This document shows, piece by piece, positions 1 through 64,000 of a stretch of 64,000 bases of DNA. The notes under the pieces are model-generated. The model had not been told where the DNA came from. It did no database searches and was given only the letters and a program-made list of their open reading frames with translations. The position numbers were made by a program, and so were the translations under genes. Every line of letters begins with the position of its first letter. The first letter of the stretch is position 1. This stretch comes from a virus: positions 9,131 to 73,130 of IMG/VR virus record IMGVR_UViG_3300012981_000004. One strand, written 5' to 3'.

Positions 1-2
1 GG

Positions 3-887
3 CTACGCACGCGGCAGGCCGTCGCCGACCTTATCTGGACCTTCTCCACGATGATCCTGAGCACGGACACGGAGACGCTGGTGCAGCCGGGCGCCGAGCT
101 GCTGATGAACCGTCTGCAGGTCTTCTCGAACCTGCGCACCAACCAGGGCCTGATGGTCCTGAACAAGTCATCGGAGGAGCTGAACAACGTCTCGGTGCCT
201 CTGAGCACGCTCGACGCCCTGCAGGCCCAGAGCCAGGAGCAGATGTGCTCGGTCACCAACACGCCCGTCGTGAAGCTGCTGGGCATCCAGCCCGCGGGCC
301 TCAACGCATCGAGCCAGGGGGAGCTGACCGTCTGGTACGACTGGAACGCCGCGTACCAGGAGAAGTTCTACGACCCCAGGCTCACGACCGTCATCGACCT
401 CCTGCAGTACGACCTGTGGGGCGAGCGCGACCCGGACATCGCGCACGAGTGGGAGCCGATCGAGGAGCTGACGGAGGAGCAGAAGGCGAACGTCCAGAAG
501 ACCAAGGCCGACACCGACGCCTCCCTCACGACTAGCGGCATCATAGACGCCGATGAGGCGCGCGAGCGTCTGGCGTCCGACCCGAGCAGCGACTACGCAG
601 GCAAGCTCACGGGCGAGGCGCCAGGACCACCTGGCGGCGAGATGGGCGAGATGGGTGAGCTGGACCCCGCCGCGCAGGGCGAGGAGGGCGAGGACGACGT
701 GGACGGCGCCATGGCACAGGTGTTCCCCAGGCTCGCCACCAGGCCACGCCTGGAGCACGAGCGCAGGGCGGGCGCCGAGGCCGTCATCCGTAGGGTCGAG
801 GACCTGGAGCGCCGCACGTCGGGTCTGGAGCGCCGCGACGACGGCCACAGGCCGCGCGTCGCGGGGACGCGCGAGAGGTCCTGGTAA
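3..887 (+). CDS. Phage portal protein, DUF1073-like (5'-truncated)
   Basis: Frame is open from the window edge. Motifs LDALQAQSQEQMCSVTNTPVVKLLGIQPAGLNASSQGE and EAREREL-like acidic tail; immediately upstream of the head morphogenesis gene. Confidence 0.85.
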   Translation, partial: LRTRQAVADLIWTFSTMILSTDTETLVQPGAELLMNRLQVFSNLRTNQGLMVLNKSSEELNNVSVPLSTLDALQAQSQEQMCSVTNTPVVKLLGIQPAGLNASSQGELTVWYDWNAAYQEKFYDPRLTTVIDLLQYDLWGERDPDIAHEWEPIEELTEEQKANVQKTKADTDASLTTSGIIDADEARERLASDPSSDYAGKLTGEAPGPPGGEMGEMGELDPAAQGEEGEDDVDGAMAQVFPRLATRPRLEHERRAGAEAVIRRVEDLERRTSGLERRDDGHRPRVAGTRERSW

Positions 888-1709
888 ATGGCAAAGAGGA
901 AGGTCAGGAAGGGCGAGGTCGTGCTACGCCCCCTGTTCCCCTCGGCCGCGATCGGTGCGCGCTACCGCGCAGCCATCGAGGACCTGGTTAAGGAGATGTG
1001 TGACTCGGTCGAGTACTGGGTGCGCGCGGCGTACAGGGCCAACGAGCCGCATGCCTCGGTCAGTATGGCAGAGGACGCGCTGCCGGCCGACGAGATGGCC
1101 AAGGTCGTGGGAGAGCTGAAGACGCGCTGGTACAAGAACTTCACGAAGGGCGCCCAGAGGCTGGCCAAGCATTTCGCCAAGAAGGCGAGCAAACGGGTGG
1201 ACGCTGAGCTACGGGCTATCCTCCGTGACTCGGGCCTCTCGGTCGAGTTCGAGATGACCAAGCTGCAGAAGGACATCGCGAAGGCCGTCGTGCATGAGAA
1301 CGTGGGGCTCATCAAGAGCATCCCCGAGCAGTACCTGAAGAAGGTCGAGACCGTTGTGATGCAGTCCGTGCAGACGGGCCGCGACGTGGGCCAGCTGGTG
1401 GACGACCTGCGCGAGCAGTTCGGCGTGACCAAACGCCGGGCGAGCCTGATAGCGAGGGACCAAAACAACAAGGCGACGGCCGCGTTCAACCGCGCCCGCC
1501 AGGTCGAGCTGGGCGTCGAGGAGGCCGTATGGCAGCACAGCCACGGCGGCAAGGACCCTCGGCCTAGCCACGTGAAGGCAGGACGGGAGGGCGTGCGTTA
1601 CAAGGTGACCGAAGGCTGGTTTGACCCCGACGAGCAGAAACACGTGTGGCCCGGCACGCTCATCAACTGCAGGTGCACGAGCCGTTCGGTCATAAAAGGG
1701 TTCATATGA
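888..1709 (+). CDS. Head morphogenesis protein (SPP1 gp7/MuF-like)
   Basis: RASLIARDQNNKA, W-x-H..RPSH and INCRC motifs; follows the portal gene. Confidence 0.9.
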   Translation: MAKRKVRKGEVVLRPLFPSAAIGARYRAAIEDLVKEMCDSVEYWVRAAYRANEPHASVSMAEDALPADEMAKVVGELKTRWYKNFTKGAQRLAKHFAKKASKRVDAELRAILRDSGLSVEFEMTKLQKDIAKAVVHENVGLIKSIPEQYLKKVETVVMQSVQTGRDVGQLVDDLREQFGVTKRRASLIARDQNNKATAAFNRARQVELGVEEAVWQHSHGGKDPRPSHVKAGREGVRYKVTEGWFDPDEQKHVWPGTLINCRCTSRSVIKGFI

Positions 1710-1827
1710 CCTTTGTCCCCGGAGCCACAGCCCTTGGCAGATGCTCCCCAGAGCTACCGCTTACGAAAGCGCGGCGGGGAGGAAATGGGCGGCCTGTACC
1801 GGCAGGCCATCTTGAAAGGAGTTCGTT

Positions 1828-2034
1828 ATGAACTTCGCCGTGTCAGGTCCCTGCGGCTTCCGCATCATCGTGCGGCCCGACCAGGTCGGGTCGAGCGCGC
1901 ACGAGGTGCGGCAGCTGGCCAGCAACCATGGCAGGCTGGGCTCGCATGAGATACTGCGCCTGGCTGAGCTTGAGCGCAAGGGCCACGGCCTGATGGAGAA
2001 GCTGTTCATGATGAACACGCAGGGCGAGGCGTGA
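1828..2034 (+). CDS. Hypothetical protein
   Basis: 68-aa ORF, GGAG upstream, stop overlaps the next start (GTGA). Confidence 0.55.
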   Translation: MNFAVSGPCGFRIIVRPDQVGSSAHEVRQLASNHGRLGSHEILRLAELERKGHGLMEKLFMMNTQGEA

Positions 2035-2300
2035 GCCACGGCGCGCAGGTCAAGGCGGGGCACGCGAGCGACCGCGCGCCGAAGGTCGGCGACGTCGTCG
2101 ACTTCTTCAACATGTCGCTGTCGCTCAAGGCCAACGACAACCGCGGCCCCGGACCTTACGAGGCACTGGTCGTGTCGGTGACGTCGCGCACCAGGCTGGA
2201 CCTCAGCGTCGACCGCGGCGCGCTCGGCAAACGCATGGAGCTGGACGTGGACCACAGGAGCGCGGCCGACGGGCCGAGGCTGTGGGCGTTTCGGCCGTGA
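2031..2300 (+). CDS. Hypothetical protein
   Basis: 89-aa ORF translationally coupled to the previous ORF; phage-like codon usage. Confidence 0.6.
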   Translation: MSHGAQVKAGHASDRAPKVGDVVDFFNMSLSLKANDNRGPGPYEALVVSVTSRTRLDLSVDRGALGKRMELDVDHRSAADGPRLWAFRP

Positions 2301-2350
2301 GAGAGAACCGCGCCCGGCGGTATCCGGGCTAACAACGAGAGAGGCAGCCA

Positions 2351-2596
2351 ATGTCCGTATTCATGAGAGCCAAAATGCAGGTCCAGAAGGTCGAGCGCTT
2401 CCCCGGCCAGAACAACATCACCTGCGTAGCCGTCACGTCGAAGCCCTTCGACGAGAAGGGCAACAACGAGGACAACACATACGCGAAGTTCTCGCCGATG
2501 GGGCAGCTGACGCTGAGCATCGCCAACCCGACGCTGATCGGCAAGATCGAACCAGGCCAGAAGTTCTACCTGGACTTCACGCCGGCCGAGGACTGA
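2351..2596 (+). CDS. Small hypothetical phage protein
   Basis: 81 aa with RBS; strong GC3 codon bias. Confidence 0.7.
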   Translation: MSVFMRAKMQVQKVERFPGQNNITCVAVTSKPFDEKGNNEDNTYAKFSPMGQLTLSIANPTLIGKIEPGQKFYLDFTPAED

Positions 2597-2608
2597 GGAG
2601 AACCCCCG

Positions 2609-3829
2609 TTGACCAGGCTCGCGTTGGACATGAGCAACATAGATTGGCGCGGCCTGGTCGGCGGCTTCCTCAAGTTCGTCTCCGAGGAGATGCGCGAGAA
2701 GGAGCACGTCGAGGTCGACGAGGAAGGCGGCGGCAAGATCGTCGCGGTCTCCGTGCTGTTCACCAGCGCGCAGAAGGCGCCCAAGGTGCTGCTGCTCAAG
2801 CGTTCGCTCGACGAGCAGAACTACGCGGGCTACTGGGCGTTCCCCGGCGGCCGTGTCGACGAGGGCGAGGAGCCCCGCGAGGCGGCCCTGCGCGAGTGCC
2901 GCGAGGAGATAGGCTTCGAGCCCGACGACGAGCTTAACATGGAGCCGTACGTCGAGAAGGTCCTGCCGCTCGGCGACACGCACGTGACGTTCCGGGCGCC
3001 GGCGCAGCAGGAGTTCACGCCGAAGCTCAACGGCGAGCACACCGAGTTCGGATGGTTCGGCCTGCGGGAGCTGCCCAAGCCGCTGCACCCCGGCGTCAAG
3101 GAGGTCCTGGACAAGCTGGGCGCCGAAGGCTTCGGAGCGATGGACGACGGCTTCTACGTGCTGATCGCTGCAGACGAGGCGCCCATCGGTCCGTTCAAGA
3201 CGCGCGATGAGGCCGACGCCGTGGCCAGGGGGTGGGAGCCAGCGGCCATCGCGATGGACAAGGCCACGGTGCGTCAGTTCGACGCGGACGGCCGCATGCA
3301 CGTCGCGGTCAGCCACATCAGCAAGGCCACGGTTAGCCCGTACCTCGGCAAGGAGATACCGGGCCACGAGGAGATGGGCCTCAAGCCAGACGGCATCTAT
3401 CACCTGCTGCGCGACCCGCAGGAGCTGGCGAAGGCGGCGCCGACGTTCAACAACCTCCCCCTGCTCTCCAAGCACGTCCCCGTGACGGCCGACGATTTCC
3501 CCGACAGCCTGGTCGTGGGATCGCTCGGCACCGACGCGACGTTCGCGGGCGGATACCTTGACAACTCGATCGTGGTCTGGAACCGCAAGGGCATCGACCT
3601 GGTCGAGTCACAGAAACAGAAGCAACTCTCTGCCGCCTACCGCTACAGGCCCGACATGACGCCGGGCACGTGGAACGGCATGAAGTTCGATGGTGTGATG
3701 CGGGATATTATCGGCAACCACGTCGCATTGGTCGAGACAGGCCGAGCCGGCCCCGATGTGGTCGTCGGTGACAGTGATCCGTTTGCGGACGATTGGAAGC
3801 GCATCGCGGATGCCTTGGAGGCGTTGTGA
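2609..3829 (+). CDS. Nudix hydrolase fused to DUF2213 (putative prohead protease)
   Basis: Perfect Nudix box GRVDEGEEPREAALRECREEIGF. C-terminal half has ISKATVSPYLGKEIP, LSAAYRY and NHVALVETGRAGPDVVVGD; head-module position. Confidence 0.85.
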   Translation: MTRLALDMSNIDWRGLVGGFLKFVSEEMREKEHVEVDEEGGGKIVAVSVLFTSAQKAPKVLLLKRSLDEQNYAGYWAFPGGRVDEGEEPREAALRECREEIGFEPDDELNMEPYVEKVLPLGDTHVTFRAPAQQEFTPKLNGEHTEFGWFGLRELPKPLHPGVKEVLDKLGAEGFGAMDDGFYVLIAADEAPIGPFKTRDEADAVARGWEPAAIAMDKATVRQFDADGRMHVAVSHISKATVSPYLGKEIPGHEEMGLKPDGIYHLLRDPQELAKAAPTFNNLPLLSKHVPVTADDFPDSLVVGSLGTDATFAGGYLDNSIVVWNRKGIDLVESQKQKQLSAAYRYRPDMTPGTWNGMKFDGVMRDIIGNHVALVETGRAGPDVVVGDSDPFADDWKRIADALEAL

Positions 3830-4230
3830 GAGAACGTTGGAAGACGATACCGGGATATTCACGTTACAAGGTCAGCGACAGAGGGCGCGTCAGGTCGCGC
3901 TACCAAGTTTTAGCGCTCAGCACACGCTCAACTAGCGGCGTTAAGACCATAACTATCTGGAGTGATGACGGTAAGAAGAAGAACCGTCTTGTCCATCATC
4001 TTGTTCTTGAGACATTCGTAGGCCCGTGTCCTATCGGGCAAGAATGCTGTCACGAGGACGATGACGCGGGCAACAACTGGCTTTGCAATTTGCGCTGGGA
4101 CACTAGGCGCGCCAACATGGCTGACAGGCCGGGAACCGGGGGCCGTCGTCATTGGGAGCAACCGCTCAGCAAGCTGAAAGGAAGCTCTTTCGCAAACCCG
4201 TATCTGCAAGGATTGAGCGGACTCATATGA
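3826..4230 (+). mobile_element. NUMOD4-HNH homing endonuclease
   Basis: GTG overlaps the upstream stop. WKTIPGYSRYKVSDRGRVRS (NUMOD4) and LVHHLVLETFVGP..CH.DDD..NN.LCNLRW (HNH); lower GC than flanks. Confidence 0.85.
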
Positions 4231-5204
4231 GCAAGCTCATTGAAGCGCTTCGGCGCAAATTCGGAGACCCGCGCAAAGCTCTGCTGGCGTTGGGCCTTGA
4301 TGAAGCTCTGTTAACCGAGAAGGAGACTACAATGGCAAAGGCTGCCGTCAAGGTTACGCCGCTCACCCGCACGGGCCTCCGGCTGCAGACCGCGCTTTAC
4401 ACGCATCTGCTCCCCAAGCTCGCGCAGGACGCGAAGCTCGACCTCATGCCGGCGCTGAAGGGCGTCGACGCGAAGAACTACAAGGAGAGGCTGTCCGCCA
4501 TCGTCAAGATGGCGAAGGACGCGGCCGACCCGCTGATGACCCCCGAGGCGAAGGCCGCGGGCGGGGCTGGCCCCGACGACGTCATCATCAAGCTGCTCGA
4601 CATGGTCGGCGGCCAGGCGGGCGCGCCGGAGACCGAGCCGGTCGAGCTGGACGCGGCGCCGACCGCGGCCGTCGAGGGCGCCCCCGCTCCGGCGGCTGCA
4701 GCCCCGGCGGGCGCGTCCGACCCCAACGCGGCCCTGATGGGCTTCCTCAAGGATTGCGGCCTCGACGAGGCTGCGATGGCCAAGGTGGCCGAACTCCTCG
4801 GCTCGGGCGGCGCCCCGGCTCCGAAGGAGAAAGAGCCAGGCGCCGAGGATCAGGATGACGACGACGTGAAAGTCACCCCCCAGGCCATGGACGCGGCCAT
4901 CAAGAAGGCGCAGGAGGACACGAAGGCCTCCCAGCGCGCCACCTTCGAGGCCCACGAGTTCGTGCGGCCGTGGGTGGGCAACCTCTCGTTCGGCGCGTTC
5001 GACAGCGCCGAGGGCGTGCACCGCCACGCGCTCAAGATGCTCGGCGTTAAGGTCGACGACTCGACCCCGGCCGCCGCGCTCACGCACATCATCCAGGCCC
5101 AGCCGAAGCCGGGTCGTCCCGCGGTCGCGCCGGCGATGGACTCGGCCCCGTCCGAGGACTTCGCCGAGCGCTTCCCGGCGATCACCAACATCCAGGTCCT
5201 GTAA
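4227..5204 (+). CDS. Capsid scaffold-like protein
   Basis: Ala/Pro/acidic-rich with VRPWVG..DSAEGVHRHAL C-terminus; lies between protease and capsid genes. Second possible start at 4332 behind AGGAG. Confidence 0.7.
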   Translation: MSKLIEALRRKFGDPRKALLALGLDEALLTEKETTMAKAAVKVTPLTRTGLRLQTALYTHLLPKLAQDAKLDLMPALKGVDAKNYKERLSAIVKMAKDAADPLMTPEAKAAGGAGPDDVIIKLLDMVGGQAGAPETEPVELDAAPTAAVEGAPAPAAAAPAGASDPNAALMGFLKDCGLDEAAMAKVAELLGSGGAPAPKEKEPGAEDQDDDDVKVTPQAMDAAIKKAQEDTKASQRATFEAHEFVRPWVGNLSFGAFDSAEGVHRHALKMLGVKVDDSTPAAALTHIIQAQPKPGRPAVAPAMDSAPSEDFAERFPAITNIQVL

Positions 5205-5216
5205 AAGGAGAACGAC

Positions 5217-6179
5217 ATGACCGCAGGCTTCCAGACCTCCGTCGCCACGCAGCCGGCACAGGCCGTCGAGGGCGACTTCTGCAGCACCAACCCGCGCTTC
5301 ACCGTGGACGCGGGCCAAGGCGCCCTCGTCGCGGGGCCGGACGGCGTCTACGTCGGCCGGTTCTGCTGGTCCGCGCCGCCGCTCGACAACGACAACGCTA
5401 AGTCGCTGGTGAACAGCTACGGTTCCGGCCAGGTGCTCGGCTTTGTGCACCGCGAGCAGCAGGCCCTCATCACGAGGTTCCTCGACATCGCCAGCATGCT
5501 GGTCCCCAAGGGCTTCGCCGTCACCGTCTACAACGGCGGCGACTTCTGGGTCCGCAACTCGGGCTCCGGCACCGCGCAGGTCGGCATGAAGGCTTACGCC
5601 AACTTCGCCGACGGTAAGGTGACGTTCGCCGCGGCCAGCTCGCCTACCGGCGGCGCCAGCTCGACCGGCTCGATCGCCGCGTCGACCTTCTCGGTCACGG
5701 GCTCGATCGAGGGCGACGTGCTCGACGTCACCGCGGTAGGCTCCGGCACCGTTCGCGACGGCGCCACCATCTCCGGCACAGGCATCTCCAGCGAGACCAC
5801 GATCGTGGGCCAGCTGACGCCGCTGCTGGACGGCGAGGCCGCCGGCGGAGTCGGCCGCTACTACGTGAGCAAGGTGCACGACGAGGTCGCCAGCACGACC
5901 GTGTCCGGCACCTACGGCACGTTCACCGCCGGCACGACCACCGGCGGCACCTACGGCGTGGGCGACGTGCTCCAGGGCACGGGCGTCGACGCCGGGACCA
6001 CCATCACCGCGCTCATCACGGGGACCGGCGGCGCCGGCACCTACGCTGTGAGCAGCAACACCGTGGTCGCCTCGACCACCATCTCGGTCGCGGCGCTCAA
6101 CGTCGAGACCAAGTGGTACGCCATGAGCGCCGGCCTCGCAGGCGAGCTGGTGAAGATCAGCGACCACCCGCTCGGCTAA
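5217..6179 (+). CDS. Capsid cement/decoration protein
   Basis: GFQTSV..QPAQAVEGDF N-terminus, just before the major capsid gene; two internal Gly/Thr-rich beta modules. Confidence 0.75.
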   Translation: MTAGFQTSVATQPAQAVEGDFCSTNPRFTVDAGQGALVAGPDGVYVGRFCWSAPPLDNDNAKSLVNSYGSGQVLGFVHREQQALITRFLDIASMLVPKGFAVTVYNGGDFWVRNSGSGTAQVGMKAYANFADGKVTFAAASSPTGGASSTGSIAASTFSVTGSIEGDVLDVTAVGSGTVRDGATISGTGISSETTIVGQLTPLLDGEAAGGVGRYYVSKVHDEVASTTVSGTYGTFTAGTTTGGTYGVGDVLQGTGVDAGTTITALITGTGGAGTYAVSSNTVVASTTISVAALNVETKWYAMSAGLAGELVKISDHPLG

Positions 6180-6206
6180 CGGCTCAGGCCAGGAAGGAAC
6201 ACAGAC

Positions 6207-7325
6207 ATGCCTCTCAAGCTGAACAACGTCGCCGACGCGCGCCAGGCCTTCGCGGCCGACCGCCCGCGGTTCGAGACGCTGGGCGCCATTTTCCCGGGCG
6301 TCACCCACTACATGTTCCCCGCAGTCCGCGGGAACATGCAGATCGCCATGGATGCCCTCGCCATGGACGCGATGCCGTCCCTGGCTACCGACCCCAACGC
6401 GGGCATCCTCGCGCTGCTCACAACCTACGTCGACCCGGAGGTCTACGAAATCCTGTTCGCCCCGAACAAGGCCGTGGAAATCCTCTCCGAGGTCAAGAAG
6501 GGCGACTGGCTCACCGACACGGCCGCCTTCCCTGTGGTCGAGCAGACGGGCGAGGTGTCGAGCTACGGCGACTGGAACAACAACGGCCGCGCCGGCATCA
6601 ACGCCAACTGGCCGCAGTTCCAGGCCTACAACTACCAGCTCATCATGGAGTACGGCGAGCGCGAGATGGCCCGCTACGGGCTGGCGAAGCTCAACTACGT
6701 GTCGGAGATCGAGCGCGCCGCCGCCACGATCTTCAACAAGTACCAGAACCTCATGTACTTCTTCGGGGTGGCGGGGCTGCAGAACTACGGGCTCATCAAC
6801 AACCCGTACCTGTCGGCCCCCCTGACCTCCGCGACCAAGGCGGCGGGCGGGACCTCCTGGTACACCGACGGCGTCATCACGGCGACCGCCAACGAAATCT
6901 TCAAGGACATCCAGGACCTGTTCACGTCCCTGGTCGTCCAGACCGCGGGCCTGGTGGACCGCGAGACGAAGATGACGCTGGCGCTCTCGCCGCAGAGCGA
7001 GGCCGCCTTCACCACCACGAACGCGTTCGCCGTGAACGTGTCCGACCTGCTCAAGAAGAACTTCCCCAACCTCAAGGTCGTGTCGGCGGTCCAGTACCAG
7101 GAGCTGTCGGCGTCGAACCCGCAGGGCGTCGCGGGCGGCAACTTCATGCAGCTCATCGCCGAGTCGCTGGAGGGCCAGAAGACCGCCTACGCGGCCTACA
7201 ACGAGAAGGCCCGCACGGGCACGATCGTCAAGGACCTCTCGGCGTTCCGGCAGAAGATGATGGCCGGCGGATGGGGCACCATCATCCGCATGCCCGTCGC
7301 CATCGCGAGCATGATCGGCATCTAG
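6207..7325 (+). CDS. Major capsid protein (DUF2184-like)
   Basis: 372 aa; KKGDW, GEVSSYGDWNNNG, YFFGVAGLQNYGLINNP motifs; strong RBS; position. Confidence 0.9.
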   Translation: MPLKLNNVADARQAFAADRPRFETLGAIFPGVTHYMFPAVRGNMQIAMDALAMDAMPSLATDPNAGILALLTTYVDPEVYEILFAPNKAVEILSEVKKGDWLTDTAAFPVVEQTGEVSSYGDWNNNGRAGINANWPQFQAYNYQLIMEYGEREMARYGLAKLNYVSEIERAAATIFNKYQNLMYFFGVAGLQNYGLINNPYLSAPLTSATKAAGGTSWYTDGVITATANEIFKDIQDLFTSLVVQTAGLVDRETKMTLALSPQSEAAFTTTNAFAVNVSDLLKKNFPNLKVVSAVQYQELSASNPQGVAGGNFMQLIAESLEGQKTAYAAYNEKARTGTIVKDLSAFRQKMMAGGWGTIIRMPVAIASMIGI

Positions 7326-7346
7326 GGCCGGCGCCCTCGATCCGAG

Positions 7347-7374
7347 GGGCCGCGGCTCACGCCGCGGCCCTTCC
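7347..7374 (+). terminator. Hairpin after the capsid gene (weak terminator or stabiliser)
   Basis: GGGCCGCGGC-TCAC-GCCGCGGCCC perfect 10-bp stem followed only by TTCC. Confidence 0.45.
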
Positions 7375-7406
7375 AGTCGACGACGCCAAACCCCGAGGAG
7401 GACATC

Positions 7407-7928
7407 ATGGCGAAAGACGAGAAGGACAAGGACGATCAGGTGAAGACGCCGGGGGCCGCGGGCCCGTCGGGGTCAGGGGGCAAGCTCTGGGCGGCCTGCA
7501 AGCTCCCGGCCGGCCTGGTGCTGCGCACCTTCAAGATGCGCGACACGGTCGAGACCACGCTCGCCGGCACGCGCGACGTGCGGGTGGCACAGCAGGCCGG
7601 GCCGCCGGTCAAGCTCAACGGCAGCGCGGTGCCGATCGGCCACGTGCCGCAGCACCGCATCGTCCACGGCTACGGCCTCACCGTCATCGACGAGGACGTG
7701 TGGCAGGCGTGGCTGAAGGATAACAAGGACAGCGCGCTCATCGTCAACGCGATGGTGTCGGCGCACCGCGACGAGGCCTCGGCCGTGGCCTGGGCGTCGG
7801 AGAACGCCAAGCGACAGACCGGCCTGGAGGAGCTGTCCCAGGACAAGGACCCGCGCGCGCAGCGCCTGCTCACCCCGGGCCTGGTCGGTCTGGGCTCCCG
7901 CACCAACGACATGCCGCAGGCCAACTGA
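7407..7928 (+). CDS. Virion-associated hypothetical protein
   Basis: GAGGAG RBS; ACKLPAGL..GYGLT...W..W pattern typical of the gene after the capsid gene in such myoviruses. Confidence 0.7.
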   Translation: MAKDEKDKDDQVKTPGAAGPSGSGGKLWAACKLPAGLVLRTFKMRDTVETTLAGTRDVRVAQQAGPPVKLNGSAVPIGHVPQHRIVHGYGLTVIDEDVWQAWLKDNKDSALIVNAMVSAHRDEASAVAWASENAKRQTGLEELSQDKDPRAQRLLTPGLVGLGSRTNDMPQAN

Positions 7929-7929
7929 C

Positions 7930-8412
7930 ATGGCGAACGCGGTCTCCTTCAGCTACGCGACGTTCGTCGCGCGCTATCCGGAGTTCCGCGGATGCTCCGA
8001 GGAGCTGCTGGGCCAGTATTTCGTCGAGGCGGGCCTGTACTTTCGCAACGACGGCACGTCGCCCGTGGTGCTGGACGCCCAGCAGCTCCTCATCATGAAC
8101 ATGTTCACGGCGCACATCGCGGCACTCTACGCGCAGAGCCAGGGTCAGGCGGCACCAGGCCAGGCCCAGGACGCCAACAGCCCCGTCGGCCGCATCGCGT
8201 CGGCCACGCAGGGCAGCGTCACCGTGAGCACCGAGCTGCAGACATCTCCTGCGGCTCTTGGCATGCAGCAGTGGCTCGCCCAGACCAAGTATGGCCTGTC
8301 AGCGTGGGCCGCCATCAAGCCGTACATCCTAGCCAGGTATGTGCCGGGCGCCCTGCAGCCTGGTGGCCTCGGCCCGCAGCCCTTCCCTTACCCTGGTCGA
8401 GTACTGCCCTGA
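7930..8412 (+). CDS. Head-tail connector (DUF4054-like)
   Basis: FVARYPEF, TAHIA, GRIASATQGSVTVS and QTKYG motifs. Confidence 0.85.
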   Translation: MANAVSFSYATFVARYPEFRGCSEELLGQYFVEAGLYFRNDGTSPVVLDAQQLLIMNMFTAHIAALYAQSQGQAAPGQAQDANSPVGRIASATQGSVTVSTELQTSPAALGMQQWLAQTKYGLSAWAAIKPYILARYVPGALQPGGLGPQPFPYPGRVLP

Positions 8413-8864
8413 TGGTGTCGCTCAAGGTGACGGGAGGCAAGAACCTTGACAAGACGCTGAGAGAGCTGGGCAAGGCAGCCGACCAGGCTTCGAGCGTCGA
8501 CGTGGGTTTCATGGGAGCGGCCACGGAGCCCGACGGCACGCTCGTCGCCGAGGTCGCCGCCCACAACGAATTCGGCACGGCGACATCGCCGCCGCGTCCG
8601 TTCTTCCGCAATACCATCGAGAAGCGCGCGGCCGCGTGGGTACACAACTTAGGCGTCGCGCTGGTCGCCAAGAAGTTCAACGCGAAGGCTGCGCTTGGCC
8701 TGGTTGGGCTCGGCATGAAGGAAGACGTCCAGGACGGCATCAGGGATTTGTGGCGCCCACCGCTCGCCGACAGCACCGTCGCGCGCAAGGGCTTCGACAA
8801 GCCTCTCATCGACAAGGGCGTCATGCTGAACAGCGTCACCCTGAAAGTCAACACGGAGAAATAG
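8412..8864 (+). CDS. Neck/tail-completion protein
   Basis: ATG overlaps the previous stop; AAHNEFGT..PPRPFFR and PPLADST..KGFDKPLID motifs. Confidence 0.8.
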   Translation: MVSLKVTGGKNLDKTLRELGKAADQASSVDVGFMGAATEPDGTLVAEVAAHNEFGTATSPPRPFFRNTIEKRAAAWVHNLGVALVAKKFNAKAALGLVGLGMKEDVQDGIRDLWRPPLADSTVARKGFDKPLIDKGVMLNSVTLKVNTEK

Positions 8865-8867
8865 ACA

Positions 8868-9680
8868 ATGACACGTTACGTTATGGGCTGGAACCCCGAG
8901 AACGGTTCGTTCAAGCTCGACAAGCAGCTGATCGAAGAAATCCTCGGCGGTGGCGCCGAGGCCAACAATCCGGCGATCGTCGCTCTGACCTCGACGGGCG
9001 ACGGTACTATCTCGGCAGCCGCGCTCAAGGCAGGCGTGATCGCGCGCTCGGGCGCCACCGCGGCCCGCACGGATACGACCGTCAGCGCCGCCGCTCTCCT
9101 GGCTGCTATCGGCGGCGGGGAGGCCAACGTCAACGACGCTTGGTTCGTGACCTACCAGAACACGACCGCGTTTCCGATCACCGTGGCCGGCGGGGCCGGC
9201 GTCACGGTCTCCGGCAACACCATCGTGCCGCCGAACTCGGTCGGCATGTTCCTGCTCACCTACAGCGCCGACACTCCGGCCTTCACGCTGGTCGGCGTGC
9301 AGACGGTTCCGATGGCGTCTGTGCAGTCGGTCAAGGCCCCGACCACCGCGGCCCTGGAGAGCGCCGCCATGGCGGCGGCCGACCTGGCGGGCGCGTCGAG
9401 CGTGACCTTTATCAACACGGGCACCACGCCGGGCAACCTGCAGATGCCGACGGCGGCCAACCTGATCGCGGCCATCCCCAACGCGCGCGTGGGCTACGCG
9501 TACGAGCTGTTCATCAAGAACGGCTCAGGCTCCGACAACACCGCGACCATCACAACCAACACCGGTGTCACGCTCTCTGGCACGATGACCATCGCCCAGA
9601 ACGTCACGCGGCGTTTCGTGGTGGAGATCACCGGAGCGGCGACCGTCACGGTGACCAACACAGGCTCCCTGGCGGCGTAG
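8868..9680 (+). CDS. Virion fibre/decoration protein with two tandem beta domains
   Basis: Thr/Ala/Gly-rich; two similar ~100-aa halves; located in the neck module. Confidence 0.6.
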   Translation: MTRYVMGWNPENGSFKLDKQLIEEILGGGAEANNPAIVALTSTGDGTISAAALKAGVIARSGATAARTDTTVSAAALLAAIGGGEANVNDAWFVTYQNTTAFPITVAGGAGVTVSGNTIVPPNSVGMFLLTYSADTPAFTLVGVQTVPMASVQSVKAPTTAALESAAMAAADLAGASSVTFINTGTTPGNLQMPTAANLIAAIPNARVGYAYELFIKNGSGSDNTATITTNTGVTLSGTMTIAQNVTRRFVVEITGAATVTVTNTGSLAA

Positions 9681-9681
9681 C

Positions 9682-10272
9682 TTGAACCTCAACGCCTACG
9701 CGAACGGCGTCACCCAGGCCGTCAACCCCAACTCCCCCCTGCTCGTGCGAGTCGCGACGGGGGTGGCTCGGGACGCGTCGCACAAGCCGTCGCCGACCTA
9801 CGACAGCCCGTGCTCGTTCACGGCGTCTATCTCGGGCAATATCATGACCGTGACCGCGACGGCTGCGGGCACGATCATGACGGGGCAGACCGTGCTGGGC
9901 GACGACGTGGCTGACGGCACCTACGTCGTCGGCGCGGGCGATGAGCCCGACACCTACGTCGTGTCGGTCGAGCAGGAGGTCCCCTCCGAGGCGATGACGG
10001 CGGAGCTGCGGGTCGTCGGCAACGCGCAGCCCGTCGTCGGCTGGAAGGATATCCAGCAGCTCGACGCGCTGAACATCCAGGGCACGCGGTACAAGATTTA
10101 CATGTACGGCCGTGTCGAGGCGATCGTGAGGACGACGAACCAGGGGGGAGACCTGATCGTCGACGAGGCGACCGGGCGCGTCTACCTGGTCGCCATGGTG
10201 TTTGAGCATTGGCCGCCGATCGGCGTGCCGCAGTGGTGCTCGGTGGCCGCCACGCTGCAGAACGGATCGTGA
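9682..10272 (+). CDS. Head closure/adaptor protein
   Basis: MNLNAYA..AVNPN, DIQQLDALNIQG and EHWP..W motifs; one beta-module insert. Confidence 0.75.
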   Translation: MNLNAYANGVTQAVNPNSPLLVRVATGVARDASHKPSPTYDSPCSFTASISGNIMTVTATAAGTIMTGQTVLGDDVADGTYVVGAGDEPDTYVVSVEQEVPSEAMTAELRVVGNAQPVVGWKDIQQLDALNIQGTRYKIYMYGRVEAIVRTTNQGGDLIVDEATGRVYLVAMVFEHWPPIGVPQWCSVAATLQNGS

Positions 10273-10281
10273 GGAGGTTAC

Positions 10282-10641
10282 ATGATTAAGAGACTGGCGA
10301 TCGCCGCTTGCGCGGTGCTCGTCGCCGCCGCGGCGGCGGCGCAGACTTTCAACCAGCGGGCCGTCGTGAGCACGTCGGGCTCGGGTGACCGCACGGTCAT
10401 TACGGGGCTAGCCGGCAAGTCGATCATGGTGTACGGCTTCGACCTGTTCCTCTCGGGCAGCTCGACGCTCAAGCTCAAGTGTGGGTCCACGGACCTCACC
10501 GGAGCAATGACCATGACAGCCTGGTCGAAGCCTATCGTGCAGGCCCCCGCATACTTCGTGTGCGCTGGCGGCTCGAACCTCATCATCAACCTCGGCAACG
10601 CCGTCAGCACAGGAGGTATCTTGTGGTACGCGCAGCAGTAG
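10282..10641 (+). CDS. Hypothetical protein with signal-peptide-like N-terminus
   Basis: AGGAGG RBS; MIKRLAIAACAVLVAAAAAAQ. Confidence 0.7.
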   Translation: MIKRLAIAACAVLVAAAAAAQTFNQRAVVSTSGSGDRTVITGLAGKSIMVYGFDLFLSGSSTLKLKCGSTDLTGAMTMTAWSKPIVQAPAYFVCAGGSNLIINLGNAVSTGGILWYAQQ

Positions 10642-10883
10642 CGGCCGCGTCGGCCGCCTTCCTCGTCGCTGCGGCAACGATCGCGGGGACGGCATCGGCG
10701 CAAGAGCCGCAGCCCATAGACCCCAAGGGTTCCTACGCGGTGCCCATGTCGGGAGAGGAGCTGCAGGCCTTCGTGTCCCTGGCGACACAGTGCGATGCGC
10801 GAGCGCCGTTCGCCTGCGCCGAGTTTCTGGTGTTCATCCGCCGTAAGCTCCTGTCGGCGGAGAAGCGCGAGGAGAAGAAGTAA
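10623..10883 (+). CDS. Small hypothetical protein with signal-peptide-like N-terminus
   Basis: AGGAGG at 10611, GTG at 10623; Ala-rich leader ending ASA-Q. Confidence 0.55.
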   Translation: MVRAAVAAASAAFLVAAATIAGTASAQEPQPIDPKGSYAVPMSGEELQAFVSLATQCDARAPFACAEFLVFIRRKLLSAEKREEKK

Positions 10884-11657
10884 GTGGAGATCAGCCCGGG
10901 CCAGGACGACGTTTTCCGCGTGCTCGGCGATTTCGTGTACGCGGTGCTGCCGTCCGGCATCATCTTCCAGCAGGGCCAGGCCAATCGAGTGCCGGAGCCC
11001 CGCGAGCAGAACTTCGTCGTGGCGTGGCCCATCTCGTTTCCGCGGCTCGCCACCAACGTCGACAGCTACCTGGACGTGGCATTCTTGGGTTCGATCGACG
11101 ACGACGTGCTCACCGTGACGGAGGTCTACGCCATCGTCGACGGCAGCTCGATCGGCACCGGCGTCGACCCCAAGCCGATCGAGGTCGGCGACACGGTCTA
11201 CGGCACGGATGTTGAAGCAGGGACTAAGATAGTGGCCCAGACGAGCGGGACACCTGGCGGCGTAGGCACCTACACCGTGTCGGTGTCGCAGACCATAACG
11301 GCGGAGAAGATGGCTTGCGGCGCGCAGGACATCGTGCAGGCCGTCGAGTGGGTCGTGCAGATGGACGTGCACGGACCGCAGGCCTCGGACAACGCTCAAA
11401 TCTTGTCGACGTTGTTCCGCGACGCGTACGCGGTTGACTACTTCGCGGCCCATCAGTTCGGCGCGGGCCGCGTCGTCCCCCTGTACGCCGATGATCCGCG
11501 CCAGATGCCGTTCCTCAACGGTGAGCAGCAGTACGAGGACAGGCTGGTCGTTACCGCCAGGCTACAGGTCAATCAGACCGTGCGCGTGCCGCAGCAGTTC
11601 GCCGACGAGCTTGATGACCTGACCCTGGTAGCCGCAACGTCGCCGCCGGCGACATAG
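10884..11657 (+). CDS. Tail terminator/neck protein
   Basis: QGQANRVPEP, QMDVHGP, LFRDAYA, PLYADDPRQMPFLNGEQQYE motifs; precedes the sheath gene. Confidence 0.8.
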   Translation: MEISPGQDDVFRVLGDFVYAVLPSGIIFQQGQANRVPEPREQNFVVAWPISFPRLATNVDSYLDVAFLGSIDDDVLTVTEVYAIVDGSSIGTGVDPKPIEVGDTVYGTDVEAGTKIVAQTSGTPGGVGTYTVSVSQTITAEKMACGAQDIVQAVEWVVQMDVHGPQASDNAQILSTLFRDAYAVDYFAAHQFGAGRVVPLYADDPRQMPFLNGEQQYEDRLVVTARLQVNQTVRVPQQFADELDDLTLVAATSPPAT

Positions 11658-11670
11658 GAGAGAGAACAAC

Positions 11671-13404
11671 ATGACGACTATCCCCGTCAACATGGACGTC
11701 AACATCGTCCCGGGCGTGCTCAGCGCCGGCGGGACCGCGCTCGCGCTCAACGGTCTGATCCTCTCGGACAGCACGCGCGTGCCGATCGGTTCCGTGCAGT
11801 CGTTCGCCAACGCTTTGGAGGTCTCCGACTACTTCGGACCCTCCAGCGACGAGTACGAGGCGGCGACGACCTATTTCAACGGCTACAACAACTCCTTCGT
11901 GAAGCCGGGCTCGCTTCTGATGGCGCAGTACCCGACCGAGAACGTGGCGGCGTTCCTGCGCGGCGGTGACGTGCGCACCATGACCGTGGCCGAACTCGCC
12001 GAGCTGTCGGGCACGCTGTCGATCATCATCGACGGCTACTACACTTGGACGTCCAACTCGGTCGACCTCTCGGCAGCCACCAGCTACTCGGACGCGGCGG
12101 ACATCATCGAGACCGCCCTGACCGCGTCGCCGCCGGCCGGCGGCACCTCGACGGCGAGCACCATCTCCGGCACCACGCTCACGGTCGGAGGCTCGGTCAC
12201 GGGCACCTTCCGCGTCGGCCAGCGCATCTCGGGCTCCGGCGTCACCGCGGGCACGAAGATCACGGCGCTGGGCACAGGCACGGGCGGCGCCGGGACGTAC
12301 ACCATCAGCGTATCGCAGACCGTCGGCGTCGCCACGGCCATCAATTCCTTCGGCTCGACCCCGACCGTGACCTACGACAGCACGTCGGGCGGCTTCCTGG
12401 TGCAGTCCAGCAACGTGGGCTCGCCCGTCAGCCAGATGGCGTTCGCCACCGGCACGATCGCAGCCGGCATCAAGCTCACCTCCGCCACGGGCGCCGTGCG
12501 CAGCCAGGGGGCGGACGCGGTCGAGGACCCCGCGACGTTCATGAATGGCGTCATTGCCGTGACCCAGAACTGGGCGACTTTCATGACTCTGTTCGACCCG
12601 GACACCGTGGGCGAGAATGACGTCAAGATGGAGTTCGCGGACTGGACCAACGACCAGAACAACCGCTACGCCTACGTCTGCTGGGACACCGACGAGAGCC
12701 CGACCACCTCGTCGAACGCCACCAGCAGCATGGGCCGCCTCCTGGCGGACGGCGACTTCTCCGGCACCATCCTGGTGTGGAACACGTCGGAGCTGGCGGC
12801 GTTCGTCTGCGGCGCTGCGGCGTCGATCGACTTCAACCGCACGAACGGCCGCGCCACGCTCAAGTTCAAGTCGCAGAGCGGCATGACGGCGACCGTGACC
12901 GACCAGACGGTCGCGCAGAACCTGATCGACAACGGCTACAACTTCTACGGCGCCTTCGCCACCGCGGCCGATCAGTTCAACTACTTCTCGCCTGGCAGCG
13001 TGAGCGGCCCGTTCGCGTGGGCCGACACATACCTCAACCAGGTGTGGTTCAACGCCTCGCTGCAGCTCTCGCTCATCACGTTGCTGACGAGCGTCGGCGC
13101 CGTCCCCTACACGACGGTCGGCTACACCATGATCGAGGCTGCGATGGCCGACCCCATCGCGGCGGGCCTCAACTTCGGCGCCTTCTCGCCTGGCGTCCCC
13201 CTGTCCCAGCTGCAGCAGGCGGAGGTCAACTACCAGGCGGGCCGGGACATCGTCAACACGTTGTTCTCGCAGGGCTACTACGTGCTGATCCAGCCGGCGA
13301 CGGCGCAGGTCCGGGCGGCGCGCACGTCGCCGACCATCACGCTGTGGTACTGCGACGCCGGCGCGGTCCACAAGATCACCGTGGCGAGCATCGCCGTCCA
13401 GTAA
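11671..13404 (+). CDS. Tail sheath protein (DUF3383-like)
   Basis: IVPGVLSAGG..LNGLIL, TQNWATF, NGRATLKFKSQSG, WADTYLNQVW, RTSP..LWYCDAGAV. Confidence 0.9.
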   Translation: MTTIPVNMDVNIVPGVLSAGGTALALNGLILSDSTRVPIGSVQSFANALEVSDYFGPSSDEYEAATTYFNGYNNSFVKPGSLLMAQYPTENVAAFLRGGDVRTMTVAELAELSGTLSIIIDGYYTWTSNSVDLSAATSYSDAADIIETALTASPPAGGTSTASTISGTTLTVGGSVTGTFRVGQRISGSGVTAGTKITALGTGTGGAGTYTISVSQTVGVATAINSFGSTPTVTYDSTSGGFLVQSSNVGSPVSQMAFATGTIAAGIKLTSATGAVRSQGADAVEDPATFMNGVIAVTQNWATFMTLFDPDTVGENDVKMEFADWTNDQNNRYAYVCWDTDESPTTSSNATSSMGRLLADGDFSGTILVWNTSELAAFVCGAAASIDFNRTNGRATLKFKSQSGMTATVTDQTVAQNLIDNGYNFYGAFATAADQFNYFSPGSVSGPFAWADTYLNQVWFNASLQLSLITLLTSVGAVPYTTVGYTMIEAAMADPIAAGLNFGAFSPGVPLSQLQQAEVNYQAGRDIVNTLFSQGYYVLIQPATAQVRAARTSPTITLWYCDAGAVHKITVASIAVQ

Positions 13405-13416
13405 GGAGCAGGACAC

Positions 13417-13854
13417 ATGGCAACCCGCACCATAACGTCGGCGAACTCGACGTTCATCATCACCGTGCCGGGCGTCTTCGTGGCGCCGCAGCAGCTGCAG
13501 GGCTACTCCGCCGACGACATGTTCAGCGTAGAACGGCAGACGCCCACCGAGATGCAGCAGGGCGTGGACGGCTTCGCCGCGTCCGGCTTCATGTTCCAGC
13601 TCACGAAGCAGGGCATCGTCCTGCTGCCCAACTCGCCGTCGATCGACGTCTTCGACCAGTGGTGGCAGTTCATGCTCGTTGCGCGCGACTCGTTCCTGGC
13701 GCAGGGGGTCATCACGCTGCCGTCGCTGCAGAAGAAGTTCGTGATGGTTGACGGGAGCCTGACGGGCTACGCGCCGATGCCGGGAGCCGGACGTACCCTC
13801 AAGTCGCGGGACTTCGAGGTCACCTGGAACCAGATCATCCCGCAGCCCGTCTGA
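13417..13854 (+). CDS. Tail tube protein
   Basis: RTITSANS, LQGYSADD, MQQGVDG motifs; follows the sheath gene. Confidence 0.85.
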   Translation: MATRTITSANSTFIITVPGVFVAPQQLQGYSADDMFSVERQTPTEMQQGVDGFAASGFMFQLTKQGIVLLPNSPSIDVFDQWWQFMLVARDSFLAQGVITLPSLQKKFVMVDGSLTGYAPMPGAGRTLKSRDFEVTWNQIIPQPV

Positions 13855-13867
13855 CGTGGAGGGCGAG

Positions 13868-13893
13868 GGCGGCCGGTAGGGAGACCGGCCGCC
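13868..13893 (+). terminator. Intergenic hairpin after the tube gene
   Basis: GGCGGCCGGT-AGGGAG-ACCGGCCGCC 10-bp stem; no U-tract. Confidence 0.4.
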
Positions 13894-13918
13894 GACTGAC
13901 TTAACCGAGGAGAACGAC

Positions 13919-14389
13919 ATGGCACGCAGAGAGAATATCCTGAGGTACGATCAGCCAGGATCGCGAGACCACGGCAAGACGTATATCCTGAAGGAGCCCG
14001 ACGCGCTCACCGCCGAGTGGTGGGCGACGCGCGCCCTGCTCCTCCTCGCCCAGGAGGGCGTAGACGTCGGCGAGGCCGACGGAATGGCGGGCCTGGCCGC
14101 GGCCGGCATCTCCGCGCTCGGCAAGATCAAGTCCGCTGACCTCAAGCCGCTGCTCGACGAGATGCTGGGCTGGATTTACGTGGCGCCGGACCCCGCGCAG
14201 CCGATGAACACGCGCCAGCTCAACGCGCAGCTCGGCGACGTGGAGGAGATCGGCACGCTGCTGCAGCTGCGCATGGCGATGTTCGAGCTGCTGACGGGTT
14301 TTTCTATGCCCGCGCTCCCATCGACGTCGACATCGGCGACGCGGGCGCCGGACGCCTCCTCGACTACCCAAACGTCCCGGGCATCGTAG
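13919..14389 (+). CDS. Tail assembly chaperone (G-type, short form)
   Basis: Lies between tube and tape measure genes; AEWWATRALL, KPLLDEM. Confidence 0.8.
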   Translation: MARRENILRYDQPGSRDHGKTYILKEPDALTAEWWATRALLLLAQEGVDVGEADGMAGLAAAGISALGKIKSADLKPLLDEMLGWIYVAPDPAQPMNTRQLNAQLGDVEEIGTLLQLRMAMFELLTGFSMPALPSTSTSATRAPDASSTTQTSRAS

Positions 14390-14544
14390 GCCTGGTCGTG
14401 TCGAGCAGGCTCGCCACGCTGCACGAGCTTGGCACAGTGTACGGCGTCAAGGACCTGTACGACCTCATCGAGGTCATCGTGGTCGACGCCCACAACAGGC
14501 GCGTGATCGAAAAGATCAACGCGGACGCGGCAAAGAGGGTCTGA
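14296..14544 (+). CDS. -1 frameshift extension of the tail chaperone (GT-type product)
   Basis: In-frame G GGT TTT at 14296-14302. The -1 frame reads GFFYARAPIDVD..LLDYPNVPGIVGLVVSSRLATLHELGTVYGVKDLYDLIEVIVVDAHN..KRV* and has no ATG of its own. Confidence 0.8.
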   Translation, partial: GFFYARAPIDVDIGDAGAGRLLDYPNVPGIVGLVVSSRLATLHELGTVYGVKDLYDLIEVIVVDAHNRRVIEKINADAAKRV

Positions 14545-14548
14545 CCCC

Positions 14549-16660
14549 ATGCCAACCGTCATCGACAGCCTCATAGTCACGCTCGGCCTCGACCCCTCCG
14601 GCTTCAAGAAGGGGCAGAAGGAGGCCGCGCAGGCGTTGCTGCAGTCGAGGCAGAACTTCGAGAAGACTGGGCGCGAGATCGAACACCGCGCCAAGTCCAT
14701 GACGGAGTTCATGAGCGCGCTGCGCGGAAACGTGCTGCTGCTGTTCGCCGCCTTCACCGGCGGCCGCGGCCTAAAGCAGTTCATGTCCGACGTGACGCAG
14801 AGCAACGCCGCCCTCGGTCGCATGGCTCCTCTCGTCGGCACGACAGCGCGGGAGCTGAGCAAGTGGCAGGGGGCCGTGACGTCGCTCGGCGGCGATGCCA
14901 AGGGCGTCGCTGGCAGCATCGCTGCGCTCGACCGTGCCCTGGTCGACATCTCTCTCGTCCCCTCCGACAACCCCGCGCTGCTGCCCTACCTGCGCGCCCT
15001 AGGCGTCAGCCTCCAGGGCGCCAACGGCAAGATCAAGACGGCGACGCAGCTCCTGCCTGAACTCAACGCGGCTGTGCAGGGCCTCGACAAGCGCGAGGCC
15101 TCCTCGATCCTGGCCAAGATCGGCCTGAACGAAGACCTCATACAGGTCGTGATCCAGAGCCGCGAGGAGTTCCGCAAGACGATGGCGGACCAGGAGCGGT
15201 GGGGGCTCCTGACGGAGAAGCAGGCCAAGGAGTCGATGCAGCTCCAGCGCGCCATCGCCGGCGTGACGCTGTCGTTCACCACGCTCGCCCGCCAGGTCCT
15301 GGAGGCCGTCAACCCTGCGCTGGTATCGATGGCCACCAGGCTGTCGAACGTATTCGTGTGGTTCCAGAAGCATCCCGAGGAGGCCAAGGCCGCGCTCCTG
15401 GGCATCGCGGCGGCGGTCGGCGTCCTGGTGCTCGCGCTGGGAGGTCCTATCACCTGGCTGGCGGCGATCGGCACCGCGGCAGCCGTGCTCTACGACGACT
15501 GGGCCACGTGGAACGAGACGGGCAAGTCGAACTTCGGGAACTTCTGGCAGTACGTCACGGAGGGCTGGAAGAAGATCGAGGCAGTCGCCATACAGGTGTG
15601 GGACTCGATCAAAGATACCGTGATGCCTATCCTGATAGGCATACGCGACTACGCGACGTCTCTCGTCGAGTTCTACGCCAGCGCGCTCAAGCTCATCTAC
15701 ACGCTGTTCTTCGGCTCGTCGCAGGACATACGCGACGCCTGGTCGAATATGATCGGCAAGCTGGAGAAGGTATGGGAGTCGTTTTGGGAAGGCCTGGTTA
15801 AGGCCATCTACAACGCGGCGCCCGCCATCTTCGACGCGATGAAGAAGGCTTTCGGCGCGGCGTTCAGCTGGGTTATGGACAGGGCTAATACCATCTGGCG
15901 CGCGATCACCGGCAACGACCTGTTCGAGAAGACGTCGCTGGGCGACACAGGGATGGAGGACCCCGCCACGATCCAGGGCGGCTACACGACGGGCGGCAAG
16001 GGCCGCGGCTCGGGCTCCAACACGCTGCACGCTCCGGTAGACCGCAAGCAGCTCGACGAGGACATCGCCGACTACCAGCGCATGGGCTGGTCGCGCGAGC
16101 AGGCCATCGGCATCGTCGCCAACACCGTCGCGGAGAGCGGCGGCAAGGGGCACACTGCCGTCGGCGACGGCGGCGCAGCCTACGGCATCCACCAATGGCA
16201 CCCCGACAGACAGGCAAACTTCCGGAAGGTGTTCGGCAAGGACATCCGCGACAGCACGCGCGCCGAGCAGCGCGCCTTCACGGACTGGGAGCTGCGCAAC
16301 ACGGAGAGCAAGGCCGGCGAATACCTCAAGCGAACGACGTCGCCGGGCCAGGCCGCGCAGGTCTTCTCCACACATTTCGAGCGGCCTAAGTACACGGGCC
16401 TGGAGGCCGCGAAGCGCTGGAGCCTCGCCGAGGAGCTTGCCAAGGGCGGCACAGGCGGCCCTGCCGGTCTCCCCCCTGTCGGCGCGCCGACGGCCGCCGC
16501 GACGTCGAGCACGACGAACAGCTCCAACGTCAACGTCAATGTTGATCAGATCACGGTCAACGCTCCCAACGCGACCGACGCGAAGGGCATCGCCGCAGCG
16601 ATCAAGCCCGAGCTGAGCGACGCCGTCTACGCAGCGCAGCAGCAGGGAGGCTTCATCTGA
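14549..16660 (+). CDS. Tape measure protein with C-terminal phage tail lysozyme-like domain
   Basis: 703 aa, helical. C-terminus QAIGIVAN..AESGG..AYGIHQWHPDRQ..EQ..F..WEL..HFERP. Confidence 0.9.
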   Translation: MPTVIDSLIVTLGLDPSGFKKGQKEAAQALLQSRQNFEKTGREIEHRAKSMTEFMSALRGNVLLLFAAFTGGRGLKQFMSDVTQSNAALGRMAPLVGTTARELSKWQGAVTSLGGDAKGVAGSIAALDRALVDISLVPSDNPALLPYLRALGVSLQGANGKIKTATQLLPELNAAVQGLDKREASSILAKIGLNEDLIQVVIQSREEFRKTMADQERWGLLTEKQAKESMQLQRAIAGVTLSFTTLARQVLEAVNPALVSMATRLSNVFVWFQKHPEEAKAALLGIAAAVGVLVLALGGPITWLAAIGTAAAVLYDDWATWNETGKSNFGNFWQYVTEGWKKIEAVAIQVWDSIKDTVMPILIGIRDYATSLVEFYASALKLIYTLFFGSSQDIRDAWSNMIGKLEKVWESFWEGLVKAIYNAAPAIFDAMKKAFGAAFSWVMDRANTIWRAITGNDLFEKTSLGDTGMEDPATIQGGYTTGGKGRGSGSNTLHAPVDRKQLDEDIADYQRMGWSREQAIGIVANTVAESGGKGHTAVGDGGAAYGIHQWHPDRQANFRKVFGKDIRDSTRAEQRAFTDWELRNTESKAGEYLKRTTSPGQAAQVFSTHFERPKYTGLEAAKRWSLAEELAKGGTGGPAGLPPVGAPTAAATSSTTNSSNVNVNVDQITVNAPNATDAKGIAAAIKPELSDAVYAAQQQGGFI

Positions 16661-17280
16661 TGCCGCTCATACCGATCAACACGCTGCCTACCAGCCTCCT
16701 CGGAGGCGGCCCCAACATCGTCACGCAGGGCCTGGTCGGCATTGGCCTGCTGCCGCCCGAGTGGGGCGTCTTCTCTCAGGACGGCGCGCCCGTGCTGAGC
16801 TTCGATACGGTGCTGGCGTTCGACTACAGGCGGGACTGGAACGTCGCCGACTATCCCGTGGAGCGTGGCGCCTTCGAGAGCTACGACAAGGTGCAGACGC
16901 CATTCACGACCAGGCTGACGCTCGCCACAGGCGGATCGTTCGCCGCCAGGCAGCACTTCCTGGAGACCCTGCAGGCGATCGAGGACGACCTGAACCTCTA
17001 CGACGTGGTCACGCCCGAGGTCACTTACACGCGCACCAACATCGTGCACGTCGACTACAGGCGCGCCGACGCCAAATACGGTACGATAATCGTCAACGTC
17101 TTTCTGCAGGAGATACGCGAGACCGTCACGGAGCGCGTGGGGACGAACGCGCAGGAGCCGAGCGGCAGCGCTACGCAGAACGGCGGCCAGGTGCAGACCG
17201 ACAGCCTGTCGGACGGCGAGAAGAAGATCATCGCCGATGCTTTCAACCAGCCGACCTTCGCCGGTGTGGATAATACCTGA
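16660..17280 (+). CDS. Baseplate/tail-tube initiator (Dit-like)
   Basis: VADYPVERGAFESYDKVQTP motif; follows the tape measure gene. Confidence 0.8.
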   Translation: MPLIPINTLPTSLLGGGPNIVTQGLVGIGLLPPEWGVFSQDGAPVLSFDTVLAFDYRRDWNVADYPVERGAFESYDKVQTPFTTRLTLATGGSFAARQHFLETLQAIEDDLNLYDVVTPEVTYTRTNIVHVDYRRADAKYGTIIVNVFLQEIRETVTERVGTNAQEPSGSATQNGGQVQTDSLSDGEKKIIADAFNQPTFAGVDNT

Positions 17281-17597
17281 TGGTAAAGATACCGCTACAA
17301 CCTGTGCCGGCGCAGACCGTCAACGCGCTCCTCGAACAGCAGGCGGCGACCATGACGGTGCGTCAGCTCGGCACTGGCGTGTATCTCTCGCTCTCGCTCG
17401 GCGATACCTCGATCGTGTCGCAGTGCATCTGCGAGAACGCCAACAGGATCGTCCGCGGCACGTACCAGGGCTTCGAGGGCGACGTCTTCTTCATCGACAC
17501 GACTGGCGCGGGCGCCGATCCGCAGTTCGACGGGCTCGGCACCAGGTTCCAGCTCGTGTATATGACCGCTGCCGAGCTTGCGCTGGTGCAGCCGTGA
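17280..17597 (+). CDS. Small baseplate protein
   Basis: IPLQPVPAQT..GTRFQLVY. Confidence 0.75.
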   Translation: MVKIPLQPVPAQTVNALLEQQAATMTVRQLGTGVYLSLSLGDTSIVSQCICENANRIVRGTYQGFEGDVFFIDTTGAGADPQFDGLGTRFQLVYMTAAELALVQP

Positions 17598-18478
17598 CCT
17601 TCGTCCACCGCAGGATCGACGTTACCTTCACGAAGGGCTCCGGAGGCTTCGAGGGCGAGGGCAACAGCGTCAAGCTCTCCAAGGTCCGGGTGGCCGCGCG
17701 CGTCTCCAAGGCTGGCGGCAATTCGTTCGGGCAGCTGCAGGCCACGGTGTGGGGCCTGACGCTCTCCAGGATGAACCAGCTGACGACGCTCGGCCAGAAG
17801 GTGCAGACCGTCAGCAAGGACAAGATAACCATCTCGGCGGGCGACAGCGCGCACGGCATGTCGGTCGCCTTCGAGGGCAACATCTTCAACGCGTACGCGG
17901 ACCTCCAGTCTGCGCCGCAGGGTGGCTTCGTCGTGAGCGCGCAGACGGAATACGCCAACAGCGTGGCGCCGACGCCCGCCCTCAGCTACTCGGGCGGCGT
18001 AGACGCTGCGGACATCTGCAAAGAGCTGGCGCGTAAGATGAATTTGAAGTTCGAGAACAACGGCGTCAGCGTCATGCTGTCCGATCCGTACTTCTCGGGC
18101 TCTCCGCTCAACCAGCTTGAGCGCGTCTGCACGGCGGCGAACATCTCGTACGCGATCGACGCCGGCGTGCTCGCCATCTGGAAGAAGAACGGTTTCCGCG
18201 GCTCAGGAGGCTCCGACCAGGTGCCCCTGGTCTCGCCCTCGACCGGCCTCATCAGCTATCCGACCTACACGGCGTCAGGCATCAAGGTCAGGTCGCTCTA
18301 CAATCCGGCCATCGAGTTCGGCAAGCGCATCAAGCTGGAGAGCGACCTGAAAGCAGCGACGGGTCTGTGGACCGTGTACGCCATGGACTATGACCTGGAG
18401 GCAGAGGTCCCCGGCGGCAAGTGGGAGATGAACCTTGACTGCTACAATCCGGACTTCGGCCTGGTGGTGAGGACCTGA
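17594..18478 (+). CDS. Baseplate hub protein
   Basis: GTG overlaps the previous stop; VWGLTLSRMNQLT, TGLISYP, LYNPAIEFG motifs. Confidence 0.8.
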   Translation: MTFVHRRIDVTFTKGSGGFEGEGNSVKLSKVRVAARVSKAGGNSFGQLQATVWGLTLSRMNQLTTLGQKVQTVSKDKITISAGDSAHGMSVAFEGNIFNAYADLQSAPQGGFVVSAQTEYANSVAPTPALSYSGGVDAADICKELARKMNLKFENNGVSVMLSDPYFSGSPLNQLERVCTAANISYAIDAGVLAIWKKNGFRGSGGSDQVPLVSPSTGLISYPTYTASGIKVRSLYNPAIEFGKRIKLESDLKAATGLWTVYAMDYDLEAEVPGGKWEMNLDCYNPDFGLVVRT

Positions 18479-19206
18479 TGGCCGAGCAAGACAAGGGGCA
18501 GATGAGCCCCAACGACACGAGCAGCCAGTTCAACGCGACGGCGTTCCAGATCAAGCAGTGGGTGCAGGCCAACGTCTCGACGATGAAGCCCGTCAAGGTC
18601 GTCGCGGTCTACGGGCCGGACGGCGGAGAACTCGACGGCTCTGCCGTGACGGCGATCGGCTACGTCGACGTGCAGCCTCTCACCAAGCAGATGAATTCTA
18701 CGGGCGAGACCATGGGGCACGGCATCATCAGCCGTGTTCCGTACGTCCGCGCGCAGGGCGGCAAGGTCGCCATCGTGATCGACCCCAAGGTCGGAGACGT
18801 CGGCCACATCGTCTGCGCCGATCGCGACATGTCGGCGGTGAAGGCCAACAGGGGAGCCGAGTCTAACCCGGGCTCGCACCGCGCGTTCGATCCTGCCGAT
18901 GGCGTGTTCCAGGGCTGCTTCACGGGCGAGGACGCCCCCGAGGCGTACATCTTCTGGAAGGAAGACCATTGGCTCATCACGCCCGATCAGGGCGAGACCT
19001 ACATCGCCATACGCCCGGGAGAGATCGTGCTGTGGGCGAAGAAGGTCATCGTGCACGGCGACGAGCTCGCGTCGTTCGACGCGTACGGCACCGGCTTCGA
19101 GTACCGTCCTGCCCAGATCGACAACTACACGGCGGGCGCCAGCACGTCGTCGCGTCCGATCAACCCCCCTGCCGTCCCCGCGGCCGAGGCGGCCGAGGAG
19201 GAGTAG
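18478..19206 (+). CDS. Baseplate spike/assembly protein V (Gp138-like)
   Basis: VDVQPL, VPYVRAQGG..IDPKVGD.G..CADRD motifs. Confidence 0.85.
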   Translation: MAEQDKGQMSPNDTSSQFNATAFQIKQWVQANVSTMKPVKVVAVYGPDGGELDGSAVTAIGYVDVQPLTKQMNSTGETMGHGIISRVPYVRAQGGKVAIVIDPKVGDVGHIVCADRDMSAVKANRGAESNPGSHRAFDPADGVFQGCFTGEDAPEAYIFWKEDHWLITPDQGETYIAIRPGEIVLWAKKVIVHGDELASFDAYGTGFEYRPAQIDNYTAGASTSSRPINPPAVPAAEAAEEE

Positions 19207-19207
19207 A

Positions 19208-19570
19208 ATGGACACGATGAAGCTCGACCCCGACACGTGGGACATCATGCTCGACGGCTCCGGCAACATGGCCCTGGAGACCGGCGCTGCCGCCCAGGCC
19301 CAGGACGCGGCGAGCGAGATCAGGCTGTTCAGGGGGGAGCTGTACTACGATACGGCGCGCGGCGTGCCGTATTGGCAACAGATACTCGGCTACATCCCGC
19401 GCGTATCGCTCATCAAGGCGAAATACACGGACGCGGCCAGGCTCGTGCCCGGAGTGGTGAGAGCAACCTGTCAAATCGCGTCTGTTAATGACAGGCACGT
19501 CGTGGGAACAGTCTACATCGCCAACGAGGAGGGCCAGACGCGGATCGAACGTTTCCTGGCGATCGCCTAG
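19208..19570 (+). CDS. Baseplate wedge protein (gp46/W-like)
   Basis: LDPDTWDI..GNMAL, IRLFRGELYYDTARGVPYW. Confidence 0.8.
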   Translation: MDTMKLDPDTWDIMLDGSGNMALETGAAAQAQDAASEIRLFRGELYYDTARGVPYWQQILGYIPRVSLIKAKYTDAARLVPGVVRATCQIASVNDRHVVGTVYIANEEGQTRIERFLAIA

Positions 19571-19571
19571 C

Positions 19572-21437
19572 ATGGCGAGCAACGTTCCACGTCCGACGCT
19601 GACGGCGACGGGCTACCAGTCTCCCACCGAGCTGGAAATCCTCGCCGGCGTCCAGGCTGATATGAACGCAGCCTTCGTCACGACGCTGAACTTCGGCACG
19701 GTGACGAACCCCACGCCGCAGGGCCAGCTCGCCGCGTCGTGGGCCGCAATCATCGGCGCCTGCTACGACTCGTTCTGTCTCCTGGCGAACAGCAACGATC
19801 CGGCGTACGCCTTCGGCCGCTACCAGGATGCCATCGCGCGCATTTACTTCCTGCAACGTGATCCTGGCGAGAGCACCGTGGCCGACTGCGTCTGCGTCGG
19901 CCTCGCGGGCACCGTTATCCCGTTCGGCACGCTCGCGCAGACACGAGAGGGTGTCAAGTACTTCGCCACGACGACATCGACGATACCTGCGAGCGGCAGA
20001 GTCACGATACCATTCGCCGGCCAGACCACTGGCCCCGTGCCATGCCCCGCCGACACGGTAAACGTCATCTTCCAGAACATACCGGGCTGGGACAGCATCA
20101 ACAATCCCGAGGCTGGCGTGCTGGGCTCTGACCCTGAGACGCGCGCCAAGTTCGAGGAGCGCCGCGAGGAGTCGGTCGCGCTCAACTCCCGCAACACAGA
20201 CCAGGCCGCGCACGGCTCAGTCAACGACGTGGCTGGCGTGCTCGACGCCTACGTGATCGACAACTACAACTCTTACGACGTGGCCGTTACGCCGGAAGCC
20301 GTCATCGAGGGCGACATCACTGGCACCACGCTGACGGTAAACGAGGTACGCTCGGGAACCATCAAGGTCGGCCAGACCATCACAGGCTCGAACAACACGG
20401 GCATATCGGTCGAGTCCGGCACGACGATCGTCTCGGAGACCACGCCAAACGAGGAGTACGAGGTCAGCGTCTCGCAGACGGTCGCCGTGACCACGCTCAA
20501 CCTTGGCGGCGTCGTGCTGGGGGCGAACTGCCTCTACGCCGCGGTCGTGGGAGGAGACGCCGACGACATCGCGCAGGCTCTCTGGAGCAAGAAGTCTCCG
20601 GGCTGCGCCTGGTTCGACGGCAACACGACCGCCACGGTCTACGACGACAGCGAGCCGTACCCGCCGCCAGGCATCGCGTACGAGGTCAAGTGGGAGACCC
20701 CGTCGGCGCTGCCGTTCGCCTTCAAGGTGACGCTGGTCGACAACCCGGCCATACCCGCCAACGCGGAGACGCTGATCGATGGTGCCCTCATCGACGCGTT
20801 CGCCGGCAACATCGACGGAATACCCCGCGCGCGCATAGGCTTCAAGGTGCTGTCGTCGCAGTACATACCGGCCATCACCGCGCTTGGCACCTGGGCGCAG
20901 GTGGCGAGCCTCCTGATGGGCACGAAGAACTCGGCGGAGGCCGAGGCGACGGCCGCGTTCGGGGCATCGTTCACGGGGTCCGCCTCGGGCACGACGCTCA
21001 CGGCGTCGTCGGTGATCGGCTTCATCTCCGTCGGCGATACCATCGTGGGCTCCGGCATGCCCGCTGGTACGACGATCGTGGCGTACGGCAGCGGGACCGG
21101 CGGAGCCGGAACGTACACGCTCAGCCAGGCCGCTACCTCAAGCTCCGCGTCGCTGACGGCGCAGTCTAATGTCATGGTGGTTAGCGCCGTCGCCTCAGGC
21201 GTGCTGGCCGTCGACCAATACGTCTTCGATGCCGCGGCCAACGTCGCTGAAGGCACGCGCATCGTGTCGCAGGTCTCGGGCACGCCAGGCGGCGCGGGGC
21301 ACTACGTCACCACGCAGACGCAGCGTCTGGCCTCGCAGGCCGTCCTCCTGGTCGTACCGAACCTCGCCGTCGTCCAGGTGAGGATCGACCAGGTGCCGAC
21401 CACCGACGATAATTTGATCCAAGTGGAGATCGTGTGA
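19572..21437 (+). CDS. Baseplate J-like protein with three beta-module inserts
   Basis: TPQGQLA, GRYQDAIARIYFLQR, GWDSINN, ETRAKFEERR. Confidence 0.9.
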   Translation: MASNVPRPTLTATGYQSPTELEILAGVQADMNAAFVTTLNFGTVTNPTPQGQLAASWAAIIGACYDSFCLLANSNDPAYAFGRYQDAIARIYFLQRDPGESTVADCVCVGLAGTVIPFGTLAQTREGVKYFATTTSTIPASGRVTIPFAGQTTGPVPCPADTVNVIFQNIPGWDSINNPEAGVLGSDPETRAKFEERREESVALNSRNTDQAAHGSVNDVAGVLDAYVIDNYNSYDVAVTPEAVIEGDITGTTLTVNEVRSGTIKVGQTITGSNNTGISVESGTTIVSETTPNEEYEVSVSQTVAVTTLNLGGVVLGANCLYAAVVGGDADDIAQALWSKKSPGCAWFDGNTTATVYDDSEPYPPPGIAYEVKWETPSALPFAFKVTLVDNPAIPANAETLIDGALIDAFAGNIDGIPRARIGFKVLSSQYIPAITALGTWAQVASLLMGTKNSAEAEATAAFGASFTGSASGTTLTASSVIGFISVGDTIVGSGMPAGTTIVAYGSGTGGAGTYTLSQAATSSSASLTAQSNVMVVSAVASGVLAVDQYVFDAAANVAEGTRIVSQVSGTPGGAGHYVTTQTQRLASQAVLLVVPNLAVVQVRIDQVPTTDDNLIQVEIV

Positions 21438-23740
21438 TGAAGAAGCTGCTTCGTAAGCTCGTCGCCGCCCTGGCGTGCCTCCCCCTGTTCACCGCTCAGG
21501 TCGTAGGCCAGGGGGCGCCGACAGGCGTGGGCCCGTTCTACCAGCCAAACTGGTACAAGGGCTACGTGCCGACGGCTCTCGAATGGCAGATGCTTTGGTC
21601 CAACAAGGTCGGATACTATTCGACCGGCATCCCCGTGCAGTACGGCGGTACTGGTGCCACGACCGCGGCAGGGGCCAGGACTAGCCTCGGCGTCGTGGGC
21701 TCAGCTCTCCCATCAGGCCAAATCTATGTGGGCTCGGCGGGAGGGGTGGCGACGGCTGTGACACCTTCCGGCGACGTCAGCATGTCGAACGTCGGCAACT
21801 TCACCGTCGTCGACCTGGCGGGCGTTACCAACGCGTCGCTGGCCAACAGCGGCCTGGTGAACTCTGCGACCACGGTGAACGGACAGACCTGCACGCTGGG
21901 CGCATCATGCACGGTGACGGCGGCGGCAACCGGCGTCACGGTCGGGTCCACAACGATCACGGGCGGCACGTCGGGGCGCGTTCTTTACGACAACGCAGGC
22001 GTGCTCGGCGAGATGACGACGAGCGGCACGGGCACCCAGCTCGCGCTCACTAACTCACCGACCTTCACGACGCCCGTGCTTGGCGCCGCGACCGGCACGT
22101 CGCTTTCCCTCTCGGGCGCGTTGTCCACATCTTCAACGGCTACGAACGCGATTGCCGTGAATGCTGCGGCAGCAACCGTCCGCTCGATGGGTATCAATAC
22201 GGCAGGCAGCACCCGTTGGACCTGGGGCGGTAATGCGACGGCCGAGAGCGGCGCCAACGCGGGCTCAGACTTCTTCCTTAATGCGCATAGCGATGCGGGC
22301 GCCTATATGTTGACGCCGATCATCGTCACGCGCTCCTCAGGTCTCGTCACGCTTGGCGCCTCGGGTGCCGTCGTCGGCCCCTCGCTGACGGTCGGCACGG
22401 GTGCCGGAACGGGAAAGGTGCAGCTCGTTCAACCGGCCTCTGCTACGCAATCCGGATACGTTGCGTTTCTTCAGGCCAACAATAATCGTATCGGCTATAT
22501 CGGTTTCGGCAACACGTCGATCCAGTACGTCGCAGAGCTTGCCTCATCGTTCCATCAGTGGTTTGGACCGGGCGGTGGGTCATGGATGACGCTGAATGGT
22601 TCTTCGACCAGCGCCACGTTACAGCTCGGCACGGCGACTGAAATCGGTATTGTACAGCTTGATACTAACGGTGATATGTACATTCGTTCGCAGAAGGCTT
22701 CGCGCTTTACCTATATCGGCGCGGCAGGAGCGAACATTGCTTTGGCCGGATCGACCGGTTTCGTTGCCGCCGTCGATAATACGCTCGTGCTCGGGAACGC
22801 CAGCAATCGGTGGAACGCGCTGCGTATTGGTACCGGCACGTCCCAGATTGATGGCACGCTCACGCTTGGCGGCGCCCTCACTTATGGCGGTGTGACGTTA
22901 TCCAACGCCGTCACCGGCACCGGCAGCATGGTCCTCGCGACCAGCCCAACGTTGACGACGCCAAACATTGGTGCTGCGACCGGAACGTCTCTCGCGACGA
23001 CGGCGGCACTCACGGCCTATTCAGGAACCGCGATCCCTGCCGGCGGTACGGCAGGTTCCGGCCTCAAGGTATCGAGCACGGCGAACTTCGGCGTGTTCTT
23101 CGGCTCAGGTGCGCCGACGCTGTCGGCCGCGCAAGGTTCGGTCTATCTCAGTTCCTCGGGGGCTCCGTACTACAACAACAACGGCACGACCGGCTGGACG
23201 CAGTTCGCGTCCTCCGTCGACGGCGTCCCCGTCGGCTCGTGCTACGCCTACGGCGGCTCATCCATACCGAGCGGCTGGGTGCAGTCCTACGGACAGGCCA
23301 TCTCCCGCACGACATTCGCCGCCGCCTTCGCCGTCTTCGGCACGACCTACGGCAGCGGCGACGGCAGCACCACGTTCAACATGCCGGACCTCCGCGGTCG
23401 CGCCGTGTTCGGCGACGACAGAAACGGCGGCTCCGCCGCCAATCGCCTCGGCGGCAACTCGTCCACCGGGGGCATCTCCGGAACCGCTTCCGCCGGCACT
23501 GCAGGAGGAGAGCAGACGCACGTGCAGACCCTAGCCGAGATGGCGAACCACAATCACACCGCGACCGGCCTGCTCGGCCAGGTCAAGACCGAGTACATCA
23601 CGCCGCGCGGCGTTGGGTGGGGTGACGGCACGAACGCAGGCTATCACCAGGACATATCCGTAGCCGCGGCTGGCAGCAGCTCTGCGTTCAACATTACGCC
23701 TCCTGCGCTCGTCATGAACTACATCTGCAAGGTGCAATGA
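21434..23740 (+). CDS. Tail fibre with C-terminal tail-collar domain and signal-peptide-like start
   Basis: GGTGATTAAGARTSLG and collar motif VPVGS..GW..YGQAISRTTF..FGTTYGSGDGSTTFNMPDLRGR. Confidence 0.8.
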   Translation: MMKKLLRKLVAALACLPLFTAQVVGQGAPTGVGPFYQPNWYKGYVPTALEWQMLWSNKVGYYSTGIPVQYGGTGATTAAGARTSLGVVGSALPSGQIYVGSAGGVATAVTPSGDVSMSNVGNFTVVDLAGVTNASLANSGLVNSATTVNGQTCTLGASCTVTAAATGVTVGSTTITGGTSGRVLYDNAGVLGEMTTSGTGTQLALTNSPTFTTPVLGAATGTSLSLSGALSTSSTATNAIAVNAAAATVRSMGINTAGSTRWTWGGNATAESGANAGSDFFLNAHSDAGAYMLTPIIVTRSSGLVTLGASGAVVGPSLTVGTGAGTGKVQLVQPASATQSGYVAFLQANNNRIGYIGFGNTSIQYVAELASSFHQWFGPGGGSWMTLNGSSTSATLQLGTATEIGIVQLDTNGDMYIRSQKASRFTYIGAAGANIALAGSTGFVAAVDNTLVLGNASNRWNALRIGTGTSQIDGTLTLGGALTYGGVTLSNAVTGTGSMVLATSPTLTTPNIGAATGTSLATTAALTAYSGTAIPAGGTAGSGLKVSSTANFGVFFGSGAPTLSAAQGSVYLSSSGAPYYNNNGTTGWTQFASSVDGVPVGSCYAYGGSSIPSGWVQSYGQAISRTTFAAAFAVFGTTYGSGDGSTTFNMPDLRGRAVFGDDRNGGSAANRLGGNSSTGGISGTASAGTAGGEQTHVQTLAEMANHNHTATGLLGQVKTEYITPRGVGWGDGTNAGYHQDISVAAAGSSSAFNITPPALVMNYICKVQ

Positions 23741-24825
23741 TGAAAAAGCTATCGACCCTATTCGCAGCGCTGGTTTTCTGGACGAACCCCGCTTTCGCGG
23801 AGATCGTCGTCGGCTGGATGGGACAGTCCCTCTGCGAGGGCATGTTCTCTGACAACGGCGTGTACGTCGCCCCTTCGCCGTACACGTACCAATGGAACCC
23901 GAGCACCGGGAGCTGGGGCACCGTATCGGGTTCGGGCGCCAGGGAATACGCGAACATGATGTTCGCGCAGACCGGCCAGCCCATCTATATGATTTCCGGC
24001 TGTGTCGGTGGCACGACGATCGCGCAGTGGACAGACACGACACCAGGCTCCGTGCTCATGAACTTTATGAGCCAAGTCTCGGCCTCAGGCAAAATCCCGA
24101 ACATCGTACAGTGGAACCAGGGCCAGGCCGAGTATGGAATGCCGCAGGACGTCTCGACGTACTATTACTATTACGGCAAGATTTCCTGGCTCTATCCGTA
24201 CCTGCTTTCCTCGTGGGGACGTACCTCGGCGCAGGTGCCGTTCAACGTCTGGATTTCAGGTCGTGCAAGCTACGGCTCGTCTCAGTTCGTCAACGCGGCA
24301 CAGCTCTATTACGCTTCCAACGCGCCAGGCGCTCGTCTAGGAACCGCGTACTACGACCTCACATACGTCGATGGTACTCACGTCAATGCAGCCTCTTACC
24401 AGGTAATGGGCGATCGCCAGGCGCGCATTGACCTCAAGGGTCTTGGCGTGTCCGGCTTCTACTGCTCAGTGACACCGCGTATCCTCGGCGGTTGGCGCGT
24501 GACGAACCAGCTCATCGAGGTCATCACCGACTCACCCTGCGGCCTCCACACTCATTCATGGGTCAGCTCTCTGACGGGATGGGAAGTGTTCAACGCGGAT
24601 TACAGTTGGTATGTGCCAATCTCCGCCGTGTGGCTCGGAGGCTCCGCTTGGGGCACCAGCATTTTCATTCAGACGGCGGCAGCCACAGCGTCGAACCTCC
24701 ACGTTTATTTCTGGAGAACGCAGTACCTCGACCCGAGCGCGCCCAGCTTCGCGAATGACGTGTCGCTCGGCGTCAATGGGAACTCGGCTGCCCCCCTGCC
24801 GTTCGGCTTCCAAACGCCGAACTGA
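23737..24825 (+). CDS. SGNH/SASA-type carbohydrate acetylesterase
   Basis: GQS nucleophile motif, VGGT, WNQGQAE, DGTH; N-terminal signal peptide ending AFA-E. Confidence 0.65.
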   Translation: MMKKLSTLFAALVFWTNPAFAEIVVGWMGQSLCEGMFSDNGVYVAPSPYTYQWNPSTGSWGTVSGSGAREYANMMFAQTGQPIYMISGCVGGTTIAQWTDTTPGSVLMNFMSQVSASGKIPNIVQWNQGQAEYGMPQDVSTYYYYYGKISWLYPYLLSSWGRTSAQVPFNVWISGRASYGSSQFVNAAQLYYASNAPGARLGTAYYDLTYVDGTHVNAASYQVMGDRQARIDLKGLGVSGFYCSVTPRILGGWRVTNQLIEVITDSPCGLHTHSWVSSLTGWEVFNADYSWYVPISAVWLGGSAWGTSIFIQTAAATASNLHVYFWRTQYLDPSAPSFANDVSLGVNGNSAAPLPFGFQTPN

Positions 24826-24837
24826 AAGGGCGCGACG

Positions 24838-25479
24838 TTGGACTACTTCCCCGCTCCGTCTGGCTCTGGCTCGCCTTACTCGCCTGTCGGGCAGCTCGTC
24901 ATCGGCGGCCTGCCGTTCCCGTGGCAGCGTACGATCGTCAGCCAGTACGCCAACAGCCCCAAGCTGCTCGGCCTGGTTGCGCCGTTCGCCGACGCGCTCG
25001 ACGCCAGCGTTCTCCTGGACGACTTCTACGACAACTTCTGGAACGTGCAGACCGCGGTGGGCTACGGGCTCGACGTGTGGGGCAGGATCGTGGGCGTCGG
25101 CCGCGTGCTGGAGATCACGGCCGATCGCTACTTCGGCTTCGAGGAGGGCGGCTCGATCGACTACGATCCGTTCAACCAGGCGCCGTTCTACTCGGGCCAG
25201 CCGCTCACGGGCGCCTTCCGCCTGGACGACGACCCGTTCCGCCGCCTGATCTACGCCAAGGCCGCGTCCAACATCTGGGACGGTTCGATAGGGGGAGCCA
25301 ACGTCATCCTCCGCATGCTGTTCCCGGGCCGGGTCGCCTACGTCGTCGACAACCAAAACATGACCATGACGTACCGCTTCCTGTGGCAGCTCTCCGCGGT
25401 GGAGGCCGCCATCGCGATCACGTCGGGCATCCTGCCCAGGCCGTCGGGCGTCAAGGTGAGCTACGAGCAGGTGCCATGA
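24838..25479 (+). CDS. Baseplate wedge/tail protein (DUF2612-like)
   Basis: SQYANSPKL, TAVGYGLDVWGRIVGVGR, YAKAASNI, LPRPSGV. Confidence 0.9.
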   Translation: MDYFPAPSGSGSPYSPVGQLVIGGLPFPWQRTIVSQYANSPKLLGLVAPFADALDASVLLDDFYDNFWNVQTAVGYGLDVWGRIVGVGRVLEITADRYFGFEEGGSIDYDPFNQAPFYSGQPLTGAFRLDDDPFRRLIYAKAASNIWDGSIGGANVILRMLFPGRVAYVVDNQNMTMTYRFLWQLSAVEAAIAITSGILPRPSGVKVSYEQVP

Positions 25480-26885
25480 AGTTCTCCGACATCCCCACCA
25501 AGATCGAGACGGCGTTCGCGCGCGACGCGGGCGTCGACTACAGGGCCACCATACCGGAGAGCACGGCCGACTTCGGCCGCGCCTCGTGGGTAGCCGGCTT
25601 CCCCCCTGCCACCTTCCAGCCGATCGGGGCAGGGGGGACGCCGCCGTGGGGCGCCGACATGAACGGAGTGCTGTACGCGTCGACCATCTGGCTCAACTGG
25701 CTGAACGCCGGCGCGCCCGTGGCGTACGATGCCGCCTTCGCGTCGGAGATCGGAGGCTACCCGTCCGGAGCCACGCTCATCGCGGACAACGGCTACGGTT
25801 GGTGGTTCTCCGTCGCCGACGACAACGCCGCGGACCCGGACGCGGGCGGCGCCGGCTGGCTGCTCGTCCCCGTCGAGCGCGTCTACGCGGGCAACCCCAA
25901 CGGCCGTGTGCCGGGCTACGCGCCGCAGTCCAACACGGCGAACGCGCTCAGGCCTCCGTCAATCTGCTGGGATGATACCAACCGGGTCTTCTGGCGCTGC
26001 TCGACGACGGGCAACGCCGCGAGCGCCGTCTGGCAGCCGATCACCAACCTCATGCCGACGGGCGCCACGCTCACCGGCAACAGCAAGAGCTACACCGTGG
26101 CTGACAACGGGTGCGTCAGGGTCCGCTCCAACTCCGGCGCGGCCATGTCGGACTCTATGCCGACGGCGTCCGGCGTGGACGACGGTTGGCACTGCACGTT
26201 CGTCAACGCCGACGCGACGGCCAGCCTCACGCTCAACTTCCCGTCCGGAACGTCGCTCAACGGCGTCGCCGGCCCCACGACCCAGGCTCTCACCCCCGGC
26301 CAGACGGTCGGCATCGTGTCGGCGGGCTCGGGCGTCTACTGGAAATTCTTCGTGCCGTTCACGCCGCAGGCCGCGGCGGGCTCCGAGGGTGAGGTCCAGT
26401 ACAATGGCTCAGGAGTGCTCGCCGCTACTCCGAACGTCAAATGGAACGCGGCGCAAAACAGATTAGAGCTGGTAAAGCTCCTCGTCACGAGCGACGCGAC
26501 GATCGTCGGAGACCTCGCCGTCGACGATATCACGGCAGATCAGATAGGCGCGACCAACTACCAGGGGTTCTGGTACGGCTATCCCCCCGCATACCTCAAC
26601 GTCGCCGGCACGACGTCCCACTTCTGGACACCTCCCGGCTTCACAATGGTCATCGGCCAGGGCCTGAACATATCGCCTAACGACCAGGTGACGATCCCCC
26701 TCGGGACCACGTTCGACCAGGGCACCTTCGGCGCCACGTTCTCGTTCGTCAGCAACACGAACGGCCTCACGCAGAACGGTCCGAGTTGGATCACGGCCAA
26801 CAACACCAGCGTCACCTTCAGGAATAACACGTCGGGCTTTGTCGACATCGTTTTCTTCGCGGCCGGACGTAGGACGCCGTCATGA
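25476..26885 (+). CDS. Tail fibre protein
   Basis: RAS..GFPP.TF.PIGAGG.PP.GADMNGVL and IGGYPSGA N-terminal attachment motifs; follows DUF2612. Confidence 0.85.
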   Translation: MKFSDIPTKIETAFARDAGVDYRATIPESTADFGRASWVAGFPPATFQPIGAGGTPPWGADMNGVLYASTIWLNWLNAGAPVAYDAAFASEIGGYPSGATLIADNGYGWWFSVADDNAADPDAGGAGWLLVPVERVYAGNPNGRVPGYAPQSNTANALRPPSICWDDTNRVFWRCSTTGNAASAVWQPITNLMPTGATLTGNSKSYTVADNGCVRVRSNSGAAMSDSMPTASGVDDGWHCTFVNADATASLTLNFPSGTSLNGVAGPTTQALTPGQTVGIVSAGSGVYWKFFVPFTPQAAAGSEGEVQYNGSGVLAATPNVKWNAAQNRLELVKLLVTSDATIVGDLAVDDITADQIGATNYQGFWYGYPPAYLNVAGTTSHFWTPPGFTMVIGQGLNISPNDQVTIPLGTTFDQGTFGATFSFVSNTNGLTQNGPSWITANNTSVTFRNNTSGFVDIVFFAAGRRTPS

Positions 26886-27274
26886 CGCGCGACAAGGAGA
26901 CTGCTAACGGCGAGAGCGGCCTCACCAAGTTCGGCAAGAACGAAGGTGTTCTGCTGTCGTGGCGCACCCTCGTCCTGCTGCTGTGCGCCGGCGGCACAGG
27001 CGGCATCTGGAACGCCAACGGGGACCTCCGAGACATCAAGCGCGAGCTGGCGGACCAGCGCCGCGAGTTCGCCGCGTTCAAGGATCAGCAGAGCCAGAAC
27101 AGGCTCACCGACGCCAAGGAGCTGGGAGATTTGCGAGGCCGCGTAGGCGGCATCGAGGGCACGGTGGAAGTGCACAGGAGCAGGATCAGGGGTCTGGAGG
27201 ACGACGTAAGAGGTTTCTGGACGCGCCTCCTGGAGGTGGCGGGTCAACAGCAGCAGCCGAGGGGGCCGAGATGA
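26882..27274 (+). CDS. Single-TM coiled-coil protein (lysis-associated)
   Basis: TM segment TLVLLLCAGGTGGIW followed by heptad repeats; precedes the endolysin. Confidence 0.55.
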   Translation: MTRDKETANGESGLTKFGKNEGVLLSWRTLVLLLCAGGTGGIWNANGDLRDIKRELADQRREFAAFKDQQSQNRLTDAKELGDLRGRVGGIEGTVEVHRSRIRGLEDDVRGFWTRLLEVAGQQQQPRGPR

Positions 27275-28071
27275 TAGTAGACAGAGGGATGTTCTTCGAG
27301 AGGGCGCTGCCGATCTTCGGCGGCCACATGACGGAGGAGCAGGTGTCGGGCTGCGAGGCCGACCTGGCGCGCTACGACAAGGACGCGCCGTTCGACCTCG
27401 ACGCCCTGGCGTACCTGCTCGCCACAGACAAGTGGGAGAGCTGGCACACGATGCAGCCCATCCGCGAGACCAAAGCCAAGACCGACGCCGAGGCCCGCCG
27501 CAACCTGGCGGGCGTGTGGTACGCCCAGGTCGATCCGGTCACGGGCTGGAGCTACTACGGCAGGGGGAAGCCCCAGACCACCCACAAGCGCAACTACGCC
27601 AAGATGACCAAGGCGCTGCCGCAGTTCGGCGTCGACTTCGTGGTCGAGCCCGAGGCCATGCTGAGGATGGACGTGGCGACGGAGTGCATCTTCGTCGGCA
27701 TGCGCGACGGCCTGTTCACCGGCGCGGGCCTCCCCCTGTACTTCGGGCCTGGCAAGGCTCCTGGCTATGTCGCCGCACGGGCCATAGTCAACGGCACCGA
27801 CCACGCGGGCGACATCGCCACCATCGCCCTCGACTTCAGGTACGCGTTGGGCGGCGCCCGGCCGGTGCGCATCCTGCAGGAGGGCCTGGTAGACAGCCCG
27901 GAGGTCGAGGCCCTGCAGCGTGCCCTCAGGTCGATGGGCTTCGCCGTGGGGGCCGTCGATGGCGACTTCGGGCCGGCCACCAGGCTGGCGGTGCAGGACT
28001 TTCAGCGCGCGCACGGTCTCGACCCCGACGGCGTCGTCGGCCCTCAGACGCGCGCACGTCTCAACATCTGA
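27271..28071 (+). CDS. Endolysin (GH19-like lysozyme plus C-terminal peptidoglycan-binding domain)
   Basis: AYLLAT..ES..MQPIRE, YYGRG..Q.T..NY; VEALQRAL..GF..GAVDGDFGPAT..FQ..GL.PDGVVGPQT. Confidence 0.88.
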   Translation: MIVDRGMFFERALPIFGGHMTEEQVSGCEADLARYDKDAPFDLDALAYLLATDKWESWHTMQPIRETKAKTDAEARRNLAGVWYAQVDPVTGWSYYGRGKPQTTHKRNYAKMTKALPQFGVDFVVEPEAMLRMDVATECIFVGMRDGLFTGAGLPLYFGPGKAPGYVAARAIVNGTDHAGDIATIALDFRYALGGARPVRILQEGLVDSPEVEALQRALRSMGFAVGAVDGDFGPATRLAVQDFQRAHGLDPDGVVGPQTRARLNI

Positions 28072-28086
28072 AGGAGGAACGGGAAA

Positions 28087-28551
28087 GTGCAGAAGGTCTC
28101 TACGCAGGCTACCCTGGTCGCCTTGCTCGCGGCGTCCGGCCCCGTTGCCAAGGGTCTGGCGAAATGGATGGGCTACGATCAGGGCACCATCGACATCATC
28201 CTGCAGTTCGCGCAGATTGCCACGCCGCTCGCCGCCGGCCTGCTTATGCTGGCGTTCAACACAGTCACGTCGAAGATCGCCAGCATTCTGGCATCGTCGC
28301 CGGAGGTGCAGAAGCGTATGGCCGCGGCGCTGCCCACGCAGGTCGTGGCGCAGGCCGTATCCGAGCAGGCCGTCTCGCGGCAGACGGAGGTGGCGCACGC
28401 TCTCGCCAACGAGGCGGTCATCTCCGCGACCGCGGCCATCCCCGAGGTGGCCAAGGTCGTGGTGAAGGACGGCGCGCAGAACGGCGCTGGCAAGCTGGCG
28501 GCGTCCGCGGACCCGTCCGTCGCCAAGGTCGACTTCGAGAAGAACCAGTGA
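28087..28551 (+). CDS. Holin-like membrane protein
   Basis: Two hydrophobic segments near the N-terminus; follows the endolysin. Confidence 0.5.
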   Translation: MQKVSTQATLVALLAASGPVAKGLAKWMGYDQGTIDIILQFAQIATPLAAGLLMLAFNTVTSKIASILASSPEVQKRMAAALPTQVVAQAVSEQAVSRQTEVAHALANEAVISATAAIPEVAKVVVKDGAQNGAGKLAASADPSVAKVDFEKNQ

Positions 28552-28568
28552 AAGGAAAGAGAGGGACG

Positions 28569-28994
28569 ATGATGAGATCAATCAGCGTGATCTTGGTGCT
28601 GCTGCTCGCTTCGTGCGCGCAGCAGGCCCAGGATGTTGGGACGGCGGCGCAGGTAGCGGCCGTCGCAGTCAAGCCCGTCGGCAACCAGGCCGTGGCCGAC
28701 GCCCGAAACACGGTCTACGCCCTCAAGGCGTCGTACGGCGCGGCGCTCCGCGTCGCCGTCGAGTACGCGAGGCTCCCGAGCTGCACGCCTCCGGACCATC
28801 CGGTCGTCTGTTCGTCGGATGCGGCGGTGCGCGGCATGGCGTCGCTGCAGCCGAAGGTCTCGTCGGCCATCAACGCCGCCGAGAGGCTGGCGCTGCAGGC
28901 GAGCCCCGACATGAGCGCGCTGCGGGCCGCCATCTCGACGGCCCAGGCAGCGTACGGCGAGTTCAAGAAGCTGACGGAGGAGGCTAAGCCATGA
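28569..28994 (+). CDS. Lipoprotein (possible spanin component)
   Basis: MMRSISVILVLLLASC canonical lipobox; lysis cassette. Confidence 0.7.
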   Translation: MMRSISVILVLLLASCAQQAQDVGTAAQVAAVAVKPVGNQAVADARNTVYALKASYGAALRVAVEYARLPSCTPPDHPVVCSSDAAVRGMASLQPKVSSAINAAERLALQASPDMSALRAAISTAQAAYGEFKKLTEEAKP

Positions 28995-29227
28995 GCTTGA
29001 GAGATGACATCCTGTCCCTGGTAGGGACCATCGCGATCGAGGCCCCGAAGTACATCGAGGCCGGGGCCGACGTCGTGGACCTCGTGTCGAAGGCACGGGC
29101 CGCGCTCAAGAACCTCGCGGACCGCAGCGGTGCGGCCCCGTCGGATGCCGAGTTCGCCGACCTCGACGCCAGGCTGTCCGCCCTGGAGGGCGAGCTGCAG
29201 CGGGAGGCGGCCGGCAGGTCGGGCTGA
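28991..29227 (+). CDS. Hypothetical protein (last gene of the + arm)
   Basis: ATGA-coupled 78-aa helical ORF. Confidence 0.7.
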   Translation: MSLRDDILSLVGTIAIEAPKYIEAGADVVDLVSKARAALKNLADRSGAAPSDAEFADLDARLSALEGELQREAAGRSG

Positions 29228-29295
29228 GGGACCTACACCCCCAACTGTAACCCTCAGCGCGATGGCCGCCGGCAATTTTCTCCCTTCGGCGGCCC

Positions 29296-29340
29296 GAAGG
29301 CCTCGCCCGGTCTCCTCGGCTGGCGGGGCCTTCGTCATTC
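29296..29340. terminator. Hairpin between the convergent arms
   Basis: GAAGGCCTCGCC..GGCGGGGCCTTC inverted repeat downstream of the last + gene. Confidence 0.5.
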
Positions 29341-29609
29341 CAAAAACCCCTTCCGCCCGAGCGCCGGCCGGATTATCCTCATCTTTCCTCAGGAACCCGG
29401 GAGACGGGGACCATGTAGCGCCACCCAAGCGTAGACCCACATGGGGGAGGTCCGGTAGACCTCCCGGGGACAGCAGGAGACGAGGCAGGGACTACAGAGG
29501 GGTTTCGGGGTGCTAGGATAGCTGCCCCTCCTACCGAGGCCCTTCCCTGCTAAAATACCGAAGCCCTCGACAGCGTTTTTAGGGGTCCCAGGACGCCGTA
29601 TCTCCCCGC

Positions 29610-29867
29610 CTAGGGCCTCGGAGCCTTGCGGATGCCCAGACGTCCAGCCTCCACGCAGTCCGTCCCGGGAGCCTTTGGGAGGTCCACCAGGCAGGCCGAC
29701 TTCTGATCGTAGAGGTGGAAGGTCCCCCGCTTGGACGGGATGGGGACCAGCCGGCCGCCGTCCTTCTGCACCATGACGTAAGCCTCCGAGGACCGGGCGG
29801 GGCGCGCCGCCAGCCAGGTGGCAGAGCCGGCCAGGAGGGCCAGGCCGATCGCCTTACCGATGTTCAT
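29610..29867 (-). CDS. Hypothetical protein with hydrophobic N-terminus
   Basis: MNIGKAIGLALLAGSATWLAA; coupled to the upstream gene. Confidence 0.6.
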   Translation of the reverse strand: MNIGKAIGLALLAGSATWLAARPARSSEAYVMVQKDGGRLVPIPSKRGTFHLYDQKSACLVDLPKAPGTDCVEAGRLGIRKAPRP

Positions 29868-30067
29868 TGTATTAGCTCCACCTTGACGCCGATGCTGCCG
29901 AACGTATGCAGGCCAGGCCGTCGGTCCATGGTGAAACCTTTGCCGCAGAAATTTCGGACCAAGCGCTTGACCTGGTTCGCTTCGACGTTCTCGGCCAGGA
30001 CCAGACGGGCGGTATCGCCCTCCGTCACGTTGATGATGACTATCCGGTACTTCTTACTTGTGTTCAT
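29864..30067 (-). CDS. Hypothetical protein
   Basis: 67 aa, coupled overlap. Confidence 0.65.
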   Translation of the reverse strand: MNTSKKYRIVIINVTEGDTARLVLAENVEANQVKRLVRNFCGKGFTMDRRPGLHTFGSIGVKVELIQ

Positions 30068-30254
30068 CGCTCAATCTCTCGACTAGGTAGGCCAGCTCGA
30101 CCGGGCCTCCGTTCAGGAAGCTGGCCAGGGAGCAGGCCAGCAGGAAGTTGCCGCACTCGCCCACGACGTGGAAGCGCTGACGGCCCGTGGGATGGTCGAC
30201 CTCCAGGAACATGCCGACCTCGTACTTGCCGCCGGCGGACCTCACGGTGTGCAT
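30054..30254 (-). CDS. Hypothetical protein
   Basis: 66 aa with RBS. Confidence 0.6.
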   Translation of the reverse strand: MHTVRSAGGKYEVGMFLEVDHPTGRQRFHVVGECGNFLLACSLASFLNGGPVELAYLVERLSDEHK

Positions 30255-30412
30255 GGAACCTCCACGATCACGTAGGGATAGCCGCAGGTCGGCGTGGCGT
30301 CGGCGACGAGCTGGGCTTCCTCCCTGGTTGGCGCTTCGAGAGCAGCGTTGTTCTGCTCGTTGGCGATGAAGATGATGCCGTCGGGCGTCCTCACGAGGAT
30401 GACGTAGCTCAC
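30242..30412 (-). CDS. Hypothetical protein
   Basis: GTG overlaps the upstream stop; MSYVILVRTPDGIIFI. Confidence 0.55.
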   Translation of the reverse strand: MSYVILVRTPDGIIFIANEQNNAALEAPTREEAQLVADATPTCGYPYVIVEVPCTP

Positions 30413-31035
30413 TTGATGCCCTCCAGCTTGTCGCGGATCGCGAGGCCGCGCCCTTCCTCGGGTTCCTTGCCGGCGAGCTTCAAAATCCAGTCGCTCGACG
30501 ACTTCTTGTCCGGGGCGCAGGGCTTGATGACGACCTCGTGCCCTGCGGGGTGCCTGAAGGTCAGCGGCTCGTCGTCTGCGTTGGACCAGGGGGAGAAGCC
30601 AGCGGCCTTGATGGCGAGCGCGAGGTGGCTGTTGCAGATGTACCACTTCTTGACGCTGGGCTGCCGCGGAGCGCGAGCCCCCTGCTCCCTCGCCGGCCGC
30701 TCGACCTGAGCTGGTGCGGCGATCGGCTCGATATGCAGGAAGGTCTTCTCCTGGTCCGTGTAGTTCACGCCCTTGAAGCTGTGGCGCTTCTTGTCGTACC
30801 AGGCCTCGAACGCGGCCATGTCAGGCCATTCGCCGAGCTGCACGACCTCCTCGCCAACCAGATACTCCGCCGTCACAGGCGCCTTGACGTTGACAACGTA
30901 AGCGTCGATCTTGGCCACGTGCTTTCTCATGATCCAGTTGCGGGTTGTGCCTCGGCCCAGAACCTCGGCGACGACGGCATCGACCTTGGCCTGAGCTTCG
31001 GGCGAGAGCGGGTTGACCCAAATCTTATCGGCCAT
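30409..31035 (-). CDS. Hypothetical protein sharing a C-terminal domain with the ADP-ribosyltransferase
   Basis: Start MADKIW. C-terminal TFRHPAGHEVVIKPCAPDKKSSSDW matches the ART segment FKHADGAEIVVHPPAPDKKSSSKW. Confidence 0.75.
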   Translation of the reverse strand: MADKIWVNPLSPEAQAKVDAVVAEVLGRGTTRNWIMRKHVAKIDAYVVNVKAPVTAEYLVGEEVVQLGEWPDMAAFEAWYDKKRHSFKGVNYTDQEKTFLHIEPIAAPAQVERPAREQGARAPRQPSVKKWYICNSHLALAIKAAGFSPWSNADDEPLTFRHPAGHEVVIKPCAPDKKSSSDWILKLAGKEPEEGRGLAIRDKLEGIK

Positions 31036-31222
31036 GGTGCTCGCCCTGCAGCTCACGCACCACCTCAGTGAGGGCGTCGTGGTCAGCGTCTTCCAGGTCT
31101 GCATCGCACATCTTCATGTCGGAGGCGACGCGGGAGGGGTCTTCCTTCCACAGGTCGTAGCCGTTCTCCTGAGCGTTCCTCATGGCCTCGCCGGCCAGCT
31201 CCTTCATCCGTTCGATCGTCAT
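31025..31222 (-). CDS. Hypothetical acidic protein
   Basis: MTIERMKEL.. behind GGAGGAG and downstream of a promoter. Confidence 0.7.
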   Translation of the reverse strand: MTIERMKELAGEAMRNAQENGYDLWKEDPSRVASDMKMCDADLEDADHDALTEVVRELQGEHHGR

Positions 31223-31250
31223 CGCTCCTCCCTCCTTTTCGGGGCTCCTG

Positions 31251-31279
31251 AGCCTACCAGCCCGGTGCACAAAAGTAAA
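31251..31279 (-). promoter_or_regulatory. Sigma70-like promoter TTTACT-17-TAGGCT
   Basis: One of five intergenic copies of a TTTACT -35 box oriented towards a gene start. Confidence 0.65.
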
Positions 31280-31474
31280 CTAGCCGACGTAGTAGTCGTA
31301 GTGGTCGTTGTCCCTTTCGAGGTTGGTCGGAGGGGCATAGCTCCTATCCACTGTCTCCAGCCACACCACGACCTTGAGGCCGCACCGCCTGTCCAGGGCC
31401 ACGACCGGGAACCACGCGAACCACCGATCGCGCTTGGCGGGCTTGGCCCGCCTGTCCTTGAGCTGATGTCTCAC
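31280..31474 (-). CDS. Hypothetical protein
   Basis: 64 aa; WFAWFPV..VWLETV. Confidence 0.6.
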   Translation of the reverse strand: MRHQLKDRRAKPAKRDRWFAWFPVVALDRRCGLKVVVWLETVDRSYAPPTNLERDNDHYDYYVG

Positions 31475-31689
31475 TTGGTCTCCTCCTTCACGCTACGCGT
31501 CGTGATCGTGAGGCCGCGCACCAAGCCCTCGCTCGACGCGTCCCAATCGAACTCGGTGCCGGCGTCAAGCTCGATGCCCTTTCTGTCCACTAGCCACTGC
31601 GCCACGATCTTCTCCAGGTCATCGGCCGTCAGCTCGTAGCGCGTCGTCGTGGCAACGCTCGTCGTCGTCATTATCTTCAGCTGCGTCAT
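31471..31689 (-). CDS. Hypothetical protein
   Basis: MTQLKIMTT.. behind a GAGGAG RBS. Confidence 0.6.
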   Translation of the reverse strand: MTQLKIMTTTSVATTTRYELTADDLEKIVAQWLVDRKGIELDAGTEFDWDASSEGLVRGLTITTRSVKEETK

Positions 31690-31699
31690 GCTTATCTCC

Positions 31700-32260
31700 T
31701 CAGAAACCAAAGTGGCGGCGCCGTTCTTCGACCAGCTCCGGGTTGTTCGCGCTCTCGTGCTCCACCCAGCCGCGCCCCCCTGTCAGGGCAGGGGGAAACA
31801 TCGTGATACCCTCGGTGGAGGAGAACCGGACGACCACAGGCTTGCCCACCTTCTCCAGGTAGGCCAGCAGGCGCTCGTCCCTGTAGCTCTCGCGCCTGGC
31901 GGGGTCGACCCACACCTGCACGACCTCCATGACCGAGGTTGCCCCGCTGTCGTTGTCGGTCATAGAGATTATGTCTGGCATCACGTCGATGACGTAGCCG
32001 GCGCGGTCGGGCCTCGGCAGCAGGCGCTCCGGGTCATCCACGAGCCAGCGGCAGTTCCAGAGCTTGCAACACTCGGGCATGGCGCCTCTGCCGTAGACCC
32101 GGCAGCCGGCCCTGCCCTGGTGCTGGCACTTGGTGTTGGCCGGCTTGTGCCAGCCCGCCCCTACCGCGTGGGGCCGGCCGGACGAGAAGTCCACCCTGAT
32201 ACCCTCGTCCACGGGGAGGAGCTTGCAGCAGAGCTGGCAGTCTCCGCATTTACGGCTCAT
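31700..32260 (-). CDS. YkgJ-like Cys-cluster (Zn/Fe-S) protein
   Basis: CGDCQLCCK..KCQH..GCRVYG..PECC..WNCRWL. Confidence 0.75.
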   Translation of the reverse strand: MSRKCGDCQLCCKLLPVDEGIRVDFSSGRPHAVGAGWHKPANTKCQHQGRAGCRVYGRGAMPECCKLWNCRWLVDDPERLLPRPDRAGYVIDVMPDIISMTDNDSGATSVMEVVQVWVDPARRESYRDERLLAYLEKVGKPVVVRFSSTEGITMFPPALTGGRGWVEHESANNPELVEERRRHFGF

Positions 32261-32730
32261 GAGTTCCCCCACGGATCGACCAGGCTCTCCTCGGCCCATT
32301 CACGGGCCTGCTCGTCGATCTTCTCGACGCAGGCGTCGTACCTCGCGGCCATGGCTCTGTAGGGCGGGCAGGTGCGCGTCAGGAAGTCGTCGACGCGCTC
32401 CGCCGCCATCTCCTCCAGCATCTGCACGTGCACGTCGTCGAGCGGAGGCGTGAGCCTGGGCGTCGACACGACGTTGATCAGCAGCTCGGCCAGCTGCGCC
32501 TTGGGCCCGACGCGTCGCAGGAATTTGACAGTGTTGACCAGGTGGCCGTCATCCATCTCGGCGACGGCGATGCGCTCGCCCTTCGCGGTCATCCAGTGCT
32601 TAGCGTCGCACAACTTCATGTGCTTGAAGTACGACCAGCCTCTTTCCATGAACGCATCGTGGCCCTGCGCTAGTTCTTCCAGCTTGGCGCGGCAGGCCTG
32701 GACGCCTGCCGCGAAGTCGTTACTTGTCAT
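32257..32730 (-). CDS. Hypothetical protein
   Basis: 157 aa; W.TAKGERIAVAEMDDGHLVNT. Confidence 0.65.
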   Translation of the reverse strand: MTSNDFAAGVQACRAKLEELAQGHDAFMERGWSYFKHMKLCDAKHWMTAKGERIAVAEMDDGHLVNTVKFLRRVGPKAQLAELLINVVSTPRLTPPLDDVHVQMLEEMAAERVDDFLTRTCPPYRAMAARYDACVEKIDEQAREWAEESLVDPWGNS

Positions 32731-32748
32731 GTTGTCTCCTCGCTCTCG

Positions 32749-34383
32749 TTAGATGATGTCCAAATGTCCGACGCCTGCCTCCTTCGGCGGGGCCTTGACC
32801 GGAGCCTTCTTTGCCAGCCCCTCGCCCCTCAGGTAGATCATCGTCCGCTGGAAGCGGGTGCGGGCGACGTATTTGAGGTTCATCTCCTGCTTGTGCTGGT
32901 GCTCCTGGCGCGCGAACGGCGACGGCAGGAGGTCCTGGCGATAGATGGCGACGGTCGGCCACTCGCGGCCCTTCGCCTTGTGCATGGTCGAGAGCGTCAG
33001 TACCTTGCCGCCGGCATCGTCGAACAGGCTCTCGATGCCGCGGATCAGCTTGGGCACCGTGCGCTCGTTCTCGTCGAGGGCGTCGATGAAAGTCATGACG
33101 CACTCGACGCGGTCCGCCACGCCGGCCGCCTTCATCTCCTTGCCCTTCGCCATGAAGGCCGCGACCTCGCGCTCCTGGTAGGCCTGCAGCTTCTCCTTCA
33201 GCGCGTCGATGGTCTTGGCCCGCATCTTCTTCACGAGCGAGACCAGGCCGTTGCCGATCTCGCGGCCGAGCACCTTGCAGGGCACCCGGCGCGCCATCAG
33301 CTGGTACGCGAGGCCGACCAGGGGAGCCGTGTTGCGACAGAGGATAGCCGCCGATGCGTCGAGCCTGGGCAGGGCCTCCTCCACGGACAGCTCCAGGACC
33401 TCGCCTTTCGGCGCCGACGTGTGGACCGAGAACTCAGGCACCAGGTCGCGCACCTCGGCCTCGGCCACTTGGGGGCAGCGGTAGGACACGGTGAGAGGCA
33501 GCGAGACCGCGTTGAACTCCTTGCGGAGGAGGTTCATCGCCTCGCTGTCGGCGCCCGTGAAACCGTAGATGGCCTGTGCGCTGTCGCCAAAGGCGAAGAA
33601 GCGGCCGCCCGGGCGCAGGGCCAGGCGGGCGATCGCGCGGCGCACGGGGTTGACGTCCTGACCCTCGTCGACGATGACCTTCGTCTGGCGGAACAGCTGG
33701 AGTTTCCACTTGAGGGGGAGGTAGAGCATGTCGTCGAAGTCGATGACGCGCTTCTCCTCGGCGACTTGGTTCGAGCGGCGCAGCAGCTCGCGGGCGTACT
33801 CGATGGCCTGCTCCACCGTAGCGTCCTGGTCATCGAGGTACATGTCGTGGTGGTCGATGATGTCGAGCCACGCGGTCTCCACGTCGGGGACCAGGCAGCC
33901 CACCCCCTGCCCCTTCGCGTAGGACACCAGCTCGCAGACGAACTCGCCGTAGCGGGCGTAGGTATCCTCCGACCACAGCTGCTGTGAGAGGTCCTTGAGC
34001 TTGTAGGAATTGGTCTCAACCTGGTTGGGTGCGCAGCCCCAGCGCTTGAGAAGCGCGCCGAAACCCAGCGAGTGGAAGGTAGAGACCCTGACGTTGCGGA
34101 AGTCGCGGCCCGTGGTCTGCCGCAGGTGTTCGACCTTCTCCTTCATCTCCTTCACGATGGCGGCGTTGAAGGCGAGCACCAGGATGGGCTCGCTCGGCGG
34201 CGTGTAGAGGAGGCTATAGACGATCGTCGTCGACTTACCGGAGCCTGCCACGGCCTCGACGACGGCCGAGCGGCGATCGTCGCGGACGAACTCGAAGACG
34301 GCGAGCTGCATGGGGGACGGCTCGAAGCCTGCGGGCAGGGGGGAGCTACCGACGGGACGGCCCGGGCGGAGCAACGCGTTCAT
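32749..34383 (-). CDS. UvrD/Rep-like SF1 helicase
   Basis: AVAGSGKST, VDEGQD, GDSAQAIYGFTGA, SYRCP, STMHKAKGREW. Confidence 0.92.
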   Translation of the reverse strand: MNALLRPGRPVGSSPLPAGFEPSPMQLAVFEFVRDDRRSAVVEAVAGSGKSTTIVYSLLYTPPSEPILVLAFNAAIVKEMKEKVEHLRQTTGRDFRNVRVSTFHSLGFGALLKRWGCAPNQVETNSYKLKDLSQQLWSEDTYARYGEFVCELVSYAKGQGVGCLVPDVETAWLDIIDHHDMYLDDQDATVEQAIEYARELLRRSNQVAEEKRVIDFDDMLYLPLKWKLQLFRQTKVIVDEGQDVNPVRRAIARLALRPGGRFFAFGDSAQAIYGFTGADSEAMNLLRKEFNAVSLPLTVSYRCPQVAEAEVRDLVPEFSVHTSAPKGEVLELSVEEALPRLDASAAILCRNTAPLVGLAYQLMARRVPCKVLGREIGNGLVSLVKKMRAKTIDALKEKLQAYQEREVAAFMAKGKEMKAAGVADRVECVMTFIDALDENERTVPKLIRGIESLFDDAGGKVLTLSTMHKAKGREWPTVAIYRQDLLPSPFARQEHQHKQEMNLKYVARTRFQRTMIYLRGEGLAKKAPVKAPPKEAGVGHLDII

Positions 34384-34977
34384 TTACTTGACCTCCTTGA
34401 CGGTGATGCGGAAGACGGAGCCCGACGCTTCGTCGGTAGCCTCCCAATGTTGGATCATGTCGCCGACGTAGGCATCGCGTTCCCAACGAAGCTCGTTGGT
34501 CTGGCCCTCAGGGTAAAGCGCGCCGAGGTCGTCCTGCGCCGCCTCCATGGCGGAGGAGAGCTTCGAGAAGACGGCGCCGGGCTGCAGCAGGGTCTCGACC
34601 TGGCCCTCGACCTTGTCGTCGTGGAAGGACGCGTCGTAGCCCGTCAGGACGTAGACGTAGGGCGCGCACAGGTGGCGGACCTTAGCGTCGTCCCATGCAG
34701 CGTTGACGAGCTTGAGGTCGATCTCCTGCGCGGACGCTGCTTCGGGCGTCTCCTCGCCGAGCGCCATCTCGCGGCCGACGACCTTCTCGAAGGCCTCGGC
34801 CATCGCCATGTTGGCATCGCAGTAGTCGTGGGAGGCACAGACGCTCGCGTCCTCGACGACGTACGCCACGTTCTTGGAACGCATCTCGGCGAATTGATCC
34901 TCAGTTAGCCACTCGCGAAGGACGCCGGTGAAGGCGTCGGAGAGGCGGCGAACGGTGGAGAGGTCCGGGGCGCTCAT
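34384..34977 (-). CDS. Hypothetical protein
   Basis: MSAPDL.. coupled to the upstream stop; CASHDYCDANMAM motif. Confidence 0.65.
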   Translation of the reverse strand: MSAPDLSTVRRLSDAFTGVLREWLTEDQFAEMRSKNVAYVVEDASVCASHDYCDANMAMAEAFEKVVGREMALGEETPEAASAQEIDLKLVNAAWDDAKVRHLCAPYVYVLTGYDASFHDDKVEGQVETLLQPGAVFSKLSSAMEAAQDDLGALYPEGQTNELRWERDAYVGDMIQHWEATDEASGSVFRITVKEVK

Positions 34978-35216
34978 CAGAAGCTCCCCTCGACGAAGTT
35001 GGTCCACAGGAAGCGCTCGACGGCGGCGAGGTCGCCGTTCATGAATTCGTCGTTGAAGACGATCGTGTAGTAGCCGCCCTCTGGCAGCTCCTCGATCCAC
35101 GCGAAGCCGCCGCGCTTATCACCGTAGGTGAAGCCCTTGCGGCCGTCCATGTCATCCACCTCTTTGCCGAGGTCAGCATGGCCCTCGCGCGTCCGCCGCC
35201 ATTCTTCGAAAGTCAT
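34977..35216 (-). CDS. Hypothetical protein
   Basis: 79 aa, first gene after the promoter at 35278. Confidence 0.7.
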   Translation of the reverse strand: MTFEEWRRTREGHADLGKEVDDMDGRKGFTYGDKRGGFAWIEELPEGGYYTIVFNDEFMNGDLAAVERFLWTNFVEGSF

Positions 35217-35277
35217 TTCCAGCTCCTTGCCGTTGTCCGCCTAAGCCCCATGTCGTAGGCTGTCGGTCGGTGCCCCG

Positions 35278-35307
35278 ATTATAGCCTCCCCGGAGTGCAG
35301 GAGTAAA
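35278..35307 (-). promoter_or_regulatory. Sigma70-like promoter TTTACT-18-TATAAT
   Basis: Consensus -10 in a GC-rich genome; intergenic. Confidence 0.75.
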
Positions 35308-35329
35308 TACCCCGGGAAGGCCAGCTTTT

Positions 35330-35617
35330 TTAGCGTTTCGCGAGTTCCGCGGCCCTCCTCCTGGCGGCCTCGACGTGCTGCTGGACCGAGTAGCTGAGGT
35401 CCGCGAAGCCCTCGACGCTGTAACCGATCAGCTGGGCGAACTGCGAGCGGTCGTGCTTCGACCATCCAAGCTCGTACGCCAGCACGGCCAGTTTGTTCAT
35501 GTCAATGACGCCGCTCTCCACCAGGTAGGCCACGACGGCGTTCCTTTGGAAGCGCGCGATACCATGTGCGTCGAGGACGACGGGCTGCATGGGTTGCTTC
35601 CTGCTGCGCTCCTTCAC
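35330..35617 (-). CDS. Hypothetical protein
   Basis: 95 aa; RFQRNAVV.YL..DMNKL..QFAQLIGYSVEGFADL. Confidence 0.7.
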   Translation of the reverse strand: MKERSRKQPMQPVVLDAHGIARFQRNAVVAYLVESGVIDMNKLAVLAYELGWSKHDRSQFAQLIGYSVEGFADLSYSVQQHVEAARRRAAELAKR

Positions 35618-36420
35618 GCCGCCCTCCCACGCTGCAGGCTCCTGCTCGGCGCGTCGGGTCCGCCGAAGCGGCTGACCGTGATCATGGCGCCGACGTTCAG
35701 GCGGATTACCATGCTACCCGAGACGTCCATCTGCGACTCCCACGACGACGGCGTCAGCAGCAGCTGCTTGACCGTCTTCAGCCACTCGGTGTGCATCAGC
35801 ATGCCGTCGTTGCGCGCGGCATCGCACGCCATGTTGAGAGCCCTAGCAGCGATCGCGTCGGAGCGCAGGCGCGTCTCCGTGCGGATGTAACGCTCGCCTG
35901 CCTCGACGTAGGTCGCCTGGTAGAAGGTGCCGCCTGTGCCGGTCACGAGGGCGCGTATCTCTGACCGCACTCGCATCAGCTGGCGCCCCAGGTGGTTCTG
36001 CCCCCTGCCCTTGTAGACGCCCCAGCAGGTATCGTTCCACGTGTTGCCCTCGACCAGCTCGGCGGAGCCCGTGCGCGCGAGGGCGACGCGCATTTGTGGC
36101 TTGGCGAACTTGAGGCGCAGGAGGTCCAACATGACGCGATACTTGGCCTCCTCCCAGTCGTGCCGCACCGCCACGCCGTGCTCCTCGAAGGAGCGGCGCT
36201 GCCCCAGCTCCTTCGCCTTACCGGGCGTCGGGGCTCGCTGGATGCGGTCCTGGTGACGGCGGTCGCGCGTCTTCATCGCCTGGTAAGCGTGCTCCGTCGT
36301 CATCCACGGCCTGCCGTCGTACACGATCGTGCCGCACCTGTGGAAGTTCGACAGGAAGTCGTAATCGGTGCCGTCGAAGAAATCGATCTTGCCCTTGGTA
36401 AGCTCTCTGCTATTGCTCAT
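35614..36420 (-). CDS. NADAR (YbiA-like) domain protein with C-terminal extension
   Basis: FLSNFH, TTEHAYQAMK, WEEAKYRVM..KF, LVEGNTWNDTCWG..GQNHLGRQLMRVR. Confidence 0.9.
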   Translation of the reverse strand: MSNSRELTKGKIDFFDGTDYDFLSNFHRCGTIVYDGRPWMTTEHAYQAMKTRDRRHQDRIQRAPTPGKAKELGQRRSFEEHGVAVRHDWEEAKYRVMLDLLRLKFAKPQMRVALARTGSAELVEGNTWNDTCWGVYKGRGQNHLGRQLMRVRSEIRALVTGTGGTFYQATYVEAGERYIRTETRLRSDAIAARALNMACDAARNDGMLMHTEWLKTVKQLLLTPSSWESQMDVSGSMVIRLNVGAMITVSRFGGPDAPSRSLQRGRAA

Positions 36421-36475
36421 TGCTCTGTCTCGCTCTCGGTTGTTGATAAGTGCGCGCTTGGGGATGCCTGCTGCT

Positions 36476-36708
36476 AGGCATTGATGACAAGCTCCTCCGC
36501 CGCGATGGCGTCAAGCTCCTTGCCGAAGGCTACGCCCCAGGCCACGGACCTCTCCACCAGCTTCTTGGCCGCGTCTGGCTTTAGAGCCGCGAGGTTGTCA
36601 GTTCTCGGCATGGGGCCGAGGCGCCTGCGCGTGCGGTCGACGGCCAGGTCTACGGCGAAGTACATGGCCTTGTCGTCGGCGCTGAGGTCCGTCGGACTTG
36701 ATAGCTCC
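36476..36708 (-). CDS. Hypothetical protein
   Basis: MELSSPTDL.. behind GGAGA; boundaries approximate. Confidence 0.55.
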
Positions 36709-36709
36709 A

Positions 36710-37627
36710 TCACGTGTTCTCCTCTATCATGACGTCCAGCTCTGCCAGGTCCGCGGCCTCGCGATCTTCGGCCGCCTTGAACTTCGCGTCGTCGCGCCAG
36801 CGCGAGACCTCGGCCTCGATCAGGTCGTGTATGGCTTGCGGATTGAGTGCGTCCATCTCCCAGCACTCGTCGGAGCCGAACCGCTCGACGTAGCCCCGGG
36901 TCTTGCTGTCGCCCTCCTTGGCGAAGTTGGGCGGCGGGTTGAGGGCGCGCACCTGGTCCATGTTGAGCAGGATGCGGCGTACCACCACGGGGACGCCCGC
37001 GTACCTCGTCAGGCGCTCCTCGCAATCGCGCGTCATGTCTATGCCGGCGGGGTCGTGGTCGGCGAGGTGGATGACGACGGGCCGCTGCCCGCGCTCGACG
37101 TAGCGCCCGAAGCGCTGCGCCGCGTTCCACATCTCCGTGGCCGAGTTGTAGCCCCTGGTGGCGAAGTAGTCGACGCGGAGCTGGTTGGCCATCTGGCCTA
37201 TGACCTGCTCCATGGCCTGCTTCTCCACCCACACCTCGACGCGGCAGGGCTGATCCTCCCACAGGTCGAGCTTGTAGCCGGCGCGCAGCCCCTTGAGCGC
37301 CGAGCCGACGCCCTTCTGCGTGCCCAGGCCCATCAGGTTGCGGCCGCGATCCTCCAGGGAGGTCCAGGAGACCAGGCCGGCCTCGCGGCCGTCCGTCAGG
37401 AGGTTGCCCAGCCGCTCGTACTGCGCCTTCGTGTTCTCGGGCAGCAGCCCCAGCGCCACCATGCGGTAGTAGAGCTGCCGCAGGGTGAGGTCGAAGCCGC
37501 GCCCCCTGTACTCCGCGATCAACCTGTTGGCCTGGCGGATGGTCTCCAGGCTGCTCTCGCGGAAGTTGATCTCCCGGTACTTGACGTAGACGCCGTCGCG
37601 GTCGTCGGGGTGGTCCATGAGGCTCAT
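36710..37627 (-). CDS. Toprim-domain protein (TopoVI-A/JetD-like)
   Basis: LTLRQLYYRMV (wHTH, Tyr), VEVWVEK, TRGYNS, HLADHDPAGIDM. Confidence 0.8.
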   Translation of the reverse strand: MSLMDHPDDRDGVYVKYREINFRESSLETIRQANRLIAEYRGRGFDLTLRQLYYRMVALGLLPENTKAQYERLGNLLTDGREAGLVSWTSLEDRGRNLMGLGTQKGVGSALKGLRAGYKLDLWEDQPCRVEVWVEKQAMEQVIGQMANQLRVDYFATRGYNSATEMWNAAQRFGRYVERGQRPVVIHLADHDPAGIDMTRDCEERLTRYAGVPVVVRRILLNMDQVRALNPPPNFAKEGDSKTRGYVERFGSDECWEMDALNPQAIHDLIEAEVSRWRDDAKFKAAEDREAADLAELDVMIEENT

Positions 37628-37821
37628 GTCAGGTCTCCGTCCTGCCAGATGCTCTGGGCCACGAACGAACGCATCGCCATGCAGAGTATGGCCCACGCGA
37701 GGTCGACGTCGCGCTGCGCGTACTCCTCGCCGCGGTCGGCGACGCGGGCCCGCAGGAGGTCCGCGGACAGGGGGAAGCCCGCTGAGGCTTCGAGCGTGGC
37801 CCGGTACAGGTAACGCCTCAT
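37624..37821 (-). CDS. Hypothetical protein
   Basis: MRRYLYRAT.. coupled on both sides. Confidence 0.5.
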   Translation of the reverse strand: MRRYLYRATLEASAGFPLSADLLRARVADRGEEYAQRDVDLAWAILCMAMRSFVAQSIWQDGDLT

Positions 37822-37976
37822 CGTACCAGTCCCGCCCAGGCGCCCAGCACGAGCACGGCGACGGTGATCGCAGCTCCTGACAAGACGAGGGTCAGGCCTT
37901 CGCCCACGATTGTCCGCAGGAACGGCTCGATCGGTTCGTCCGCGTGCCACCACGGCCTGTAGGTATCCTTCTTCAC
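37818..37976 (-). CDS. 52-aa single-TM peptide (absent from the ORF track)
   Basis: GTG..TGA coupled on both sides; VKKDTYRPWWH..LTLVLSGAAITVAVLVLGAWAGLVR. Confidence 0.55.
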   Translation of the reverse strand: MKKDTYRPWWHADEPIEPFLRTIVGEGLTLVLSGAAITVAVLVLGAWAGLVR

Positions 37977-38995
37977 GCCAGCCTCCTCTGCCCAGCCCTC
38001 CGGGTCTCCGCCTGCGGATCGAGCCCGATGCTCTCCGCCGCGTCCTGGCCCGCGTAGTAGGCCGACCAGTCCGTGCGGTCCTTGCTTCCTCCGCCGTACC
38101 GGGCTCGACCCGTGCGGCGCTTAGCGTTGCGCTCCTCGCGCTTGCGCTCCTCCTCGGCCAGCCTGGCGGCCTCCTCCGGGTTGGCCGCGGCCCACTCGCG
38201 CTGCGCCCTGATGCGCTCCTCGCGCTCGCGGGCCCGCTCCTCGCGCTCGGCGCGGCGCTTGGCCGACCAGCCCTCGCCATAGAGGAAATCCATGTTGGCA
38301 TCCTGCTCGGTCTGTTCGAGCGTGGAGATGGTAAGAGAAGTTCCCGTCGAGGCACCACGCGCGGCCCGCTCAGCGCGGCGCCGCTCCTGCTCCTCCTTAG
38401 CCTTCATCTCGTCCCTGCGGTCTTGCAGCTTGGACATCAGGCGATAGGCGGCACCCTTGCGGAAGTCGTGGGCCCACTTAGACTTCATGTTCTCGCCCTG
38501 CGCGTTGGGGTCGCCCTGCAGACGCTCCTTGAGGGCGCGCTCTATGCAGCCCTCCAGGTACTGGGCCATGCCGATCGCCAGCTTGACGTTGACCTGGCGC
38601 CCGACCAGGGCATGGCGCCGGCGCATCGCGTGCACCATCCGCATGCCGACGTAGATGCCGCCCACGCGGTGGGTCTGCGGCACCTTCTCCTCGGTGCGGT
38701 ACTTCTGGCTCCAGTAGACGCAGAAGTGAGCGTCGGCGACGTGCTGCCACAGCCAGCGGTTCCACTCCAGGAAGCCGCCCGTGACTTGGTCCTTGAGGCG
38801 GCGGCCTTTGTCTCCGCCCTCGACCGTGGCCTGGTCGAGGTTATGCTTGACCATCAGCTCCTGCGCCTTGCCCATCGCGGCCTCGGCCTCGGCCGGCGTC
38901 CCCGCCTTGGCGGCGAGGTTGAGGAGCTTCTGGATGGTCTCGATGGTCTTCTGCTCGACGCCATCGACCATCTGTTCGGCCTTCTGGTCGCTCAT
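37973..38995 (-). CDS. DUF2786-domain protein
   Basis: IQKLLNLAAKAGTPAEAEAAMGKAQELMVKHNL; late AYYAGQDAA motif. Confidence 0.8.
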   Translation of the reverse strand: MSDQKAEQMVDGVEQKTIETIQKLLNLAAKAGTPAEAEAAMGKAQELMVKHNLDQATVEGGDKGRRLKDQVTGGFLEWNRWLWQHVADAHFCVYWSQKYRTEEKVPQTHRVGGIYVGMRMVHAMRRRHALVGRQVNVKLAIGMAQYLEGCIERALKERLQGDPNAQGENMKSKWAHDFRKGAAYRLMSKLQDRRDEMKAKEEQERRRAERAARGASTGTSLTISTLEQTEQDANMDFLYGEGWSAKRRAEREERAREREERIRAQREWAAANPEEAARLAEEERKREERNAKRRTGRARYGGGSKDRTDWSAYYAGQDAAESIGLDPQAETRRAGQRRLA

Positions 38996-39270
38996 CGCGA
39001 GACCTCCCCCCAGCTCCGCTTGCTCACCTGCACGTCGACGAGGCTCGACCATTTGGCGTCCGCTATGGTCCGCAGCACGGCGGTCGGCAGCGCGTCGACG
39101 ATGATGGCCTGGTACTGACGGAAGCCGTAGCCGTATGCCGACTTGGCGCGGCCCTCGAACGCTCTGCGCAGGAGCCTGATGGCGGCCGACTGGTACGTCC
39201 CGCCGTCGTTCGGATCGCGAAACACGACGAGCGTCGTGAACTTCTTTGGCCTTCTGGCCTGGTAGGTCAT
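38992..39270 (-). CDS. Hypothetical protein
   Basis: MTYQARRPKK.. behind GGAGAAGACA. Confidence 0.7.
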   Translation of the reverse strand: MTYQARRPKKFTTLVVFRDPNDGGTYQSAAIRLLRRAFEGRAKSAYGYGFRQYQAIIVDALPTAVLRTIADAKWSSLVDVQVSKRSWGEVSR

Positions 39271-39320
39271 TGTCTTCTCCTTCTGTTGCGAGGGGCGCCC
39301 TTGCCGAGCGGTCCCCCTCT

Positions 39321-39363
39321 GACGCCTCAAGCCCGCGACGGCTTTTCAGGGCCGTGCGGGCTT
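39321..39363 (-). repeat. Structured leader hairpin, copy B
   Basis: 35/43 identical to 39731-39773, with compensatory changes. Confidence 0.8.
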
Positions 39364-39449
39364 TTGGGCGGAAACCTCTCCGGGCTGCGGCGTCATGCTC
39401 TAGGAGCGTCGTGCCCGCTGTCGGAGAGGTCCCCCACCGCGGAAGTGGT

Positions 39450-39689
39450 CTACTTCTTCCGCTTGGACGCCTTCAGCTCGTCGTTCTTGGTGTAGATGCT
39501 CAGGCTGATCTTGGCATCGGGGTCGATCGCCAAGAGTTCGGCCGGCACCGGGATGCCGCCACGCGTGCTCGCGATGATGTTGGTGTTGCCCGACTGGCTC
39601 AGCTCCAGGCCGTCCTTGGTCTCCTTCTTCCCGTCGTACGGCACCTTGATGACGATGGCGCCCTTCTCGTACGCGATGGTGTAGCTCAC
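39450..39689 (-). CDS. Hypothetical protein
   Basis: 79 aa, GTG start behind GGAGAAGACAAA. Confidence 0.75.
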   Translation of the reverse strand: MSYTIAYEKGAIVIKVPYDGKKETKDGLELSQSGNTNIIASTRGGIPVPAELLAIDPDAKISLSIYTKNDELKASKRKK

Positions 39690-39730
39690 TTTGTCTTCTC
39701 CGCTCGTTGGTTGCTTTGGGGGACCTCCCC

Positions 39731-39773
39731 GACGCCTTAACCCCGCTACGGGTTCTCAGGCCCGAGCGGGGTT
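39731..39773 (-). repeat. Structured leader hairpin, copy A
   Basis: Partner of 39321-39363. Confidence 0.8.
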
Positions 39774-39798
39774 GTTCGTTGGGGAGCGGGCCGCGGCT

Positions 39799-39930
39799 CT
39801 AGCGTGATGCGACGATGCACATGAGGTAAAGGGCGAAGGCCTGCCCGATCGTCGCCGGTGCGCTGCCCGCGCCGACAAGCTCGGAGTTGAGGAGCCGCCA
39901 GAAGCGGAGGAAGCGGGTCTCCTTAACCAT
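39799..39930 (-). CDS. 43-aa hypothetical peptide
   Basis: MVKETRFLRFWRLL..; RBS upstream; fills the gap between genes. Confidence 0.5.
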   Translation of the reverse strand: MVKETRFLRFWRLLNSELVGAGSAPATIGQAFALYLMCIVASR

Positions 39931-39931
39931 C

Positions 39932-40081
39932 CTACCAGCTCCTCCAGATGCGGGCGTAAGCGCCGATCGCACGGCCGAACACGTTGCGGCGCGCGAGCGC
40001 TCCGAGGATCGGCGTCACGATCGATCCAATGGCCATGAGGGCCAGCGCGATCAGACCGACGATGTAAACGATGTCATTCAT
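39932..40081 (-). CDS. Small membrane peptide
   Basis: MNDIVYIVGLIALALMAIGSIVTPILG behind AGGAGG; first gene after a promoter. Confidence 0.65.
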   Translation of the reverse strand: MNDIVYIVGLIALALMAIGSIVTPILGALARRNVFGRAIGAYARIWRSW

Positions 40082-40114
40082 GGGGTCCTCCTTCTGCTCT
40101 CTCGACCCGGGCGG

Positions 40115-40144
40115 ATTATACCTCCTCGGGTGAACAAAAGTAAA
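40115..40144 (-). promoter_or_regulatory. Sigma70-like promoter TTTACT-18-TATAAT
   Basis: Consensus -10; intergenic. Confidence 0.75.
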
Positions 40145-40164
40145 CACCCCGGAAAGGGCCCGTT

Positions 40165-40512
40165 TTAGGCCAGTATTTGAAGTCCTGTGGAACCCCGCCG
40201 GCGGTTCCAGAAGTCCACCAGCTTGGGGTTGCCTAGCCTCTCCCACTTGAGCACGGTGACGCGGCTCACGCCCAGGAGCCTCGCCACGTCGGCGAGGTCG
40301 AGGCGCGGCGATGCACGATAGCGGGCGAGCGCCAGGACCTCGTTGCGCTGCAGCGACACCACGCCGCCTGGCGCCTGGTCATTCTCCAGGCGCGAATACT
40401 TCGTGCGGCCCATGCCGCGTCGCTTGGCCTCCGCAGCTTGCGTGAGACCTCTGCGCCAGCGCATCACGCGCAGGCGCTCGCCTTTCGTCAGTTCGTGGTA
40501 CTTCAGCTCCAT
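40165..40512 (-). CDS. Tandem XRE-type HTH protein
   Basis: GLTQAAEAKRRGMGRTKYSRLE and LDLADVARLLGVSRVTVLKWE. Confidence 0.8.
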   Translation of the reverse strand: MELKYHELTKGERLRVMRWRRGLTQAAEAKRRGMGRTKYSRLENDQAPGGVVSLQRNEVLALARYRASPRLDLADVARLLGVSRVTVLKWERLGNPKLVDFWNRRRGSTGLQILA

Positions 40513-40949
40513 CTCACCAACCATCTGAGGAACGCTCCTGCGGGGAACTTGCCGAACGAGTAGACCGCTGCCATCTCCATGAAACGCTCACGCGTCGCCC
40601 CCTGCTCCTGCAGCTCGCGCACGTGGGCAGGGGGGACCAGAAAGTATTCGCGGTTGACCTGAACGATGACGCAGCAGTGGCCTCCGTTGCCGTGCCATTC
40701 CAGGAGGCGCAGCTTCTGCTCCTTCGTGAAGTGCTTGAACTTCAGCGGCGTGCCCTCGCGCTTGGGCCACTCGCGCGCGTGCTTGAACTCCACCCATGAC
40801 GCCACGGCGCGCTCCGGTGGCCAGCCCGGGAAGCGCAGCAGGCAGCAGTTGTCGGGCGTGCCCGACTCGATGGGGCTCTCTATCGGCCAGTTGCAGCCGA
40901 ACCGCCCCACCTGGTCGCGGAAGGCGTGGCGCAGGTCCTTCTCGCTCAT
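40503..40949 (-). CDS. PD-(D/E)XK Holliday junction resolvase-like nuclease
   Basis: GTPD..WVEFK..FTKEQK..EW..GG pattern. Confidence 0.75.
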   Translation of the reverse strand: MSEKDLRHAFRDQVGRFGCNWPIESPIESGTPDNCCLLRFPGWPPERAVASWVEFKHAREWPKREGTPLKFKHFTKEQKLRLLEWHGNGGHCCVIVQVNREYFLVPPAHVRELQEQGATRERFMEMAAVYSFGKFPAGAFLRWLVRWS

Positions 40950-41194
40950 GCGGCACCGCAGAACGGGCAGCGGCCTGAGCGGGGCTCTCGGCCGCCGCTG
41001 CCGGCGACGCAGTAACCCTTGCAGCCGCGGCTCTTGAATATTTGCATGTACATTGCTCTGTACCTGCGCTGATCTTCGCTGAGGGTCGCCGCGTACTCGT
41101 CCGGCGTCAGCGCAGCGCCGGCGCCGAGCAGGAGCTGTCGTCGTGTCATCTGTACTGCCTCCAACTTCGATGTCCTTCCCCAGCCAACTTTCAC
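40946..41194 (-). CDS. Hypothetical protein with C-terminal Cys motifs
   Basis: GTG overlaps the upstream stop; CKGYC..CPFC. Confidence 0.5.
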   Translation of the reverse strand: MKVGWGRTSKLEAVQMTRRQLLLGAGAALTPDEYAATLSEDQRRYRAMYMQIFKSRGCKGYCVAGSGGREPRSGRCPFCGAA

Positions 41195-41274
41195 CGTTTG
41201 AGCTTCGCCAAGCAGCGAAGACACTTCCTGTGTATGTCAGCCTGCCTCGTCCCGCATCTCCAGCAGTAGATCAT
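41191..41274 (-). CDS. 27-aa zinc-ribbon micro-protein
   Basis: MIYCWRCGTRQADIHRKCLRCLAKLKR; GAGGA RBS; stop overlaps the next GTG. Confidence 0.5.
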   Translation of the reverse strand: MIYCWRCGTRQADIHRKCLRCLAKLKR

Positions 41275-41285
41275 AGCTTCATCCT

Positions 41286-41777
41286 CTAACGGTACTTCGC
41301 CTCAAGCGCGTTGTCCTCCAGGGCCTTGACCTGCTTCGGCGTCAGGTAGCCCTTCTCGTCCCACTGTTCCCGCAGGCTCTCCACGAAGCTGCTCGCGCGG
41401 CCCCTGGCGTCGATCGCGCGGAAGGCCGCCTCTACGCGATCCTTGACGGCCTGCGCGCCGTGGTCGCGGGTTACGGCGTTGCGGGAGGCATCGCGCTCGG
41501 GGTTCTCCTCGACCCCGGGCTCGCGGCTCTGCCGGCCGGCCGGCATCGTGCGCTGGTGCTCCTCGACGGTCTCGGGGTTCTCCTCGACCTCGATGCGCAC
41601 CATCCTCTCGAAGAAGCGCTCCCAGCTCACGCCGCTCAGCTCGATGATGCGGTTGGCTGCACGCAGCGAGGCGAGCGCTTCGTGGTCATTCTCCGAGCGC
41701 GTCCTGTCCATGATCTTCTTCAGTCGCTCGAAGTCGGCGCGCCGCATGACGCCCGGCTTGCGCTCCACGGTGGGCAT
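41286..41777 (-). CDS. Hypothetical protein
   Basis: MPTVERK..SENDHEALASLRAAN; FVESLREQW..LTPKQ. Confidence 0.7.
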   Translation of the reverse strand: MPTVERKPGVMRRADFERLKKIMDRTRSENDHEALASLRAANRIIELSGVSWERFFERMVRIEVEENPETVEEHQRTMPAGRQSREPGVEENPERDASRNAVTRDHGAQAVKDRVEAAFRAIDARGRASSFVESLREQWDEKGYLTPKQVKALEDNALEAKYR

Positions 41778-41983
41778 CAGCGGCTCCTCTTGAGCTGTTC
41801 CAGGAAGGCCAGCAGAACGATCACCGTGATTAGCGGCACGCCGGCCACGAGCATCAGCAGGGTGGGCCATACCTGGCTCTCCATGCTGACGTCCCACCTG
41901 TGATGATGTTCGATGTGGTCGTGCACGTACCACAGCGACCCCACGATATTCATGCCACAGTAGAGGCCGAGGGCGAACATCAT
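41777..41983 (-). CDS. Two-TM membrane protein
   Basis: Two hydrophobic stretches; coupled. Confidence 0.6.
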   Translation of the reverse strand: MMFALGLYCGMNIVGSLWYVHDHIEHHHRWDVSMESQVWPTLLMLVAGVPLITVIVLLAFLEQLKRSR

Positions 41984-42681
41984 CGCGCGGCCTCCTTCTG
42001 CTTGAATGCGCCGTACTCGTCGGCGACCGTCGTGCCGCCGCGTTCGTCGGGCAGCAAGCCCTGGTCGCGCAGGTGGAAATAAATGCGTGCCGAGGCCCTG
42101 GCGTCGTGCACGGCGCCGTGCGCCTGCTTGGCGAAGGCGTCGGCCTCCTCCTGCCCAAAGAAGTGCTTGTATGCCTCGACCAGCTTGGGGGCCTTGGGCT
42201 TGTTGAAGCCCGCCGCGATCATCCTGGCGGTGGGCGGCAGGTTGACGATCGGCGTCACGACCTCCAGGAGGTCCGTGCGACGCTTCGGGACTGACAGCGT
42301 GGGCTCGCGCCCCAGCCTGGTCAGCGCGAAACGCATGATCTTCTCGTCGAACCTGCGGTTGTAGGCGATGTCCTCCTCGGCGAGCGCCAGGAGGTTGTAG
42401 AAGACGGGCAGCACGACGGCGAGCGGCGCCCCGTAGCGCTTCGCCACCTCGGTCGTGATGCCGTGCACGTCAGCCGCGGCCTTGGGCACCGTCCAGCCGT
42501 CGGCGCGGACGATCAGGTCGAGCACGGCCCGCTCCTGACCCGCGTCATCGTAGAGGATGCCTCCGACCTCGACCAGATGAGGTTGCGATGGGTGATCGTC
42601 CGGCAGGTGGTCCTGCGGCAATCCCGCGGTCTCGGTGTCCCAGCTGAATAACATGTCCCGCTCCTTCTCTCTTTCCTTCAA
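41980..42681 (-). CDS. DEDDh 3'-5' exonuclease (DnaQ-like)
   Basis: WDTETAGL, YNRRFDE, AHGAVHDARA. Confidence 0.9.
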   Translation of the reverse strand: MKEREKERDMLFSWDTETAGLPQDHLPDDHPSQPHLVEVGGILYDDAGQERAVLDLIVRADGWTVPKAAADVHGITTEVAKRYGAPLAVVLPVFYNLLALAEEDIAYNRRFDEKIMRFALTRLGREPTLSVPKRRTDLLEVVTPIVNLPPTARMIAAGFNKPKAPKLVEAYKHFFGQEEADAFAKQAHGAVHDARASARIYFHLRDQGLLPDERGGTTVADEYGAFKQKEAAR

Positions 42682-43148
42682 ACTCCGGGGTCGGTCCCCT
42701 GCGCCTCGTCGATGGCCGACTGCACGTCGTCCTCGTCGACGTCGATCTCCTCCAGGGCGTCAGCCCACTCCTGCAGACCGTCGGCCCTCTCCTGCAGCAG
42801 CTCTCCCGTGCTGCTCTCCTGCAGCGCGTCAGGCATATTGTCCTTCTTCTCGGACTGCTCGTCCGCGAGCTGGCGCGCCTCGTCGGCGACGCTCTCGATT
42901 TCCGACTTGATCTCCTCGGCCGTCATGCCGTCGTTCAGGTCTGCCAGTCGCTCCTGCAGCGCGAGCACGGCAGAGGTGAAGGGGCTGCCCGTCACCTGGC
43001 TCGGCCTGGGCGGCGAGAGGCTGACGCGCTTCACGCCCGACGCGCGACCCGGCAGGCGGTTCTTCCACCACCAGTACTCCTGGCCCTTCTTGATGCCAAG
43101 CTCCCGGTTGGCCTTGCGCGCCCTCTTGACGTGGTGTACCTTTGGCAT
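42678..43148 (-). CDS. Hypothetical protein
   Basis: Basic N-terminus, acidic helical C-terminus. Confidence 0.75.
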   Translation of the reverse strand: MPKVHHVKRARKANRELGIKKGQEYWWWKNRLPGRASGVKRVSLSPPRPSQVTGSPFTSAVLALQERLADLNDGMTAEEIKSEIESVADEARQLADEQSEKKDNMPDALQESSTGELLQERADGLQEWADALEEIDVDEDDVQSAIDEAQGTDPGV

Positions 43149-43158
43149 TGTCTATTCC

Positions 43159-45246
43159 CTATGCTGCGAACTTCCACCAGCGGTCGCGCTCCGCTTGGTC
43201 GATCTTCGCGTCGTCTTGCTCGACACAGGCTCCCCAGTTGGGCCCGCGCGCAGAGCCCACGAGCACCGGCACCTTCAACGGCACGATGGTTTCCATGATA
43301 TGCACCAGCTCGCGGTGCGCCTCGTGCCCAGCCTTCGTCATCGGGATCGAGGAGCCCAGCTCGTCATGGATCGTGGCGAGGAACGGGCCAAGCACGGCGC
43401 ACACGCCCGACTTCCAGGCCTTGAGCATCGAGAGCTTCATCAGCTCGCCCGCGCTCGATTGCAGCTTGCGGTTGAGCGCTACGTAATCCTTCCAGCGCTT
43501 GAGCGGGTCGGGCACCCACGTGCCGTCATCCAGGCGCCGGCCGAACTTCTCGCGCGCCTCGTCGATCCTGTAGCCACGGTTGGGACGGCGCATCCACGCG
43601 GGAGCTTCCCAGCGCGCCGAACACCAGAAGGGGAAGCGCTGCTTGCGGCCGTCCACTGTCACGACGAAGCCGCGTCGCTGCGCCCACCTGGCGGCGGCCT
43701 CCAGGGTAGCCTTGGAGAAGGGCAACGCGCGGTCATACTCGTCGACGAAAGCCTGAGCCTCCTCCACGCTGCAGTTGAACGTCTCGGCGAGCTTATTGGC
43801 CTGCGCCCCGTAGCCCTTGGCGAAGTTGGTATTCTTGACACGCTTGCGCCTGACCTTGTCCTCAGGGTCCACGCCCAGCATCTCGGCGCAGAGCTTGTGG
43901 AAATCGGTCTTAGGATCGTCGCGGTATTTCTGCCGCGCCGCCTCCGCCCCCTGTCCTACGGCGAAGTGCACGAGCAACCTGTATTCGATCTGGCTGTAGT
44001 CGTCCTGTCCCCAGCAGTCACCCTCGTCGGCCTCGAAGCAGCTCCTGATGATGTTGTCGGCCTTGTAGTCGCCGAGGTCCATCTGGTCGTCCCACTCGCT
44101 CTCGCGCGAAGGAATAAACTGCAAGTTTGGGCCCGCGCTGGAGAAGCGGACGCCCACCGTGCCTCCGTCGTCGCTCTTAGTCTGACGGAAGGTCGGGTGG
44201 ATGCGTCCCTTGATCGTGTGGGAACGTATGACGCCATCTATAAACGTGTTCTTGAGCGTGAACAGCCGGCGCGACGCCGCGATGGCATCGACGAGATGAT
44301 CGCCCTGGTTGCGCTCCAGGAAGAACTTATCGACCTGCGGCTTGGGCTTTGAGTTCTTACCGCCCGCCGTCATGTTCAGCTCAAGCCCGCGCTCGCGCAG
44401 CGCCGGCGCCAAGCTCTCGGCCGAGTTGAAGTCGGCGCTCGCTCCCGCCAGGCGCCGGACCTCGGCGGACCACTTGGCAAGCTCACGCTTTAGGATAGCG
44501 TCCACCTGGTCAGCACGATTGAGGTTCACTCTGACACCGCGGCGTCGCATGGCGAGGAGCAGGGGGATAAGCTCGCGCTCCATGGTGTAGCAGTGCAGCT
44601 GCTCGTCGGCCTCCAGGAGCTTGAGCTGCTTGGCCAGGATGCGCAGCGGCCTGTCGACGTCGCCCTCGCCGTACTCGCCGACGTCGGCGCCGGAGAGGCG
44701 CCACAGGTTCTGCTTGATCTGGGTCTCGGTGCGCCAGCCGAACTCCACGGCCAGCTTCTCCAGGTGCCCGTGTGCCTTGCCTTCTCCGAGGTGGACCTGG
44801 CTCAGCGCGTCGAGGTTGTACTGGCCGCGTTTGTGTTCGTCGATGATGGCCTCGGCGATCTGCACGTCGTGGAAGGCCTTGACCTTCGGCAGCGTGACGC
44901 CTTCCTCGGCCAGGTAGTCGAGGTCGTACAGCACGTTGGCGCCGACCACCTCGCCCTCGTAGGCGTTCAGCTCGTCGCGCGCCCACTCCATCACCAGGCC
45001 GGGGTCGAGGTTGCCTCCGCCCTCGTGCCTGATGGGAAGGTAGCAGCGCGGGCCGTTCTCTACGCCGACGCCAAGTCCGACGATGTAGCCTCCACGGCGC
45101 ACGCCCGGGCCCAGCTCCTTCGCCAGGCTCTCGTCGCGCGTCTCCACGTCGAGACAGATGCGCTTCGCGCCGGCGAGCGACGGCAGCTGTGCCGGCGGCC
45201 GCCAGGTGGGCTTCGAGCGCCAGAGGGGGAGCTGCAGCGATGCCAT
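43159..45246 (-). CDS. polA: Family A DNA polymerase with 3'-5' exonuclease domain
   Basis: LDVET, NVLYD; DDYSQIEYR (motif A), RKRVKNTNFAKGYG (motif B), IHDEL (motif C). Confidence 0.95.
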   Translation of the reverse strand: MASLQLPLWRSKPTWRPPAQLPSLAGAKRICLDVETRDESLAKELGPGVRRGGYIVGLGVGVENGPRCYLPIRHEGGGNLDPGLVMEWARDELNAYEGEVVGANVLYDLDYLAEEGVTLPKVKAFHDVQIAEAIIDEHKRGQYNLDALSQVHLGEGKAHGHLEKLAVEFGWRTETQIKQNLWRLSGADVGEYGEGDVDRPLRILAKQLKLLEADEQLHCYTMERELIPLLLAMRRRGVRVNLNRADQVDAILKRELAKWSAEVRRLAGASADFNSAESLAPALRERGLELNMTAGGKNSKPKPQVDKFFLERNQGDHLVDAIAASRRLFTLKNTFIDGVIRSHTIKGRIHPTFRQTKSDDGGTVGVRFSSAGPNLQFIPSRESEWDDQMDLGDYKADNIIRSCFEADEGDCWGQDDYSQIEYRLLVHFAVGQGAEAARQKYRDDPKTDFHKLCAEMLGVDPEDKVRRKRVKNTNFAKGYGAQANKLAETFNCSVEEAQAFVDEYDRALPFSKATLEAAARWAQRRGFVVTVDGRKQRFPFWCSARWEAPAWMRRPNRGYRIDEAREKFGRRLDDGTWVPDPLKRWKDYVALNRKLQSSAGELMKLSMLKAWKSGVCAVLGPFLATIHDELGSSIPMTKAGHEAHRELVHIMETIVPLKVPVLVGSARGPNWGACVEQDDAKIDQAERDRWWKFAA

Positions 45247-45247
45247 G

Positions 45248-45475
45248 TCAGTGCTGCGCGTGGAAGCCCAGCCAGAAGTCGTACTCCTTCTGCTCCTCCG
45301 TGCGCGTGTCGTCGCGCGTGCGGATCAAGGTCGCCAGCGCGCCCAGCTCGCTGGACGACGAGACGATCGGCGGGCAAGGGTCCCCGCACTGGTCGGCCTC
45401 GGCGGCCGTCCAGGTCCCGTCAGCGTGCTTCAGCGTGACGTAGTAGTTGTGCGTCGTCATCGGCGCGTCTGCCAC
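45248..45475 (-). CDS. Hypothetical protein
   Basis: 75 aa between DUF3310 and polA. Confidence 0.6.
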   Translation of the reverse strand: MADAPMTTHNYYVTLKHADGTWTAAEADQCGDPCPPIVSSSSELGALATLIRTRDDTRTEEQKEYDFWLGFHAQH

Positions 45476-45942
45476 GCCACGTGGCGGCGTAGCTCCTCCG
45501 CAAGCTCGCCCTTGTCAGCGCCTATGGCGTTGAACAGCTCGTCAAGCGTGAGCACCGACCCCACCAGGCGCCACAGCGTCCTGTTCCAATCGCCGTACGC
45601 TACGTCGTCGCGCCGAGGGGCCTCGCCGCGTTCTTCGGCAGCGTGCTCGCGCATCCAGCGGAAGTAGACGCGGGCGCTCTCGCGGCTGTGCTCCGGCGCC
45701 TTGCTCCTCCTCAGGTAGCGGAGCACGCAGAGGGCCGCGCCGGCCGCGCCCCAGCCCTCCGACAGGGCCGTGTCCCACGGCTGCACGCCGTCGCCGTAGT
45801 GGGCCTTGCGGCCGTCCCCGCGGTCCTTCTCCTTGATTATGATCTGGAGGCCCGCGCGCTCGCAGGCTTCGTAAAGCTCAGTCTCTTCTATTGAGACATG
45901 CGCCAGGCGAAGCTCGTCGACGATCTTCTGATAGGCGCTCAT
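45457..45942 (-). CDS. DUF3310-like protein
   Basis: HYGDGVQPWD..GWG....VLRYLRRSK. Confidence 0.6.
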   Translation of the reverse strand: MSAYQKIVDELRLAHVSIEETELYEACERAGLQIIIKEKDRGDGRKAHYGDGVQPWDTALSEGWGAAGAALCVLRYLRRSKAPEHSRESARVYFRWMREHAAEERGEAPRRDDVAYGDWNRTLWRLVGSVLTLDELFNAIGADKGELAEELRRHVAWQTRR

Positions 45943-46886
45943 CTCCGGTACTCCTCCGGCAGCGGCGCGCAGGCTTCTCCCGGCAGCATCTTCCGGAACT
46001 GGCGCCAGCCGACTAGGTTGCCGTGTTCGTCAGGGTTGGCCCATCCGCCGTGCAGGCCCGCGGAGCCTACGTCGTTGTTGAACGCGATCACGCGCGGCGT
46101 GAAGGTATCGGGCGTCGCCTGGTGCTCCGCCGGCGACGCGTGGAGGGGCTGCGCCGAGAGGAGCTTATCGTAGAGGTTGAGGTCGTCCTTCACGTCCGAT
46201 AGCTTGGTCGGATCGCGCAGCGAGCGGTAGGAAACCCGCGCGCAGCGGGCTACGCTGATCTTGCGCAGCGTGTCGAAGGCGCCGTCGCGCGCCTCGTCGA
46301 AGGGCCCGGACTCGCCCTCCTCCTCGTCGGTGTACGGCAGGTGCCACTGCCCGGGCCGCAGCGTCCTAGGCTCGCAGCTGTCGTAGGCGGTCCACATGGC
46401 TTCCGCCAGCGCCCGCATCTCGGGCTGCGCGGCCCTGTCGAGCCTGAGGCCGAAGAAGTTGTCCCACTCGGTCGCCGTCGCCACGACGTTGATGTGGGAA
46501 AAGGGCTCCAGCAGTCGATTGGCAATCGACTTGTGCAAGCCCATCGCCACCAAGTTGTCGGCGTAGTCGGCCGCCCTCCTCGCCGCCTGGTCCCACGTGG
46601 TCTTGACCAGCTCCAGCCGGTCGTCGTCCAGCTGCTCGCCGCTCTGCATGCCCCTCTGCTCAGCGCCCCAGTGGATCGGGTCGGCCCGCAGGCGGGGGTC
46701 GCGGACCTCCTCCAGGAGCCTGGCGACAGGCACGGCACGGCTCGACGACGCGTTGCGGCTCAGCACACGGTGCGTCATGAACTCGCCGTGGATGGCTTTC
46801 CAGTAGCGCAGCTCGAAGGTGACTAGCGGTTTGGGGTAGTGCGGGCTCACGCTAGCTGCGATCACCTTGGCCATCGGTCGGCTCAT
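45939..46886 (-). CDS. thyX: Flavin-dependent thymidylate synthase
   Basis: EFMTHRVLSRNASSSRAVP, HKSIANRLLEPF, RLDRAAQPEM, SVARCARVSY, HASPAEHQA. Confidence 0.92.
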   Translation of the reverse strand: MSRPMAKVIAASVSPHYPKPLVTFELRYWKAIHGEFMTHRVLSRNASSSRAVPVARLLEEVRDPRLRADPIHWGAEQRGMQSGEQLDDDRLELVKTTWDQAARRAADYADNLVAMGLHKSIANRLLEPFSHINVVATATEWDNFFGLRLDRAAQPEMRALAEAMWTAYDSCEPRTLRPGQWHLPYTDEEEGESGPFDEARDGAFDTLRKISVARCARVSYRSLRDPTKLSDVKDDLNLYDKLLSAQPLHASPAEHQATPDTFTPRVIAFNNDVGSAGLHGGWANPDEHGNLVGWRQFRKMLPGEACAPLPEEYRR

Positions 46887-47944
46887 TCGTCATTCTCCAA
46901 TATTGACCATTCGCGTCCAGCCGCGAGCCAGATGGCGCGGGCTTCTTCGTTGTGCGCGTACGGCTCTGCGAACACGATGCGCTCGCAAGAGGTGTCCAGT
47001 AATCGGCGCACGCAATGGATACAGGGCGACGTGGTTACGTAGCACGTGAAAATCTGCCACACGTCATGGCATTTTATCAAAGCTAATTCCTCAGCGTGCT
47101 TGGCGATGCATGCATCAAGGTCCTTACCGCTGAGCCCTGTACTCCCTGCGCATGGCTTGCTCGTGCAATTGGGCAGGCCCGTCGGAACTGAATTATAAGC
47201 TGTGGCCACAACGCGATATCTTTCATCGACCAGCACACATCCGACCATACGACGCGCACAGGTCCCGCGCTTAGCTACGCGTCCAGCGATGCGCATGTAA
47301 TAATGGTCATTAGTAGGACGTCGCCCTTCGCTGGGGAGCGTCACAGCATCCTCCACTGACCATCCAAGAACGTCGATGCGTTGCTTCACAGCAACGTCGG
47401 TGATGCCAAGGTCATCAGCCCACTCCGCCAAGCTTTTGGTCAACCCGGCGACCGTTAGCATCCTGTTATTTGATTTATTGGCATTAGACTGCTGTGCGGT
47501 TGCCCAACGAACATTGCCACGGATATAACCTCGTTCGTTATTCTCTCGATCTAACACATGCTTGTCAGATGGTGCTGGTCCCACGTCAGCGTAGAACACA
47601 GCAAAACCCTCTGGGCCTAACCACTCCGATTGTACGTCCAGTTCGGAGTAACGTGAGCCTACGTAGCGCTCCTTCAGATGCTGGTAAGGTTGCGTGACGC
47701 GTTCAATCATGTTACGCCACGCCAAATGCTCTTTATTTATCCGGCCATCAGGACGACGGCTCGGCGGAGCATCGAGATTGCGCTGCGTGCAACGCCTGCA
47801 ACCCTTCCCGCGGAATATGTTGTAACGCCATACAGGACGCGTGAGCCCGCACCCCTCGCAACGCACCAAGAAGTAATCGTCAGGAAGCGCTTCCAGGACC
47901 AGGTTGAGATTGTAGACAGCACCTATCTCCACTTGCTTCTTCAC
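46883..47944 (-). CDS. HNH homing endonuclease fused in frame to dCMP deaminase
   Basis: WRNMIER..LDRENNERGYIRGNVRWAT (HNH), then CARRMVGC..YN..HAEE..PCIHC (deaminase); low GC. Confidence 0.88.
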   Translation of the reverse strand: MKKQVEIGAVYNLNLVLEALPDDYFLVRCEGCGLTRPVWRYNIFRGKGCRRCTQRNLDAPPSRRPDGRINKEHLAWRNMIERVTQPYQHLKERYVGSRYSELDVQSEWLGPEGFAVFYADVGPAPSDKHVLDRENNERGYIRGNVRWATAQQSNANKSNNRMLTVAGLTKSLAEWADDLGITDVAVKQRIDVLGWSVEDAVTLPSEGRRPTNDHYYMRIAGRVAKRGTCARRMVGCVLVDERYRVVATAYNSVPTGLPNCTSKPCAGSTGLSGKDLDACIAKHAEELALIKCHDVWQIFTCYVTTSPCIHCVRRLLDTSCERIVFAEPYAHNEEARAIWLAAGREWSILENDE

Positions 47945-48837
47945 TCGGACCTCCTCGGCAGGTCTGCCATCAGCTCGTGGAGGAACGACGACGGCGACGC
48001 GTCGAACTCCTCGACCTTGCGGTCGGCGACCAGCCACAGGTGCTTTATGAGGTCGTCCGTCGTGTCCAGCTGGTCATCGTACTGGTCCAACTCCTCCCCC
48101 CTGTCGTCCCGCATGCACGCTTGGGCTTCCTCCCAGTCTTGCTTGTAGAGGTGCTGCGAGCCCGCCGTGAGGTAAAGCGAGCCCAGGGACAGGGGGGCGC
48201 TCTCCTCCTTGCGGTGACGTTTGTACTGGCGCAGCGCGATCAGGACATACGCACTCATCATCGAGAAGTTGAACACATCGTAGGGCACGCCGGTCCAGGC
48301 GTCGCTCGAACGCATAGTGGCGACGCAGTTGAGCTGCGGCGTGCCGGAGCCATGCAGGCTTGCGTCGTTGCGGATCAGCCACTGCAGAGCCACGGTGCAC
48401 GGCGTGTCGTTCGTGGGTCCTGGCCGTGGCCTCCAGATGGTGGCGACGGCCTGGCGCGAGGATGGATCGGCCGCGAGCGTACGGACCACCCACCCAGCCT
48501 GGTCGACGAACGGCGGCCCGTAGGCTCCCGACATGGTGCGGCCGTCGTCGGTGAAGGTGGCGATCGCCCTGCCGTACGGCTTGATGACGTCGAGGCGGTT
48601 ATCGCCCGCGAGCGTCCACGCGGCCTCCGCTGTCATGAATTTGTAGCCGAGCTTACGCGCGGGGTTGGTGATGACCGGGCGCGACATATCCCACCTGGTC
48701 GTGTGGGCCAGCAGCTCCTTGGTCGTGCGTCCTTTGAAGTTGGCGCCGGCAGACACGGGCGAGACCTCGTCGCCGCGATAGTAGAGGTCCGTGAGCAACG
48801 CCTTCCACGCGGCGTTAGCCTGGCTCAGCTGTCTCAT
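47941..48837 (-). CDS. ThyA-family enzyme with dCMP-type Asp (putative dCMP hydroxymethylase/methylase)
   Basis: AYGP, SRQAVATIW, DTPC catalytic Cys, MRSSDAWTGVPYD, GSQHLY. Confidence 0.85.
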   Translation of the reverse strand: MRQLSQANAAWKALLTDLYYRGDEVSPVSAGANFKGRTTKELLAHTTRWDMSRPVITNPARKLGYKFMTAEAAWTLAGDNRLDVIKPYGRAIATFTDDGRTMSGAYGPPFVDQAGWVVRTLAADPSSRQAVATIWRPRPGPTNDTPCTVALQWLIRNDASLHGSGTPQLNCVATMRSSDAWTGVPYDVFNFSMMSAYVLIALRQYKRHRKEESAPLSLGSLYLTAGSQHLYKQDWEEAQACMRDDRGEELDQYDDQLDTTDDLIKHLWLVADRKVEEFDASPSSFLHELMADLPRRSE

Positions 48838-49454
48838 CGGCCGACCTCCATCTTGGCTACCCACCGTCGTTGGCGCGCCCGCTGCAGCACGTACGTCGCC
48901 GCGGTCTTAGCCGGCATAACATTCATGTCGAAACGCCACACGTCCGGACGGTCCTTGAAGTTACCGCCGCGGATGGCGGCGTCGAGGTAGCCCGTGCCCT
49001 GCTTGTCCTTGTTGCCGTGCCAGAGGTCAGCGTAGCGGCGCACGATGCCCGTCGCCGTCTCGAAGTGCTCCTTGCCCTCGCCGCGTCGCTTGGCGTGGCG
49101 CGCGATCTGGGCGTCGAGGTCCATCGGCACACAGAGCACGATCAGACCCTTGAGCTTGTCGGACGCGAGGTCGTCCATGTCGGCCGGAGGGTAGGCCCCG
49201 CCGCCTCGGTACTCCTCGCCGTACAGCTGCTCGGCGATCCAGAAGTGGTCCATGATGACGACGGTGTCGCGTCCGGCTATGCCGGCGTGCCCGATCATCC
49301 TCGTGTGCTCCATCAGCACGCGGCCAGGCCACGGCTTGCCGTGGAGGTAAAGCACGTCGCCGCCCTCAACCTCCATCACGCGCTCGGCGATGGCTTCTGC
49401 CAGCGTCGTCTTGCCGGACGCGTCGGCGCCCTCCAGAATTATCAGGCAACCCAT
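48834..49454 (-). CDS. P-loop deoxynucleoside monophosphate kinase-like protein
   Basis: IILEGADASGKTT, DHFWIAEQLYG..RGG; start at MGCLII is approximate. Confidence 0.8.
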   Translation of the reverse strand: MGCLIILEGADASGKTTLAEAIAERVMEVEGGDVLYLHGKPWPGRVLMEHTRMIGHAGIAGRDTVVIMDHFWIAEQLYGEEYRGGGAYPPADMDDLASDKLKGLIVLCVPMDLDAQIARHAKRRGEGKEHFETATGIVRRYADLWHGNKDKQGTGYLDAAIRGGNFKDRPDVWRFDMNVMPAKTAATYVLQRARQRRWVAKMEVGR

Positions 49455-49617
49455 GGGCTTGCCCCGCTCCTCAATTCCGTCCATCTCTCTGCTCCCTTCA
49501 TCAAATCAAATACCGGCGGCGACCGGACCTCGCTCCGGCTCCTGGAGCGGGATCAAGGGGGCGTCTGTTCCAACACCGCACCGCTCGTCGTCAGACACGC
49601 GGGCGAGGTCCGGCCGC

Positions 49618-49707
49618 CTACGCCGCAGCTCCGCGCGCGGCGATCTGCTTCTCCTCGGGCCGCTTCTCCTTGGGCTCCTTCGCGGTCTTGGCTTTGGCCT
49701 TCTTCAC
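49618..49707 (-). CDS. 29-aa Lys-rich peptide
   Basis: GTG overlaps the upstream stop; KKAKAKTAKEPKEKRPEEKQ. Confidence 0.4.
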   Translation of the reverse strand: MKKAKAKTAKEPKEKRPEEKQIAARGAAA

Positions 49708-49946
49708 TTGAGAGCCCTCAGGGCCGCGATGATGCGCGCGTTGGTGACGCGACGTTGCTTCTGGGCCATCACTATCTCGTTGGTGACCGCGTCGAAGAAA
49801 TCGTCGTGGCAGTCGCACGCCTGGTCCTTCGCCGCGTCGTAGACCGGATCGTGCTTTGTCCCGGCGCCTCGCGGCGCGTCGGCCTTCCCTCTCGTCTGCA
49901 CCCGCAGCAGGTCCTGGCGCGTGAGCGCCCTGCCCTTCCGTACCAT
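49704..49946 (-). CDS. Hypothetical protein
   Basis: MVRKGRAL.. behind GAGGAGAG; follows a promoter. Confidence 0.6.
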   Translation of the reverse strand: MVRKGRALTRQDLLRVQTRGKADAPRGAGTKHDPVYDAAKDQACDCHDDFFDAVTNEIVMAQKQRRVTNARIIAALRALK

Positions 49947-49980
49947 GGCTCTCTCCTCGGCTCTCATCCTATCCCCGGGG

Positions 49981-50010
49981 AGGCTACCTCCCCGGGAGCG
50001 CAGGAGTAAA
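49981..50010 (-). promoter_or_regulatory. Sigma70-like promoter TTTACT-18-TAGCCT
   Basis: Spacer nearly identical to the copy at 35278. Confidence 0.65.
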
Positions 50011-50026
50011 CACCTATTCGACCTGG

Positions 50027-50716
50027 TCAAGGGCAGCTTTTGTCGTGGTGCACGTAGACGTGCTCGCGCAGAACGCGCGCAACGTCGGGGGGAGCCCAGC
50101 CGTCCGGCTTCATGATGTCGAGGCCGCGCCACTCGGGCGGCAGGCCCTCGTTGCGCGGCTTCTGCATGCTGCCGTCGTTCGGCGCCTTCGCCATGTTGGC
50201 GCGCTGGACCTCCGCCCACACGTCGTTGAACGGTACGCGCACAGCGTGGGCCGTAACAAGCGACAGCCTGAGAGCCTTGTGGAGGGCCAACGACACAGCG
50301 TGCAGGTCTTGTTCATCCGCGGCAGCTTCGAACCTGTCCAGATGTGCGTCCATGCGCCGCTGCAACGCGTCGACCTCGTGATAGTGAGGATAGGCGGGCG
50401 GACCATCCGAGACATGCGGCAAGCCCATCTCCGCCAGGGCGTTGCCGACGTAGCCGAACGGGTTGCTACCGAGCCACATGCGTATGCGGAAGAAGTGGGC
50501 CGTGCCGCAGATGACGTAGGCCAGGTCGGCGAGCGCGTCGGCCCCCTTGACCAGGTCTCCGTCGGTGACGGCCTCGGCGAACTCGTGCTGCTCCTCGCGC
50601 ATGAATTTCGCGCGGAAGCCGACTACCGCGGGCGGCGGCGCGCGAGGCGATCCGTCGGCGCACGTCGGCAGGTCGAACTTCCTATGGAACTTGAACACAT
50701 CCTGAAACAAGTCCAT
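50027..50716 (-). CDS. MazG-like/PRA-PH dNTP pyrophosphohydrolase with internal duplication
   Basis: VFKFHRKF, EEQHEF, DALADLAYV..G, WAEVQRANMAK, KPDGW.PPD. Confidence 0.85.
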   Translation of the reverse strand: MDLFQDVFKFHRKFDLPTCADGSPRAPPPAVVGFRAKFMREEQHEFAEAVTDGDLVKGADALADLAYVICGTAHFFRIRMWLGSNPFGYVGNALAEMGLPHVSDGPPAYPHYHEVDALQRRMDAHLDRFEAAADEQDLHAVSLALHKALRLSLVTAHAVRVPFNDVWAEVQRANMAKAPNDGSMQKPRNEGLPPEWRGLDIMKPDGWAPPDVARVLREHVYVHHDKSCP

Positions 50717-50767
50717 CTTTCGCTCCTTCTCTGTTGGTTGCTCTCGCCGTTTAAGCCGTCACAGTAG

Positions 50768-53419
50768 CTACGTCATGCCATGGTACGCGCCGCCCTCCTT
50801 GAAGTGCGACTGGTCCAGCTCGACGTGGACGACGCTGTTGGTCCTGTCGAACTTGGTGACCGTGAAGGCGGAGCCGCGCGGCAGCAGCACCTCCTTCTCG
50901 CCCTTGTAAGTGCTCACGCTGTCGACGTAGGCACCCTTCTGGCCCTTCTTCACGGAGATGTGCATCTGCAGCGACCCACTCCAGACGCCCGTGCTCGTGC
51001 TCGTCGAGACGTAGCCGTGGTCGATGAACTTCGTGCCTTCCATGATGACGGACTTGAGTATCTTGGCGTACTCGCCCGAGACCTTGCGCGACAGCACCAT
51101 ATCCATCGGCAGCTCGGACTTAGCCAGGTAGGTGTCAAGTTCCTTCGTGCTCTCGTCGCTGAAGCCGGGGTTGTGCCTGAGCTTGTCGTTCCACGCGGCG
51201 TAGGCGTTGCTCGTGTACTTCTTGACGGCGCTCATCTCGCCCTTGGTGGCCTTCGGCATGGCTGCCGTCAGCTCGCCGGCCGCGGCCTGCTGCTTCTTGG
51301 CCGCCGCGGCCTGCGCCTTCTCCTCCGCCGACATGACGAAGCTCTTCTTCGGCACGTTCGACCACAGCGCCTTGCCCTTCACCACAGCGGGCTCGCCCGA
51401 CAGGAGGTGCGCCAGGTCCGATGCCCCGTTGCCCATCTTGGTCATATGACCGGCCGACACCGCCAGCCACTCGCCCGTGCCGGGTTTAAGCTCCACCTTA
51501 TCGCCGTTGGGCTTGACGAAGGCGAATACGGCCTCATCGCCGGGCGGGCTGATCTTGGCGCTGCTGCCGTAGCCCTTGCCCTGGAGGAAGCTGTGGACGT
51601 CGGCCGAGCCCGCGGCCTTGTCGACGTATGGCTCCAGGCTCTTGTGGACTGCGCCGGAAGACGACGGCGCGGATTGCTGGGGCTGCGCCGGCTGAGGCGA
51701 CGGGGGCTGCGGCAGGCCAGAGCCTGACACGAGAGCCTGCAGGGCCTCGGCGAAGCTCTGGTTGCCCTTTCCGCTCGCCACGGGCTTCGCGCTCTTCGAG
51801 AGGTTGTCCTTGAAGAACCAGTCGCCGGCGGTCGGGCTGTAGTAGATACCCTTGACCTTACCGTAGATGGCGGTCGGCGCCTTCGCCGCCATCACGTAGC
51901 CGGGGTGGGCCTTCGAGGTTTTCGTGGAAATGATGCCCAAAGGCGCGAGCATCTTCTTGAACGACTGCGTGCTGATCGGCTTCGGCGCCGTGACGGTCAG
52001 CTTCGGAGCCTCCCCCAGGTGCGTAATATCGCCGAGCGGCTTGCCCTTCGGCAGCTCCGTGTTGCCGAGTTTCTGTCCGCCCAGCGCCTGGATGGCCTTG
52101 CCGATCGAGATGCCTTCCCCCTGCTTCTCGCCGCCGGCGCCGGTGATCGTCCACTTGCTCGACGACTTCTTGTCGGGAGCAGGGGGATGCACGACGATCT
52201 CGGCGCCGTCGGCGTGCTTGAACTTGAGCGTGCCGTCGGCGCTCTGGACCTTCTTGAAGCCGTGCTCCTTGATGATCTTGCCGACGTGGCTGTTGACGAT
52301 GTAGCTCTGCTGCTTCTCTGTCATTGGGGGCGGGGCGGACGGCTTCGGCCCGAACTGCGTCGGCCCGGAAATCTTCACTGCGGCCAGGTGCTGCTTCAGG
52401 CTCTCCGTGCCCTTTCCGCTCATGAAGCCTGCGCCGTTGCTCTCGGTGTACGTCCAGCCGCCGGTCTGCACGTTGAAGTTCACCTTGCTGCCGTCAACGT
52501 CGCTTTTCCAGCTGCTGACGGGGCTGTCGCCGCCGGCCATCTTGGTCAGGCCGTAGGCGCCGTCGCCGGCCTCGGCGATCGCCTTCACGGCCTTCTGATG
52601 GCCTGTTGGCGCATCGCCGTGCAGGTACTGCTTGAGGCTTTCCGCGTCTTTACCCTCGGCCAGCAGCTCGCCCGAGTTACCGACGTCGCTGACCTTCCAC
52701 GAACCGTCCTTGTTGACCTGCAGCTCCTGCTCGCCTGGTAGGTCGTAGACCTGCTCGCCGTTCACACCTGTGCCGACAGGATCGGCACCGGGCGTATCGT
52801 CGGCGATGGCCGTCGTGGCAGCCTGCTCGTTCGAGCTGGACGCGTGACCTTCCTCCATCTCGGAGAGAGCCTTCGACAGCGTGGTCTCACTGTCGGCCTG
52901 GTCCTTGGACTTAAGCACCTCGCCGGACGGGTCGTGGATAGACCAGTACCCGTCGTCCTTGTCGTACTGCACGGTCATACCCGTGGTTCCGACCATGTAC
53001 GTGTTCAGACCCTCCGCGCCCACCACGTCGAGCACTAGGTCATGTTTCTCCTGAGCGTCTTCCAGGTCGCTCGTTGGGCTTTTTGAGCCTTCCGTGTATC
53101 CGTTGGCGTTGCCGGTTTTGATATATTTGGTGAGGCTCGCCGCCGTCTCGCCCGTCGTGCCTTTGGTTATCGACTCCCACGAGCCGTCATTGTACATGGC
53201 GAAGTCCTCGCCCGCGTGCGTGGCGTATGTCGTGCCAGCATTGTTGGTGAGGACGTCGGTCATGCCGTACGCCTTGGCCACGTCCTTAGGCGTGACAGCC
53301 CCTCCCTCTCCGGAGCCCGAGATGAACTTGCCGTCCGGCCCACGCGGGTGCTGACTTTCCTCCCAGGCTTTGTCGTTGGCGTAGAGCTTGCCGCCTCGTG
53401 CTTCCACAACAACAGCCAT
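50768..53419 (-). CDS. 883-aa protein with C-terminal VIP2/Alt-like ADP-ribosyltransferase
   Basis: KKYTSNAY..N..LR, VLSRK (R), YVSTS (S), GEKEVLLPRG (ExE); N-terminal WEESQHPRGPDGKF. Confidence 0.9.
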   Translation of the reverse strand: MAVVVEARGGKLYANDKAWEESQHPRGPDGKFISGSGEGGAVTPKDVAKAYGMTDVLTNNAGTTYATHAGEDFAMYNDGSWESITKGTTGETAASLTKYIKTGNANGYTEGSKSPTSDLEDAQEKHDLVLDVVGAEGLNTYMVGTTGMTVQYDKDDGYWSIHDPSGEVLKSKDQADSETTLSKALSEMEEGHASSSNEQAATTAIADDTPGADPVGTGVNGEQVYDLPGEQELQVNKDGSWKVSDVGNSGELLAEGKDAESLKQYLHGDAPTGHQKAVKAIAEAGDGAYGLTKMAGGDSPVSSWKSDVDGSKVNFNVQTGGWTYTESNGAGFMSGKGTESLKQHLAAVKISGPTQFGPKPSAPPPMTEKQQSYIVNSHVGKIIKEHGFKKVQSADGTLKFKHADGAEIVVHPPAPDKKSSSKWTITGAGGEKQGEGISIGKAIQALGGQKLGNTELPKGKPLGDITHLGEAPKLTVTAPKPISTQSFKKMLAPLGIISTKTSKAHPGYVMAAKAPTAIYGKVKGIYYSPTAGDWFFKDNLSKSAKPVASGKGNQSFAEALQALVSGSGLPQPPSPQPAQPQQSAPSSSGAVHKSLEPYVDKAAGSADVHSFLQGKGYGSSAKISPPGDEAVFAFVKPNGDKVELKPGTGEWLAVSAGHMTKMGNGASDLAHLLSGEPAVVKGKALWSNVPKKSFVMSAEEKAQAAAAKKQQAAAGELTAAMPKATKGEMSAVKKYTSNAYAAWNDKLRHNPGFSDESTKELDTYLAKSELPMDMVLSRKVSGEYAKILKSVIMEGTKFIDHGYVSTSTSTGVWSGSLQMHISVKKGQKGAYVDSVSTYKGEKEVLLPRGSAFTVTKFDRTNSVVHVELDQSHFKEGGAYHGMT

Positions 53420-53422
53420 GGC

Positions 53423-53620
53423 TCAGCCCTCCTCTACGGTGTCGTCGCCCTCGCCAATGTCGCCCGGATAGATATGGAGCGTGGGCGGGTGCTCCTTGGT
53501 CGTGTCGACGGGCTGCCCGTCGGGGCCGAACACCTGGAGCTGCCCCTTGTCCCAGGTGGTGCGCTTGTCGAACTCGCCCTGCGTCTCGTCGTGGAGCGGG
53601 AACTTCTTCGGATCAGACAT
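53423..53620 (-). CDS. Small acidic protein upstream of the ART gene
   Basis: 65 aa behind AAGGAG; 3 nt from the ART start. Confidence 0.75.
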   Translation of the reverse strand: MSDPKKFPLHDETQGEFDKRTTWDKGQLQVFGPDGQPVDTTKEHPPTLHIYPGDIGEGDDTVEEG

Positions 53621-55037
53621 TGGCCATCTCCTTCTTCACGTACGGCACGAGCTTGCGGCCCGCCGCCGTCTGTTTCACCACGCCGACCATGCGACCGGCT
53701 GCCCTCATCTCCCCCCTGTGGTAGGCCACGTCCGCCCCCGTGGCCTTGCTCGCCTTGTAGTGGGTTCGTACCGCCTGGGCGATCTCGTCGGTCGTCCACT
53801 TTTCCATGTCGAGCAGGAGCTTGATGAAGGCTCCCGAGCCCACGCCCTCCTTGGGCTTCGGCATACGGAGCACGTCGGCCATCACCATCTGCGCGGGCTT
53901 GGCAGGCTTGGCCTTGGCCTCCTTAGGCCTGCTGACGGCGACGCTTGAGGTCGTGGTCGGCCTCTCGCCATACTCCACGTCGCGCACCGGATCGTCCGAG
54001 CCGACAGGGGGGCGCAGCAGGTTCCACTCGCGCAGCGTCGGCGACGTGATCTCCTTGCCAGTTTCGATCGAGGCCTTGACGCCTCTCGCCAGCCACGCGC
54101 CGACGGTCGGGCAGACGCCGCGCGCGATCTCGGCGGCCCTGGCGTTGGGCCCCTTGGGCGTGAAGTGGAAGTCCAGCGGGAAGCCCGACAGCAGCTGCAT
54201 CTCCTCCGTGGAGATGAAGCGGTGCTCCGTGGGGTGCACGATGTTGTAACCCACGACGGCGCCGCCCGGTCCCTCGACCGGGAGCCTGTAGTGACCGTAG
54301 GAGGGCCTACCTTTGACGTTGCCCTGCGCGTTCCTCTCGCGCTTCTCCTCCGGGTGCTTGCGCTCCCAGAAGTGCACCAGACGTTCGCCCGGCTTCACCT
54401 GCGCCAGCCGCTTGGCCGTGAAGTACTTGGGCTTCTCCCACATCGGCTCTCCGATTGGCTTGTCGGGCAGCACGTCGAGCGGCGAAGGAGGCGGGGCCCA
54501 GTTGGGCATGATCGGCCGGAACTCGACGCGGTGCTGCACCAGGAAGACGCGGCGGCGCACCTGAGGCAGCCCTAGGTGCTGGGCGTCGTGCAGCAGCACC
54601 GTGGTCGAGTAGCCGTCCTCGGCGGCGTCCCTGGCCAGCTCCTCGGCGAACTCGCGCCCCTTGCTCCAGAGCTGCGTCACGCTCTCGGTCGCGTAGACGG
54701 CGGGCCTGAGCTTGCGGCGGAGCTGGGCGCAGCAGCGGCTGCACTCGACGCGGGGGTCGGTCCGCCACTTGTCGGGTCCGCGGGTCTTGGTGTAGCCCGC
54801 GACCGACCAGGCTGCGCAGGGAGGGTTGGCGAAGACGAAGTCGACCTTGTCGCGGTACTCGTCGATCGGCCAGTTGTCCTTGCCGACGATGATCGGCCGG
54901 CCCGGGAAGTTATGGCGCGCTGTCCTCACGCCGTAGTTGTTCTCCTCGAAGTGCGCCAGCACGTTGAAGTGCCGTCCCACGCCGAGGGCGAAGCCACCGG
55001 CGAACACGTCGGCAGCCAAAGCCGTCAACTCTCTCAT
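53613..55037 (-). CDS. C5 DNA cytosine methyltransferase with extra C-terminal domain
   Basis: DVFAGGF, NPPC, ESV, LPQVRRRVF, HPTEHRFISTEE..SGFP, ARGVCP. Confidence 0.85.
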   Translation of the reverse strand: MRELTALAADVFAGGFALGVGRHFNVLAHFEENNYGVRTARHNFPGRPIIVGKDNWPIDEYRDKVDFVFANPPCAAWSVAGYTKTRGPDKWRTDPRVECSRCCAQLRRKLRPAVYATESVTQLWSKGREFAEELARDAAEDGYSTTVLLHDAQHLGLPQVRRRVFLVQHRVEFRPIMPNWAPPPSPLDVLPDKPIGEPMWEKPKYFTAKRLAQVKPGERLVHFWERKHPEEKRERNAQGNVKGRPSYGHYRLPVEGPGGAVVGYNIVHPTEHRFISTEEMQLLSGFPLDFHFTPKGPNARAAEIARGVCPTVGAWLARGVKASIETGKEITSPTLREWNLLRPPVGSDDPVRDVEYGERPTTTSSVAVSRPKEAKAKPAKPAQMVMADVLRMPKPKEGVGSGAFIKLLLDMEKWTTDEIAQAVRTHYKASKATGADVAYHRGEMRAAGRMVGVVKQTAAGRKLVPYVKKEMANV

Positions 55038-55071
55038 ACCCCGCTCTCCTTCAAATCACGACAAGTCCAGA

Positions 55072-55104
55072 AACGACGAAGGGCGCCCGCTAGGGGCGCC
55101 CTCC
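55072..55104 (-). terminator. Rho-independent terminator
   Basis: Minus strand GAGGGCGCCC-CTAGC-GGGCGCCCTTC followed by GTCGTTT, after 55135-55764. Confidence 0.6.
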
Positions 55105-55134
55105 TTCTCTCTCCTCTGAGCCGATCGCCGCCGG

Positions 55135-55764
55135 CTACTCCTCCTTCGCGTTGGCCCGCGGGGCGTCCGGCACCTTCTTGCCGGCGGCCTTGAGCTTGGC
55201 GCGGTTCCAGCTCACGTCGGAGCCCTTGGCGGTGCTGTCCGGGTAGTGCTTGCCGACGAGCTTGAGGATTTCGTCGGTGCCCTTGCCCTTCATCACCAGG
55301 CTGCGGATGTAGCAGCCGCAGGTGACGTCGGCGCCCGGCTTGAGGTTGTCAGACAGCTCGACGGTGAGCGGCGCGACCTTGCGCGGGGTGGCCGACTTGG
55401 CCTTGGCGGCCTTCTTCTTGGCGGCCTTCTTCTTGGTGGCGGTTGCCATGGTAGACTTCTCCTCGGTAGCCCCCTCGGGGGCGGGTTGCGGTTTCCAGTT
55501 GACGATACGCTCGTAGACGCGCTTTTCTCCCTCCTCCAGGCTGGCGAACCCCTTCACCTTCTCGGCGGACGGGTCCAGGCCGTTGAAGATACCGACCAGC
55601 TGGGCCTTGGTCCAGTGGGCCGTGCTTTCAGGCCCTGTGACCGTTATGGCGGTGAACGCGCTTGGCTTGTTCTCCGACATACCCTTCTGTGCGGCTTCCA
55701 GGTTCTCGAAGGTCTCGACGGAGACCTGCTTGTAACCCGGGAGGTAGAATAAGACGTAGACCAT
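55135..55764 (-). CDS. Lys/Ala-rich protein with C-terminal helical domain homologous to the methyltransferase tail
   Basis: TKKKAAKKKAAKAK linker; GCYIRSLVMKGKGTDEILKLVGKHYPDSTAKGSDVSWNRAKL. Confidence 0.8.
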   Translation of the reverse strand: MVYVLFYLPGYKQVSVETFENLEAAQKGMSENKPSAFTAITVTGPESTAHWTKAQLVGIFNGLDPSAEKVKGFASLEEGEKRVYERIVNWKPQPAPEGATEEKSTMATATKKKAAKKKAAKAKSATPRKVAPLTVELSDNLKPGADVTCGCYIRSLVMKGKGTDEILKLVGKHYPDSTAKGSDVSWNRAKLKAAGKKVPDAPRANAKEE

Positions 55765-55834
55765 GATCTCTCCTTTTGCTCTGGCGGTCCACGCCCGACG
55801 TCCCTTGCCGTGCGGCGCCGGGCGTCTGAAAGTG

Positions 55835-55863
55835 AACCTATGTCAAAGGCGGTCCGGAGTAAA
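55835..55863 (-). promoter_or_regulatory. Sigma70-like promoter TTTACT-17-TAGGTT
   Basis: Intergenic, upstream of 55764. Confidence 0.65.
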
Positions 55864-55895
55864 CCCCTCGTCGCCATATTTTTACTCATCCAAAA

Positions 55896-57362
55896 TCACA
55901 TCCCGTAGCCGTAGACGGACCTCGGCTGCATGAGCCAAAGGCTGTCGAGGGCGCGGGTCACGCCTACGTACCACACGCGGTGCTCAGCGTCGGGCTCCTC
56001 GTCGTAGCCCCGCTTGACCCTGTAGGTCATCTCCGTGTCCAGCAGCACGTTCTCCGCCTCGGCTCCCTTCGCGCCGTGGATGGTCTCGATCCTGACGCGG
56101 GGCTCTTGCGTCAGCTTCTCTCCGCGCCGCAGGCACGCCAGATAATACTCGCGGTCGTCGAGCGGGATGCGCACGAGCGCGTCGTGCCAGATGGGCGTGA
56201 AGTCCGCTCCGAGTTCTGCCGCCGTGTAGGTGGCAGTCTCCTTCACGTCACGGCGCACGCCCATCGCCGACAGCGCGGACGTCGCGGCCTCGCCGTCGAT
56301 CCTCTGGCCCGTGCGCAGCCGCTCGTAGGCCTGGATGGCGCGCACGTGCTTCGGCGACGCCGAGGGCTCTCCCTTCACCCTGTAGAGGACCCCCTGCCCG
56401 CGCGCCTCGGCCTCCAGGCGCGCCAGCTTCCACCTGGTGCGGCCCAGCAGCAGCCACGTGCCCGACGACAGGTCGACCTCCTCCGGCCTCGCCACCCACT
56501 CGACACGGCCGGGCCGATCCGTGGAGCGCGTGTCCTTGGCGTAGCGACGCGAGATGCGGCTGACTATCTCGCGGCTCAGCTCGAACACGCTGCGCGGCAG
56601 CCGGTAGGACAGGGGGAGCACCTCACGCTCGTACGGCAGGTTGAGCAGGTGGTCCTCGGCCGCTCCAGCCCAACGATGGATCGACTGATCGTCGTCCCCT
56701 GCGGCCCACACCTCCTCGGCGTCGCGGAAGGCCGCGTCGGCCACGGCCCACTGCAGCAGCGTGAGGTCCTGCGCCTCGTCGATGATGGCGACGCGCACGG
56801 GCGTCGGCGGCATGGCCTCGTTCGCGTACATCTCCAGCATGTCGGTGAAGTCCACCAGGCCGCGGTCGCGGCGGAACCGTTCATAGGCGGAGGTGAACCG
56901 CTTGAGCCTGTGCCAGTCCACGTCCCCGCCGGTCTGCTGGTTCTCCTCCCAGGCCTGCCGCAGCGGGCGCCTGGTCATCCTGGCGATGCTGTCGAGCGTG
57001 AGCAGCGGGTCGGCCGACTTGCCGGCCATCGGCCCCTCGAAGTCGTAGCTCTGGGGCTGCGCCAGCTCGCCCGTGACCTCGGCCAGCTCCTCCAGGTGCT
57101 CCCTGCCGAACACCGTGCCGCGCTGCAGGTTCATCTCCCTGAAGCAGAGCGAATGGAGCGTGCGGAAGTAGGGCAGCTCCGCGTCGGAGAGGCCGAAGCG
57201 CTGCTTGGCCCGCTCGCGCGCCTCATCGGCCGCGGCGTTGGTGAAGGAGACGAACGCCACCTGACCCGGCGGCACGCCGCGGTCAAGCGCCTCCTCCATG
57301 ACGCGCAGCATGCGGGTGGTCTTGCCTGTTCCAGGACCTCCTAAAACCAATGTATGTTTCAT
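55896..57362 (-). CDS. Second UvrD-like SF1 helicase
   Basis: GGPGTGKTT, IDEAQD, GDDDQSI, SYRLP, TIHGAKGAEA, YVGVTRA. Confidence 0.92.
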   Translation of the reverse strand: MKHTLVLGGPGTGKTTRMLRVMEEALDRGVPPGQVAFVSFTNAAADEARERAKQRFGLSDAELPYFRTLHSLCFREMNLQRGTVFGREHLEELAEVTGELAQPQSYDFEGPMAGKSADPLLTLDSIARMTRRPLRQAWEENQQTGGDVDWHRLKRFTSAYERFRRDRGLVDFTDMLEMYANEAMPPTPVRVAIIDEAQDLTLLQWAVADAAFRDAEEVWAAGDDDQSIHRWAGAAEDHLLNLPYEREVLPLSYRLPRSVFELSREIVSRISRRYAKDTRSTDRPGRVEWVARPEEVDLSSGTWLLLGRTRWKLARLEAEARGQGVLYRVKGEPSASPKHVRAIQAYERLRTGQRIDGEAATSALSAMGVRRDVKETATYTAAELGADFTPIWHDALVRIPLDDREYYLACLRRGEKLTQEPRVRIETIHGAKGAEAENVLLDTEMTYRVKRGYDEEPDAEHRVWYVGVTRALDSLWLMQPRSVYGYGM

Positions 57363-57859
57363 GATTGCACCGGAAAATTGAGTACGGCAAATTCACCATG
57401 GTGAGTTATAGCTGCTGCGTCTCGCACTTTCGCTGCAAGCTGCGCGCTGTCGAACATACCAAGATGATGTTCTTCCATCTCGACACGGATACGCGCGGCG
57501 TACCGACGACCGTAGCGCCGCACACCGATATAACCAACAGCTCCTACCTGACGGCGGGAATTTTGGCCATTCTGAGCATTGGTCGCGCGTCGCAGATTGG
57601 TAAGTTTGTTGTTTGTAGTGTCGTGATCTTTATGATCTAGGCGACGTGGCCACCGTCCATGATGGATCGCCCAGGCAACAAGATGCTCCCGATATTCCTT
57701 GCCGTCGATCTTGACGAACCTGTAACCTTTGGTCTTCTTCAAGGTTCCGGCCCGCTTGCCCACGGTCGCGTGATTACCTCGCCAGACCTTCCGTGTGAGT
57801 ACGCCTGTCGCAGGATCGTACGTCAATAGACGACGAAGATATTTCACCGATGGTCGCAT
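57359..57859 (-). mobile_element. HNH-AP2 homing endonuclease
   Basis: YDPATG, EHLVAW..LDHKDHDTTNNKLTNLR; AP2 domain YIGV..ARIR..LGMFDSA..AA; low GC. Confidence 0.9.
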
Positions 57860-58383
57860 CAGAACACCACCCAGCCGGCGCCGATGAAGTCGAGCTTACC
57901 CGCCATCACACGGTCTCTCTGCTCGTCGGTCATCCGCTCGCCGGGGCAGTCCGTCGGCAGGTCCCCCTCGGCGCCGCCGCAGACCTTGCAATGCGCGAGG
58001 CCGCCGCGGCAGGTCTGGCAGCCGTTGGCCTCGTCGGGGTTCTCGTGGTCGCTCTCGCTGTGCAGGTCGTGCTTGGTCGTCATTTCTTCTCTCCTCTCGC
58101 AGAACAGGTCTTCTACCGTCAGCCTGCGCGGCCGGCCCTCGCGCCGCATGCGCGTCCGCCCGCGCGGGGCCGGCCCGCGCCTCGTCTTCATCGGCCCGCC
58201 GTACCGCTTCCACCAGAAGGCCGGCACGCCTGACGCCGCGGCGGCCTCCTCGGCCTCGGCCACATCCTGCAGCAGCCACGAGAGCATCGTCATGGCGACG
58301 CCCGCGGCGCCGGCGTGCCGCGTCGAGCGGCCCCAGCACCTCCTGGACGCCAGCGCGACCAGGCCGCGCTGCCTCTCTGTCAT
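57859..58383 (-). CDS. Hypothetical protein(s) ending in a Cys-rich domain
   Basis: One open frame. The C-terminal MTTKH..CQTC..CKVC..DCPG part has its own strong RBS at 58083; the true start is uncertain. Confidence 0.5.
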   Translation of the reverse strand: MTERQRGLVALASRRCWGRSTRHAGAAGVAMTMLSWLLQDVAEAEEAAAASGVPAFWWKRYGGPMKTRRGPAPRGRTRMRREGRPRRLTVEDLFCERREEMTTKHDLHSESDHENPDEANGCQTCRGGLAHCKVCGGAEGDLPTDCPGERMTDEQRDRVMAGKLDFIGAGWVVF

Positions 58384-58718
58384 CGGCTCCAATGTGGCCT
58401 CCCCGCGGCGTAGAGCACCGCGCCGCCGCGTCGCGTGTTGACCACGCTGAACACGGGGTCCAGGTGCTCCGGGTTGCAGCACCACCTCCTCTTGCAGACC
58501 AGGTGGTCGAGCAGGAGGAACCGGCATATCGGCCCCCGCAGCAGCGTCCACGTGAGGCGGTGCACCAGCCACGCGGCTCCGTCCCTCTTGCACTTCGAGT
58601 AGCCGTTGCCGCTGTTCCAGCCGAGCTTGTAGCGCCAGCACGCGAGGCCGTCGTCGCAGACGACGACCTCGACACGCTCGGCGAGCCACGCGGGCAGCTG
58701 GGACGGGTGCAGGCTCAC
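58380..58718 (-). CDS. Zn-binding HNH endonuclease
   Basis: CWRY..NGYS..VHRLTW..GPI..LDHLVC..CCNPEHLDPV..NTRRG. Confidence 0.8.
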   Translation of the reverse strand: MSLHPSQLPAWLAERVEVVVCDDGLACWRYKLGWNSGNGYSKCKRDGAAWLVHRLTWTLLRGPICRFLLLDHLVCKRRWCCNPEHLDPVFSVVNTRRGGAVLYAAGRPHWSR

Positions 58719-58915
58719 GGCTTTAACGCCTTCCAAGCTCCAATGCCGGTCTTCACCAGCACCGTGATATAGCCCGCAGCGTCGACGCTGACGGCTACGT
58801 CGACGTTGGACTCGCGCAATATCTTCACGAGCCTGTTGGCCTCGGCGACCTTGTCGGCCAGCTCCACGACGACGGCGGCCTTCTCGCGGCTGCTCATCTC
58901 CCGGACAGCGCCCAT
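58715..58915 (-). CDS. Hypothetical protein
   Basis: 66 aa, coupled. Confidence 0.55.
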   Translation of the reverse strand: MGAVREMSSREKAAVVVELADKVAEANRLVKILRESNVDVAVSVDAAGYITVLVKTGIGAWKALKP

Positions 58916-59379
58916 CAGCCCTGATCCTCCGGCCTGGTGCCGTCGTACTCACGATCCACCGGCGTGGGCTTGCCGTGGCCTTGGTCCATCGCCACGTTGC
59001 GCGGGCTACGGTACGATGACGCCTGGTCGGCGGGCAGCGTGCCCGCCTCCTCGTCGGTGTAGGCGGGGCCGAACACCTGCTCTACGCCGTAGCGCTCGCG
59101 CAGGTCGATGAGCTTGCCGTACTTGGCCACGCGCAGCTCCTCGTCCTTGAGGAAGCGGCGGTTGACGAGCACGTCGACGGCCGCGAGCAGGTCGCCGACC
59201 TCCCCGGCCAGGAGGTCGCGCGGCGGCGGGTTGCCGGCCGCCACCCAGGCGGCGTGCGTCTTGCTCTCGGGAGGGAAGCGCCGGTACTTGCAGACCTCCT
59301 TGATGACCTCCGAGCACTCCTCGACCAGCATGTCGAGGGCCTGTTCAAGCATCAGCGTGTCGTGTGTTATTTCGCTCAT
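58915..59379 (-). CDS. MazG-like nucleotide pyrophosphohydrolase
   Basis: LVEECSEVIKEVCKYRRF..LAGEVGDL. Confidence 0.75.
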   Translation of the reverse strand: MSEITHDTLMLEQALDMLVEECSEVIKEVCKYRRFPPESKTHAAWVAAGNPPPRDLLAGEVGDLLAAVDVLVNRRFLKDEELRVAKYGKLIDLRERYGVEQVFGPAYTDEEAGTLPADQASSYRSPRNVAMDQGHGKPTPVDREYDGTRPEDQG

Positions 59380-61961
59380 TCGCAGCTCCTCACGCCAGTC
59401 TCCTCGTCGATGCGGCAGGAGAGATCGGGCTTACCCTCCTCCTTCTCGACCAGCAGCGCCTCGCGCTGGCCACCGACGCGGTAAGTCGTGCAGCCCTTGG
59501 CCCCCGCGCCGTAGGCCATCGTGTAGATGTCCTTGAAGTCGCCCCACGGGATGTCCTTCGGTACGTTGCAGGTCTTCGATACGGCGCTGTCGACGTGGCG
59601 CTGCGCCACGGCCTGCACCTCGACGTGCTGGCGCGGCGTGACGTCCTTCGGCAGCACCCCCCTGACGCCGAGGTAGGCCACGCCGAAGTCGCGGTAGGTC
59701 CGCTGCATCACGCCGTCCGGCGTGTTGACCGGCCGCTCGTACTCGTGGGAGAACACGGGCTCGATGCCGCCGCTCGCGTTGTCCGCCGTCATGCTGATCG
59801 TCCCCGTGGGCGCGATCGACGTGAGGTGGCTGTTGCGGATGCCGCTGTTGCGGATCATCTCCACGACGTCGGGGTCGAGCGCGCGCTGCAGGAACTCGCT
59901 CGCGCAGTACCTGTCGGCGTCGAACAGGGGGAAGGCCCCCTTCTCGCGCGCCAGCTCGGCGGACGCCCGGTAACAGCGGTCGTTGATGAAGCCAAGCAGC
60001 GCGTTCTCGGCGGCGAGGAAGCCATCGGAGCCGTACGGGTGCCCGCAGGCCTCCAGGGCGTTGGCCATGCCCAACACGCCCAGGCCCATGCGGCGCTTGT
60101 TGCGGGCCTCATCCTGCTGCTGCGGCAACGGGTATAGGGCCTTGTCCACGACGTTGTCCATGGCGCGCACCACGTGGGGCACGTCGTGCTCCAGCTGGCT
60201 ATAGTCGATCGTCCAGCGGCCGATCTCGTCGTGCGTCAGGTACTGCGTGATGTTGAAGGAGCCCAGCAGGCACGAGCCGAACGGCGGCAGCGGCTGCTCG
60301 CCGCAGTTCGATACGAGCACGCCATCGTTGTCGCCTGTAGCGATGAAGAACGTATGTGTCTCGTCGACAGTTCCGCAGTAGACGTCCTCGCGCATCTCCA
60401 ACCTACAGACGCTCTTGACAATATGGTTGTTCGGCCTTCGCCACCCAAGCCTCTGCATGACGGTTCCTTTGGAGCAGCCTAAGCTCTCCGCAATGGTCGC
60501 GTAAGACAGGCCGCTCTCGCGGAGGTCTCGCATGGCTTCAGTGCTCAGCTCTGAGCGCCAGCGTCCGTTGTTCTCTTTCGTGTTGTCCTTCCGCGTGAAG
60601 TGGTTACGGTGCGGGTGCTTCCGCATAGGGTTATCATCGCCAAGCTTGTGCTCGCGCGAATGTTGCCCGTGGCTCTTGAGTTCGAGGTTGGACGGATTGT
60701 TGTCGCGCTTGTTTCCGTTAACGTGATGCGCGTCTACTTCGGCGCCCAAGCCTGCCACGTTCTCGAATGGCACGTGGTGCTCCATCATCGAGAAGCCGTA
60801 ACGGCTAAGGCCAACGTACCCTTTGCCGCGCGGTCCCCGGTACACGCTGCTCAACCTGTCGCCTTTGACAAGGTCCTTGGCCATCACGGCCCTACCGTCG
60901 CGCAGGTAGAATTCATGCGTTGGCGTGCAGCGTACCGTTTGCGTTATGCTTTTCTTTTTGCCGTTCGGCCGCATCAGGGTGATCTCTACCAGCTCAGCCG
61001 AACGTTGCGTCACGCGCGGGCGGCGCATGGTACGGTAGGCGAAGCGACCATTCGCCAGCTGAGTCAGCACATCGACGTCGTTTCCCGCATTCGCCAGCTC
61101 GGCGAAGCTCTTGTGACCCGAGCTTGTCCACACCATAGTGTCGCCGGTGAAGCACGGGTTGGTCGCCGCGATCGTCTCGCAGTAGCGGAGGTTGTTCATG
61201 CGGTTGATGGTGTCGATGAAGATCACACCTGGGTCGGCCCAATCGTAGGTCGAGCGCATGATCTTCTCCCACAGCGCCGCGGCGTCCACGGTCTTGTAGG
61301 GCCGGCCGTCCCACACCAGGTCGAACTCGCCGCCGCGCGCCACCGCCTCCATGAACGCGTCGGTGACGGCGACCGAGATGTTGAAGCCGCGCAGGAGGCC
61401 GTGGCCCTGCTTGCAGCCGACGAACTCCTCGATGTCCGGGTGGTCGCAGCGCAGCACGCCCATCTGGGCGCCGCGCCTGTGCCCGAAGGAGGCCGTGGCC
61501 AGGCAGACCGAGTCGTACACCGGCATGAACGACACGGGGCCCGAGGCTTGGCTGTCGATCTTGACCACGCGGAAGCCGCGCGGCCTGAGCGTCGAGAAGT
61601 CGTAGCCTATGCCTCCGCCCATCCGCATCGTCGCCGCAGCCTCGTGGGCGCGCTGCATGATGCCGCCCTCGTCGGTGAAGGTGTCGGCGATCGTGCCCGA
61701 CACGTAGCAGTTGTTGGCAGTCGTCCGCCTGGTGGCGCCGGCCGACGACTGGATGCGCCCGCCGGGCTGGAACCGCATGTGGAGGAGGGCGTCGCGGAAC
61801 TCGCCGTAGTGGTCGCCGTTGTCGGCGAGGGCGAAGGCCACGCGGTTCATCGCCTCCCTGAAGTTCTCGTTATGCGCGCGGTACTTCATGGCGTGCAGCT
61901 CGTCGGCGCCCCTGGTGCGGGGGCCGACGTGCCGGATAGGATGGTTGGTAGCCGTGGTCAC
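59376..61961 (-). CDS. nrdJ: Class II-like ribonucleotide reductase containing an intein
   Basis: RFQPGGR, NCY, GGGIGYDFS, RRGAQM, NP|CGE, CLLGS, IAPTGT, VSKT. No small subunit in the window. Confidence 0.85.
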   Translation of the reverse strand: MTTATNHPIRHVGPRTRGADELHAMKYRAHNENFREAMNRVAFALADNGDHYGEFRDALLHMRFQPGGRIQSSAGATRRTTANNCYVSGTIADTFTDEGGIMQRAHEAAATMRMGGGIGYDFSTLRPRGFRVVKIDSQASGPVSFMPVYDSVCLATASFGHRRGAQMGVLRCDHPDIEEFVGCKQGHGLLRGFNISVAVTDAFMEAVARGGEFDLVWDGRPYKTVDAAALWEKIMRSTYDWADPGVIFIDTINRMNNLRYCETIAATNPCFTGDTMVWTSSGHKSFAELANAGNDVDVLTQLANGRFAYRTMRRPRVTQRSAELVEITLMRPNGKKKSITQTVRCTPTHEFYLRDGRAVMAKDLVKGDRLSSVYRGPRGKGYVGLSRYGFSMMEHHVPFENVAGLGAEVDAHHVNGNKRDNNPSNLELKSHGQHSREHKLGDDNPMRKHPHRNHFTRKDNTKENNGRWRSELSTEAMRDLRESGLSYATIAESLGCSKGTVMQRLGWRRPNNHIVKSVCRLEMREDVYCGTVDETHTFFIATGDNDGVLVSNCGEQPLPPFGSCLLGSFNITQYLTHDEIGRWTIDYSQLEHDVPHVVRAMDNVVDKALYPLPQQQDEARNKRRMGLGVLGMANALEACGHPYGSDGFLAAENALLGFINDRCYRASAELAREKGAFPLFDADRYCASEFLQRALDPDVVEMIRNSGIRNSHLTSIAPTGTISMTADNASGGIEPVFSHEYERPVNTPDGVMQRTYRDFGVAYLGVRGVLPKDVTPRQHVEVQAVAQRHVDSAVSKTCNVPKDIPWGDFKDIYTMAYGAGAKGCTTYRVGGQREALLVEKEEGKPDLSCRIDEETGVRSCE
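60306..61154 (-). mobile_element. 283-aa intein with HNH endonuclease in RNR
   Basis: Begins CFTGDT, block B TPTHEF, ends VYCGTV..HTF..VLVSN before +1 Cys of CGEQ; internal HHVNGNKRDNNPSNLE; lower GC. Confidence 0.92.
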
Positions 61962-61982
61962 TTCTTCTCTCCTTCTATAGCC

Positions 61983-62099
61983 TCAAAACGAAATTATACG
62001 GTCCCACAGCGCGGGATGAACCCTCGCGAGCCACAGGCACGTGCTAACGCCCCAGCAGAAACCTGCTGCGGCAAAGAGGCCCCACGATAATATCGTCAT
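61983..62099 (-). CDS. 38-aa hydrophobic peptide
   Basis: MTILSWGLFAAAGFCWGVSTCLWL; coupled to the upstream stop. Confidence 0.45.
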   Translation of the reverse strand: MTILSWGLFAAAGFCWGVSTCLWLARVHPALWDRIISF

Positions 62100-63019
62100 T
62101 ACGCGGCCTCCTTCTTCCTCATCGACGGTGGTAGGTACTTCGCGCGCGGCTTGCCCTCGCCGTTCAGCACGCGCAGGTACTTGTCGGTCTCGCACATGAC
62201 GTTGGGCACGTCCGAGAAGTCCATCTCCACGCCGGAGTCCGCGACCAGGCGCGGGTGGAGGGCGCGCAGCTCGCGCAGGGCCACGTGCTGGTCGGGCTTG
62301 GCCTTGAGGTCGCGGCCCGCGAGCCTGTTCAACCCCCTGACCGTGCCGGGCCCGGCGGCGGCCCAGCGATCGCGGTCCTCGGCCGCATCGAGCAGGGGGG
62401 TGAACCGCATGTCTACGACGGCCTGGTACGCCATGAAATCGCCCCAGCCGTCGTACTGCTTGAGACGGGCGTGGACCTCCTCCAGGCGCGGCCGCCTGGC
62501 GATGTAGTCGCCGCGCTCGTCGCAGGCCCCGAACAGCAGCTCGATGCGCGCCCTATCCCGCCAGAGGTTGCCCAGCGTCCTCTCGGCGACGTGCTTCGCC
62601 TTCCTGGCGCCCTTGACGGACGGCGCCGTGATGATGTAGGCGCCCGTGAATGTCTTATCGCCGCGGTCCGCCCTGGCCTGCAGAACGTGGCCCATGTCCG
62701 TCGGGTCGAAGCTCCTGTTGTCGTACCAGGCCCGAAGCTCGATAAGCTCGGCGATGGCGTCGGGCCAGTTGATCTGCCGGCACGCGCAGAGCATCAGCCA
62801 CAGCAGCGGGTGGCCGGCGAACCTCTCGCGCACGTTCTCCTTGATCCACCGCGTCACGCGGTCGTCCTCGCGGCGCACGTTGCAGAAGCTGTACTCGCGG
62901 ATCACCGGATCGTCCGACAGCGCGTCGTCGTCGGCGAGCCGGGCCACCCGGACGGCCTCCCGGCTCTTGATCCACCTCACGCAGAGGTCGTACGGTCTCA
63001 TGCTGCTCTCCATCATCAC
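62099..63019 (-). CDS. aGPT-Pplase1 / 5-hmdU DNA kinase helical-domain-like protein
   Basis: DDPVIREYSFCNVRREDDRVT, RQINWP, FTGAY, GWGDFMAYQ..D, AGPGTVRGLNRL, MCETDKYLR. Confidence 0.8.
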   Translation of the reverse strand: MMMESSMRPYDLCVRWIKSREAVRVARLADDDALSDDPVIREYSFCNVRREDDRVTRWIKENVRERFAGHPLLWLMLCACRQINWPDAIAELIELRAWYDNRSFDPTDMGHVLQARADRGDKTFTGAYIITAPSVKGARKAKHVAERTLGNLWRDRARIELLFGACDERGDYIARRPRLEEVHARLKQYDGWGDFMAYQAVVDMRFTPLLDAAEDRDRWAAAGPGTVRGLNRLAGRDLKAKPDQHVALRELRALHPRLVADSGVEMDFSDVPNVMCETDKYLRVLNGEGKPRAKYLPPSMRKKEAA

Positions 63020-63999
63020 ATCTCCTCCGCCGGCTTAACCGGCACGTCGAAGTCGGCCGTCTGACGCGAGAAGGCCGGCACGCTCCAGAAGTTGGTGCCC
63101 TTGCCCTTGAGCGTCCGGAAGTGGTGGTCCAGGCCCTCACGGCGTAGCCACGCATAGACCGAGCGCGTCGTGACGCCCGGCACGCGCTGCTGCTGCAGGT
63201 ACGCCAGGAAGTCGGTTGATCGGAAGTAGACGCGGCCCTCGGCGTCGTCCGTGTAGGGCCGGCCCATAAGCAGCTCGTCGATGTTCCTGCCCGACGCGCG
63301 GCTCGTGCAGAAGGCCTGGAGGTGTGCCATCCACTGGCCCTCCGTCGTAGCGTCCTCGGGCACCTCAACGATCTCCACGTCGGCCAGGCGTTCCTTCACG
63401 ATGCGCTGCCACGCCGGCGCCTTCATCATGTTGGGCCACACGTTGAGGTAGCGAACGGCGACCTTGTTAAAGGCCCGCTGGTTCATAAGCTCCTCCTCGG
63501 TGATCTCGATGCGGGCGCCGTTGACGTCCCATATCCAGACCGGAGGATCGGTCATAACCTTGACGAGCGGCCCCAGCACGACGCCCGGGTCAGTGGCGCC
63601 CCTGCCCACGCCGTGCTCGCGTCCTATGCAGACCTGGCGGTTGCAGACGTCACAGATGGGCTGGTCCTTGCACTTGTAAGAGTAATCCTTCTTCCCGACC
63701 GAACGCGCCGTGTCGGCCATCTCCTTCGGGTCGAGCGGCGGCTGCATGAACCGCTCGTTATAGGCGGGCAGGCGATCGGCCCAGCTCTCGCCGTAGCGGC
63801 GCTTGAGGTAGACCGCCACGTTAAACAGGGCGTTGTTGCGCGAACCCTCGGGGAAGCCCCGCCTGGCGAGAGCTTCGAGGCACGGCGGGCTCTCCTCGAA
63901 CAGGTCGCCCGAGACTTCATCCTCCGGCAGGATGAAACCCTCCAGCTCCGACACCGTGACAGCGCGCTGGTCCGCCAGGTCGAGGAAGGCCGCGAGCTT
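63016..63999 (-). CDS. Primase/polymerase C-terminal region (5' end beyond the window)
   Basis: PPCL..EGSRNNALFN (PriCT-like), Y.YKC.DQPI..C; frame is open to the window edge. Confidence 0.8.
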   Translation of the reverse strand, partial: KLAAFLDLADQRAVTVSELEGFILPEDEVSGDLFEESPPCLEALARRGFPEGSRNNALFNVAVYLKRRYGESWADRLPAYNERFMQPPLDPKEMADTARSVGKKDYSYKCKDQPICDVCNRQVCIGREHGVGRGATDPGVVLGPLVKVMTDPPVWIWDVNGARIEITEEELMNQRAFNKVAVRYLNVWPNMMKAPAWQRIVKERLADVEIVEVPEDATTEGQWMAHLQAFCTSRASGRNIDELLMGRPYTDDAEGRVYFRSTDFLAYLQQQRVPGVTTRSVYAWLRREGLDHHFRTLKGKGTNFWSVPAFSRQTADFDVPVKPAEEM

Positions 64000-64000
64000 G

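Follow-up and report, generated by a model that had tools for sequence, protein, structure and literature searches.

The question raised by this locus is what purpose is served by two nearly identical hairpins that bracket a single small gene in the early region of a phage. The window analysed here is a stretch of 64,000 nucleotides from an uncultured phage (source virus record of 75,900 bp, about 65–66% GC), whose polA is ~40% identical to that of Dinoroseobacter phage R5C and in whose genome no integrase or tyrosine recombinase (PF00589) was found. Both hairpins lie on the minus strand of the early region, at the head of a run of small genes, downstream of a promoter which, judging from its sequence, would start the early transcript; from this promoter it is ~340 nt to the first hairpin (A) and ~750 nt to the second (B). 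The preliminary description of the locus offered three options for such an RNA (put/nut-like antiterminator, processing site or protein-binding leader), and among these the processing site is the best-fitting one. The features needed to follow the argument are listed below in the direction of transcription; L001 and L004 are two syntenic phage contigs.

40115 to 40144, minus strand: predicted sigma70-like promoter, TTTACT-18-TATAAT, kept in L001 and L004
39799 to 39930, minus strand: 43-codon ORF, with its stop 26 nt before hairpin A
39777 to 39786, minus strand: 5' arm of the local lower stem of hairpin A, pairing with 39734–39725
39739 to 39773, minus strand: core of hairpin A, with foot CCCGC (39770–39766) / GCGGG (39746–39742), upper stem and a 1-nt 3' bulge
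39760 to 39753, minus strand: loop of hairpin A
39730 to 39739, minus strand: conserved 3' tail of hairpin A
39718 to 39730, minus strand: small second hairpin downstream of A, not a conserved feature of the family
39692 to 39701, minus strand: ribosome-binding site of the 79-aa gene, GGAGAAGACA
39450 to 39689, minus strand: 79-aa ORF of unknown function, between hairpins A and B
39329 to 39363, minus strand: core of hairpin B, with foot 39360–39356 / 39336–39332 and loop 39350–39343
39320 to 39329, minus strand: conserved 3' tail of hairpin B
39290 to 39319, minus strand: second hairpin after B, present in L001 and absent in L004
39271 to 39280, minus strand: ribosome-binding site of the 92-aa gene (39270–38992), GGAGAAGACA

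The two 43-nt copies that had been reported on the minus strand (39731–39773 and 39321–39363) are indeed there, with exactly eight differences between them, including two C-G/G-C swaps (39771:39741 versus 39361:39331, and 39761:39752 versus 39351:39342); the remaining differences are one loop purine, one tail purine and two that move the 1-nt bulge with the pair kept. A degenerate 29-nt pattern finds these two sites and no other in the window (0 in 100 shuffles), and in the 75.9-kb genome covariance models detected no further one. The folding energy is about -24 kcal/mol per copy (z about -3.6); since comparably stable hairpins are common in the window genome, the evidence lies in the duplication and the covariation, not in the energy. 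Some of the surroundings described earlier turned out to be local: the second hairpin after each copy is present in the window but is missing in L004 and is not conserved in the family, and both ribosome-binding sites are present, the 10-nt identity between them being lost in L001 and L004.

Several observations concern the promoter region in its own right. Four sigma70-like promoters of the window (40144, 35307, 50010 and 31279, minus strand) have TTTACT in common, and most of them carry a CCGGG-type motif in or around the spacer; the promoters of phages TM26 and Pam3 carry a similar CCCCGGGG palindrome. A double-HTH gene (40524–40165) lies directly upstream of the promoter at 40144, possibly as one half of an operator-regulator pair. 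Downstream of the promoter, the window has a hydrophobic 49-codon frame (40081–39932) as its first ORF and L001 an arginine-rich one of 44 codons (9526–9660, plus strand); L004 is without one.

The arrangement around the 79-aa gene is shared with other phages. Homologues of the 79-aa protein with 90% and 66% identity are found in L001 and L004, both of which have a hairpin on each side of the gene, with further compensatory changes, whereas the spacers, the second hairpin, the ribosome-binding site and the next gene differ from those of the window. A remote homologue in G001 (HHalign probability 84%, E 8e-6) lies between the same two hairpin types, so that A-type and B-type hairpins bracket this ORF in four genomes (window, L001, L004 and G001), which argues that the duplication is old and that each copy has been maintained. 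The protein itself has no Pfam or PHROG match, no family or fold could be assigned to it, only three to four relatives were found and its predicted model has a pLDDT of 45; on these grounds it was rejected as the ligand of the hairpins. Its profile matches short repeats in very long proteins (53 stretches in the 4135 aa of P0007) and, as a lead only, Atlas features point to viral clusters of 70–72 aa.

Beyond this group, the hairpins belong to a family of 40 copies in 26 phage records, including the cultured Rhizobium phage RHph_TM26, which has two copies (near 26038–26105 and 53895–53960 of MN988465), one of them directly behind the capsid gene. The carriers are diverse GC-rich phages of 14–113 kb, which points to a host factor, and each genome has one to four copies, in small-gene early regions. 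A pattern containing the loop located copies in 7 more viral records, and the covariance-model search that had been suggested was fruitful, adding copies whose loops differ and bringing the number to as many as four in one genome. With a loop-free pattern containing the tail, 26 distinct viral hits were obtained; the foot extension and upper stem, for which they were not selected, are present in 21 of them, as opposed to 16 of the 116 bacterial hits (Fisher p 7e-11). In the GTDB genomes this pattern returned mostly unstructured chance hits. The strict pattern had no hit in viral contigs and none in GTDB genomes, and a looser stem pattern retrieved, in viral contigs, mostly opposite-strand terminators and unrelated hairpins. 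The 40 copies kept are those with sense context. Their selection is biased in part, since the loop had led to 17 of them and the tail to 12; the tail is supported by the loop-found set, which has invariant or nearly invariant G columns beyond the pattern, and the stem by the tail-found set. Nine tail-pattern hits (L171, L173–L175, L178, L181, L182, L186 and L192) were left out, being in or after opposite-strand genes or without clear sense context. In L175, L186 and L192 the hairpin follows an opposite-strand gene, and that of L186 serves a capsid-like gene, read in the other direction, as an ordinary U-tract terminator.

The Rfam search also proposed earlier gave no family: for the window and 11 further loci there was no match to Rfam 15 at the gathering threshold, the only hit being a chance snoRNA at E 3.8. 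Blastn of the region and of the single hairpins against cultured phages returned nothing relevant, and no copy at E below 0.1 was found in Dinoroseobacter phage R5C, Pan1 or Pam3. Real and conserved, the hairpins form a phage RNA element that Rfam does not contain.

The anatomy of this element can be resolved from the alignment. Across 27 aligned copies, with no correction for kinship, pairing along the 12-bp stem amounts to 95% and 7 of the 12 pairs covary, while in controls slid along the same alignment pairing falls to 34–48%; the covariation score is 0.44, versus 0.14 in shuffled and at most 0.09 in slid controls. Five stem pairs carry no information, because they are the search anchor. 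Together with a strictly sense orientation, this covariation bears out the earlier proposal of a conserved structured RNA, here one of the sense strand. The foot CCCGC/GCGGG is invariant in the 40 copies, the upper helix has at least 11 bp in 35 of them (12 bp in both window copies) with loops of 3–11 nt, and its 3' bulge may be any base. The 3' tail, YYRAGGMGUCR, is conserved as sequence, without clear covariation.

Below the foot, the structure is less regular. The lower stem reaches at least 4 bp in 36 of the 40 copies, is short or absent in several, and has locally only 3–5 bp in window copy B, where a 7-nt perfect complement of the tail offers an alternative:

39389 to 39395, minus strand: 7-nt perfect complement of the B tail, pairing with 39326–39320 as an alternative lower stem

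This pairing has a probability of 0.4–0.9 in long folds and 0 in the short fold. Compared with composition-matched shuffles, the lower stem is not better (-5.8 versus -5.3 kcal/mol). Native 5' and 3' flanks nevertheless fold better with each other than when swapped, by -1.35 kcal/mol (permutation p=0.002, kinship ignored), and the 5' flank has 48% C versus 16% G.

The loop behaves differently in two parts of the family. All 23 copies of a core clade, with six loop sequences among them, have a 5-bp upper stem and a loop of 7–8 nt in which a U six bases from the 3' end is followed by N-purine, and 22 of the 23 have A at the position equivalent to tRNA position 37; U at this place followed by N-purine is the register of the tRNA anticodon U-turn. 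It was a model trained on CCUGARAA that supplied the five variant loops. In the wider family the loop varies freely, the U-turn register being present in 1 of the 17 copies that lie beyond the core clade. The GNRA loop of the preliminary description does not hold throughout: ViennaRNA gives an open 8-nt loop, the required U-A pair having a probability of ~0.01, and GNRA fits 18 of the 23 core-clade copies (5 fail), while the U-turn register holds in all.

Two further loci were seen. At ~1500–1575 of L320 (plus strand; G027), a CCUGAAAA loop and the tail go with an altered foot and a bulge on the 5' side, which means that the foot is not strictly constant. Two other phages share another conserved intergenic RNA, ~250 nt long (L010, 1455–1700, plus strand; L007, 1140–1385, minus strand), with two copies of the same apical hairpin, one complementary 7-mer able to pair with either loop, long stems that appear to covary and no Rfam match.

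A conserved loop and a conserved tail could mean that a host or phage protein, a nuclease other than RNase III or an RNA reads the foot, the tail and the core-clade U-turn loop as a sequence-specific site, controlling translation or stability of the next gene or decoying enzymes that bind anticodon loops. This reading, which we consider unlikely, draws on the U-turn register common to the core clade with its nearly constant A, on a tail conserved without covariation, on A and B types that stay distinct around the same gene, with an unchanged loop, at no more than 66% protein identity, and on the recurrence of the apical module beside a complementary 7-mer in the RNA of L007 and L010. It has to contend with the free loop of the wider family and with the origin of the five variant loops in a model trained on CCUGARAA; additionally, a search for a complement of the loop came up empty, both in the sense-strand sequence up to 600 nt from each copy and along the whole transcribed strand of the window genome, and no shared candidate protein emerged, the 79-aa ORF having neither family nor fold.

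The position of the copies relative to genes is consistent. In 35 of the 40 copies a stop codon on the same strand is found no more than 45 nt upstream, and in 34 a ribosome-binding site with a start follows within 85 nt; both occur in 29 of 40, compared with 0 of 40 in antisense and 6% at random positions. The hairpin lies 4–37 nt after stop codons, the upstream genes including early hypothetical genes, the major head protein and the head protease, some copies thus standing directly behind capsid or protease genes. Since the gap often leaves no room for a promoter, the element is presumably read through. An intrinsic terminator was rejected for either strand, so that the element is not a plain terminator: no copy has at least 4 U in the 8 nt after the stem on the sense strand (0 of 40), on the antisense strand runs of at least 5 U occur in 1 of 40 and of at least 4 in 4 of 40, and the hairpins are not listed as terminators.

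Such a position would also suit a passive punctuation mark that needs no endonuclease, i.e. a REP-like block to 3' exonucleases, a pause or a partial termination independent of a U tract, by which the upstream gene would be expressed more than the downstream gene. Attenuating hairpins are usual after capsid genes, and the short distance from stop codons, including those of capsid genes, agrees with this. The tail also fits the transcription pause consensus G-10/Y-1/G+1 when its variable base is C or U, a fit that nevertheless fails in about one third of the curated copies. The lack of a U tract speaks against termination, and the fixed helix length, the conserved tail and the co-adapted flanks are left unexplained; we regard this explanation as unlikely.

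A hairpin acting at the DNA level, as a single strand (whether as an IS200/IS605-type end, as a cassette site like attC or as a stretch of homology promoting the shuffling of early genes), is suggested by the variation between relatives of the genes beside the hairpins and by the bulged palindrome with a conserved tail ending ~10–11 nt from the foot, which resembles the right end of IS608 (PMC3201880). We judge it very improbable: the required guide, a dinucleotide complementary to the cleavage tetranucleotide, is at the 5' foot in 1 of 40 copies (PMC3201880), the bulged base, an extrahelical T in such ends, is T in 4 of 40, GTT and AAC of the invariant attC core occur in 5 and 9 of 40, no tyrosine recombinase, Y1 transposase or TnpB was found in the genome, and the 92-aa gene is gained or lost among relatives without any accompanying hairpin. 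Membership of IS200/IS605 ends, attC, nut and put was rejected in each case on the failure of a defining feature. The idea of a phage RNA polymerase or a hairpin promoter gave no PF00940 match, but the controls were equally silent.

The antiterminator of the preliminary description, a put- or nut-like RNA modifying RNA polymerase, in the case of put through the zinc-binding domain of beta-prime, would be favoured by the placement of the two sites, 340 and 750 nt beyond a sigma70-like early promoter, and by the apical 10 nt of copy B, which resemble lambda boxB. It loses ground with the whole family: the boxB-like loop is absent in 22 of 40 copies and the loop is variable, a boxA-like sequence (one mismatch allowed) is present in 1 of 40, there is no conserved N-like ORF, the Arg-rich first ORF being found only in L001, and copies are scattered, up to four per genome, some several kb apart or behind capsid genes. 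Moreover, put needs two abutting stems, once per early operon (PMC9378689), while here the second hairpin is optional, missing from L004 and many other members, and at least 8 nt away. An antiterminator is therefore, in our estimation, highly improbable.

The family may also be compared with a solitary CRISPR-repeat mimic (Racr) cut by Cas6e. The foot equals the stem of the type I-E repeat. Racrs are, like the hairpins, intergenic phage RNAs (PMC10651486), but the arms of the foot are ~19 nt apart and not 4, the tail is unlike the 5' handle, no Rfam CRISPR-repeat matches and copies after capsid genes would be unexpected, all of which makes this origin extremely unlikely.

The reading that we tentatively favour, with a confidence just short of even, is that the hairpins act in cis as signals for mRNA processing, like those of the T7 early region. 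In the mechanism that we infer, which extends to transcription, read-through, the identity of the nuclease, the cut position and the effect on stability, host RNA polymerase would transcribe the early operon from 40144–40115 through both elements, each of which would fold into an irregular helix of ~18–22 bp (a 12-bp upper helix above a bulge or internal loop, with a lower stem beneath). The cut would be made by host RNase III at the helix junction, most likely on one strand only, and would break up the polycistronic transcript into messages the size of single genes, one new end of which would carry a protective hairpin, 20–65 nt ahead of the next start codon. The predicted cuts would fall at 39740/39739 (3' strand) and/or 39771/39770 (5' strand) in A, and at 39330/39329 and/or 39361/39360 in B.

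The enzyme of E. coli requires an 11-bp helix, whatever the sequence of the loop; where there is an internal loop, it cuts one strand only and a protective hairpin stays behind (PMC1540722). An upper helix of this length in 35 of 40 copies, with loops of 3–11 nt, is counted in favour of RNase III. With a 2-nt staggered cut at the foot, in the register that we deduce, both half-sites have G at position 4; in the lower half-site this is G-C paired in 32 of 40 copies, with A at position 3 in 32, of which 15 are U-paired. A-U is preferred in vivo at position 3 (PMC6212723). [quoted passage not shown] The Rhodobacter capsulatus enzyme is reported to cut a substrate that the E. coli enzyme cannot (PMC8708148), so host RNase III rules may differ. 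The U-turn loop conserved in the core clade, something that RNase III does not need, counts against this interpretation. In a T7-type site a lower stem below the bulge or internal loop brings the whole to about two helical turns; here the lower stem of at least 4 bp in 36 of 40 copies and the better folding of native flanks speak for such a stem, while its shortness or absence in several copies and its failure to exceed the shuffles speak against it. The foot and tail were not found in the stems flanking 16S and 23S rRNA of three alphaproteobacteria, a further point against the reading. A rather improbable variant would be a widespread punctuation element whose foot and YYRAGGMGUC tail are read sequence-specifically by a host factor other than canonical RNase III and which in one clade would carry an anticodon-arm mimic on top, binding or decoying tRNA-targeting defence or modification enzymes.

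In the window itself a further pairing is superimposed on this plan, involving the spacer between the 79-aa gene and hairpin B:

39400 to 39436, minus strand: spacer complementary to both flanks of hairpin A, pairing with 39733–39717 (through 39436–39420), 39791–39785 and 39802–39796

The complementarity includes 17 contiguous pairs, the spacer being the best partner among 2,810 genome windows, and in whole-transcript folds the helix has a probability near 1 and displaces the 5' arm of the local lower stem of A. As modelled, this long-range helix of ~30 bp would enclose the 79-aa gene and could plausibly be an RNase III target itself. It is mutually exclusive with a local hairpin (39435–39422/39382–39370) and also competes with the lower stem of B. 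Being absent in L001 and L004, it was rejected as the core structure and may be either recent or an assembly feature; the spacer is possibly a switch or a recent inverted duplication.

If the hairpins are RNase III signals, T7-style message processing would be extended to a broad set of GC-rich phages, whose hosts are probably Alphaproteobacteria (one cultured carrier infects Rhizobium), and the family would provide 40 natural substrates at odds with the recognition rule of E. coli, from which it could be worked out what the RNase III of these hosts recognises. If they are cut by something other than RNase III, a conserved hairpin-plus-tail signal common to diverse phages would point to an undescribed host RNA-handling step. 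In both cases the elements are short, easily synthesised and amenable to a cultured phage-host pair.

Based on the comparison with known systems, the family shares traits with several of them. With HK022 put and lambdoid nut sites it has in common a structured nascent RNA after an early promoter, its commonest loop being boxB-like, but it differs in its single stem, variable loop and scattered copies and in having neither boxA nor a conserved N-like gene. REP/PU and IS200/IS605 palindromes are similarly GC-rich and bulged, just after stops and with a conserved flank; unlike them, the family is restricted to phages and has no guide sequence, no fixed extrahelical T and no transposase. The core-clade arm follows the tRNA anticodon stem-loop and its YUNR turn in the 5-bp stem, the 7–8-nt loop, the U at position 33, the purine two bases on and A37, whereas its loops are mostly of 8 nt, embedded in mRNA and not maintained in the wider family.

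The closest likeness is to the RNase III sites of the T7 early region (R0.3, R0.5, R1, R1.1 and R1.3). When folded, these sites have an upper helix of 9–13 bp, an internal loop and a lower stem, which is the plan of the family. The cut is 27–35 nt before the next ATG in four of the five sites (R1.1 position from PMC8708148), and T7 sites and family both lie about 20–60 nt before the next start. The T7 sites are likewise several related intergenic hairpins (PMC4858673, PMC8708148) in an early operon read by host RNA polymerase, a transcription that is predicted here. Their half-site (AAGG or CAGG, then U/G; NNAGG) resembles the tail YYRAGGMGUC, although as a mirror image, since AGG is on the 3' strand of the lower stem in the family and on the 5' strand of the upper helix in T7. 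Unlike the T7 sites, the family combines an invariant GC foot, which is an E. coli antideterminant, with a bulge on the 3' side of its upper helix and, among the core-clade copies, a U-turn loop; cleavage is established for the T7 sites and predicted for the family. Taken as a whole, the element may well work like the T7 processing signals, with features that those lack.
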